The position numbers and the translations under genes were made by a program. A stretch of DNA of 64,000 bases, taken from positions 23,560,001 through 23,624,000 of the forward strand of contig OZ365110.1 in the NCBI GenBank assembly GCA_977030845.1, written 5' to 3'. Numbering within the stretch: the first letter of the stretch is position 1; every line of letters starts with the position of its first letter. Below the pieces are notes generated by a model. That model was not told where the DNA came from. It made no database searches and worked only from the letters and a program-made list of their open reading frames with translations. Below are positions 1 to 64,000 of this stretch, one piece after another. Origin of the DNA: Fimbriosthenelais zetlandica (lineage: Eukaryota).

Positions 1-2414
1 AATCTATAGGCTAATTTCATCTCTACTCTGAATAATAATATTATATGGTCTTCAGTTATAAGATCTAAACAATTTGTTGGCTGCAGGGGTCATATATTAT
101 GAGTTTTTATCCTATGAGGGAATAACTATCTTGCACATGACTGTATACTTGGGTTATGTCGTAAGAAGTTAACCCAATTCCCAAAGGTCCGATTATTAAT
201 ATTCGTATTATTAGTATTCCCGTAATAATGATCCTGCTCCCTAGATAGGATATGCATGCCCTGATCCCACTTGAGACTGTATGTGAATGTATCCTCTATT
301 TGCTCTTAATCGACCGTTGATCGTCAAATTGTCTTTCACAAGTAATGATTGGAATGCTTTGTAAACCATATATCCATGAAAACACATTAGTGAAAGAAAA
401 ACTATAGTCTAGCATACTGTATTTTATAACATTAGGCTGCATATTAAATCATATTTGTCATTGTTATCGACTAGTACAGTCTGGGATCAATATAGGTAGG
501 AACCAAGAAAAACTGATGATAATGGACCCAGCAGGACTATATCTTATAGAGATGAAGGGAACGACTGTGATGTATGCTTGGATGCCATTTGTTCTCCTCT
601 CTCTACAGAGGAAAGCCTTTCCAAATAGAGCATATTTACCCTGTCCTAATGACACACACTCTTAGTTATTTTTCTTTTTACTTGATCCTTGTTGTTTTTG
701 GTGTTCTATAGATATTAGTTGTTGGAGAATATACATTCGAAGATTCCATTTCTGTTTTATCTGCATTAATTTTGTTTTAAACTAGCGAATATTCCTATTC
801 TAAATTTGTTATAGGAATCATGAAATTATATTTAAGTAACTGAAGAGTCCCTGAAGAATTATCGCATTTCTTGGTCGGGCTCTGTTTCCCGTGAAACAAT
901 TCTCCAGGTTCTTCTTTGTCCAACAAAATTAATGGAAGGGAGAATTACATTAAAAGATAAAGTTTCACAAGTTCTTTTTTACTTCTTATCATACGGGAAA
1001 ATGAGAAAATTCAGCTTTAATTACCCTGAGATGTAGGACACTTGGTGATGGTCCCTCGGATGCTGCCGCGCCTTAATTCTGCAAATAATTTCATTTTTTA
1101 CATTTCATTTTCCAGGTCAGGCTTATAAATTAATTATTAGATACATGTATTGCTAAAGTAAATATCCGTCAATGTACATTAGGTACTGGCTTTTTATTAC
1201 CTATACATGACTGTATTTAAAACGCTGAATCGGAAATTTAACTTATAACTAGCCATGATGTTACCAGTAATCATTAATAATCCCATTTCCCCTGCCAGAC
1301 TAAAGTTTAAAACTCCACTAAGCCATTATAATATCATCATGACATACCCAGGAGTTTTACTAGACATCCTCACACCTCAATGATAAACCTCGTTATAATC
1401 AGGCAGCGTTTATCTTTAGAGATCAAGTATTCAGTTGATGATTCATATAGAATATAATTATAGAATAAATTTATAGGAATAGACTGAAGGCAATTATCTA
1501 CCTCCTGTCAAGGTCGCCAAATACAATCAGCCTAAAACCTGTGTACATAACAAAGACCCTCTGTGAGAGAAAAATGTGTATTGAGAGGTAGACTGAAAAT
1601 CATAGATGAGTACCAAAAAACCTACTTAAAACCTTAAAAACCTAAAAACTTAATAATATATAAATCCATCGCTTCTTAATGCCTGTTACTCTATGTTAAA
1701 ATAAATTTAAATATTTCAAAAATTAACTTTTTGACATAATTCCTCAGGCAAGGACTAAGTGCTTTCCAAACATAGAAAAAGTAAAATCTTTAGTTCTAGG
1801 CCCATAGACACCAACTCCACACCTAAATCCATCTTTTAGTAATTCCTATTCCACTATGTGTAAAGTGAACATTTTCAAACTTCTTTCTACACTCTTGTCT
1901 CTAAGCAAGGAAGCTGTACTAGACCTACTTAATTACTGTCAAAACACGGCCCGACTAATCCTCCAGTCCTGCACCCACACAGCCGACCTGCTACCATGGC
2001 AACAGAGACCTCTAAGCATACACTCACCATTTAGAGTCACCCCCCTAGACTTGACCACAAACCCCTTGGCTATATTTATTCTTTATTCTTTTGGATAATC
2101 ACTTATTGTGTCAAAGTAATCAATTTCAGGCTGATGTTTTTAAATATGAGAGAACACAACTAAACTTTGGATATGTATTATAAATTGTAGATTCAGATAT
2201 TCTCTATTTTATACTTAACTTAATTCTCTCAGTGCCAGGAGAGGCATATAAGTTTCACTGTTACATGTGGACTCAAATGCTTCAATTACCAGAGATGTTT
2301 CATTGCTTTCATTCAAAAGAAGCTGAACATTTCATTTTGCAATCAATCTTCTCATTAAATAGAGGCCATTGTTATGATTGACCAGCAGAGTTATTCACTG
2401 AACAGTTCAATTAA

Positions 2415-3446
2415 AAAATAGGATTAATGAAAGAAAGACTTAGGCAAGTCTCTCTCCAATAATCCTGACCCCCCCCTCCAAGTGGCCAGTGGAGGGCGAG
2501 GGGCTGCTGCAGGTGCTACCTTGATCCCCTAGCTCCAAGTGACCTTGACCTTTGTCTTAAATTTTGTGTATTGAAATGTATATATAGAAAAAATTACTGG
2601 ACTGCATAATGCAATACATGTATGCAAAGGTCTATTTCTGTCTAATACATACTGAGCTCTATCTTTAAAAATAAACTTGCCACAGTGAAAAAAACATGAA
2701 AATATTGACCAAAATGGAAAATATTAAAAAATTCATAACAAATCAACTTATGAGTGGAATACATAATGCAATATAGGTATCAACAGGTCATTTTATGTAC
2801 TTTCATTTATCTAATTCATTCCAAGCTCTATCTTTAAAAAATAAACTTGCTGGATTGAATAAACTGAAAATATTAGGTTAATTACTTTTTACATCATTGT
2901 TACATCATGTTTTGTCATGAAAATAAAAAAAAAAAAATGACCACCTTATAAATAACACCCAAGGGTAACTCATGTACTAAGTGCTTTTTTTCTCACAATA
3001 ACAACCAGGGAGGAGATTGATTTTAAGTGATTTCATCCCCCTGACCTAATTCCAGGTAACTTATTAGGTCAAAGGTCAAATATGTAGGTCAACATATAAT
3101 CCATCATGTATCTATACACTACATACCATTCATCTTATTGTAGGTCCTCATAGGTCCAGAAAAATTACAATCAAATTTCACACATTTGGCTGGTTTTGTG
3201 ACGTCATGTGACGACGTCATTTGATGACGTACGACATCCATTCATCACATGTGGCCATTTCTTACTATGGTCTACAATATGTGTGAAAACCAGATTCCTA
3301 GCTCTAATATAAACCCGTTTTTCACCACTTGTCTAACTACAACAATAATAAAAAAAAAAAAAAAAAATAAATAAATAATAGTGTAGAACAACGAGCACAA
3401 AATCTACAACCCCATTTTCCCCATACAGGGGAAATGGGATTAATAA
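2415..3446 (-). mobile_element. Non-autonomous Helentron/HINE (DINE-1-like) element
   Basis: One end has TTATTAATCC followed by the hairpin CCCATTTTCCCC/GGGGAAATGGG (3411-3438) and an A/AAT-rich microsatellite (3345-3380). The other end has a sub-terminal IR plus stem-loop AGACTT-aggc-AAGTCT (2436-2451) next to a T-run. The interior has TGACCTTTGACC-type and GACGTCA repeats. A 16-bp inverted copy of the end lies at 1279-1294. Confidence 0.55.
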
Positions 3447-6400
3447 CTTATAAGTCCAGTGTAACTACATAAACACATTATGGTCAGTGCATCCTGCTGA
3501 AATCCATGGTTATTTCCATATTTCCTTTACTGTAAACTAGGCAAAAATTCCTGCTGTAAACTATTTCTACCCCTTAAATTTGCCACGCAATCAGCACCAA
3601 TGAAGTTACAATTTGATTCTATCCACATTAAATTTTAAGCCACAAAAGAAACAGAACCGACAACATTTGAGACAAAGACCAAATATAAGATTTTTCTTTC
3701 AACTTCATCGTCTTCCATTTCCTTATTCAATGCAACAGCAGAAGCAATCAAAGACAATTGAATAAATGTCGGAAGTGGAAATGTTTCATATTGACAGTCT
3801 GTGCATGTATGGCATAGATAGGTATGGTGGCCCAAAAGAGGCAATATTTCAGAGAACGATATAGAGAAGATAGATAGTTACACTGCCATATGAGAATAGA
3901 ACAACCACTATAAATGTCATGCCTGTCTCCAAGCAAGTCACTCGGGATTCCCTGAAAAAAGAGCTCGATTTTCTTGCTCTGTCTTCTTTGCAGTGCCATG
4001 CTTTCTGGAACTAAAAATGCATAGAAAGGAATTCTAACTACGGAATTTGAAATTCAATACTGATATACAATATTGAATATTGACCATTAAAATAACATTA
4101 TTCGGGATATAAAATAGGTTATCCAATTAATCAATTGCCACACAAGATTTATAATGACTTTCATGTCATAATTTTAATAGCTGGGTTCCAAATAAGAGAG
4201 AAGATATTATAGATAGGCATATATATGCCTCATGCCCAAAGTAAATGCACAGTCAACCGCTCAAAGAGAGTTCTTCCCCAGTCTCTGTCTAGACTCGTTA
4301 TTAAGAAGTAGGAAATATACCCTCAGAGACACTGGGATGCAGGACTCTCAGTGCCCCGACTCGGGATTAATTTACTTGATTCCAAATCATTTACATTAGA
4401 ACAGTCCCTGTCTTATCATGGTGTGCCACTCACGGTCTAATTTCCCTCCCTGAGCGGACTCTCCTTGTACTATGATAGAGCAAATGAATACAAAACGATC
4501 TTGACCAAAAATCTGTTGTTGGTTCTCTCTAGGAATCATTCTGCAGGAAACACTGCATTAAAATTCCGAAACAATATTGATTTTAGTTTCTTTATCAGAT
4601 GTTTTATTAAAGAAAATTATACTTTAAATATCACAACGGATATCCAATCATATCCAACTTCGGGGTATACGACTTTACAATTTGTTTTCATAACCACTTC
4701 CCACCTTTGGAAAAAAATACTAAAACTTTATCTTAGAAATAATTATAGGAATCCTTACCCCCTCCCTGAAATTTCTTCCTAATTCTCTCTTATGGTATAC
4801 GCTTTCATTCCTTTACTACCAGGACCAGGACTTTAATGTCAGAGAGACATCTAAGCTTAGTGACAGCTATAGGATCCAATAGCCTGGCAGATAATGCAGT
4901 CTCTATGAGACAGTGATGATAGGGTCACATTGCTGGATGTGACTTTGATTCATACCCTGTCATATCTATGTGGATCACCCACGGTAGATCTACCCTTCTA
5001 TAGGTTGCCCTGGATCCTATTATAAAGGTGTACTGACAGTAAGCTCTGATCATACATCTCCATTGACAGCTGATGACACATAAAGGTCGCTATTGACAGC
5101 CAAGGTGACAGCCCATAGAGAGGGCTATAAAAGAAATGGCCAGACTGAATCAATGCTGAATAGGCCTGGAGTCTGTAAATGTTGAATCAGGGTGAATAGG
5201 AGTATGAAAAAACTTAGTAGAACTTTATGATTTTTGCTTGTTGGCAGAATATCTCACAGCTTCTGCGAGTGTAAAACAGAGGTAATGGCTCAAATATTAT
5301 ATCAAATTCAGTTGTTTCTGAAATTAGCCTTACTCTTATACTCTTATATTATGGGTTCTGCGAATGGCTGCGACTGTGCCAAAACGTATCTTGGGAGGGA
5401 AGGAGGGCAGAACGAGCCAAAAGTTCTCATTAACATATATATTTTACCAGGGACTGCAGCTATAGGATGTACCATTCACATGTCAAGTTCTTGATGTACT
5501 TCCAAAATGCTGTCAGTAAGACAGTCAGTAGTGTTAACCATGTCCTCCCGTTGTACTGGGCCTCTTCGATTTCTCTTTAATGACCTATTTATACCATAGG
5601 CCTACCGCATTGAGCTAAATCGAGTGTCTTGGTCACACTTCTAAAATAACCATTCTTGCCTTTTCCAGTAGTAAGATAGGATTTTGTAAATACAAAGTAA
5701 GGTTTAATATAATGATATAGAGGTACCATAAAATTTACCATGGTAAAGGGAGAATAGACCAGGAACGTGTCACGTGAGTGCAAGTCCTGAAGCCCACAAC
5801 ACGCATGCGCAGTTGCCCTAAAACATGCATCTTCCCAGGGATCCAGATACGGTATAGATAGACGGCTTTCTTTTTATAGATTTTATGTCTTTTCATACGT
5901 TGACCTCCCCCTGGGCAATTGCTTGTCAACAGATGGGATCAAACACCATTTTGCTGATGGGAGAGTGGCATTGGCAATATACAAATGGCATGAAAAACAC
6001 ATTGACACACATACCTCCGTCCTCTCATTCTAATCGATGGGCAAAAGCGCTTACCTATACGTACTTGTAGTTCACTTCTAATCTGAGCCCGTTCTAGGCA
6101 TGATTGTGCACTTTCCGTTGCATATTGTGGGGGTTAGGGCTCGTACAAGCACATTATAAATTTACTCTAAAAAAATTCCAGTTGGTTACATGTCAGCTTT
6201 CGAAAGCAATCTCTCCCCAAAACCCCATGCGTCAAACATAAACATACATCCAATCCCCTCAGTCAAATCCATCTCGATAAAATATGACTTTATGTTTTGA
6301 AATCAGTTTTATTTATTAAATTTTGTAAGCAATTTTTAAGCAAAGATTTTCCACGAAGGATGAATTAGAATTCCCAGGGGACAAGGGCACTTCAAGGCCT

Positions 6401-7765
6401 GTGTGCGTGTCCATTTTATCTGCCAAATTCCATCAGAGAACCTTTGGTTAAACTCGTGTTCCCCTCCGGATTTTCACTCAAACAAATGTTTAACCCGATA
6501 CATTTAAAAAAATAAATATTAAAAGAAAAAGGATATTACTCTGCCAAGGTATTCGTATAAAACACTTCCAATACATTACATCAAGGGGCTATAAGTTATG
6601 TAGCAATCCCACCCCCTCTCCCAGTGGCCTGGCACCCCTGTAATTAAAAAGTCGGGATCGCTTTCCCTGAGGGTAACTAAAAGCCCAATATGGGAAAGGA
6701 GACTTATTAAACGTGGAAACATCCTACAGATAATAGTCTGTGCCACCCTCTGTTCATCGGATTCCTCGCACCTGTTCCATATACCTGTACATAGTGCCTC
6801 AAAGATCTTACAACGATATCATGCACCCTGTTCACACATGCATACAAGATCCTGCATCTACTTACCTCAAATATATCAAAGACTCGATTTCCATGCAACT
6901 AGTACCTCAAAAATATCATTCCCCCATTTGTAAAACTGTATGTCACAGAACAAGAACTTTCACTCGCAAAAATCATGCGCAAGTTGCAGCGAGTCCTCAC
7001 TGGGTTTGCAGTGAAAAAACACTGTGACAGACAACTCCAGCGTGTACACCTGGTTGGCTCCAGCGCTGAGACAGATCTTTTGCAAGCAGGAGCCAGCTAT
7101 CAGTCATACAACAAGGGGTGTGGGTGTTTAATTTGTTTCTGATATTAAGCGATTCGAAGATTGAAAATAACACACTTTATGTAGGAGTTGTCACAGACTA
7201 TAGCTCCTATAGCCTCCCTCTCATGGACCTATCTCAAATAAGGAAGGCGTGATGAATTAACGGTGGGAGAGCAATTAATCAACACATATTATGAAGTCTT
7301 GCCGCTTGGAGATCAGTCCCAACTTAATTGCTTGTTCATCATGCCGTTTCTCATTATTAAACTGACCGATTTTGCCAGCTTTATCACTGGGGACCAAAGT
7401 GACATCTTTTCACAAAGAAAATCCCCAGTACTTAGTACCGTTAAAGCCATCCCAATCTTCTAAGATTAAGATTGGTTCATTTGTGCAGAATGACTTATAA
7501 GTTATTGCTATTGAACTTTTCCACCACGCCCTATACACTGGAATCCCCATAGCCGTAATATTAAACACGCACTTCAGGAATTTGTGGATGAAGATATTTG
7601 AATGGACCCTATTCATCCAACATTCTCTAATGCACCCACTTCCGTTTCCTGTGTGCATGCTCACTCTACTATTTCCTCTTCCCTTTATATTTCCATTCTC
7701 TTACTAATAACATAATAATAACATTTTAATATAAGAAAGATCTATCTATCAAAATAGGTGATTTT

Positions 7766-7797
7766 CCCAAGCGATGCAGCGCGATAGTGTATTTCTA
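7766..7797. mobile_element. Fragment of the same MITE family as 23938-24040
   Basis: The reverse complement TAGAAATACACTATCGCGCTGCATCGCTTGGG matches the MITE interior TAGAAATATACTATCGCTCTGCATCGGTTGGG at 29 of 32 positions. Confidence 0.65.
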
Positions 7798-8263
7798 GTC
7801 ACACACAATGCTTGTTATTTTGTCTGTGGTTAGCTAGGTATAAAGGATGTTATAATTAGAATTAGAACTTTTCAGGATAAATCGTAGTCTCTGAACTTTC
7901 CAACAATTATGTGGTACTAATATGCCTCAGTACATCTAAACACCACAACAATAAATTACTTCCATAAGGAGTGCAGCCTTCCAACGTGTAATGAAGAATT
8001 TGCTGTATCAAAGACCATCTAAGCAATGCCATCCAGATGATTGCTAGCTCTCCCATTCCCCTGGGCACCTGCATCGCCCACTATGGGAGATAGAAAAAGC
8101 AAATGAAAAGAAAGAATCCTCCACCCCCATAATCACATATATACATTGTGGAAGATATAGTCTTATCTACATTTTACTGATGATGCCTTACCACTGGCCA
8201 AACCCCCAAGTCTCTTTCATGAAAACAGATACTAGGGGCACCTTATTGTGACGGTTCTCTTTT

Positions 8264-8319
8264 TGTGATTGATGCAACCTAATTATAAATGTGATTGATG
8301 CAACCTAATTATAAATGTA
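8264..8319. repeat. Exact 26-bp tandem duplication
   Basis: GTGATTGATGCAACCTAATTATAAAT twice (8265 and 8291). Confidence 0.95.
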
Positions 8320-8502
8320 TTGTATACATGTAAGTATACATGTTGGGGATTGTTCTGTAAGAAAATGACTTGAAAGATTCAGAGATAAAGTAAATAGACT
8401 CTCAACTCCCTGAAATTATGTTTTCCTTAATTTGGCCCATTGAGTTAAGCCAATGGGTTAGAAAACAAGAACTCTTGCCGGTTGAGATTGCCATGCATTC
8501 AG

Positions 8503-8585
8503 AAACGAACTAACCCAAAAAATAAAGCCACATAGGGATTTCTAAACGAACTAGCCCAAAAATAAGGCCACATAGGAATTTCTAA
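8503..8585. repeat. 41-bp tandem duplication
   Basis: AAACGAACTA(A/G)CCCAAAAA(A)TAA(A/G)GCCACATAGG(G/A)ATTTCT twice (8503 and 8544). Confidence 0.9.
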
Positions 8586-11357
8586 AACGGTTCCGGCAAA
8601 AATCACTCAATCCTGCAAGGTTTTAAGGGAATAACTTCCCAGTGTCAGAAATACTGTTTTGGGCCGACAAGAGGAGTAGAGATTGGGCTGGGATTAATTC
8701 GCCCCGAATCTGGAGTTATCTTAAGCTGCATTGGATGTTCAGAAACCTCAATAGGGCCCGTGTCACAAAATGAACTTTGCTGACCACTGTTATATCGGCC
8801 CTTGGGATGAGGGTGACATTGACTCTTGATTTGTATACTGAAAACAAGACCTCAACTTCTAGTGCCAAATGTACAAATATTTCCAAAGAAAATTTACGAA
8901 TATTTCCGAGAAATTTATTGCATTTAAAAATGTAGAAATGGGATATTTAGCTGTGTATAAGACAGTACATGGCTGAAATTGTCCTTTGTAGATTGAGATA
9001 CACTGCTTAATTATTATATTTTATTTACAATATATTTTCCTAAACATTCCCCTCCTGCACTTGCCTCATAGAAAGCTTCATTAAGGCAAACAGATAATTG
9101 TGGACATGTCAAAATGGCGTGAAACCGATAGGAAGAGACGAACAATGGGGCTAAATGAGGTAAACTATTGGGGAGGAACGGGACCCTTCTTATTAGTGAC
9201 TTCCTCTTGACCTGTATTTGTATTCCAACAATCATTACCGGCTCAAAAGTAAGTACATTTCCATCCTCTTCTGGTTAATGGTGCATAAGTTGTTCTTCGT
9301 TGTCTAAAGAGCCTTATGGTTACTATGATATGGATCAATTTTGGTCGTGGACTACAGATTCTTATAGATCTATGGGCCTACAGGATTTTCTCCTGACCAT
9401 CATGAAGGGCAACTCAAAGTAGATGCGTAATTATAGGCAATTCTATTCGGGGGATGCATAGAGATGAAATACAATTCACTTAAAATCACTGCATAGCATC
9501 TCAAGAGAGCAAATAGAATATGGAACTGGAGTTGATGTATGTTTGCAATAAGGTATATATTAAATTGCCTATTTGAAACTAGAAATACAACTTTAATGTT
9601 AACAGAGTGGACCACCTAACTTTGGAGGTATGCAAAAACTGCTGACTGTCAAATGACAATATGAGCAACCTCCTCAATTATCGCCCACTTACAGCACCCA
9701 TCCATCAAACATTCTTGTCAGAACCACTTTTTGACAATCATGTTTTATTTCCTTTACACTGCATGACTTTTCACCATCTGGGTATCAACATTTCCCTTGG
9801 GCAATAAAAACTGATTAGACTATTGAATGTATTATCACCTAGCCCTATTCATCAGGCGAATTCCATGATTAAATGAACTTTACAAACCTCCCTCACAAAA
9901 CTTACATTACCACTCGTATTCAAAACACACACTGTCAGTTTATTTATTACAATGTCCCAAAATTCACCAACTTTGCTTGATGAAGTATTTTCTTCTGCCT
10001 TTCTCAGTCAGTTACAAATGACTGCTTTTAAACAAGAGATTTTAAGTGCATTTCAAACCCATATTTAAATGAATCATCTGGATGATTCCTCATAGGCCCT
10101 AATTGCACAGGATTTAAGTTGGCATTGATTAGGGTTTCTTCATTATCCCTCGAGATTATAATTACTTAATTAGTTCTGTTTGTCGGTGGTTAAAAGGTTA
10201 AACATTTTGTTATTCGTGAGATAAACGGATTCTTAGAACGGGGAAAAATATAGACAGGCTAGAGATTCATGGGCGCTCTGCAGACCATCTATGATTCAAA
10301 TCAGAAAAATCCTTGGAGACATGCCTACATATATATCAGCTTTCAATATGCAAACCCAATCACCAAAAGCAAACGAGTCGTGGGAATTTGAAACACAATC
10401 TGAGACCAAGATCTCATGAGTAATATGACCTATGTATCGTTGTGTCCTGAAAGGATTACATCAATACAAAAAGGTGATGGTCCAATTGTTATATTGCCCT
10501 ACACCGACGTCACCTTTTGCCAGCCATTTCTTCCCTACCTGAAAGTCTCATTCAAGATTCATATTTCTCTAACAACATGTGAATTATACAACCTCGCAGC
10601 AACAAAGCCAATTGAATGACCGATTTGCAGCCATCTGGATGTTCAATGAACATTATGGCTTAATATCGCTCGGTTCGAAAGAGCCCAAGAGACTCGGTTG
10701 ACCATTAATCAACCTCAGATAGGATATGTAGTAATAATTTTGGAGGATTATAACATACATTCCTCACTGAGTTAAAATTGTCTCTAAAATGAGATTGTTG
10801 CACAATTATGTCTTAATTTAGATTGGCAAGGACTACAGACACCTGTAGTCCCGCAAGTGATTCGATTGCTGCCTGAAAAATAATGTGTTGTGAGAATCAG
10901 AAGGCAAGTAACAGTAATTGAGCTATCCTTTGACGGAATGTGGCTCCCAACACCGACCCCGAGTACTGGGGTGACTGGGTATCTGATGGTACATAGATTT
11001 TGGTACATATATATTGGTACATATATTGGGATGATATCTCCCTCAACAGTATATGGACCCCCATGGCATGCGCCCCAGTCCATGACCATGTCGGAGACTG
11101 GGCATCTGTAACCCAAGCCCTTGGAGGATTGGAGGATATATAGGTAGGTAACTTTGCAAGAATTGCAAGTCGTGTATATCTAATTGATATCTCTAACGAA
11201 TTTCTACATTATCAATGTACCTACCGGGGATCATTGCCTTGCAATTCTTGCAGCGATTGCTGCATGTGGGACTTATCTACGAGACCATTAACTGCAAGTG
11301 CATCAATTGCTGCTACAAAATGGTATGTTGCCAGAATTGGGAGGCAAATTTTGAACT

Positions 11358-11455
11358 GGCCCAATTCAAAAACGGTCCAGCCCAGATCCAAATGTCGATC
11401 CAGTCCGGCCTGGATCACAATTTTTTTCTGTGGTGGACTAATTTTGAATTGGGCC
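11358..11455. repeat. Inverted repeat, probable MITE remnant
   Basis: Perfect 14-bp IR GGCCCAATTCAAAA (11358-11371) / TTTTGAATTGGGCC (11442-11455). Confidence 0.55.
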
Positions 11456-13990
11456 GGATTTGGATTGGGGCCGTGACACATGCATTGCCACAATACTTTC
11501 TTTATGAGACTTGGGTGAGACTTTCCCCATCCACCCTATATAGATCTACTACCCCTATTATTCCATGCATGCATGGTTGTGACGGACACACCCATACCAT
11601 AATTTCAACCAGATAGCAAATTGCCATAGAATTCAGACCTCAATCCCTTATTAGGTATTAAACATTATGCGATTATTAGCATGTACCCTGGCGGACGCAG
11701 CTGGTTGAGTCTAGCACCTTATCATCTATTCAAATCAGCCAGGTACAATTAGGAGCTATATAGGATGAATGTAGGCCTGTAAGATAACATGTCGGGGATG
11801 TCCTTGGAAATCCTGTTAACATTCTGTCTTTAATTGAGTGCAGTATAGGTAGATTTTGTCCTGGGATACATCGGTCCTACTGATAAAATCAGAATTGGAT
11901 TGATGCACATAACCCGGCCAATAATTATATTCTCTAACTGCACTGAATTACAAAATAGGTTCTCCCAAAGGAGTACAGACACTGAGAAAATCCGGGACTG
12001 GGCGCTATATAAAATTGTGCCGCTGGACCTTAGATCAACACCTTGTGCCCCCAAAAGGTAGAGGAAGTTAACCTATACATCAATGTTTACAGGCACACAC
12101 TGGTTACTTATTCAAGAGTAGGAGAGACTTGATGAAGGTCAAAGGCCGCAGCTCAGGTGCGGAGGGCCCTGAATAAGGTGTTGTAACGTCCTTAGAGCTG
12201 GCCCCTCCATGCCTTGATGTTATCATCACAGGGATGGATGGTGACTAAAGAAAGGCTTACACTTGACATATGACTGCGTCTTAGCATGGAAGTCAAAAGG
12301 TTCTCCCGAGGCATGACATAGCCAAATGTTGATTACTACTGCGGTGATTGATTAGCAAATACAGTATGGTGCTATATCCAATGTAGTTATTAATCAAAAT
12401 GATATGACACATAACCACCTCATTTCCAAAATGCCACATTAAAATAATTATTATGTATAATATGTAGCCAGGAAATGTAATTTAATAACACTATAGATGG
12501 CTGCACATTTCACATAATCGTCATAACATTTTGCTTGATGATTATTTTATATGTATTCTAAATAGTCGTTGTACCATGGACGACGATTCCTTGATGCAAA
12601 TTCATAATATACTATGATCTATACATGACATCCTGTTAGTTGTCCAATGATGAATATGGCTGGCCAACTTGTCTGTATTCCCAGCTAGCGCTTTGTCCAA
12701 TACAAATTCCTCCCGGATCCTGGTCCTAGAATGAAGCATCTCTGTGTGAAAGGTCATTAAACATTGGGACTATAAAGTGGCATGTAACACTCATTTATGC
12801 TCTTCCCCTTAGTTCAAACGACTACCTCCAAATACCTACTCGTATGAAACCCATTCATACAATAAAACATGCATTATCTAATAATAAGGATATTTGTGTA
12901 TTCGTTGGTGAAATTATTTCAGACGTTTGCATGCCAAATTACTACATTAGAGACTGGATCCCCACCTGAACTACATGGTATCATATTAAGATATCCCCAT
13001 TTCCATACCAATATGGCTGTTAGGGCAAAGTTTTACTCGTATATAACCATATATATGACGTGTAGGCCTACACAGCCAAACTTATCTCATTATCTTATCT
13101 ATTGGCTCCATCTAATGTGATTAAATATCTAATTAGAAGTTCCTGTTTGTAATAGGCATCTGGAGATTCTATGGGGTCAATATTATATTTATCATCGGCT
13201 CTCCATATCAAGCAGATGGACCACCGAAGAGGTCAGTTATTGAGCTGGGTCCGTTTAAAATGAACTGTATTAAGGGTCATTTCCACATTTACCAGTCGGT
13301 TTGTTGGGGACAGACACCCTGTTAGTAATTGCCGTCTAGGCCAAAAGGACTAATCCAGTGGACAGAACATATTGCTTCCAGACTGAGCATTGCTGGTCGC
13401 TGACAACTCATTTGAACTCAACCGTCGGTGGGCTGAATCCCATACCAGACAAAGCTAGTTCTCATTCTAAACGCGCCCTTACTTTACTTAAATGGTGTCT
13501 CCACACTAAATGGTATGGCTTAGTCAAGCACCATTCCAACACCCCTGAATTACTGTTACTCCAATGCGTTAGCCCATTTCGGGCAAAGTGACCAAACCTG
13601 CCGGACCCTTTCCATCCATTTTGTGTGATCGACTGTAGGTGGCAGAACACTCAATACTATACTCACTGAGGACCACCAATATAATGTTATAGGTCAGCAG
13701 TACAATTGGTACAGTTGATCTTCAGATTGCTGTTTAAGTGCTTCGAACGTTTTTGGTTAACCTTCAAGCACTACATCTTTGCTAGTCAAAATCAGTTTCC
13801 CCGATGGCTACCCAGAGGCTTTAGCCTATGGTTATGAAACAGGGCCCCAGGTGTCATTGAAGTGTACCATGATCATGCAATAGATATGTTGAACCCATTA
13901 TATTTTATTTGCCTATATTTCTCTTACAGGATCAAATACAGGTTACATTGAAAAATGCGCGGACATTTATTGGTATTGTACTTCAGTACT

Positions 13991-14352
13991 TAAGTAGAAA
14001 TAAGACAGAATGTTCCAAGGGGGATGTAGCTCGAGAATATAGCTCGAGAGCTACATCACCCGAGGGATATTCTGTCTTTATATCATGTTGTCATATTTTA
14101 AATTAATCAGTGAAAACAAACCTTTTTGAGCGATAAAGCAGGCCGCAATCGTGTAAACAAGCGAGCAGCTGTGATGACGTCATAACGTCGCCAACAAAAA
14201 TGACGTCAGCAACGTGACGTTAACAACGCTACATTTTGCTTGGTTACGTCTGTACACCCCGCGTGGTCTGGAGATGACACTATTCCCGCTATGTACATCC
14301 CCCATTTTCAGTATATACAAGCTAATAACATGATATAATAGTTTTTACTTAG
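13991..14352. mobile_element. Palindrome-rich non-autonomous repeat
   Basis: Nested IRs AAGACAGAAT (14002) / ATTCTGTCTT (14069) and GATGTAGCTC (14023) / GAGCTACATC (14048). A central GACGT cluster is present, and the right end (about 14290-14352) contains inverted copies of left-end blocks. Confidence 0.5.
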
Positions 14353-15911
14353 AATATATCTGGGTATGCATCGGAAGATTGATCCCAAATTGTTAGTAGG
14401 CCTAATACCGTGAACTTGATTTAGTTAAAAAAAACGTTATTTCATTATATAGCTGTAGGCCTACTTGTTACTATGAAAATTGCCGCAATAACAGCCGTGG
14501 GTCTAAGGAATGATCCCTATATAGTATATTATTTTTCTTTATAGTTTGTTTTGAATTGGCCCACATGCATTCCATCATTATGCCCTCATATATCATTGGT
14601 ATTTGTTGCCATTTCCTGGAATTGACAAGAAAAGCAATTTGCCCGATTGAGAGGATGAATTGCTGTTTGGTAGTTTCCCTACAGATATAAACTTCTAAAG
14701 ATATAGGCGTGGTATTATGCATGATTGATTACAATGTATAGAAATGGGATTCAAATCAAGACAATGTTTTCCTACTCTGTCTAATAGTGAATGACATCCA
14801 CACAATTCACGGCAATTTAGTATCTTGATACATCGAACTTATATATTTCCGCCGAGCTGTATGTTCAGCAATCGGTGCAATATCGAATGTGGGCCTTTAT
14901 TTTTGGCCTTTTCTATGAAATAATATTATTAGCTCGAATAATAATGAAAATGATAGTAGTTAAATTAATCTCTGCTCATTTGTAATATGTAATTTAAACG
15001 GTTTTCTTAATATTCTGACCTTTTTGTCCATTCTACTCAACATTTTGCTATTATATTATCTTCAACTGGGTCGTGCATGGCACATCAAATTAAGAAACTT
15101 GTTATCATAATGCATGATCAGAGTTTTCCCTCTCATGTATGAATAGTATATAGAAACCTTTCATGTTTTAATCAAAATTTCAGTCCAAGCGAAATTGAGC
15201 AGACTAGGAATGTCTGGGATATTTGTAGGCTTTTATATTCTTCATCCTAACTGAATCAAACAAACCATTACTCTCATTTTTTCGTTCTGGAGGACCTGTT
15301 TCGCAGTCAGCTGGCCAAATTTTAACAGTACCCTATTCATGCCATATTCTGGCCGCTTCTAATCAATAGACGCATCAGCGAATGAGGCAAGGTTTTGCAT
15401 TTGCAAATTTCCGATTTTTGAATTCGATTTCTCATCCATGTTTTTATCTGTAAAGTGAAGGCAATGCTGGAAAGATCCTTTCATCAAGAAATGAGGGACC
15501 TTCAGGGGGCTGTTTCACAAGAAAATATGCAACAGTATAGGTCATGTGAACTCTAAAAGAACGTTTCTCGCCCATTCTTAAAGAAGCATCCCCATGCTGG
15601 GGGTCTTCGGTTGAGGGGGACGGAGAATACTTGAAACAGATTAACTCAAGTGAAATTGAGAATGACTGGAAATTTTGTGCGGCTCAATCAGAATACAGGG
15701 GTTTTCATTGGGGCAACTCCGATCTGCTCAGATCCATAGAATAACTATGAATGTAAACTATCTAATCAAAAGCTCCAAGTCTGGGAATGGATTGGCAGAC
15801 TCCTGCCCTGGTATCATGACAGATACTGTTACTGTTATTGACCGTTCTTACACCTTGCTGGAGTACACTATGTCCCTTAAAGGGACACCACACACACTTG
15901 GTATTAATGTA

Positions 15912-16057
15912 TTAGCCAATCAGAATGTGGAAGGTGTTGGCCATTGTCATTGTCATACACAGGGGGCGCCACTGAACGGAGACTCGATTGTTAGTTGGCG
16001 CCCCTCAATGTAGAAAAATAGCAATGCACCAACCCCTTCCTTATTCTGATTGGCTAA
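15912..16057. repeat. 146-bp imperfect fold-back (probable MITE)
   Basis: Perfect 15-bp terminal IR TTAGCCAATCAGAAT/ATTCTGATTGGCTAA, plus inner IRs GAAGGTGTTGG/CCAACCCCTTC and GGGGCGCCA/TGGCGCCCC. Confidence 0.7.
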
Positions 16058-19000
16058 CCAAGACCATGTGACTGGGGCGACTTATTATGTTTGTGGAATT
16101 CACTCTCTACATAATTTGTAGTGAAATCAGCTATATAAAGCCTATCAAAATAACTTTATACCAAGTGTTTGGCATCCCTATATTATAATACCTGGATTAA
16201 ATATACTGAGGTGGTGTGATTGCAAATGACTCATTCTACAGGAAACATTTAAGAAAGAGAAACACCACTTTAGCACTGATAGGAGGAAATAATCAGCACA
16301 TTTGAGAAACAAGCGGAAGCAGCCGCGTGTTCTATACTCATTGATTCCATGTAGGCCTATACAGCAATGATGTGATAGGCTCCACTCCAGAAGGCTATAT
16401 TGGCTTGAATATTTGTGGTTAGATGCAAATATCTCTCTAGCTTTCTCCTATCAGTTCAGAACTGACTTGGCAGCCTGCCAGTTTTGTCACCCACCATTAA
16501 TCCCTTTATACATTCTTTATATTACAAAGCTAACAGTCACTAATAGGATACTATGAGAAAGGAACTAAGACTAAGGAGTATAGAAGGAAAACATTCTCTA
16601 CTCGTAGGACTTAGAACTGGTTTTACAATAGCAAAGTATAAAAGGCCACATCACGTATCTCTACAGAGATCTATATATCTGTATTGAACTTGAGACACGT
16701 GACCAAACTTATAATAATGGTCGGCCTACAATTATTAAGAGTGGCTACATGACGAGCTATTAAGTGTATGATTATTGTATAATGAAGTAATTCACAAAAA
16801 AACACAACTTAAATGCATAATTTAAACTAACAATTGTTAGGATTGCTGGATTGCAGGATCAATATTTTGTGATAGGTATCTTTATGAAGCTAAACACTTG
16901 CTAATTATATATCTTTTTTCATACCAAAAACCAACGTCTGATTAATCTAAAAGTCAAAGTTAAATTTCCTCACTCTAGATTTGCACACAAGTAACAGTCC
17001 CATAGACGTTAGTGTAGGCATCATAGAGCGCTATAAAAACAAGTACAACTTAATGGGTTGTAAACGCAATGAAACTATGCTTTTATAGCCCCAGGGTATC
17101 TACTCCGGGTTTCTCAGGGCCCTGGCATTATATAACCTTTAAAGGTTTTGCAGGCCGTGTAGTTTTCTAGATTCTCGATGGGGAGAATTTGGATTCTGAT
17201 TGCTTACTGTTAAATGCATAGAGCAGAAGGTGTAAATGGACAGGAAAATTGATTTCTTCAATCTCTGTCACGTGGCTTTCTCATCATGTATGCTTGGATT
17301 CCTTATTAGGACATTGAACGTATTGAAGTAAAGAGAGTGCATGGGAGAGTAAGAAAGGCATAGACAGGGGTAGGGAGAGAAGAAAGTCCTCTCCACGTTC
17401 AATATTATTAAAATAGCCATTAATGTAAATTTATTTTGACATCTATCTCACGATAGACTCATTGCTATATTCTGGTACTGAAATTATTAAAAAGATATTG
17501 TGCTTATTCTGAATATCTCCATACCAAATTGACGTAGAGTATACAATATCAATGAATGATTATTAATTTCATCACCATTTGGAAGTTCTGCTCCAAAGTC
17601 TATATACCCGGTCTATATAAGGGACGTTTAGATTCGCACTTGTAGTCTGTTCATGGCACCCACCGTATGGCAATAACACTCACAGAACATTTAATTCTGC
17701 TCATCTCTGCCTGAGTAAAGCCACCTCATGCCCTAGTGGCTTCCTGGGTACACTTCTCACAACATATGGTGGTCAGGGGGTCTTGTTTAACGTCCTTCGT
17801 ATTCCTGGAGGTATAGACATAAACTGCCAGTGCTCGACACTGATTCCATATTACCAGAGATTGCGGAAGCTGTAATGGATGAAGTGCTTGGAACATATCA
17901 TTATGAATTCATTTTGCAATTTATTAACCGCTCCTTACGATAATAACACTCATTCAAAACCCGATAGTCTGTATTTGAACAGTTTTGGATTATCACGAGA
18001 TGTCTAATGGGTTAATTTATATGGAGGTGTTCCATGTATGGCAGTTGTTTATACCAATGAAGCCCGTAGATAAGTCAGTGTCATTGTTTTAATTGAGATT
18101 AAAAGGAACAAGCGTAGGCGTTCCTTTACGTACTCACTAACATCTATGTCTGCAAGTAGTCGAGCTCAGATCCAAAGACAAGATTCACTGGGACAAGCCC
18201 ACCTCCCGTCACCATTCATTAGGTAATGTTTTAGACCTCTGAAATCGGTCAGGCAAATAAAAGCAAGACATGTTCAATATGAGTTCATCTTAATTTTCCT
18301 GATGTACCATAAACAGAGGAGGCATGAGGACAAGAAAAGCCATCAAGTCATTAGAGGTGGTGATTGATAGCTGAAGAGAATGAATTGTTACGGCACGGGG
18401 GATGAGGTGGACGCTAAAAGGAACCAGCTAAGAGCAGACGGCCACCAGGCAATGCTGGTCTGAAGAGAGTCACTCAAGTACAGATATCATCCCTGCCAAG
18501 CGAATAAAGAGCTGTTTCTGCTAAGGCAATGAATTCACCATCCAGTGATGGAGTCACAAAGACCAGCATGACAATTAGAAACATCAATATGTGTTTTCTC
18601 TGATAGGGACGACGCAAAGCGGACTTTGAGCATGCAGCCGAAAGCACTGCACACATCCCGAAACAAGCTTCTCTGGTCAAATGATGAGAACAAATGCCTT
18701 AAAAGCCAGTAGCTGGGTGGTAATAGGTGTAGGAAGAGCCTTTACAACGATCCTCTTAGGCTGGGATTCCCTTGGCTGGATCTTCCTAATGCTTGCAAGT
18801 CTGGTTATATCACAAAATCTGCAAGCAGTGTCTAGCACCAACTTTTGTCCAGTGATAACGGCTAGTCTATATCAGTTTTAAGTTCTTTCTGTCTAAGATA
18901 TGGTACGTGTGCCTACAAATGATTCACAAATATAGGCCTATCCACTTTCAGTAATCCAACAGAATCGAATTGATATTTCCCTTTCAGTTTAATCAAATGA

Positions 19001-22000
19001 AAGGATCTGAGAATATTAAATTTCTCTTCGCAAAAGTTCTGATGTATTGATTGATTTATGCTAACCTTTGGGCCGATCTCTGACTGTGTGGTGCTATTTA
19101 AATCTCTTTCTACTGCAATCTGTTGGCGAGATCGGATACTTGACAAGTAAAAATGAATATGCTCTATTTGGAGACGTCTAGTTACACGTATTATCGCCCG
19201 CCAGTGTCAGCTAAAGGCGACATTTCAACAATATCAACATCCACTCTAAGATATATTGACAATACCAAAAGGTGTTTTTAACGTTCTAAGTAAATATTGG
19301 GAAAATAATGATGGTATATCCGAATCAGGACTTTTGCCCAGAAAATAAAACATGTATGACAGATTTCAAAATCTAAAGACACATGTTGGTGTAAAAATTC
19401 TGATCCTGCAAAGGGCGATATAAACTAATAACAATTTGTGCACTTGACACACAAGGACAGAATCATACCATTCCATTTGAAAAAGACCCTGTATGTGAGT
19501 TACACGGTTATTTTAAGAGACAACACATATTTATGACATTGAAATATGGAACAAAATGTTAATATTCTAACGTGGCTGCATTCTGATCCCATGCAGCTGA
19601 GCTAATTTGGGAGAGAAGAATGTTTTCCTGCGGGAAGATCCATATCTTGGGAGCCAGCCTGCTTGACAATGTCAGGCATTCATGATGGCAAGACGGAGAT
19701 AAAAGTTGACACAAATATGGCTAGGGTAATGAATGGATTTCTTTGTGACAGGGTTCATAGGTGATTTTAATCTGAATAAATCAAATCTATTCTTACTCAG
19801 ATTATCCCCTCGGATGCGTCCCTTGCATCCTATAAAATGACCAAAGAATTATTTGTGTCTTCTTTCCTTTTACAAACCATTTCTGCATGCCACCATCTGC
19901 CTCAGATAATTTTTTGAATTTGAGGGATGAGAAGCATAGATCTTTGTGGTCACGAAATCTAAAAGTAAATGAATAGTTGCAATAGGAGTTTAAGACTATT
20001 CTTAATGAAACAGATTTAATATAACATCTGGGTTTATATTCTATAGTGAAACACCAACGTGGCCTCGCTCAATAGGTCAAGGTCCTCCCTTCAGATTGAT
20101 ATTGTAAGGTCAAAGACCACAGACCGGAGGTCATTAATACACGACTCTATACAAATGAGAATATCAATTGACTTTGACCGTTTTGCCAATAATGAAAAGG
20201 AACAGAAATCCTCATAAATCCCACCGGTATCATTTTTGGGAAACATCTTGGAACCAGTACCTTTTTAATAAGTGCAATTAAATATATTAACACGGACACG
20301 AGAAATATAATGAAAAGAGAATTAATGTTTCAGATTATGTTCAAATTGGAGCGAAAACAGTTTTTATTGGGACTGTTTACTTATACAGGTATAGGGGTCT
20401 AATATGCAAAAACAAAATCTCTTTTCTGTGAAAAGGCCCCCATGTTCCGAGAGTGGATGGCTAAGAGAATAGTTTGGCTTGTGATGGCTCCTGCACCCGT
20501 GACAAAGTAAGTTGGGTTCTCGAGTGACAGATACCCAAAGCTTTGCATGCATTCTGCCCAATAATACACGAAGCAATCTGATACTTTCACTTTCTACATT
20601 CTTCCTACACCAGGGAGTATTTTGTTACTGTCAGATGCAATACTTCTCTTTTTTGTACTTCTTCTACATGAGGTTATAGGGCCATTGCTGCTGCATTATA
20701 ACCCTTTGAAGATGATATGAAAAAAATGCTTACTTAGTAATATAGGCATAACAACGATGTATAGAAATATCAAATTTCGCTTAGAACAATTCAGGTTATA
20801 GAAATAAGTACAGAAAAATATGAGGGAGAGAAAAAGTTATAAATAATAATCAAAGGATGAAAGGATGACATTTCCTTTTCATTACTCCATTGAAATGACC
20901 CCTTTGTTCGCTGTATAAATATCCTAAATAAAAAAATAAAAAAATAAAAACAAAATCGGGTTAGATTAGGCCAGATAAAGACGAAAGTGGATACATTGTA
21001 CACATAAATGGCGAGTAGTTATAAAATATGAGCTGCTTTGACAAAATAAGGACTAAAAGTTTGACAAAAAAGTATTGGAGATGTAGTTTGTTTTCTTTAC
21101 CGACGAATAATATTATATTAAGTGACATTTTGAGGGCTGCTTCAAGGATAGAGTCAAGTCATGTTGTATTGAATTTGGCAGGAAAAGAAGCACGAATATC
21201 ATGGTGATGGATACCAGTAAACTCTTTGATTGCATTCCAAGGCCGTTTGCTGGTATCAGTAAGTGAACTCACTCCCCAGTGAGTAATCACATTTTTCTGG
21301 ATCTTCACCGTCCAGGCCTGGACGTTATTCACCTACCCATGCCTGCATCTTTGCTCGGGGGTTATCCATAAAAAATACTTTAAAAAATACCTTGTGTCAT
21401 TTGCATGGGAGAATGTGCATAGGGGCTGACTGAGCTGGATGTGTGACAATTTTATAAAAAGTCGTGTAAACAAATGGGTGACGAGAATGAAAAAAAAAGA
21501 TAATTAAATTCTTAAATGATTGAATTGCTAAGTTTGTTTGCTATCTTTGTTAGATTGATATTGCTAGTAATCCTTTTTTAGAACAGTTACAGAATAATTA
21601 TATATGCTCAAGGGTATTATTTACTGCATCAGGCTAAATTAGTTTACACCTTTCATGAAACATGCCCCAGGTTTTGAGATGAAAAATCACAGGATATAGA
21701 TTGATAATAATTGAGTCTGGTTCAGATTGAACCTAGATTCAGATTCCAGACACATATCAGGTCGGAACCCAACCCTTGGATAGCTGGTTATCAAATTTTA
21801 CTTTGTTGATTAGTCCCAAGGGAGCAATTCAAACAACCAACATCCCAATAGCTACAAAAGCAAAGTTTTTACACTAATCTATTCAGGCACTGTGCACAGG
21901 GGTTGGGGTTACTCTATCCTAAAATATTGAGAGGGGGTAATTAAACAACAACAATCAGTCTCTGATAGGATTTCGAATACCGAATTAACTTTATTTCTTT

Positions 22001-22015
22001 ATTTTTGTCTTCCAG

Positions 22016-22061
22016 AGGTGGCATTTGACTGGTGTATGTGCAGGATCTGGATACCTTAATG
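22016..22061 (+). other. Candidate 46-nt internal exon A
   Basis: Strong acceptor (ttaactttatttctttatttttgtcttccAG) and consensus donor ATG|GTAAGT only 46 nt apart. Confidence 0.6.
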
Positions 22062-23937
22062 GTAAGTGTGATTCAAAAGGTGGCCATATAATTATATCTT
22101 TTGAAAGCAAGTAAGCTTAAATTCAAAATGTCTAACCCACAAAAAAGCTCAATAATAGGTTGGGTTGCTATTTGCCAGGGGTCTCAGGCCCCCATCATCT
22201 CCCCCTCCCTGCTCTAACATGAAACCCATCATTCACATTTCACTCGTACATCCATTAGTCGCTCGGGGTTCATGGCCTTGGGAATATTGAATCATTCCTT
22301 TCACACTCCATCCTCCCAGAAATGGAAACCTGGGCTGGCAAGGCTTCCCTTTTGACAGCTCGTTGCCCACCTCCCTGAACCCCCGATGTCTACAATTGTA
22401 TATCTATCATTCAGCCTTACCAGGCTTTCTTCCCAGGCCTTGGAAAGCCATGATCAACAGCACTAGCGCTATATTTAATTCATATGTGAGTGCTGTACTT
22501 CACTTGTGACTTCTGCACTTAGTTAGGCCAAAGTGACTACTGATCTATACTAATGCATCATTGTCCAATATTTGTAGTTGTGAACAATGGGGACACTCAT
22601 CAGCTACAATAAATATTCATTTCCCACTCCATTCGCCTCCCTCCTATGTGCTGCAAATGAGTTTTGGGCAAAATAACACATTCAAGTACACACTAGAGCT
22701 TGTAATCTTCTTTTTCACTTATAGTCACATATTAGCAAATATTTGCTCATGCTGCAATGCTTGTAATTGACATTGTTATAGCTCCGAGCAAGGGAAGCCC
22801 TTGATTGAAATTATTCTATGCCTTCTGATTTATGCTTGTATGATCTATGGGAAACTTTGTGTTTGTCCGTTGTCTTTTTTTTTCGAAAGACCGAGTAGGA
22901 TTCTTGCTTTAGGGTTTAAGAAAGTATAGAAAACTTGAAAACTCAAAAATAGCACATTTTAGATTTGCATTTGTGCAATGTGTCTTATAGGTCGACCAGC
23001 CCCTTATTCATACCATAATCCAGACCACTCATCTTCTATAACCTTTGACCTATGCAATAGGAATCATTTTCTAACATAGTTACTCTCTGAAGTTTGGTAT
23101 TTGTCATTTGGTCTCCTCCAAGGGCCACTTATGTGAACCTTTAGGTAAAATGTCAAGAGGGTTCACATTTGGCCACATGTGGACAATGACCATGCATGCC
23201 CAGTAGGATTTGATTTCTAATAATAGCCGCAAAACCTGGTGACCTAGGGACACACCTCCCAATGTGTGTCCCTGGGAATTGTGGACAGATTTGTTACCAC
23301 CTGGGAGTGTGTTTTTATTAAATTCCCGGACAGGTTCTCATTATTAAAAGAAGCCAAGCAATTAGGCATAGGTAGGTCCATTAGAAGATTTTCACATAAT
23401 AATACTATTTGACCAGACAAAAGTCCGCACCTTAATCCATTTTCCTTTAATATTTTTCCATTAAATTATTTAAGACATGAGGCCAATAGTACAATAATAT
23501 GGGCCAAGTAGCCCAGTTTGTATTATTCGGTCAGAAATCACTGCCAAAAGACAATAATTATGTTTCCCCAGCAGCACACCCAAAAACTAGTAAGTGCCCT
23601 CTGGTGTTGGCCACTGAATCTGGCAACCCTTTCCCTGTCAAGAAAAACATTAGGGGATGAAAAGAAACAGAGGGGTGGATTCCATGCTGATTTCCATTAC
23701 AATGCCACTCCATCTGGGCTCATCTTCACCAGCCGGATTTCTAAAAGAGGAACCAGGTGCATAGCTTTCTAAAAGAGGAAATTGTATAGACTTGAATCAT
23801 TCATCAAAAAATGAATTTTAGCTCAAAGAAAATGTACAGCGTCTTGACTTAGCATTTATAATATTATAGTTACCCATTTTAGGTATGTTGTAATTCTAAA
23901 TTAATTATATTTAAATGTCTATTATAGCCTTCAATAA

Positions 23938-24040
23938 TGCCGGGCCCACACAGAGGCGATTTGCCCAAGCGATGCATAGCCATAGAAATATACTATCGCT
24001 CTGCATCGGTTGGGCAAATCGCCTCTGTGAGAGCCCGGCA
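23938..24040. mobile_element. 103-bp fold-back MITE, PIF/Harbinger (Tourist)-like
   Basis: 39-bp arms TGCCGGGCCCACACAGAGGCGATTTGCCCAAGCGATGCA and the reverse complement with 3 mismatches. It is flanked on both sides by TAA (23935-23937 and 24041-24043), the canonical PIF/Harbinger target-site duplication. Confidence 0.8.
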
Positions 24041-26459
24041 TAAAGCGACAGATCGCACAAGAAAACTCAAACTGAACATTGATAAAGAGTCAAGTGATTT
24101 GATGTCCTCATGGAGGCATAAATTCCACAGTGTTCCACCGCGCTAGCTCGGGGCCTTTTTAAGGGTTTCTGTCTTGGGTCTCGGCACGGGCAGATTGTCT
24201 TTGGAGCTTTGCCTAGTGGATTTCCTTGTTTGGTGTGTTTGATGTGGTGCATTTAATAGTTCAAAGGATCGGTTATACATTAGGTTAGGGAGGAAGTCGT
24301 TTCTTCTGGATTGTAGTGGAGTTAACCCTAGTTTGTTTTTAAGTTCTGTTCTGTTGCCTTGTATACTTGTAGGCCTTTCCTATTTAGTGTATGTATCTTT
24401 GTGAAGCTGAATAAATGATAAATGGTTACAGATTTGATTATTTTGGCCACTTGGTCTTGGCAATGAAACAATCGTTCGCCTGTTATCATCAGGCCTGCGG
24501 GTCAGTCAGATGTCTGTAATTAGAGAAAGCAAATTCCTTATTCATTTCCAATTAATGTGCTTCGAGTTTTAGGTTAAATTTTGGATAAAACGTGTAACCC
24601 AAGTACAAAAAGCTGTTAAAATGTCAATTAATCCTCTTAACTGGTCACGTGAGCGTGGGTGAGCCAAGACGCTGGCCAAACAAACCATTAATATGCCCTG
24701 ATTAAGGGTTTTCAATGTCTTTTCATGACACGTCCCAGAGATAAAAGCAAAATTATAATGTTCCATTTAATTTGAGATCCAGGGAGGACATGGGTTTCAA
24801 TGAATCAAACAGCTATTTATTGTGTGCGAGTCTTTTCCTGGGCTTAATTTTCGAATAAACACACGTACATATAAAATTATAATAGGCTACATAGCAGATC
24901 TTTCCTTAGTTTCTGAATTTAATGGACCACTGAAGAATTTCCAAACCAAATTTAAATAACACAAAAAAGGTGAACTGTGGTGTTAGAGCACTTTTTGCCC
25001 AAATATGCATCACATGCTAATGAAGCCTTTATCTATTCTCCAGTAGGTCGCAAAGGGACGCTTTTATGCAAACCATCATGATATGCATGAAACTAATGCT
25101 CCATTTTCCATACTATATTTTCGCCTGTGTCAGGAAAAGATGAGGGATAAGGAAAAAGATGAAAGAAATGCATTAAGGTGAACATTAGGCACTGAAGTAC
25201 AAAGCTGTACGTTTTTGGCAACTGCATGCATAGATGTCGTCAAAATATTTATCACATCAAAAGGTTAACACCTTTGATGTGTTAGTTAACACTCTCTGTT
25301 TAGTTAATCAGCACTTGAGCTGTTAAAATATTACTGTAGGCCTATGTAAAGAATCATCTTTCTCTAATTCTGGGATTTAAACTGTTCAATTGGTACAATT
25401 TCATGTACATACATGTCACAACACCCGCAAAAGATGATTGTGATGTCGGCGATAAAAGTATGAGACCACGATTAGTTCTTGCAGACTTCTAGGACCATTT
25501 TACTCGCGCTCTCTTGTGGTCATAGCAATTTGTGTGAACCCCGCTTAAATGTCTTCATCAAGGAACACTGCTGTGTCTTAGTATTCTAGTATTTACTATG
25601 CATTTTATATTTTTTTCCATGAAACGTTCCCTGATCAAGCCAGACCTTCCTAAGCCCTGTAAAGGAGGTGTGATCATTGATCGTTTCCCCATGCCATATT
25701 TCATCATAGATATTTGCGCCTGCCAATTTTCCATAGGGGATGCCGCGCAATAGGCAAACGCTTCAAAAGACGATGGGTATATAGATGGCTTACTTTATCA
25801 CACCGCACGATGAAGGGATACCTCAATGTTCCTGCCACTGGAATAAGAACCATCACTCATATCCAACACAGACACATTTCAGGCTCTATCAAACGCCCTT
25901 TTTATGGCCTGATAGCATCTGGAGAATAAGGAATATTGCCCCTGAAGAACTGGCTCTTATCACCGCCAAATTTTATGTGCTCACTTGTATATGCCGCCCC
26001 AGCTAAACATGGTACATAATCAAGTTCCTATAGACGAAGCTTACTCTACCAATAATTGATAAGGCTATAATTGATGGCCGGAGGTATCAATATATTGACT
26101 TGTGAAGTTGTGATTAATTGTTGTAATATTCATGAACTGACTGGGCTAATCTTCATGCACGGTCTCGCATATTGTTCAGAAGTATCCGCCCATGTAGATA
26201 CATAATAGCAAGTCCCTGTTCCTTACATACAAATACACTTGAGAGGTTCAGACGTGATGAAGAAGGAAGGGTGGCCTTGGGATGATGTTCCTATTTCCAT
26301 AGTGATGTAACAAATGACACAGCCAAGTGGGGTGACAAAATTGATGAAGGGGCTAAAGGGGCACTTGAGCGTGCGGTTAAGCAGGTCTAAACTAATTTTG
26401 CCGTGTTTGCTACGTGATGAATAGTGTCCATTCTGACCGGAGAAATTCTACAACTCCTT

Positions 26460-26750
26460 TATATGTCCTCAAGCAACTTCCAGAAATATCCACTAGCACT
26501 TTTTCCTTTATGTTTTCTTGGAGTTCTTTCACAAGTTTGGCGTTCCGTCAGAAGGGGATTAATTGCATTTGACTTGCACAGGTCTGAAAGGTCATTCATA
26601 TTATTGGAAACTTTGGCTTTGACACGGGCAATCAGTCCTTGGATTAAGATGGTTGCTGAAATATTTAGATGTCAGGCTATGACAATTTCATTCTCTCGGA
26701 CAGGGTAAGGTGACTGAAGATTATTAGTTTAAAAGTGAGTTTAATTCTTA
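26460..26750 (-). pseudogene. Degenerate LINE (CR1/L2-like) apurinic endonuclease fragment
   Basis: The minus-strand translation reads ELNSLLN (frameshift) ... NEIVIA*HLN ... LSDLCKSNAINPLLTE. This resembles the order EL..LL / IVI.GD.N / L.DL......L..EPT of CR1/L2 APE domains. Stops and frameshifts are present. Confidence 0.4.
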
Positions 26751-29700
26751 AGTTTTCAAAATGTGATAGTAATGGGTAATAATTCCATATAGTTTTCATA
26801 TTAGAAAATATAATTATTTTTTGTGTGAAAACTCATAATATTCGTGGCATAATTGTCATTCGCAATCTGACGTTCTGATATAAAGCCTTGCTTGCAAATT
26901 ATCTCAGGAATTTGGCATTAACCAAATTGTTGTTGCAAGCATAATTATATTGCTGCATAGGCCTACCTTCTTCATATACCTTCTCACCGTTGGCTTCATT
27001 CACTCTAGGAGCATATTGGCCTATATAATGAGCAATATGTACAACACTTCCCCTTTGCGATACTGCTGAATATTCTTCCCAATGAAGCAATTAGGCACAC
27101 CTATCTGCAATTTTCCTAAGTAGATCAATATAATAATAAGATGTCATGAAAACAATACAACTGTGAAAGTAAGTAATTAGTTTCCAGGTTTTGCTATTGT
27201 CCACTTGCTTCTGCCTTTCACCCTGTGTCAGGAGCATTATAAGGATTAATGGGCTAATCACATTATTGCCTACGTCTGCATAAAGATTGCCCAACCAGCA
27301 TAATAGCATTAGCTTGCCTTGGTGCTAATGACCCATCAATGGAGGCAAGCTTGGCTATATAGCACATAATGTCTATATGCCACATAAAAATGAAAAGGTG
27401 AAAATTGCAGTTCAGTATGCTATAATAAATACACTATTAAGGGGGTTGTCTACTCCCAAGGACACATGGTATAGGTCTGGGGGCTAATTCAGCAATTTTC
27501 TAACGTCATTATCTCAGAATGCAAGGGGCAGAATGTCCTTGCATGGAAAGAATATTAGTTTAATCTTTAGGTACCGTTTCATAACAACACGAAAGCCCCA
27601 CTAATCAATGGCTCATAAAATAATGATCCATATTAGCCCATGCAGACATATTACTGGCTAACGTAGCTATTTTATCATGAAACAAACCCCAGAAACCACT
27701 GTTTCCAATATATTTTCCAATATATCTGCTGTCGTTTTGACTTATTTGCTCCTCAGGACTGGGAGATAGTATAGACCTCCATGGACGTTTTTGTCTGGTA
27801 ATGGGCAAAGTCATTAACCTTGTGATTATTGAAGGAAGAACCTATGTCACAGTAAATGCAGTCTGTTCACTTCTCAGACTGCCTATTATCTACGATTTAG
27901 TGCTTGGGAAAAAGGCTTGACCCTTAAATAAATCAAGAACACACTACTCACAAATGGGCATTATTAAATGCTGTTCATATATCTCTTCATGGTCGTTTAT
28001 TTTTTAAATAAATTTTTACGATTATTTTTAATTCGATTATTTAAAATATTTTGCTTTAAAGATTCAAGACCACTGGAAGATATCCTCTGACCGAAAGCCC
28101 GATTTCGACAAAATAATATTTGATCGTGTACAGCATTTGATAGCTCAAGAAAGCATTGTATTGGAGTAAATCAGATCCAGTAAACATCGCCGTGTTTACT
28201 ACATTAAATGTCACATGGATTTATCTTCAGTACCCTTTATATTATAGTTCCGTTGCACGCCAGTCTAGAATGGGATATAACAATCTTTTCCAAGTGTGTT
28301 TTTTCATTTACCGAGCAGCATTAATGAAAACAGGGATTTGACATTAATCAATAAAACTAAATGAATCAAGAGTAGATAGGCTATGAATAGTCATTCATAT
28401 CTCATGATGAATACTGTAATCAGAACCCCCAGCCACTCCTTTCAACACTCATCTATTTTCCAGGGCTCTCCAACTCTTAATTCTTTCTCAGCGACTCTCT
28501 TCCAGTATTCTCTGTTTCTCTTTCACATGTCCTTGGTCTCTCGATATCTGTCGCCATCTTCTTTTCCATCCGATGCCTTAGACCGAAATTTAATATGCAC
28601 TAGGAAAAGGTCATAGCTTGTTATTATCAGTGAATGGACATCTGAATGGCAAACGGTATGAACAGTGATTGAATGTAAATTGCAAAGGTTTGAATGTAAT
28701 CTGAAAAAGGTACAGGCTATATATGGGACCCAGTCTGCAGGCATGGAGTCCTGCCTTGGAGACCTTCTCAATTGTAGATCCTCCAGTTTGGTCGGTCATG
28801 CCAATGATACAGGATCGTGGTCCCATGGGCAGATGTCTGTACGTGGTATTAATACTTAACCAAGAACAATGCTTACATTTATTTACTTTCGTCTCAGCCT
28901 CTGCTCAATGAGACATAAACATTTTTCTCAAAATATGGCCGTTTTGGTACCACCCGACAGAGAATGTCCCTAATTTTTCCTCCGCGGAACTTTATTGTCG
29001 TATTTTATGAATTGGAATAGTTGCTTGTACTATGATACTCAGTTCCATGTTTGGGCATCAATGATGATCAAATTATTTCATCAATGAAAATTATGCGACA
29101 GTCTACCATTTATACCAATCTGAAATACTTTTGCATGATTGTGCACTCCCCTTCTCAAACATATTAATGTCTGTCGGAACAGGTAGAGGATAAAAACATG
29201 GTAGTTTGCGTGACATACTCGGTTTCGAACCATATGTTCCTTGTTAGAGATAATACTGAAATAATTCAGTATATTCTGGAAGGCTGTAAGCGCGAGATAA
29301 GAAAGAAGTTTGCTACGTGCATTGAATATATTTTACGTCTTTATTGTTCCGACTTGAGCCTGGTATGATTAGATAAGCTTCATTGTGGGTTCTGAAGTTA
29401 TGTCGTTCCTTTATATGGGCTACTGGCATATCACAGCAGCCAGAGACTTAGGTTCATGTTTATTTGCATTTCTTTCAAAGCCCTAAAATACCCAAGGGTG
29501 CACTGAAAGCTTTTTTTTTATCCAGCAAGGATAAGTACTTCCCTGCGCCTCAGGCTAGAAGAGGGGTACCCATTGAAAGATTGCTGCTTGGTAACAGTGC
29601 AAAAGAGATCATATATATTATATTGTTGGCAATCTAGGTCAATTTTTATGCACATGTTTACATCTAGCCGACAATAAGAACTAGTGATAGACATTAGCGA

Positions 29701-32700
29701 TTAGCAGAAATTTCAGTGACACTCATTATCTAATCTAATTCTATCTGATTCATTGCTCACAGTTCAATGCTATAATCTCTTCTGCGAATGGTGAAAGAGA
29801 GGGTCATTCACTGCTCGCGAGATGCCCAATGCACCAAGCAGTCTGGACCTGTTTTCATGCAGTAAAAACAACATCCGGATCGGTCTTTTCGTACAATTAT
29901 AATGGTCTATTCATGGGCATAGTTTCGAGAACGATCATAAATTATTTTTCCCGACGACACTGATATTTGTAATCTAGATTTGGAAAGTAAAGGATATAAA
30001 TTATAGACCTTTTAAATGGCCAATATTATACTCTACTTTCTACTCTCCTAACGTTCGAATGATCTAAGAATTAACTTACAGAATTCCTTTAAAAAAATCG
30101 CGGTTATATTTTAGTACGTATACCAGAAATGGAGAGGAGATGTATAATTATACAAGTACCGTGCGGAGCCCTTGATATGCATTATATTTTTTTCAATAGT
30201 GTTTCCCAACTTCCCTCAATCAGTTTCACTCTATATTTAGGCAAATTGCCAATTTCAAGAGCTTCATCTCTATCTGGGCAGTACGAGCCGGAAGGAGAAT
30301 TGAAGCACATTTTGATTTGATGCTTCATACTGAACTGATACAAAAGCCTATCTATGTATTAGAAAGTAGCCCTAGGCCAAACTAAAATGGGAATATTAAA
30401 AACTCATTTATTTTATTGCCAACAGGATATGGACATTTCAAAAGCAGAAAAGATGAGTTCATAAAAACGATCTATCGGTAAGGATTATATGAATTTTGGA
30501 ATTCGAGTAAACAGACCTCAGTTCATTTCCACAAAATGGCTCTTAAAATGTGTACGAATGGATTGATTATATTTATGTTCATCATTTAGTTGTCGCGTCA
30601 AATAATCTTGATATTCATTAACTATAGAAAAGGAGGAGGGAAAGTCAAAGGAACATGTGGGGAAGAAGCAGGAGCGGTCATGAACAGTTCTTAGCAACTG
30701 CAATCCCTTCTGGCCAGATGTGAGCCGAGTGCATTTTCTCATGACACTGAGCATTGTCTGGTTATAAATTTACATTTTATATATTATTATGAGGAGATGA
30801 GCCTCGAGGTCCCTTGTCCATGTGTTCTTTGATCAGTGGTCATGAACAGTTCATAATAATATTATTATTCACATCTGAGCAGATGAGTGACTAATAACCA
30901 GAAAACAAGCACTGGATCCAGAGGGGAAGAGAAAGGTGTTGGAGATCTATGCACATGCAATCTAATAACTCTCAGCAGAAGCTCATTAAATGATGGAGTT
31001 AACAATGGTTTCCTCTTTGGCTACTGTAACAGTGCTCAGTGACTTCTTTTGCAACAGGTCACTGTTTGGATAAACATTTATCCGATGGCTTAAAGGCAAG
31101 GAGACGAGAAGAAAATTGAGAAAGGCAGGAGCGGTCATGAGCAGTTTATAACAAAAATATTAATGTTTCATTATCAGTAATTGGTTAAGACAGATATTGG
31201 TAAAAGCTCAAAGGTCATGGCATAATGTCAGATTTCCTGCTGTTGGCCCTCCTTGATTTTCCCATGGTTGTTAACCCCAGCATCGCCCACTCCCTCGCGA
31301 GGCCAGAGAAAATTAATCATGGTATTCACACGAAGTAATTGATGACTTTCAGGAAAATAAACATAACCATTCTCAAGGTAACACTTTTATCATGAAACCG
31401 GTCCAATCTCCTTCAATGGGTGAAACATGCAATATAATTACCTGAAATCCACGATAAAATATTAAAACATTTAATACTTCGCTGATAGTTGTATTGAACC
31501 CAAGATTTATTCATAGTATAACCATGCAGGCGTGTTCTGCTGGAATCTAAATGAACAGCAAGTTATGACATCAAGATTTCCATTTTAAATTAGACTACAA
31601 AGATCTTGAAGGAACTTCTCCACCGAATGACCCTCATTGGACATCGGCTATATGTTCCAAAATTCATTCCGAGAGAAAGCAATTGAGAAAAGTGTGGAGC
31701 TCTTGTGGACTATTTCTGAAAATGTACCGTGAAGGGATAAGAGTTTTTGAGAAACAATACGTGGGTATTTTCCTTTGTTTGGCCTCATCTATAGGTGCTG
31801 GTGCCACGGAGTAGTGTTATCAGGGAAAACATGCGGCCCCAATCCAACTGTGTGTCGGCCTGTCTTCCCCCTCCATTCTGCTAAATCCTGCCTGTGAATG
31901 AGATATGGAGATCCCACGTACACACCTAATGGCACGGCTACCATTTGCACCCAGATTTGGCTGCTCTAGACCTGACCAACTATAACCTTATCTTCAGCAG
32001 GTTCATCTCATATAAATAGCCATGGTCACGAAAAACCATTTTTGTATTGTATTGTGAAAACATACTTGTTACTGTTAACCCAACAGTGTGAAAATCGATA
32101 GGAAGATCAGTTATTTATAACAGGTCATTGTTCCTTAGATACCCGTAAAATGAAAATGTCAGATTTGTCAAAGATTATTTTCATGTGATGTTAAAGGGAC
32201 GCTATGGCGGAGGCGCAAAAAGCAACACGAAGGCCTCTTTCATTTTGAGTTCAGTCTCGAGTTCAGATAGGTGTCGTAAAATTTATTGAAACGTCTAATT
32301 TCCGCTTTTCTACCTAACCACTATGAACCTGTTCATCTGTGCACGATATTTATAAGTTATTGGAAAAATACATGTTTTTGATATGTCGTAAAGTGTACAA
32401 TATTAGGTCGCATGGTGACCTACATATCGCGCCTAAGCACTGGCGGGAAATTGTGGCCAACCTTATTCCCTTTGATTCTCTTCAACCTTGATTAACAACC
32501 CGTGTGGTGTGACAAAAGTCTATATTATACATGATCATATGTCACCTTCCTGGCCTTTGCTTTCCCTAAATGTCTCATGTGATTGCGACATTTTAATCTT
32601 GACAATGAATGACAAATCAATGACAATGATTACACTGTTAGAATGAACTACATCAATGTCAGGTGATTTCACTTGGCGCGACCACAGCTTTTTATGAGCC

Positions 32701-33084
32701 ATTTACCGATGTCCGTTTTACCTCTGCCAATTAACATAAATGGCCGCCAATTATTTTTGAGGCAAGGGTATGCTAATGCCAAGTACCTATGTCATGTGTT
32801 TTTAATTGGCCACACCAATTAAATCTTAAATGGCCAAACCAATTATAGGATTAGGGAGAGCCTCTTTTCACTTGGCTATACCAATTATATTATAAATGGC
32901 GGTACCAATTATAGGATTAGGTGGGCCTGGGCCATTTAGTTTTGAAATATTTATATTATTAATTTTGTGGTTAAATATGGTTGCAAATAATTTACCACTA
33001 ATTATAAAATTAAATAAACGCACATATGAAATATTATGAACAACTTTTATTCGATAATCCCTCGAATATATATACAAAAATCTA

Positions 33085-33720
33085 ATGCATTATCACAATG
33101 GAAATCATGATAATAATCAAAATAATCCATCAAAAAATAACAATGGAATCTATGTATGGAATAATTAAAGCGTTATCACATAATGCAAACAAGCCTAATC
33201 AAAATAGACATGGATGACAAATGGACACAATTGTACCAAAATGTTGATACTTTCATCGACACACAATATTAAATATCTCACAAATCTAAATATATAAAAA
33301 AATGTAAGCATTATCACAGAATGGTTAAATAATCATCATGAATGGTAAATGTACACAGGTGCACCCAAGATTCTGAAACTTTCGTCACAAGAAAATATTA
33401 AATATCTCACAAATCTAAATATAAAATAAGTAAAGTATTACTACAAAATAAACATAATTAACATGGATGGTGAATACCGCAAAATATACAATAATTGATG
33501 GCCTGATCGAGAGAGCTAAGTAAAAAATATCAAAAATTTCTAATATCTCTAAAACATGTTTACACAAAAACTTAAGGCATTGTCACAGGATGAGAAGTAG
33601 CCTAATCATGGATGATAAATGTACACAGATGTACCCCAGATTGTGATAGTTCCATCCTCACACTAAAATATTATTACCACTGAAATATAAATATACAGTA
33701 ATTTAAAGTATTCCTAATTT
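33085..33720. repeat. Degenerate ~130-bp tandem array (about 4-5 units)
   Basis: AATATTAAATATCTCACAAATCTAAATAT is exact at 33265 and 33394 (period 129). TAAATGTACACAG occurs at 33346 and 33616, and GCATT(A/G)TCACA recurs. Confidence 0.75.
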
Positions 33721-35036
33721 AGGAACGGTGGGTAGACGAGATGTGATTAGATGGCTTAAATTCAGACATAGAGGGATATAATGGGTTCCCTTTTTTAAGC
33801 ATGTTTCAGAAGGTCTCATGATGAGAAATTAGTCCATTATCCTGCGTCATTTTCCTTGAAATGAATTAACCGCGTCAAATCAGCACTTTTTAGACAGTGC
33901 CATTGTGTTGAATGTCATTTGTTCACATAATTTATATACAATTGCATTCCAATATTCCATTGAAATTGTGCATACCGTGTGTCTCTTTTTAAACAGATCT
34001 GTGTCTCATGTCCTCATGCACAATATGTCTCCAACGATTTTAAGGTTGTGTTGAGGTGCCAATCGCGTCGAATTTTAGCCATTTACATATCCATACATAC
34101 GGTATTCCAATAGCATGTGTTACATGGCGACTTGATGTATTCCAGATTTGGTCAGCCTCATTTCAAATGATTTGTGTGGGATGAATTCTTTCCTTTACAT
34201 GAGGACTCTGTAAAGACAATAAACGAGGTGTTATAACACAATATATTAATCTTAATAAAAAAGGTTCAGAACTTTGGGAATAATAATGATTAATATGTCT
34301 TATCAATATAATGTTGGTCAATGAATCATTAGCAAATATATACTAACCTGTAACCGCTGTAATGTGTGTCAGTGCCTTCTTGATGAGTGATGCCCATTGA
34401 ATTGACATCACACTTTGGATACCATCGAAACATACGTACCGTTAATCTGAATTAAAATAATAAAAATAAGAACACAAGTGTAAGTAATTTGTCTGGAAAG
34501 TCGCCTTACTAATTCATATATATTCATAACATTTTTACAAAAATGGACTATGGATGGATATGGATTTAACAGTAAGCATTTTCCCCTCACACCTTACACG
34601 GAAAGCCTCACCTCCAAAATGGGTGGGGGTTAACATATGGTAACAGGTGGTATCGTGACCTAATTATTCACCAATACTTATTAACACCTTTTTACATACT
34701 TCAAAAGTACCTTTGATGACCTCAAATAAATGTGAACATTATTAAAGGTAAGAAATTCCCCAGAATTACCAACAAAACAAACAGTGAAGTTCTTGCTAAG
34801 CGGTTTACTCAATCCATTTCCACATAGGTAAATTCACAACTGTTTTAAAGAAGTCAAAACAAACAACTTACCATGTTATGTGCAGTCATCAAGAAGAATA
34901 TTCATACCACTTATGTACATTCCTTGCAACTTCTCTTGAGGCTGGAACATATAACAGGTCGATATTGAAATATGTATGAAATGGGGCTATAAATTAAAAG
35001 TGAGAAAGCTTAAATTGATACATTGATGCCGCGAGT

Positions 35037-35163
35037 TTAAGGGGATAAAGGGACGCCCTTGACCAGTAGGTTTACGGGGTCTGGTCAGCCATATAGCCGG
35101 CTGTCTGTCGGGCATCATGGCCGGCCTTCGCCCTGTCTGGTCAATCGGAATTCAACCCCCCTT
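35037..35163. mobile_element. GC-rich MITE-like insert in intron 1 of the minus-strand transcript
   Basis: Ends AAGGGG/CCCCTT and inner IR TTGACCAG (35059) / CTGGTCAA (35137). It forms a sharp GC-rich island in AT-rich sequence. Confidence 0.4.
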
Positions 35164-35329
35164 GGACAATAATCCCTCATTACTTGCCATCAAATGTAGA
35201 TATTTTATCAAGGTACTTTATGGACATGTGGTCACAAATAAAGTAAATATTCTTTTAAACTTACCTGTTATGACGAATGAGTTTTGCATTGAAGTAGGCA
35301 TGATATCATGCTGTAACTGTTCGATTTCG

Positions 35330-35520
35330 AAAATGGCCGTTCGAAGCGCCGAGGTGAATAAAGGTTAAATTATAGTTTTAGCGACATTAAACACACGGAA
35401 CATCTTTGCAGATACTCAATTTTCTCGGGTTTAAAGGCAATATTTAATTTTGTATAACACCCGTGTATGATCATTATATTTTAAAGGGAAATCATTTTTC
35501 TGTAGGCTTAGCCAATAGAC
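35330..35520 (-). promoter_or_regulatory. Candidate promoter of the minus-strand transcript
   Basis: Local CpG patch, YY1-like AAAATGGCCG (35330-35339), TATAAT-like element near 35370 on the minus strand, and CCAAT at 35512-35516. No good acceptor precedes exon 1. Confidence 0.35.
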
Positions 35521-36502
35521 GACCAGGACTCAATATTTGGTGCGGAGCTAATATCATGGTGTCATATTAATCGCTCCTCCAATCTTTGTCTTGTTTCACC
35601 CGTATCATTAGTGTAACTAATCATAAATTTCGATTTAATTAAAGGAGTAATTGATTCTATAAATCCATTGCACTGGTTAAACGACATTTTATGGACAGTA
35701 AAATACTTATTACTCAAAATTATTGGAAGATATTGGCCGTGATAACCTAAAGCTTAACCCCAAATTCGCACATTACGGGCGACCCATATTTCGCCCCACA
35801 CCTAGCTATATCCTCTATTCTATAGTCATGTTAATATATATTTCGCACATCATTCACACACCCAAAAGTGTGAATCAATGTAATTGACTATGCTTTTCAC
35901 ATCTAAAACTGGGCTTGTGGGACTTGGTCATCAGTTGTGAACTCAGCCCACACTAGCTGTAATCTCCTATGCGGGGTGAGGCCGGCAGGTGGGGGGCGGG
36001 GGGGGTGGGCTTATGCTAATGAGGTAGGGTAGCATTCATAGCCTGAGGTTTGTTTGAATTAATTGAAGGCCAAGTATTCAAGGAAATGCCATTGAATTTC
36101 AATTGACATAAGTGTAATTTTAAATGGCCGAAATTGGGCTAAGAGATGCGCCCCGAGAACAATAGAATTTCACTTGGCTAAATTAGGTATGTGAATTCTA
36201 CGTGACATTGCGTGTTTTTAAATGGCGGTCACTTAGTTTTAACAGGTTTTCTAACAGTGTAGGCCTGCTAGCAGGTCTCTTAAAGACAGACTCATTCGTA
36301 CTTGATGTAATTATTCCTATCTAAACTCATTGGATTAATTTAGACTCCCTTTACCATTCACTGTTCATTATGTCCTATTTGCATCCAATCAATTACACCT
36401 TTAACCTGTTCCTCTCTGAATCAGATTCCTTTAATTAATGTTCCTTCACTAGATTTTGACCAATGGTCGAGTAATACAAATATTTTTCTTCTCGTTTTTC
36501 AG

Positions 36503-36527
36503 GCCGGATATTCCAATGTTGCCAGGG
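36503..36527 (+). other. Candidate 25-nt micro-exon B
   Basis: Strong acceptor (tatttttcttctcgtttttcAG) and consensus donor GGG|GTAAGT 25 nt apart. Confidence 0.6.
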
Positions 36528-37569
36528 GTAAGTAATCTTATACATTGTCCTTGCACTGCATAGGCTGTTTTCGTATATATGTCATATAATAATATGAACT
36601 ATTGGGTGTAAGCAAGAAAATCGGCCTAATGGATATAGATCACTTTATGATTGTGCCTCTCCAATCCTAACATCTCCCTCAAAAATGACAAACGTGTAAT
36701 CTGCCTGAAATTGTCAGCATAATGGTCCTTATGTACATAGTACGTAAAACAGACTTTGAAAAGGAAGGTCATAGACCTAAATCTTCAATTCTAAAACTAA
36801 ACTATTTTCAGTATAAATAGGATGATTTTTTTTTCAATTAGACTATGCACGCAATATTAAATTAAAAATCATGCAATTTCTCCAGAAATGGAGCAGCATA
36901 TAGCTAATGATTGACTTAAAAAAATAGAGGGTGAGGGTTAAATTGGGGTTGGGTGTCTGTGGATGAGCACTCGGATTGGTCTTTCTTTAATTATTACTTT
37001 TCTCATATCTGTACATTCTGAGCAAATGGAACAAGGCTACCTTCATGAAATGAACAAATCAAAATTTGTTCCTATAAATAATCCTAGTCAAACAAAGACG
37101 CATTATTTTGTCATTCAGTGATTAATGAATGTGGCGAGGGCATTTTCTTCCCTGATGGGAGTACAGTAAGGTTGATCTGAGATTCAGGACAGGCGGCCTT
37201 ATCAATAAAATGATTGATAAGTTCATTAAAATCAGGTATATTCCATCAGTCACGGGGAGACCACTGTCAGCTCATCTGTCTCTTCTCTCTGTTAATGGAT
37301 GCCATGTACTGATTGCCTTCCTCTGATTGACATGCATGTAGGCTCTGCTATCTCCCCATGTATAGTGTGATGTGCTCCTCAACTCTGACCCCCAAAACAT
37401 TGAGGGAATACAAAAACATCATGAGTGAAAGCACTGCAATTATGTACATGTAGTCCAATTATTCAGAGGGTAAAGCAACCAAATATTTCATATACATTAC
37501 ACATTTACTGATCTTTGACCTCTTCATGAACTTTACCCTTCCCAGCAGCTATGGAGTCTCAGGCCTAGA

Positions 37570-37860
37570 ACATATATCCAGGGTTCCCACTAATGTTCAT
37601 GTTCTTCCTGGGGGTTCATGCTTTTCTAAAATTTCGATTTCAAAAGTTTCAAAAGAAATAGTTACTCTCCCTGACTGGTGGATCCGCCTGAATTGATCAT
37701 GTAATAGTGACAGCCTGGCCGTCGCTATCCCCTGACAAATCCTAAAGTCCAGTTTTCCATTTTCCCAAAGCCAGCTGCGGCTAATCCTTGACTCCGCCTG
37801 AGGGCTCCACGTACAGACCATCTTTATTCAGCTGCCGCTGCAGGGTCAGAGATGAGGAGT
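37570..37860 (-). pseudogene. Possible Penelope-like GIY-YIG endonuclease relic
   Basis: Translation ...LSLLHDQFRRIHQ...FETFEIEILEKH resembles the S.L..HF...H....F.I.ILE segment. The similarity is weak and judged by eye. Confidence 0.22.
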
Positions 37861-40439
37861 AGTGTCACCTCGCCTCTCAAATCTCAGTAGACCTATAGCA
37901 TAACCTCCATACCTTCACTGTAATACCTATCAGCCCACCTGAGAGCTCCTCAATGATGGATAGTTTTACCTCTCTACATGACTAGCATTGTTCTCATTTT
38001 GCCCTCGTATCTAGAACACTTGCATACTATTGTCAATGGGTATAATACACAGAAGTGTACACAAGGTTGTACATATTCCCATATTATATATTATCAACCC
38101 AAATTACTGTGATATGATATATAAACGGGCAGGTAGCCCAGTGTAATTCATTATTTATCACCGCCCCACCCCCATTTTGACAACTGGAATCCACTATATA
38201 CTCCTGCCTATACATTTGACATAATATTCTACATCCATTTAATTTTTATTTTACATTGGTTCAGTAATATAAGAGGTTACTCATAGAGCAACTAAGAAGT
38301 GTGTTTGTTACATAGCTCATTCATTACAGCTAGAGGACAACTCCCCAACAATGTATTGCACTGACTGCACTTACTGCATTCAGTGAGTATTTGACAGGTT
38401 ACCAACATTCCAGAAACATACAGAGCTGGAATAAATAATATTTTCCCAATTTACCTGGAGCAAATTACTCTTTGCGGCGGAATACTTGGGATTCCCATAC
38501 AGTGTATTCTTTGGACTACCATGACTTTTGAGTGCATGTACCCCAGGCAGTCTGTTCATTGTACTGTCCATTGTTGGAGAATAGATTGACCTTGACTTAA
38601 AATTGGACCCTGTCAATATAGACAATGCTGATCATGGCACCAGAGTAGCTGTAGAAACCCATTGTCACCTTGTCAAGCTCCCGGGCCGGCCAATCACCTA
38701 AGTGTGGCCTCTATGGCCCTACGATCCTTGTTTATGTAGCTGTTTTTCCCGGTGTCCTAGCGTTTAGACCAAACACCTATATTACTTGAAACCAAAATAC
38801 TACTCGCAATCACTCCCATGGCGCCCAGTACAATCCCAATTGGCTGATCATCAAGTGTGTCGAGCATTTCAGATAAACCCCTAAACACTAATGTGGTGGT
38901 TGAACAAGTTAAAATCGGCATCAGTGATCCCTCCCATGTGCGATTTAAGTGTCTTAAGAACACTGTTCACGTTCTCCGGAGGGTATCAACTATTGTTGTG
39001 TAAATGAAGGTGGTGAGTATTCACCTACCCTGATTCAACTCTCACCCTGTGAGGTTTGCGCTTGAGAGATTTCCTAACTTTAACATTTCTTAAGATCAAT
39101 ACTTTACTTCTTTCATTTTGATCCAGCCACACTTTTCATATCTGAAACAAGAAACAATTTAACTAGAAAAAAATGCACATTTCCCACTTCCAGACACTTG
39201 TGTTTGTCACGATCGACGATGCTGTTTTTCTTTTAAAAACATGCCATATCGAATGACATCCCATTGTCCCTCCCCAAGAAAAGCCATGTCACATATCACT
39301 TAGTACTGATGACATGGCTTATGTTACTTTCACCGGTGAAACAGACCCGGTGAATTTTACATGCAACCGGCTATTTTATAGGCCACGAGTTCAATATACT
39401 TTGTATTCATCTTTTTCTTAAATACGCTTTTTGATGGAAGTTTGGTGGCAATTATGAATGGTACGTTTGGTCCCATTAAAACCCCGTTCTCTATTGTATA
39501 ACCAATGTGCTCATTGACCGATTCTCTGGTTCCCTCATTGTTTCTTGTTTCTTTTTATCATGATTAATAGGGATGTAAACAATGCAGGCTACGGCCTATG
39601 TTCCCTTAACCCACTCCCGATAGCGCAATTTTGTCAAATAATTGCCTCGGAAAAAAAACTCTCACTTCCCCAACCAAGTGCTTAAGTGAATTATGTGAAA
39701 ACCAATTACCCCAGAAACATTTTTTCTACTTTTTTACGTTGCCCGTTTCTTGCAAAGAAATGGACCCCCCTCTAAAACATTATTTTTGGGCACAGGAAAT
39801 ATTTTTTCCTTTCATGCCATTATTCAATTTAAAGGCAAGGAAACATTTCTTAAATAGGCAAAAAATAAATTGCTTGGTTTCCTGAAGTTTCCCTGAGGAC
39901 TATGGGCTTAAAGTCTGGGATGATATCACAGTTTACTCAGCTGAACATCATGTAATTGCATTATCATAAAAAAGCAATTTAATTTTTTCGGACTTGGATA
40001 TGATGTTCTAAAGAATTTCTAATCTCTGCCTAACGATTACACACAACTGAAAGCCGCGAGTAATCTTTAAGTCTTGTTATCATCTACAAACATGTCTACA
40101 ATTTCTTTGTAATCGCATACATTTGTATTTCTAAAATTCACTGTAAATTTACAATTTCCTAAAATATTATCTTCGATTGCAATAGTGATATCTATTCCAG
40201 TCTAGCAAGTTGATCGATAATTCTGGAATGATATAGATCTAGTCACCTCCAAGTTCTATTTGAAAAAAAAGATCCCTTAACTTGGATTCCCCTAGGGTAT
40301 GATTGCCATAGCAGGAAGATATCTCCAAATATAAAATGGGGAAAAAATTGACATACACCTCTCAGTGGCTCTCCTCCATCTGATCCTGTGACATTTACCC
40401 CGACTCTGCACCGCCAGTATATGAAGCAGCACACCATGA

Positions 40440-40600
40440 ACAACATCCCTCCCTATATCTCACCACTTCAATATGGTCAGCCGGGCTGGTACTCCTCCAA
40501 AGCCTTTGGAATTAAAGGTCGTAGATCTTGTAGAGCTGAAGGGCATGGAGAGGCATGGACTTCTATTACCCTATAATAGATATCAGATAGACCCACCATG
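40440..40600 (+). pseudogene. Possible Penelope-like GIY-YIG endonuclease relic
   Basis: A frame not in the ORF track reads TTSLPISHHFN...LELKVVDLVE, resembling the LP(V/I)..HFN...L.V motif. It is flanked by stops. Confidence 0.25.
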
Positions 40601-42138
40601 AGCATGTCTAATATACACACTAACAAATGAGAAATATGATTCTATCAGATTTTGAAAGATAAAATTCCCAGAGAAATACCTCCAAAATAAACACTTGTCT
40701 GCTATTGACAGGCATGTTAAAAACCTATTCTGAAATGTTAGCTATCCTCGCTATCCTTACACCGGTCTCATGTAGGATTCCTGTGACTTGTTTGTGGCAA
40801 ACTGCGAGGTAATATTAAAACCATGGAATATTTAAAGCTACTGGAATTCTACGCTTTGATGGAGAAAACTAAGATTTTATCAAAAAGGGAAAGCCACATT
40901 CAGACGTACATTATAGTGAATATAGAAAAAGAGTTGATGGCGGTATATACATAGATGAGAGTGTCGTCTCGCTGCCGCACCATAAGCTGAGAGTGGCCAA
41001 TTTCACTGCGTCATGACATCCATATAATCCATATCACCATCCCAGATTCTCACCTCAAGCTTTCTCCAATCCTTCATCCCACATTCATTCCGGGCATGTG
41101 ACACAATTCAAAAGATACTCAAACAGAGATTGTGTTGTAACAATGGATACTGTGTCAGAGAATACTTGTTAATATTGGCTTTGAACTGAGTCAAAATGAA
41201 TTGAATGAAGTGAAAAATCTAAACCAGAAGGAACGGTTTCTGAAGACCTTGAATGACTTGCCATGAAATTAATTCCTGATCTATACTGCTCATTAGGAGG
41301 AGAAATTAAGTGCAGAAAGGTGATGAATCGTTCCTAGCGGACACTATGTAACAAGCCGATCCCATTACAACCTGCATAAAACACCACCAGTAGCCTGTCT
41401 CTATAAGGCTAGAACGGAGAGAGATCCAAGTAAGAAAGACTCCTGATAAGATTGCTACTGATCTCGTTAATTCTAAACAATACCACCCGGCCGCCTTATC
41501 AAGCCTATTGTACTGGAAAAACGGATGGGAACCTATATCTACGCGAGCTGAATATTGTACTAAGATCTTATTCTCACTAGGTCGATTTAACCTGCCTTTC
41601 AGTTTCACGATTAAAGGGTAACACTAGTATCATGTAGGGTGCATAGTAAACTACTCACAAAATGGTCTCATTAGATCCTTTGGGAAAGAGAAATCCATTT
41701 TCAAGGTGTCAACCGCTGTTGCAGTACCAAAGACAATTATTCATGGTGGCTGTGTGACGTCATTGTACTCAATCTACAAAAGTCCTTGAAAGAGAAATAA
41801 AACAATGGACTGACTGTTTGGCACACTGCCAGTGGAACCCTCGGTTGAATACATAGGCCTAATCTTTTAAATTCCCATTGTTATGTGGTGAGAAACAAGA
41901 TAGTAAGCCTTACAGCCAACGACAGACATGTGTGCTCTTAGCCACCATCTTTATTGCTATATTATGCACAACATAAGGGGCCTCATAGACAGTGGCAAGG
42001 CAACGATCGCTTAACACATACAAAATCATTCACGCCATATATGACAGACGCTCAATGGAGAAAAAGCTCTTGAATCATCACTCTTATTTCTCACTTTCAC
42101 CCCCAGAGTATTTATTTCCTCCTGTTTGTAACTCAAAG

Positions 42139-42172
42139 CAACGAGTATAGAAAGAAGTTTCTATACTCGTTG
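42139..42172. repeat. Perfect 15-bp-stem hairpin, probable end of a HINE-like element
   Basis: CAACGAGTATAGAAA-gaag-TTTCTATACTCGTTG. Confidence 0.75.
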
Positions 42173-45100
42173 TTCAAAGTGACTGCCTTGTAATCCTTAA
42201 TAATGGAATTCATACTTGCTTCCACTATTGCTTTCGACCGCCATATCGTTGAGTATTATGACGTCATAATGGCGCCCATCAGCTCAATATAACTTCGATG
42301 GTTTACTTGAAATAACTTGCTAAGCAGTTCAAGTTTTTTTGCTTTAAAAATCCTACAGGATACTAGTGTCTCTCCCCTTTAAAGGGAATATTCATACTAG
42401 CTAATGGGAATGAACATTGGCATAAGAATGATTTCAATTGATTGATCGATTTTCAATTTGCACCTATGATTTATAAAAAAAAAATAGAACAATACACTTA
42501 GTTACTTTCACAGTCATGTCTCCAATTCGATTTTTCATTTCAAATACGAGCCTAGAATTTTCTGATATATCAATTCTTTAAAGCAGGGTTGTTGGTCGAG
42601 AGAAGACCGGCTTTAATGACATGTACTATTTGGTTTCAAGTCTCACAATTCAATATTTTCTGTTAAAGGTCGAACTTGGGTTTTCTATTTCATTTGCATA
42701 TCAAATTAACAATTGTGTTTTTTTACCATATTGGATTTGAACTTAGAGCATACCAGAGGGACATCCTTCCGATCACTGGGTTGCAGTTGTTATTCCAGAG
42801 AGTACTTTTGTATTTGTGCTATGTCTCTGGCATTTAAGTTTCAACCTGAATGAACCTGAATTTACTGATATTTCTATATGATGTTCAATTATGCAATGTC
42901 TCCTTTGGTATTCAAGTTTGGACGGGAATGACCTAGACCCCCTTTCACTTAATTATTCACAATAACTCGGCAACAATAACGTCGATCAATGAAACAAAGT
43001 ACTTAGTAAAGCCGCGTGCAGTCCACACATAATTGTTCAATAGGCCGATTGGCAGCTATTCCACTGATCAACCTCCTACTACAGGCCCAGTATACCTTCA
43101 ATGCAAAACGGAAGCTAACAGAAGCAGTTTTACTTGTCTATATGACATTTTCTTTGCCCTGGGTTTACCATAGAGCTCAAGCTAGCACGGCTATTGTGTG
43201 TAAAGTCTTGACAGGAGACTTGCCAAGCTTCTTACTGTATTCATTGGTTGCATTTATTAGGGTTATTGATTAGGTTATGCAAGCCTTAGGAGCACTTGAC
43301 ACTATTGACACTATTCATGGGCGTCGATAGAGACCAGTGTGTATAGAATATCACTGACAGCAGGTTGGCACTATGCCTCCTTCATCTAAACATATACCCT
43401 CCAATACACAGATTCAGTATAGGGATTAATTCCAACCAATTCTAAATAATATAATATTGGCCTTAAACTGTTTTCCAGTAATTTGATTTTCCATATACTG
43501 CAGGGTTATATAATTTAAATTAATAAAAAAAGAAAGAAGAATAAGTATAAGAACAAGTCGTCGATATTACGTCAAATGTTCATTGTTTAGAGCAAACTTT
43601 AGATTTTCATCATATGATAAAAACATGATTTAAAAATAATTAATTTCGAGAAATTTTCTTTTTCCCCATCAGGATTTTAGTACCACAGTCTTTAACAAGA
43701 TATTTTAAGGCGTCCTAGTGTGTTCAATGATGTGTACAATGCTGGACTTGAGTCCTTCATATCTTTTATGGAAAACTTCATTATGACAGAGAGTGGGCCA
43801 GCATAAAAGCTCTGATATAAAACAATCCATGCTAATTGCCTCTGGGACGGATTTATGTCAGAACCTGATTGTCACAAGTCAGAAGCCTGGAAATAATACT
43901 GTCGAAGGTGATCCGCAGTAAAGAAATCACCATCCCACAATCAGCCTGAGGCAGGTTTTAATGCATTAAACTCTCAGACTTCACCTTTGAAATCTTAGCC
44001 AGGATATGAGTGATTTAATTGGTGCGAAAGGAAGAATTTTACTCATATATTTCACTTGGTTTATTCAAGGAGGTCGGCCTAAATTTGATGCTATAATTGG
44101 GGAATAAGCTTCCTGTAGTGTGGGTCAAGATTCTTGCAGGTTGGAACTGCAGATTATGCTGTGGAACTTCATGCACATTTCTTATTAAAATTACTATATT
44201 ATATATGGTAAACCCAATATATATAATCTATTATATTCTTTTGATTCTGGCAAATGGAAAAGTAGACTGGTGAATAATAAAAATAGATCAATGTTACAAG
44301 ATCAGTCTTCAATACGCTTTATGGTGCAGACAGCAGTTGGTCTATACTACTTCTGATATCTGATGCCTATTTCCTCAGCAATGAATAAGGTTTCACTGAC
44401 AGATTAATTACCATATTGTAAGTCCCATCCTTCACTATATCATGCTCAAGTTTTTTTTCGAAGTTAAGACCGAATAAAAACACGGACCCAGGCACTCATA
44501 AATAGTAGAGTGTAACTGGTCCATGTTTCACCGTGTGGGGTAGGAAATATTGGTGGAGATATCTCCCCAGGCTAATGTCATATTCCTGGTTGAGTGCCAG
44601 CTAGACTAGAAATATCTACCAGGATACAGCCTGGATTTCTCCTGCCAATGTTTTCAAGGCCCGCTTTAAGGAGGGTGATTCAAGACATGCTGTGATTGCA
44701 AGTAGGACTAATGGGTCTCATTTTCTTTTTCCTTACAAGTCATCTGAAACTGCACCTTGGAAACTACATCTTGGTTTCAAATACAGCACGCCTGCCGTTG
44801 CAAGTCATTCCATCCCATCTCATCCATACTTAATTCCTGTAACATTATTACTGCAATCTACGCTATAAATTATTTTAATTATCTAACTTCTCCTTTGGGT
44901 ATGCAATGTATGAAGATTCAAGATGGATCAGAAGTAATTATTCGAAAACTGTAACAGGTAATAATAATTATAATGTTTATCTTCTATATTGTACAACACG
45001 TACTTGGGCCATGTTCTTATCAAATTCTCACTACAGTGCAACCCAGACTTGAGGGCCTCTTGAAGTATCCTTAAATTATGTCTTACCTTGAAGACAGGGT

Positions 45101-48100
45101 TTCTCTGATCTTTGTGTTATACCTGTTGTTGTTAATCAGACACAGGAACTGGTTATCTGATACTTTGTCTTGGATCTATTATGATGAAACATACATTATG
45201 TAATACATTGTCAGTGATCCTTTACCACAGATGTCCCTTACACAATATCATCCGTGTCAGGCTTTGTCTGTACTAGGTCTCATATCATTTAATATACAAT
45301 AAATGTGGCACATTAGTTTCCGATCAATCACATCCCTGCAGGTTAACAGGAGATGAGTTTCCGTCCAGCAAATTAAGATAAAATTAAATACCGCAGTATG
45401 TCAATCCTTTTTTTATGCAAAAGAGTGTAAAATAGTCCTGGAGTTGGAATTGCTTATTTCCTTCCATAATTTTGAGCATGGGGACATAAAATAACTAAAG
45501 AGGCGACAGAATTGATCGCAGCAGGCCCCATTAGTGTTAATGATTCTTTCTTATACATTGGTCTCTCCCTCTCTAACTCTCTCGCTGATTCCCTTTGCTG
45601 TTTCTTAGGCATGAACTTCTCGTATCACATTGATTTTGGAGGTTTGAATGAGGGCTTAATTGATATGAGGGAACAGAAAAAGCAACCATCAAATTTTCTT
45701 TTGGTGCACTCCCCCATCCCCTTTGTTGGTTCTGGGAATTCTCGGACTGTTACTCATTGAAGTAATGCATGTTTGTCTGTGAGTTCCTTTTCGGTGGTTT
45801 ATTTATATAATATCCATTTTCTGAACCAATTTAATGGATTTTGCCGACCAAGAGTCAATCTGCAGGAGACCATGCAGTCAATCCAATGGCCAATGCATCC
45901 CCACCTAAAGATATTTGTACAAATGCATGTTCATTTCATCTGTATTCATTAGCTGTAAATCTGCCCCAATTTGATCAATTTCTTCTAATCATGGTATAAA
46001 AGGGAGTTCCCGTTTAAGCCAGGACAGCCAGTGTCGCCCACGTCAGTTGAAGGGATGCACTCAGCCCACATTTACATTGGGCAAAGAACTCAAGTGAATC
46101 AAAGCATTAATTCCATGTCTATAATTTCATGGCCGAAATGCACAAGAAGCATGTTGTCATTAATGGTTTCCTAACCTTGTTTCCAAGGCTAAATAACTTA
46201 ATAAACGCGTGGAGAATTTTTAATCTTTTCTTCCTTTATCCTGTTGAATACATAAAGATGTTATTCAATATAGGAAAACCTCTGTAAATTTATGTATACA
46301 TGCATGTCAGCAGTTTCAAATTGCCAGCAGTTTAATTTGCGATTATTCCAAGCATTTCTGCAATACCGGAGAAAGGACTTTAATTCATGATGGAAAGATG
46401 TATGGATGCAAGCTTCAGACTGTATTACAGTGTGTAGTTATTAATTAGTTCAATGCCTTTCCATTACTGCTCATAATAATAGTAATAATGGATGAATTAT
46501 GTTTGAGTAATGGGGATAATTAATTTGTTATGCTCTCAAATAATGACTGAATCAGAGCACCATCTGTATCTGTAAACTTTGTCTCCGTGAGAAGAATGCA
46601 TTAATATATTATGTTCATCGTTAGACAAGCTAAATCCACAATGATACATTTTAACATGGTCTCTTCTGATCAATGGGCTTGCATTAAAGCAGATGACAAT
46701 CATTAGGGAACTACATGAAGGAAAAATGATTTGCAGACTTTATTAATTACCTGGGGATACGTAACTAAGCTATTTGAGGCACATACATTATGTTTTATTA
46801 AAAAGACAAAAATATAATAAAGTGTCATTTTAACTCTTCGTCCCACTCATCTTTTATCAATACGTTCTAATGAAATCTATTTCCTTCCTTTCCCCTTTCC
46901 TTCCTTTGTCTCTCACGTGCTTTCCTCTTCCTTCTTTTGCATTAGTTAATTAAACTATTTGTGTAAAGATTATATTTTGTATTAACTGAAGAGAAAACAA
47001 ATTATAAATAGTTCACATTACACACGTCGTGAAATAAGTTCTAATCAACTATGAAGGCAAGGATCGAATTTAAATACAAGGACATCCAAAGGCAACTTTC
47101 ATTCCTTCATGCGAAAATTAAACAAGATTAACAGCAACAAAACTTCAGATAAAATCTCGCCCTTGAAGATTGAAATATAGGAAATGTGTCTGGTTACCGT
47201 TTTCCTCAGGTGGCTGGGCTTGGAAGTGAACACTGATGTTGCTTTGAGGGAAGCGGACTGAAGGCGATAGAAACTGGAGATAAATGATTCTATGTTACAG
47301 TGGGGGATTCTCTTATGCATGGCAGATCCGCGTCTGGAGGGGCTAAGCGTTTCCTTGTCGGAAACCTTTATATGAGAGTGTCTTGCTCGGCGTTTAAATG
47401 AAGCAAGTTTTTTTCTTCGTGAATTCTTTATCCCGTTAATAGCTATTCCATTGTCTTCTTCAGACTGCCTTCCCCATATCCTTCCTCCATGGCACCTCTC
47501 TTTTCTCCCTGCCCTGCTGTTCTAGCTCCCTCCTGCCACTTTGTCTACCTTCAAGTCGGGTGAACTTAGGCCTACTGTCTTTTACAAGGTGATCCCTTCA
47601 CCAATATTTCTCCTTTACAACAATGGAAATTTAACATGTAACAGGAAGTCATCAGAAGACCAGTCAACTTTTTGTACTGTGATGAATTGTTACTGGGATG
47701 CCTGATTTTCTTAAATTTGTTCATCTCTAGATTGGAACAAATTCTTTCCCTACTCCATTATTCGAATTGGCGAGGTTAGTATTATAGCTAAGAGGATGAC
47801 TGGCACTGGGCTGTCATGGAAGTACTTTAATGTGTAGAGAGAGGTGGTGGTCCGATCATTAATTAAATTGTAAAAAATCATTTGTAATTTGTTGCAACAG
47901 CGAAAAATACATGCTAATTGCTCTGAAGGAAAATTTGGGAGACAGCACCTCGTTCTACTGGCCTGTTTTTTTTTCTTTAGGAATTATCAAGCAACACCAC
48001 CTCCCAAAACGTCAATGACGAAAGAAATAACTGTTCAAAAAGTTGCATACCGAATCATAAATTTGGGCAAGATAAAATCTGATTAAATGCAGATTGGGTC

Positions 48101-49648
48101 CAGATGGGCTAACTCCAGTTTTCTGGAGTTTTACCCATTAATTTATTTTTGATGTAAAAGCCATATCACCCATAATGATATATACATGCCTGGCCAATTG
48201 AGATACTAAGCACAGGAGAATGATTTGGACATCTTCAATAGATTTGTCCTTTGCCAACAAAAAGGAATAAAAGACTTATTTGCTAAATGCAAAAAGGTTT
48301 TAATCACTTTTGAAATCCACACTTCCTTTATTAACCTCCAATGTCGGGGTTCATGATTGGAAAACAATGTAAAAAGTTGCTCTTCAAGAGAAAAATGTCT
48401 TTCATTTGCTTTTTTTCTCAAAAGAAAGAGATGGTTTGTGAAGATCTCCGTTTGAAATTTCAGACAGTGCCTAGGAGCTTCTTAATTACAGAGGAAAATC
48501 TGTGTATTTACCCATCAAATTAATCATCAAATTAAACTCGGTTTAAAAAGCTTCAGAGCCCGAGGCCAGTTCTTCGTATTGGTTGCAAAGCCCCGACATT
48601 GTAAGCCCACCTTGAAATATAAACTCGTATTTCCAATATTCCAGCATCTACAATGCGGTCTGATGAAGGTCCACAAACACTGTTTTTCAGTTATTCGGTA
48701 GAGGAAACCTTGGAAGGTGAATTAGTGCTAGGAACGCCCGTTTGGTGGCAGTACCATCAGAGTGAAACAGCTTTATAGGCTTGTCAGCACTGGGGAAGGT
48801 GGTATTGGCTGAGTTTCTCATTCACTGCTCACTCAGTAGCAGAAGAGGCCTTGTACTAAGCATCAATGACACACCCTTCTGTTTCTACCTTCCAGAAACA
48901 TCCAAGACTTTTTAGGCCGACTGCAACATTTTTTATTACCCTGAAACAAGTGGAGTGACAGATTGCAGTTAGCCAAAAGTGCAGCTTTAACTGGGATTTA
49001 AGGACTCTCCCGCGTATTTGCATTGAAATTCTCATTGTTACAAGTATTGAAACTTCAAGGAAACTCTTGTAAAGGATGAAGTTCTATAAAGTATAGAAGA
49101 GTGGATTATTATCTTCACTACATGTGTGTAGCCTACTGATTAAATTAATGCCACATACTGATTGTACATCTAAGGTAGAAGGAAAGCATCTGGAAAGAAG
49201 CCTGTGCATGACTGGAGGCAAGCCAAGAGCTTAATACAGACTAAAATATCAGAGTTGCCAGATAAAAGGATCCTCCATTGAAATGTGAAGGAAGAAAAAA
49301 GAGATCTGGGCAAATGATTCTTCACCGAAGAGTGCGAAGTTCACCGGCTTTGGATGTCACGCAAACTGAATACAAATAGCAGAGGAAAAGGAGGAGGTGG
49401 AGAACTAGGAAGACAGAGGAGGAGATTTTAAGCTTAATGATCTCCGTACACAATGTGAGGATTAATTTCTGGAGGAAAAGGTCGTGTTTAATGTGTTCTT
49501 CTGAATGACTCAAAGGGCATGTGTCAAGGCTGATTGACCATGTTTGTTAATATGGAATGTGTGGAAGCCGATAGCATTAAAACCTCATTGCATGACCCAT
49601 GTTGATGGTTACACTTGGTTTTGCCCTAACAAACAATGCATTTCCTAG

Positions 49649-50061
49649 ATATAGGTGGGTCCCTACCAAGGGAATGCCACCAGGTTCTGGCCCAAGACCC
49701 ACAACCTTGGACCAACAGAGTGAATGAACAACAAACAACACACCTCCTCCAAATACTTCATTGCCTTCCACTCTTCCTACTTTCACAACTACCGCGAGCT
49801 GCTCCCAGTCTTACCCATTCAGCCTCGCCTCCAAGGGCAGGCAGCTCTAGGTACCAAGGTGCTATACACACATAAAAGACTGGAGTTGTTTCTGTCGCCA
49901 GGATTGGCTTCAGGGGATACTGCAATCACACTGGCAAGAAATTTGTAAAAGAGATCTTTTAAAAAGCAGCAGAAGAGTAAGTAGGGGAGAAGGGCTTCTG
50001 CTAAAAAAAAAGCAAAAAAAGCTGGAGACAACCAGCAGGCACAGAGGTAAAAGCCCTTTCA
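49649..50061 (+). other. Candidate 5' UTR portion of the receptor coding exon
   Basis: Branch-like CTAAC (49626-49630) followed by catttcctAG (AG at 49647-49648). The pyrimidine tract is short, so this is a moderate acceptor. Confidence 0.4.
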
Positions 50062-51456
50062 ATGGAGCCCACTGCAATGCTGCTCAATTTGACTGGACCC
50101 CTACACCAACCAGTTCACACTGGTGATTACTCTGGGGGAGATGCAGGTCTTGAAAACATGGCTCGAAATGACAGCAACTCTGTCGTTTTAGAGGATTCAG
50201 CCTCCCCTGTGAGCGCAGGAGAGGCTGTGGTCTTCGCCGCCTTCACCTCAGCTTGTATATGTGCCACAATCATTGGCAACATCCTTGTGATATTATCCGT
50301 GTTCACCTACAGACCTTTAAGAAATGTGGCCAACTTTTTCATCGTGTCTTTAGCAGTGGCTGATTTGGCAGTGGCTATCTTGGTCATGCCATTTAACGTG
50401 GCTAATTTCATCATAGGCCATTGGGTGTTTGGGGAAGTATTCTGCAACATGTGGTTGACGTTTGATGTATTAACATGCACAGCCTCAATCCTCAATCTCT
50501 GTGCTGTGGCTGTTGATCGTTACTACGCCATACATGACCCCATTAACTATGCCCAAAAGCGGACCATAGTGAGAGTCTTAATTTCTATAGCCATAGTCTG
50601 GCTGGCATCGGCTGTCATATCAGTGCCCCCTATATTTGGCTGGAACAACAAAGCTGACAGTATAGGATTATATGACAAATGGACTTCCATGTGTCAATTG
50701 ACAGATGAACGTAGTTATGTCATTTATTCGGCTTCGGGTTCGTTTTTCATACCACTTTTCATCATGACATTTGTTTATGTGAATGTATTCAGAGCCGTAA
50801 GAAGACGGTTACGAGAACGTGCTGATGCAGCCACGGCAGCCAAGCTAGCTGCAGCGGTCGGTAAAGGTAGCCAAAAAGGGACAGGATCTAAATCAGGAGG
50901 GTCCATGATCCAGAAGTCCACTGACTCAGCCACTCTAGAGGCAAGTTCCGGGGAGGCGGGTGACATGCAGGCAGGAGATACCGACAATGGATCCGTTCTC
51001 CCTTTGGATCAACAAGCGTCAGTGGGTTTTAGCTCAAGTAAATCGATGAGGAAACTGATGGAGGACACAGATGGTGTGAACAACAGTGGGTCCCCCTCTG
51101 TACATGACAAGAGAGATGGGGGAGGAGGTGGAGGAGGAGGAGGGGGGAGAGGCCAGGTCCAACAGTTCCTGGAAGAGAAGGCCAGGATTTCCTTGTCAAA
51201 GGAAAGGCGAGCAGCTCGCACAATGGCCATCATTATGGGTGTATTCGTGCTGTGCTGGCTACCCTTCTTCCTCATGTACGTTATCTTTCCCTTCTGCCCA
51301 TCTTGTGCCGATACGGACCCCCGCCTTATAAACTTCATTGTGTGGTTAGGGTACATCAACTCCAGCCTCAACCCTGTCATTTATACTATATTTAACATCG
51401 ATTTCAGGAGGGCATTTAAGAAACTTTTACAGGGCAATTGGCGAGGAGGACATTGA
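50062..51456 (+). CDS. Oct-TyrR: Intronless class A aminergic GPCR, tyramine receptor type 1 (Oct-TyrR/TAR1 family), 464 aa
   Basis: Seven hydrophobic segments and a TM1 GN motif, LAVAD in TM2. TM3 FDVLTCTASILNLC has the amine-binding Asp (D135), followed by DRY (D152) and DPINYAQKRT. TM5 is IYSASGSFFIP. ICL3 is long and ends ISLSKERRAART; CWLPFF and NPVIY follow, then a short C-tail. DPINYAQKRT and ISLSKERRAART are hallmarks I recognise from insect Oct-TyrR/TAR1 receptors. An in-frame TAA at 50002-50004 supports the ATG. N-glycosylation sequons NLT and NDS are in the N-terminus. Confidence 0.92.
   Translation: MEPTAMLLNLTGPLHQPVHTGDYSGGDAGLENMARNDSNSVVLEDSASPVSAGEAVVFAAFTSACICATIIGNILVILSVFTYRPLRNVANFFIVSLAVADLAVAILVMPFNVANFIIGHWVFGEVFCNMWLTFDVLTCTASILNLCAVAVDRYYAIHDPINYAQKRTIVRVLISIAIVWLASAVISVPPIFGWNNKADSIGLYDKWTSMCQLTDERSYVIYSASGSFFIPLFIMTFVYVNVFRAVRRRLRERADAATAAKLAAAVGKGSQKGTGSKSGGSMIQKSTDSATLEASSGEAGDMQAGDTDNGSVLPLDQQASVGFSSSKSMRKLMEDTDGVNNSGSPSVHDKRDGGGGGGGGGGRGQVQQFLEEKARISLSKERRAARTMAIIMGVFVLCWLPFFLMYVIFPFCPSCADTDPRLINFIVWLGYINSSLNPVIYTIFNIDFRRAFKKLLQGNWRGGH
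51118..51147 (+). repeat. GGA-rich trinucleotide repeat encoding Gly10 in receptor ICL3
   Basis: GGG GGA GGA GGT GGA GGA GGA GGA GGG GGG, in frame. Confidence 0.9.
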
Positions 51457-52397
51457 TACATGCTGACAAGGTTTTACTGCAGAATTTATCCCCTTGATAA
51501 AGAAAGGTTTGTATTATTAAATCTGATTATGAATCACTTGGGGCCTGGCTTCGCATCGACATGACAATTGCAAGACCTAAACAAAGGTTGAAACTCATTG
51601 ACAAAGTAAGTGCTAACTGTACTTAGCCCATCATCTCACACGAGCTTTCTAAAAACCATTCTTGTCTTCATCGGTATATATTATTTTCTGTTTCAGTTTG
51701 ATTCAAGATTATCATATATACATGTATATGTATGTATATACAAAACGGCATAGAGAAGAAGAAAAGAGTACTTCAAATTACCATTTGATTCACGAGCCAT
51801 TAAGCCACAGAAAATTATTTAAAAATTCATAAAAGAAAAAAAGGCTTTCCTAGTTAATGGGATGTAATGTAAAAGTGTATTAAACCCCATTGTACTTTTC
51901 CTTTAATATAATTTTTCGCCACAGTCATTACCTAAACGTACAAAAAGTTTCCACATTTTCCTGGTGGCGAATTGATCTCCCCATGAATGTTAAAGTATCC
52001 CCACATCCCTTTGTAAATGACAGGACCCTCTGCAATGTCAAGGCCTGTTCAATTTAATGTCAAAACAACTCAAAAAGACGGAGCCATGCAGTGAAGGGAA
52101 GGTTCCAGACTGCATCGTCATCATAACAGTAGTATTAACAGTGTGAATAGTGAGCCAAGTGCTATAATACATGCATAGAGACTGTGAGACTGTTCAAGTA
52201 TGAATTAAATATACCCCCGTTATATGGACAACGATAAAGATTATATAATGTTATTAAACGCTCAATGGTATTGGCTGTGTGTGCCTGAAGCCCTTTGACT
52301 GGGTGCACAATACCTGTCTTGCCAAGCTGTAGAGAGTAACAACAATTGTTTTGCACATGCGTTGCCAATTAATCAATGTGTCAGGCACACATGTAAA

Positions 52398-52542
52398 AAT
52401 AAACCTCAATTGATTAATCTTTCGAGTTTAATCAAGACAGAAAATTGTATACAAATGAAGGATTTATTAATTAACTGGTTCTGGAAGGCGTTGTTTGTCA
52501 AAGTGCTGTTACATATTGAAAATGACTTATGTTCTTAATAAA
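52398..52542 (+). terminator. Candidate polyadenylation signals for the receptor mRNA
   Basis: AATAAA at 52398-52403 and 52537-52542, about 1 kb after the stop codon. These are weak evidence in AT-rich DNA. Confidence 0.25.
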
Positions 52543-53351
52543 ATAAGAAACTGGTGAAAAGGATGTTAATGAGGTGTCTACTTGTTATTCTCCAGTTTTT
52601 ATGTAACATTAGTAAAGTTATCTGCGGTTGGATTTTATATCTGTTAAGCTCCTGGCTATTAACAGTTCAAGGTATTTTATCCCTATATATGATGGGAAGG
52701 GATTCAATCCTTTTTTCACGTCATGCTATAGTCCCACTCTGATTTCCTTCAGGCTCCAGGCTTTTTCTCCACCCAATACTTTGAAGCCATTTCGATGGCC
52801 TCGGGTCATGTAAGCTCCAAATAGAACCTGCTGTACAAATACATAACTGAGAGCCCTAAGACAACCCCATGGGATGGCTTTCCCACCACTCTGGTTGACA
52901 TATCCCTATTTCTTATTTCTTGACTCTGGCGCTGATGGGAGGAAAATCCATTGCGATACATGCAAGCAAGCAACACATCTTAAGCTGGTCTTCTTTCTTG
53001 GCAGACCTCCTCCAGAAGGTACTGTCAGCTTCCAGAAAAAAGAAATCAAAGAAGGAGCTATAAGTTGACGTTCTTATGGACTACATAGTAAAAGTCCCAC
53101 TTAGTTGTAGGCTTAGAGGCAACTGATAGCTTAGGAGAGGCCTATATGATAAAGGGGTGGGGGGCTAAAAATATAGCGGAAGCTATGGATTGCCTGGTGA
53201 TAATACCACTATTATTGGCCATGTTCTCTTTAAATATCAGTTACCATTTATGAGATTATTGCCTCGATTATAAATAGATTATATATAATGAAATTCATGA
53301 GTTAATATTGGCATGACATGCTAAAACTAAATTGGAAGGGAGAGTTTTGCA

Positions 53352-53647
53352 TGGAAGGTATTGTGTTAGATTAATAACTAGGAGTATTTTCTTCTCTTGA
53401 GAAATTTTGCAGCCTAACTCTTCATGATCAATATAAAGGTTTTCATTCATTTAGAAGTCTTATCCAGTATTGGAAGGTATTGGGTTAAATTAATAACTAG
53501 GACTAGGAGTAGCTAGTTTCTTCCCTGAGGAATTCTGCAGCCTAAATAGTTCTGCTTTGTTTTGTCATCAAGTCCCCATTTCATGGTAAAACTATTCATG
53601 ATCTATATAAAGGTTTTCATTCATTTAGATGTCTTTATGTCCAGAAT
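53352..53647. repeat. 119-bp tandem duplication with an insertion in copy 2
   Basis: TGGAAGGTATTG...TTAATAACTAGGA...TGCAGCCTAA...TTCATGATC.ATATAAAGGTTTTCATTCATTTAGA starts at 53352 and 53471. The second copy carries roughly 45-50 extra bp after GCAGCCTAA. Confidence 0.9.
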
Positions 53648-55940
53648 TATCTAGGTCTGTACATGAGGCTTGGAATGAATCAAAAAGAAAGAAACAAGGC
53701 TCTGATGTTGGTTTATGTCCTTTCCCTCGCTTTTATAGCAAATTGCTCTCATTCGCTATGCACATAACAGAACAATAATTACAAGGCCTAGGAGAGTCAT
53801 GTAAATAGACCCCCAAGAGGATAGCTACATCAGATGAGAAGCAATCCCAGACACCAATTGTGAACGTAATATACCTTGAGTGCTATCGCCTATATAGATG
53901 CATGGGAGTAGCGAAAATGCTGATTGTGTGGGGTGTTTTGCTGATGTGGCATTATATCAATTGTTAATTCATATAACATATTGTCAGGGTGTCCTCTTTC
54001 AGGTGTCCTCAGTGGGTGAGGAAAATTGAAAGGAAGCTCTATTCACAAGGCAAAATGCCACATGCCAAATTGTGATATGGCAAAAATGCATCGTTTATCT
54101 CTGCCACTTGCCTCAGGGAAGGTTACCTTTTCAAGCCAAACTTCTAGATCTACAAAGAATTTGAAACTTTTTTTGCCACAAGGACATCGGGGATACATGC
54201 TATAGTATTGAACAGCAATGTATGTGCAAATGTCATAGCATTTCTAATCCTTGTCAAAATTGTATTCGATGTTTTACCAGTAACGAATACTTCATAAATG
54301 ATGTATCTGCTAGCATCGTAGCATGTTCCCTCAGGGGATCAAGGTGATTAATTACCTTGGTGTAAGGACTTTAAACGTAATGACGGACGATGACAAAGAG
54401 TAGTCCCTCGGAAATTAGCCACATATAATATAAGTGTTTACATTGGATATATGATACATAGCCCTCTGTTCTTCCTTAACCCTGAATAATTGATGACTTG
54501 TCTGAAGGTTTTTTAGACATAACATTAGAGGCTAGCACCTTGACTGTTGAGAGAATTGGGAGAAAATAATTGATGGTTTCAGTGAGGCAGGTGTTTATAT
54601 AGTTGACAGGCTGGATGTAAATAGTCTTGAACCCCTTAAGGGGAAAGATTATTCAAAGCGTTAACACCTATTAGTAAGCTACTTCACACATATCATTCAT
54701 TCATCCATCCATCTCTATTCAAGCTTGAAAGCATATTTTTTACCTGAACTGGGGATTAGCACTGTGCATACATGTACATTTTGTCAAAAGAAATTCAGTG
54801 CATATAATTACATCAGGCAGATCTATGTCACATTCAACATTTCCTGGCGGAGTATGGTCCGCGACTAGTGGTTAATTACATGGTAATTACAGAACCAGGC
54901 AAAAGTTATGTAGCTTGCAAATTAATATGGTTTTTAAATGGTTAGGAGGAATACAACATTATATTTGTGTAGAAAAAGGTATAATGATTATGACACATTG
55001 ATTGCAACTTATACTCCTTGGCATGCGATTACAAAGTATTCCAAGTGCAGGACAAATTATTTTCTATATTACAAATGTTTTTAACAGTGCCGCTACTTCA
55101 AAGAAGACATTTTAGGCACTGTGAAACAATATGTTGGTTCAGCTGCTGCAATGGATTGGACTGAAAAAAAGATGGAATCAAGGCTTACTGCAATGGGTGT
55201 GTCAGAAATCGTTTTAAGTAACTATGTGCCTCAACTTTCTATCTCTTTTTATCAGCTGGTCGAAATCTGCTGATCTTTGCAAGATGATACAAGCCTCTAT
55301 AGCACTTATTTGTACCTTGAAATCCAGAAAACTACACATATTTGACCAGGTTTCCTTTTTACATAGATTGCAAAATATAATTTTGCTTTGTGATCTTCAG
55401 TGAGGGAAAGTAAACATGTTGTGCAGTTGGTGCCAACGTTGACACAAGACATCCCTGACATCCAGTGCTGACAAACAAGATTCAGTTGCCAGACATGGCA
55501 ACGCAATCACCTCATAATAAGACATTGGAATACTTCAAACGTCACAGGCACCAAGATCACCAATCTGATATCCCACCACTTGCGTAACAGTGGGTCAGGA
55601 GCACGACTGTGAATGAAGATGACATTAAGCTCTACCAATGTACCATAGATCGATAATGAATCAACATTAATTTTGACCAGACAGAGGGAACTAGGAAGAT
55701 TGAATGGAAATACATCGAAAATAGAACAGGGGGCTCTTGGTATAAGAAACTGTATACGAAGCTGACCAATCGTAATCTGAGGTGATAAATGTAAATTTTC
55801 TCGGTTATGGATTTCGAAGTTTTAGCACTGTTGTTAATTGGTAGAAAGCATCGATGTTTCTGAAGAGCGTATAAATGTATGTAGGCCTACACATATATGT
55901 TGTTCCGTATGTGGGTTGATGCCCATTCCTGGAAAAAAGA

Positions 55941-55987
55941 TTAGTTTAGAACACCTTATTGTATTAACATGAGGTGTTCTAAACTAA
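55941..55987. repeat. Perfect 16-bp-stem hairpin
   Basis: TTAGTTTAGAACACCT (55941-55956) / AGGTGTTCTAAACTAA (55972-55987). Confidence 0.75.
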
Positions 55988-57684
55988 CTGGGAACACAAT
56001 CATCGTGTGAAGATTATCGTGGAAATTTATTCTACAAACAGGATGTCCTCATAATTATATCTCAGTCCACTTCACTATGTTAAAAACCAAGATGACACAT
56101 GTGCCTACACATGCCTAATATAAAGTCATTAGGAAATGTTCATTACACTCACGCCAAGTGTCAGTGCCTCTAATGAATAGGTCAGTCACAATGAATGGCA
56201 AGGACCGATTCTGCCCTGATAAATCATCTCCACATCTTTCCTCTCCTTGGTGCACTATATTATGACGCGAAGAAATATGCCTGTTACTTGCATAAAACGA
56301 TATTCCTCCGCCCATTGGCAGTCATGGGAGGTGCTGTGTGTAAAATAAAGGAGATGACATGGGTGTTTTTTACTCCTCTCGGTCGGAGCAGCACATCAGT
56401 TTTGGTCATAGGTTGGGTGAGATTAGGAGAGTAGTAGATGAAAATAGGTCCAAGTCCCGGTCTGGTAATAAATATAGCCTGGGCCGAGCAGGCAGGCTGA
56501 TTGATCAACAACTGTAGAGAAATATAGTCCTCTGTGTGACGATACAGCCGCGGTGGCTTTGTGTCATTCATGACATAAGATTCATGTACCATATGTATTG
56601 GTATATTCAGTAAAATACGCAATATAATTCTGATTGAGGATATGTCCCTGGACTCGAGCTTGAACCTGAGGTATATGATATATAGCAATAGCATGTCGTG
56701 GTTGGATTGAGGGCATTTGGCAGTCCTAAACCAAGTTACGCAAGTGTAAAGGAAACATGTGGTAACATAGATTATTGTACAAATTCCATTGTGCAATCAA
56801 TTCTCTTCATAATTTATGTATATACACAGCGCCAATTGGCACAGTAATGAGTTATATTTCAAAGGTTTAAATATTTCAAGTGTTATGAAGAAGTCAAAAA
56901 GCCGTTGTCGTTGGTTAAAATATCATTCGTACATTATCTGTGACCATATTTGTCTATGTGTAATTTAGTTCAAATATAGCTTTACAGGGCAATTTCCGGG
57001 GTGAAATGAAAGTTTACTTCATTTCTTCTGGTATCTATATTCTCTTCAAATTTTGCCAATCTTATCATTATAATAGAACGCTGTGATAACCCACAATTTA
57101 TTCGAGAGCTGAAATTGCTTTGGTGTATCCTCTGTTGCTAGTGTTATTCATATGTACTAGTTCTCTTAAAGGCCATTTGGCAATCGCGTTGGTCTTGCAA
57201 TTGGATCAATAGAATTTAGAGATGCAATCTGCACAGCCTTCCGCCGTCCAATTGGGATCCCGCGTCTGTGGTCGTTCTCACCCATGTATCCATTTATTTT
57301 TCAAATGCTTGCTTTTCTTCTATGCAGTGGTGAGAGAAAAAGTGCTGGTTTCTCTTTTTTTCTTGACAAAAATTAAAGTTGCCATTATTATTTTGTTTGG
57401 GTTTTAAATAATGTAATTTGAGTAAAGAAAAAAAAAGAAGAAACATCTGCAGGTGTTGAGAGCATTATCACTGTCCTGATCTTTTTACTGCTGCTGTCCA
57501 GTGTTTTGAAAAGATTCCAAGTTTTTTTGGGTGGAGTGTTCACACACAGGTTAAACATTTGTGTGGGTTTCTGCAATTTCAAGAGAAGGCATGGTTTGGG
57601 TCTATTGAAGATAATGTATTATGCAGACCAGTGCATCAGGATTGGGTCGGATTTCTTTAGTTTGGAACTATCTACTATACATGC

Positions 57685-57799
57685 ATTTGATCCATAATCC
57701 TACAGATCGGGCCCAGTCGCCTGTAGATTTGATACATATTCCTGCAGATCGTGGGCCCGGTCTTCTGTAGATTTGATCTAGAATACTGCAGATCGATCG
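57685..57799. repeat. 42-44-bp minisatellite, about 2.7 units, each with an internal hairpin
   Basis: Units start ATTTGAT at 57685, 57727 and 57771, and contain CT(A/G)CAGATC..GGGCCC..CTGTAG. Confidence 0.8.
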
Positions 57800-60700
57800 A
57801 GGTCCCTGTCAACCCATACTCAAACAAACTGAATTCAACTTCCTAACATTTGGGCCCTGTATTCTTTTCTTTATGATTTTTCTCTGGTCTAGACCAGGGT
57901 GAATTTGTTTGTTAAATCTCATTGCACATTTATAAGTCAAGAGGTCACAGGGAAGACTGAATAAATTAAACCTTTTTCTCAGTAGTACTGCAACATAGCC
58001 TCATCAGGTATTGGATGTCACATATGCTGCTAAAATTTACCATGATGCCATGCCATCTGATCCTACTAATAGGTTTACAAGAAGTCAGCCATGTCTTACA
58101 CTCTCTGTGCCGAGGGGCATGTCCAATGGGCGTTATATGGCGACATCATTCAACAAATAAAAAATCCCTTTTCAGACATTTTCATGCAAACGAGGTTCCT
58201 CCGACATTATGCGCCATGAACACAAAATTTCCTCTCACGTACAAATCATGGAATTAGTCGACACTCTTTAAGTTTTGAGATAGATGGAAACTTATTTTTA
58301 AAGACTAGTCCGGATCTAAATCCAATCAAGCCCTCGGCTCATATGCAATGCAATCAAATCCGTCACTCCATCCACTCAAATCCAGGTGCATTAGGGTGGA
58401 AAGTACTTCCAACCTTTTCACCCTGTACCACTGGAAATTAGAATCGGTCTGGGGTCTAGCAGTCGAGCCGGCATTCATTTTTTGTCAGCGTTTGTGAATC
58501 TGTGGTAATGCCATTGCGCAGTCCTCATTGGGGACTTACATTCATCTACATTCAGCGACCCTAAGGTGATTGGGTCCTGACAAGGGCCTCTACTACTGGT
58601 GCCACCTCATGGTCTTAAGTGAACTCATTCACAGAGCAATAGAGGTCATATCCTGAGTTGGACTCACTTGTAGACTAATAACAAATATCCAGCAAATGCC
58701 ACCAAGTTGCCTGCTTAGGCCATTAGGCCGGTCCCCTACAAGGCTATATATCAGGCTGCATTAACTGCCTTCTCATAGCCAGGCACTCTGCTGCTCAGTT
58801 CCCACTTGCTTAAAACTTCGTTAAATGGATCGCATCCAGAATAGAAGGCCAAGTTAGTCTGTTTGATACTACAAAGGTAGTAATTCAAAGTGTAACACAT
58901 AGACGAACTTCCTGAGGTCACCTTGAAGTTACTAGATAGATACTGACAATGAGCGTGGACATTTTGCAAACATATATAATTGTTTCCTCAGATCACAACA
59001 AGGACTTGTGAGAAACTTTAAGAAATAACTTTTATTGTAAAAGTATAGAGACAATTCTTTGATATAGAATAATGAATGTAACATTGTGACTTACGATCCC
59101 TACTCTGCAGGGAAAGTTTACTTTGATATCTACTGGATAGCATTCGCTAGGGTCTCATCTAGTGCAAGTACAAAGCAGTAGTCCTTTATCCTGGCGAGAA
59201 GGTACAGACCTCTGCTAAGTGCTGAGAGAGTAACCATTGGTGCTACATTAATACTTTAGGTTTTAATGAGTCCTTGTCATCACATCCTAATGGAGATGGA
59301 TGGACTATGTAAGTAACTGTCTCCCTGGATTTCTCTAATCATGCGCACCATTTATGGCCCCAGGGGATTCGCCGCCCATTTATGCTATATATGTAATCTA
59401 TAGAAGGCAATATGTATAGCTAGGTGTAGTCGTACAGTCACTCAGATTTAGAGAAATTGGAAGGGACTAACAAATGGCTCATGTGGCATAAAACTTAAGC
59501 CTAATGTCTTTCCTAGAACGCCAGTGATGTAATGCCTTGTGAAACATAGTTATTATATATATTTATCCTGCCATTGCTTATTTATGCTTTTTCATTCGCC
59601 ATGCTATGAATTTTATACGACGAGAATGTCCATTGCCGATCTGTCTGTTGGAAAGGAGTCAATGCTGTGGTAACAAGTTTTGTGACAGGTTTAAATAAAA
59701 TTCTGAAGACAATTTTCATTGCAAGCAAAGAAACTTGATATCAAACTAGTGCAACTCAGTCTGGATGTTTAAAAACGTTATACCAGAGATGCAGTAACTT
59801 TTGGTTCTTAAGGTGGGACTCCACTGCTGCGATTTTAGTTGCGACACTATTGCGACAAAGGTGATGCCGGCTTTGGTAACTGCTTTTTGTCAACAAATTA
59901 CTGTGAAATATTTTCTATTTGGTCAGTCTGTCAGTAAAATTAATTCGAATTCATAATTACTAAATGATGACATACATGTACAGGTCTGCTTTCTTGCTTT
60001 AGGTAGATGATATTTCTATAGCAATGTTTCTTGAATGGACTTTCATGCGTAGGAGCCTGCATTATTGTTTCATAGTCATCTTTCTGGAACACCCCATGTG
60101 ATAATACCCCCAGGGGATGAATCATTTATGTAGGATTCTTTCGCTCCGTGTAGAAGGTATTTTTTTCATAATAAATCTGTGTAATCTGGCTTAAGCAGAT
60201 TTGGTGCTTAAGCGCCTGGGTTGATGGCACAGGGGATAACAGAAATGGAACCCAGGTGCAATACTGCTGTAAATTATCATCTCACAATACAATATTTAAT
60301 ACGGCATTTCGCGCTGTTAGATGAACAAAATCATCCATCCCTAATAATATTACATCTCCAGGGATTTCTCAGTCTGGGATCCTAGAAATAAATGACCTTT
60401 TGTCTATATATATAGCCTTACAAAACGCAATGGTGATTACTCACACCCCCAGCGAAGCTTTCGCCACCAAATCCACTTAAAAATAATCTACGGCAGACAA
60501 ATGAAGTCGTGATTTAATGACTGATTGAATATTGTTGTAGGTCCCTATTGTGTTCTGCAGGACAGGGAATATATATACAGTCCCTCTCTCCACATACCAC
60601 TCACTGCTTTGCAATTAAGAAAACGGTATGCAAATAAATGTAAGCATCGGGCAAGGCGCAGAGGTAATTAGGTGTCATCCCCAAGCCTCCACATGTTCTC

Positions 60701-61012
60701 TTCACAAAACTGGTACAAGCAAATAATAAGAGAGATAAGATTAATGACTAATCACAGCCAGGTTAATATAGGGAACACCAGGGACAACATGGCAGCAGAT
60801 GAAAGACATCAATTAAATATCTCGTACTATACACCATGTGTGTTATTTCTAGAAATTATTTAATGCTTTCCTATTACACTACCATATTGCTGATTATAAA
60901 GATTAGACTTACATGTAACGTTGCAACTTAAATATGATTTTTCAAACTTAACGAGACTGATTCACAGTCACACCGCGTGCTGCTTTCAAATGTGGCGTCA
61001 GAGACAGACCAG

Positions 61013-61053
61013 CGCTTTTGCCGCAACAGTCCCACGCTTTTGCCGCAACAGTC
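61013..61053. repeat. 22-bp-period duplication
   Basis: CGCTTTTGCCGCAACAGTC at 61013 and 61035. Confidence 0.9.
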
Positions 61054-64000
61054 TATTGCTGTTGCTGCTACATCCATATTTTCGGTCAAATTCTTTTCTA
61101 CCATAATCAGCCTCTGCTGGATAGACAAAATAGACATGAAGTGGACCAGACACCGGATGTTTTATAATAAGATTGAGTCAATCAGTCTGGCGAGGTGTTA
61201 GGGAGCGTTATAATGGGTTTTTAGTGGTATTTTTTTGCTCTATATAGAGGACACTTTTTTATACATAGAGGATGGTTAATGGATGTAATGGTCGATAAGC
61301 CGGGGGAAGGACGGTCGGGAGGGTCAGACGAGGGCAATGGATATCTGCCTATAGATCTCTCTATACTCATCATCTCGATTGAAGGGAGTGACCTCTTCAA
61401 ACGAAAGGCCCTTCTATCCTGTCTTGTAGAGCCATTCTCTTGCTTTGAGGATTTTTACATGGTAGTAAGATTGGCAGAATAAAAGGCATGCTTGCAGCTG
61501 TCCTCAGGTTTCGACACGCATGGACTATCCCATTCAAACAGATATCTTATTGCAATGATGGATCAATTATATTGTCTAGCACCAGTATCCTTATAGAGGA
61601 TTGTTTTCGCCTAGATATGGCTTTCAGGGGCATACAATACATTCTTAAATTCATCTTCTATTACCCTGAAGGACAAAGTAGTATAAAGTGAGAACATATA
61701 GATGTAATCCCTCTGAGGTTACAAGGCAAAAGCCAACCTTGTCATGTCAATAATAAGTCTGCTCTGACAATCTCATGAGACGGTATATGCATGATAGCTA
61801 CATTTTTCATTTCAGAACTCATTTTAATCAGCTCACCCAAGGCTGCTTCCCATTCCACTAATTTAATTCCATGATTTATTACTCTGTATAACTCTATTCC
61901 ATGGCTTTATTTGAACAGAAGTTGAGTAGTGCATCACTGATTTATAGAGTGAAAGCGGCTTAACTCAATTTATAATTTATCAACCCTTTTGCCATATTTT
62001 CGGTAGTATTACAACTTAATTCCACCCCGAATAGGAGGAGGCAAGATGTGTGGAAGCCTTTTAACACCAATATGAAGGGGGCATCTATCTATTCTGGTCG
62101 CAGCCTCGGGCATCAATTGGATTTTAGTTTGAGCTGGGGATCCATTTATCTGAGCACAGTTGCAGACTGGTAAAGATCATTATGATTGAATTTCACTAGG
62201 ACGCCCGTGACTTCATAAGCAGGAAAGGGAATTCCATTCTAATCTGGATGTCTAAGTCCGTACTTCTAAATAATATAGTGATCATTCCATTCACCAGTAT
62301 TAAAATGATTCCCTTACAAATCCACACAGGGATACAATATACAATAACATTATAATATAAATGTATAACACAGATTTAATATTAACAGACCAAATATTTA
62401 TGATAGCCTATATAAAATACCACACTCTTAAAATTTCACATCTTTGGAAGAAGAGAAATGTTATATTCACTAGGAAATTCCCTCCATGACTCTTATCTAG
62501 CGGTCTCTGACACACTTTCACTTTTGACTGTGTGTTGACCACGGCTTATAGCCTTTCATTTTCCAGAAGACTTGCCACTGATCAAAGACTGAACATTTCG
62601 TGCCAGCTGCCTGGATTGGTTCGTTAGATGACTGGCAATATGATGGTGTAGAGATATGTAACTTCTTGGTTTCAGCAAAGAGTCTTACAATAATGGTAAA
62701 CATGAATGAGTAATGACATACCTCCATGACCTGTGAAGAATGAACCCTGTATCCAAACACAGACGAGTTGATGTCCCCCGGATTGACACAGGGCCACTGC
62801 CATCTTTGTGTTCCTCTTGCTTGGTGGCCGTTTTTCCGAAGCTTCCAATTGACCGACTTTACAGTTACTGCAAAGGAATTGAAGCGATGTACAACACAAT
62901 CTTCACATTTATTTTCTAGATTAGTTTCTAGGAAATTGTTTCATCCGTTGGATGGATTAATAATTAGTTAAAAATAATCAGGTTTGTGTTTTGCAAGGCA
63001 AATAGTTAAAGCCTGCGCGGAGTGTTTTGCTGATTGACCTTTTTGACCTTGTCGGAGAAGTGGATCAGCGTTAAGTGAGGCAGGTAGGTATGGCTTATCA
63101 TTAGTCAACCTTCTGTTTGATCAGCTCCTGATAATGCTTGTCACCGCCAGGGGGCTGTAGAGAGGAAGGGCAATGACCTCACTGCCCTCTCCGATTTCAC
63201 GATCAATAGAACACCAGCGGGGGCTACATATATGGTTTGGTAGCTGTGGTTTTATGAGCCTCACACTGTGTGTAAATGTTGGTGGATAAAAGATGGTCAT
63301 AGTTTCCCCCTTTTTATTTGTAAAGTCTCTACAATTGTAAAATCATGCATTATTGATGCCAAGCCGAAGCCAACTATAAAAATCCGGAATAGTTGCGATC
63401 GCTCCTTTATATTTCGGGGTTGCTCCCCAGGTTTTTATGTGTCGATGAAGAAAAGGTGGTCCCTACTCGTCTTTGGTTCCTCGATTGAAAACCAATGCAT
63501 AATTGATGTAATGCTTAATACTGATGCAAGATCCAAGATGTTCCCGATATCTGTTGTATGGGTGGGATAGCTAGTTCCTAGGCTTGGGAATAGGGGGGGA
63601 TCTGAGGTTGAGCTTAATCTCAGAAACTTTCCCTTCACTACGAATTCCTAAAATACAAAAAAAATCGTGACAAATGCATTTTCCATATCTTGACAAAAGT
63701 CACACATATTGATGCCTAGAATATTTCTTAACACACAGGAATGGGGAGGCATACTTTTCATTGTGGTAACTTTACAAGCTCGCTTTCACGGATGTGAATG
63801 TTTTTGAGAAGGCATGTGCCACTCAACTATAGAAAGGAATGCTGAATGTCAGCAAAAAGGAAAAAAAATGGAATATTTATCAAAATTTCTCTTTCCGAGA
63901 TAGAGCCATTCTTTACCGACGGCAGATAGAGACTTCATTGTCCTCAATGTCCTTCTATACTGACTCAAACAACTAGCTCAACCGTCGAGAATTGATGACA

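What the first reader, a model, noticed from the sequence alone, without database searches (positions are those of the whole stretch)
33030..35360. Hidden 5-exon antisense transcript with no long ORF
Seen: four consecutive minus-strand introns (34942-35264, 34447-34871, 34208-34347, 33680-33975) each have a near-consensus donor and a pyrimidine-rich acceptor. They define exons of about 90, 70, 99 and 232 nt plus a terminal exon ending near AATAAA. A CpG/YY1/CCAAT patch sits at the 5' end. Spliced E1-E4 encode only peptides of 32 aa or less (e.g. MFRWYPKCDVNSMGITHQEGTDTHYSGYRVLM). Inference: this is a lncRNA or smORF gene lying antisense inside the putative 5' intron of the tyramine receptor locus, or a decayed spliced transposon gene. 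E4 has a stop-interrupted frame (SSRHVTHAIGIPYVWICKWLK) that is faintly helix-turn-helix-like.
Basis: partly seen in the sequence, partly recalled or inferred. Interest (0 to 1): 0.72.

Follow-up and report, generated by a model that had tools for sequence, protein, structure and literature searches.

The report
Young jumping-gene copy, not lncRNA
The supposed five-exon antisense gene lies wholly inside one of about 42 near-identical copies of a 3.6-kb cut-and-paste jumping gene with no gene of its own, and its splice-like signals are no more frequent than chance gives, so it is an ordinary repeat and not a hidden host gene.

Summary
The whole 33030-35360 stretch, however, lies inside a 3627-bp repeat (window 32633-36259). 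This repeat has 11-bp terminal inverted repeats, CACTGTTAGAA and TTCTAACAGTG, and a 2-bp target-site duplication. The duplication is TA in 16 of 17 copies checked and CA/CA in one.

The genome holds about 390 left ends of the family. About 42 copies belong to the young subfamily that carries "exons" 1-2, and these are 99.76% identical pairwise. No variant has an ORF over 125 aa, and there was no Pfam or Rfam match, so the element is non-autonomous.

An older 4.2-4.5-kb subfamily shares "exons" 3-5 but lacks the segment with exons 1-2. It has AT instead of GT at the intron-4 donor. Its "exons" are no better conserved than its "introns". Four-intron chains of equal quality occur about twice per 64-kb strand in shuffled sequence. 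The "YY1" site is one of six copies of the element's own repeated motif WAAATGGCS.

No RNA run was listed, so transcription is untested. The mobilising transposase was not found, so the superfamily (Tc1/mariner, PHIS or CMCT) is open. No earlier scan note covers this family. This is an ordinary finding.

The parts
32631..32632 (.). Left target-site duplication, TA
   Evidence: The 2 bp flanking each end are identical in 17 of 17 copies checked (16 TA, 1 CA/CA). The third base never matches.
32633..32643 (+). Left terminal inverted repeat, CACTGTTAGAA
   Evidence: Similarity between copies stops exactly here. The 31-mer starting here occurs 389 times in the genome, against 0 for the control.
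32667..32940 (+). Left subterminal motif array (TTTCACTTGG, WAAATGGCS, CCAATT; 66- and 133-nt spacing)
   Evidence: Repeat families D2, D5, D12 and D13.
33076..33700 (.). Internal AT-rich imperfect repeats of about 130 and 270 nt.
   Evidence: Repeat families D1, D3, D4, D6 and D7. It is the least conserved part between subfamilies, at 87.5% with indels.
32633..34778 (.). Left part shared with the older 4.2-4.5-kb subfamily. It contains E5, I4, E4, I3, E3 and part of I2.
   Evidence: Identity to L012, L013 and L015-L022 is 86-97%.
34779..35592 (.). 814-bp segment found only in the young 3.6-kb subfamily. It contains part of I2, E2, I1, E1 and the 'promoter patch'.
   Evidence: Older copies have an unrelated segment of about 1.5 kb here. 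Two 31-mers from this segment each occur 42 times in the genome; every place I compared with the copy coordinates lies inside an element copy.
35593..36259 (.). Right arm shared with the older subfamily, including a right subterminal motif array at 36116-36230
   Evidence: Identity to older copies is 86-90%.
36249..36259 (-). Right terminal inverted repeat, TTCTAACAGTG
   Evidence: The 21-mer ending in the TA occurs 240 times, against 1 for the control.
36260..36261 (.). Right target-site duplication, TA
33030..35360 (-).
   Evidence: The motifs are present but within chance expectation. The I4 donor GT is AT in all 10 older copies. No coding frame is open.

Best explanation
Window 32633-36259 is one copy of a young, non-autonomous class II (cut-and-paste, TIR) DNA transposon inserted at a TA dinucleotide.

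Shown: 11-bp terminal inverted repeats, a 2-bp target-site duplication, dispersed copies with unrelated flanks, and no transposase gene.

Inferred: the element is moved in trans by a transposase encoded elsewhere. That enzyme would recognise the CACTGTTAGAA termini. It probably also recognises the subterminal WAAATGGCS and TTTCACTTGG motif arrays.

The window copy belongs to a subfamily of about 42 copies that amplified very recently (99.76% pairwise identity). This subfamily arose from an older 4.2-4.5-kb family when the middle segment was replaced by an 814-bp piece of unknown origin.

It is not a host lncRNA or smORF gene.
For: Copy number: at least 30 full-length matches at 98-100% identity. 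There are 389 left ends and 240 right ends, against 0 and 1 for the controls.

Boundaries: they are sharp and identical in all copies. The 2-bp flanks match in 17 of 17 copies, including one CA/CA pair that shows a true duplication.

Age: eight young copies are 99.76% identical pairwise.

No gene: the longest stop-free frame in the window copy is 101 aa, and 125 aa in any variant. There are no Pfam matches and no Rfam matches.

Subfamily structure: E1-E2 lie in a segment that older copies lack.

No sign of a constrained transcript: the I4 donor is AT in 10 of 10 older copies. Identity between subfamilies is E3 96.0%, I3 95.0%, E4 94.8% and I4 94.3%. E4 has 3-7 stops in every frame in all 11 copies.

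Chance level: shuffles give 2.1 comparable four-intron chains per strand and 1.47 strong-donor clusters per strand.

Motif: six of the window's nine WAAATGGCS sites lie in the element, all on one strand.
Against: Transcription could not be tested, because no RNA or DNA run was listed.

The three best donors are good matches to the consensus (12.7, 9.7 and 8.5 bits). The I3 donor and all three acceptors that lie in the shared part (I2, I3, I4) are unchanged in the older subfamily. However, the surrounding sequence is about 95% conserved anyway.

The donor matrix was written from textbook consensus values, not trained on this species.

No autonomous partner was found, so trans-mobilisation and the role of the motifs are inference.
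Confidence: 0.75

Rival explanations
1. The element carries its own spliced non-coding transcription unit on the minus strand. The promoter would be in the young-specific segment and the polyA signal near the left arm. The '5-exon transcript' would then be real but mobile and present in about 42 copies, for example as a regulatory or piRNA-precursor RNA.
For: Three donors match the consensus well, and every donor has an acceptor in the right order. A CpG-rich patch lies upstream of E1 and an AATAAA lies in E5. All splice dinucleotides are intact in the 8 young copies aligned.
Against: The chain is within chance expectation. The I4 donor is absent from the older subfamily and E1-E2 are missing there. 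'Exons' are not better conserved than 'introns'. No RNA evidence could be obtained.
Confidence: 0.1
2. The splice sites are relics of the intron-containing transposase gene of the autonomous ancestor, and the element is an internal-deletion derivative.
For: The minus-strand layout ends about 400 nt before a terminal repeat, as transposase genes often do. Several DNA transposon superfamilies have intron-rich transposase genes. An earlier, unchecked scan note (s1-207648) reports a nine-exon Kolobok transposase in this genome.
Against: No Pfam match in 20 ORF pieces from the young and old variants. No tblastx match to 51 Tc1-like or Harbinger-like transposase loci of this genome. Every frame of E4 is closed in all 11 copies. 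E1-E2 sit in a segment acquired only by the young subfamily.
Confidence: 0.08
3. The 814-bp young-specific segment, or more of the interior, is a captured fragment of a host gene (transduplication). The exon-intron pattern would be inherited from that gene.
For: The segment replaced an unrelated older middle part, so it was acquired. It holds the two best donors and the CpG-rich patch.
Against: Two 31-mers from the segment, allowing up to 3 mismatches, each occur 42 times; the places I compared lie in element copies and none shows a separate parental locus at >=90% identity. There is no coding frame and no Pfam match. The other candidates of the first look for the 814-bp query (188, of which 40 were scored) could not be inspected.
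Confidence: 0.06
4. It is a single-copy host lncRNA or smORF gene antisense to the receptor locus, as the finding's title says.
For: Only the splice-like motifs themselves.
Against: The stretch is repeated at least 30-42 times at 98-100% identity with transposon ends and target-site duplications.
Confidence: 0.01

Closest known systems
Non-autonomous Tc1/mariner (ITm) elements
   Same: Insertion at TA with a 2-bp TA duplication. Short terminal inverted repeats with 5'-CA...TG-3' ends. No transposase gene. Amplified in bursts of near-identical copies.
   Different: At 3.6 kb it is much larger than typical MITEs. None of the 21 DDE_3 loci fetched carries its terminus. DDE_1 (pogo) hits listed on contigs C1 and C10 do not lie between paired ends. 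The mariner family PF01359 was not searched.
PHIS superfamily members with 2-bp or TA duplications (ISL2EU, PHISTA)
   Same: PMC12730594 states that Harbinger relatives make 0-, 2- or 3-bp duplications and describes a TA-duplicating lineage. DDE_Tnp_4 transposases are very abundant here, and many copies are intact and identical.
   Different: None of the 30 DDE_Tnp_4 loci fetched (+/-1.5 kb) holds the terminus or the subterminal motifs. One terminus 3.2 kb from a DDE_Tnp_4 hit on C1 is not repeated at that family's other copies.
CMCT group (CACTA/EnSpm, Mirage, Chapaev, Transib, ESTA)
   Same: PMC12730594 states that these share 5'-CA..TG-3' termini and make 2-5-bp duplications, and that ESTA makes TA duplications. 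The element starts CACTG and ends CAGTG, and it has subterminal repeat arrays as CACTA elements do.
   Different: Transposase_21 (PF02992) gave a single sub-threshold hit in the genome. No partner was identified.
TE-derived or TE-borne lncRNAs and transduplicated gene fragments (Pack-MULE type)
   Same: A non-coding, multi-exon-looking unit sits inside a DNA transposon.
   Different: There is no transcript evidence. No parental host locus was found. The exon chain is within chance expectation.

Membership tests
Class II TIR DNA transposon (non-autonomous) | Terminal inverted repeats at sharp, copy-invariant boundaries | tested here: met
   CACTGTTAGAA and TTCTAACAGTG sit at the point where similarity between copies ends.
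Class II TIR DNA transposon (non-autonomous) | Target-site duplication of fixed length flanking each copy | tested here: met
   The 2-bp flanks match in 17 of 17 copies (16 TA, 1 CA/CA), and no third base matches.
Class II TIR DNA transposon (non-autonomous) | Many dispersed copies with unrelated flanks | tested here: met
   389 left ends and 240 right ends across many contigs. Flanks are unrelated.
Class II TIR DNA transposon (non-autonomous) | No transposase ORF in the element | tested here: met
   The longest frame is 101-125 aa. No Pfam match was found.
Class II TIR DNA transposon (non-autonomous) | Empty (pre-insertion) site, or an autonomous partner with the same ends | tested here: inconclusive
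   The empty-site 34-mer is absent from the assembly. No partner is among the 51 transposase loci fetched.
Tc1/mariner superfamily | TA target-site duplication | tested here: met
   This feature is not exclusive to the superfamily (PMC12730594).
Tc1/mariner superfamily | Mobilised by a DD(E/D) Tc1, mariner or pogo transposase whose element shares the termini | tested here: inconclusive
   DDE_3 loci lack the terminus. DDE_1 loci could not be fetched. PF01359 was not searched.
PHIS (ISL2EU/PHISTA) | DDE_Tnp_4-type transposase element with the same termini | tested here: inconclusive
   The top 30 of 478 candidate loci lack the terminus within +/-1.5 kb.
CMCT (CACTA/Mirage/ESTA) | 5'-CA..TG-3' termini and a 2-5-bp duplication | tested here: met
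   CACTG...CAGTG termini with a 2-bp duplication. The criterion is taken from PMC12730594.
CMCT (CACTA/Mirage/ESTA) | Partner transposase with the C(2)C and H(3-4)H motifs | tested here: inconclusive
   Only PF02992 was searched. It gave one hit below the cut-off.
Spliced host lncRNA or smORF gene | Unique host locus | tested here: not met
   At least 30-42 near-identical copies.
Spliced host lncRNA or smORF gene | Junction-spanning RNA reads | not testable with these tools
   No run was listed for this sequence, so read laying could not be used.
Spliced host lncRNA or smORF gene | Splice sites and exons conserved above background among relatives | tested here: not met
   The I4 donor is AT in 10 of 10 older copies. 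Exon and intron identities are equal at 94-96%. E1-E2 are absent from older copies.
Transduplicated host gene fragment | Parental host locus outside the element | tested here: inconclusive
   Each of the two 31-mers hits 42 places at up to 3 mismatches; the places compared lie in element copies. More diverged sources were not examined.

The most novel reading that the evidence does not exclude
A non-autonomous DNA transposon has acquired a promoter-bearing 814-bp segment and now spreads a spliced, non-coding five-exon transcription unit to about 42 loci. It would be a mobile lncRNA gene whose RNA might feed small-RNA silencing or affect the host genes it lands in, here antisense and upstream of an aminergic receptor gene.
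Probability: 0.07. Interest if true: 0.45.

Novelty: new member of a known kind. Interest (0 to 1): 0.1.

Why it matters
Mainly as a correction. A gene-like pattern read from a single window is a recently active repeat, so it should be masked and not annotated as a lncRNA.

Two modest points of interest remain. First, the family is very young (99.76% identity, about 42 copies), which implies that a transposase recognising CACTGTTAGAA ends has been active recently in this animal. Second, TA-duplicating elements with CA...TG ends could belong to any of three superfamilies, so finding the partner would classify the family. The insertion lies 13.8 kb upstream of an aminergic receptor ORF and may be polymorphic in populations.

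Tried and rejected
RNA evidence: two run searches, kind rna on 33030-35400 and kind any on the whole element, listed nothing (one search did not complete). Read laying was therefore unusable. An exact-protein look-up of the 83-aa plus-strand ORF found no record.

Protein homology: 20 ORF pieces from the window copy, older variants and nested inserts gave no Pfam match. The only rows were two meaningless ones at E 0.15-0.19. This set included the 'HTH-like' E4 frame.

RNA families: no Rfam match at E<=1.

Autonomous partner:
- DDE_3, 21 loci: no terminus.
- DDE_Tnp_4, top 30 loci: only L066 has a terminus, and that terminus points away from the transposase, so it is an adjacent insertion.
- DDE_1: coordinates only.
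- Transposase_21: one sub-threshold hit.
- Longer 5.4-6.1-kb variants (L015-L017) are old-subfamily copies with nested inserts and have no transposase.
- Motif enrichment in the 51 transposase loci: none.
- TACACTGTTAGAAS occurs 129 times against 10 for the control, so other families share the terminus. They could not be fetched.

Empty site: not present in the assembly.

Rejected duplication lengths: 3 bp (Harbinger, CACTA) and 5 bp (Transib). Only 2 bp match.

Earlier scan notes: nothing on this family.

Full report
**Observation**

- Donors: CAG|GTAAGT (35264), ATG|GTAAGT (34871), CAG|GTTAGT (34347) and ACG|GTATGC (33975).
- Acceptors: pyrimidine-rich, at 34942, 34447, 34208 and 33680.
- Exons: 96, 70, 99 and 232 nt, followed by a 650-nt tail with AATAAA near 33050.
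- Coding: the spliced product is closed in all three frames. The 32-aa peptide spanning the E3/E4 junction is present.

**The region is a repeat**

A search of the window's own 447-Mb assembly with 33030-35400 returned at least 30 full-length matches at 98-100% identity on many contigs. Aligning nine of them with 1.5-kb flanks showed that similarity starts and stops at the same two points in every copy.

The element is window 32633-36259, 3627 bp. It starts CACTGTTAGAA and ends TTCTAACAGTG, and each end is flanked by TA. In 17 copies with both ends in hand, the two flanking bases match on both sides every time. Sixteen are TA and one is CA/CA, which shows a true 2-bp duplication. A third base never matches.

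The left-end 31-mer occurs 389 times with up to 2 mismatches, against 0 for the control. The right-end 21-mer occurs 240 times, against 1.

This is a class II TIR transposon.

**No gene**
- The longest stop-free frame in the window copy is 101 aa, and 125 aa in any variant.
- Rfam gave nothing.
- tblastx against 51 Tc1-like and Harbinger-like transposase loci from this genome gave nothing.

The element is therefore non-autonomous.

**Family structure**

Pairing left and right ends by coordinate shows that most complete copies are 4.1-4.5 kb and a minority are 3.6 kb. I fetched several of each.

The 4.2-4.5-kb copies are 86-97% identical to the window copy over 32633-34778 and 86-90% identical over 35593-36259. 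Between those parts they carry an unrelated segment of about 1.5 kb. Window 34779-35592 is thus specific to the 3.6-kb subfamily. It holds E1, intron 1, E2 and the 'promoter patch'.

Two 31-mers from this segment, allowing up to 3 mismatches, each occur 42 times. Every place I compared with the copy coordinates lies inside an element copy. Eight young copies are 99.76% identical pairwise, so the burst is very recent.

Variants of 5.4-7 kb are copies with nested insertions and carry no transposase.

**Is the exon chain meaningful?** Three tests say no.

1. Comparison with 10 older copies. The intron-4 donor GT is AT in all ten. Identity is E3 96.0%, I3 95.0%, E4 94.8% and I4 94.3%. E5 is the least conserved part, at 87.5% with indels. 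'Exons' are not better kept than 'introns'.

2. Coding potential. E4 has 3-7 stops in each frame in all 11 copies.

3. Chance expectation. I used a donor matrix written from textbook consensus values (my own approximation) and a pyrimidine-tract score. Four-intron chains then occur once on the minus strand and twice on the plus strand of the real window, against a mean of 2.1 per strand in shuffles. Clusters of three or more strong donors within 1 kb occur four times in the real window, against 1.47 per strand in shuffles.

**The 'promoter patch'**

The 'YY1' core at 35330 is one of six same-strand copies of WAAATGGCS in the element. The others are at 32737, 32827 and 32893 in the left arm and at 36121 and 36219 in the right arm. 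The whole 64-kb window has only nine. TTTCACTTGG occurs three times in the arms, out of four in the window. I read these as the element's own protein-binding motifs, most likely for the mobilising transposase. This is inference.

**Transcription**

No RNA or DNA run was listed for this sequence, so no reads could be laid. Whether the element is transcribed or spliced remains untested.

**Superfamily**

A TA duplication is the hallmark of Tc1/mariner (established knowledge). It is not exclusive. PMC12730594 states that Harbinger relatives make 0-, 2- or 3-bp duplications and describes a TA-duplicating lineage. It also states that the CACTA/Mirage/Chapaev/Transib group shares 5'-CA..TG-3' ends with 2-5-bp duplications and includes a TA-duplicating lineage.

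The element fits all three on these criteria. Only the partner transposase would decide, and I did not find it.
- DDE_3 loci lack the terminus.
- The top 30 of 478 DDE_Tnp_4 candidates lack it within +/-1.5 kb.
- Transposase_21 is essentially absent.
- The 14-mer TACACTGTTAGAAS, which excludes this family's own two ends, occurs 129 times against 10 for the control. Other families therefore share the terminus, and one of them may be the partner.

**Context**

No other fragment of the family lies in the window. The element sits 13.8 kb upstream of an intronless 464-aa aminergic GPCR ORF at 50062-51456 on the plus strand. Its closest solved relatives are alpha-2A adrenergic and 5-HT1A receptors. 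'Tyramine receptor' and '5' intron' are plausible but unverified.

**Verdict**

This is a real, very young, non-autonomous TIR DNA transposon of an unassigned TA-duplicating family. It is not a hidden host gene. Interest is low.

Noticed in passing
window 36262-36279: Just past the right TA duplication the flank reads GGCCTGCTAGCAGGTC. This is a near-perfect palindrome that starts TA-GGCC. Earlier scan notes on this genome describe TA-GGCC-TA insertions as possible excision scars of an unidentified transposon. This element's own ends (CAC...GTG) would not leave GGCC.
   Followed up: no
window 50062-51456 (+): An intronless 464-aa aminergic GPCR ORF. Its best solved relatives are alpha-2A adrenergic (E 4e-77) and 5-HT1A receptors. 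The third intracellular loop is glycine- and serine-rich.
   Followed up: partly
G000:C25:37597475-37597888: A tandem array with a 40-bp period in which each unit carries TACACTGTTAGAAC, the terminus of this transposon group. At least 10 units are listed. It looks like a satellite built from a terminal repeat.
   Followed up: no
G000, genome-wide: DDE_Tnp_4 (PIF/Harbinger-type) transposases are very abundant, with 478 candidates. Several sets have identical scores and intact open frames of 289-469 aa, which suggests several currently active Harbinger families. DDE_3 (Tc1-like) is rare, with 21 hits.
   Followed up: no
L007 and L008 (G000:C10:52825624-52839635): Two young copies lie in inverted orientation about 8.6 kb apart. 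Both are interrupted at the same point (window-equivalent 35487) by about 0.8 kb of extra sequence. This looks like an inverted segmental duplication of an already interrupted copy.
   Followed up: partly
L012 (G000:C10:10455000-10464999): An old-subfamily copy and its surroundings are repeated in tandem with a 4582-bp period (L012 470-2600 matches 5052-7182).
   Followed up: no
L011 1193-4613 (G000:C10:32968692-32972112): A young copy carries a 3.4-kb nested insertion at element position about 224. Its longest ORFs (96 and 88 aa) have no Pfam match.
   Followed up: partly
This shows how easily such chains arise in this AT-rich sequence.
   Followed up: no
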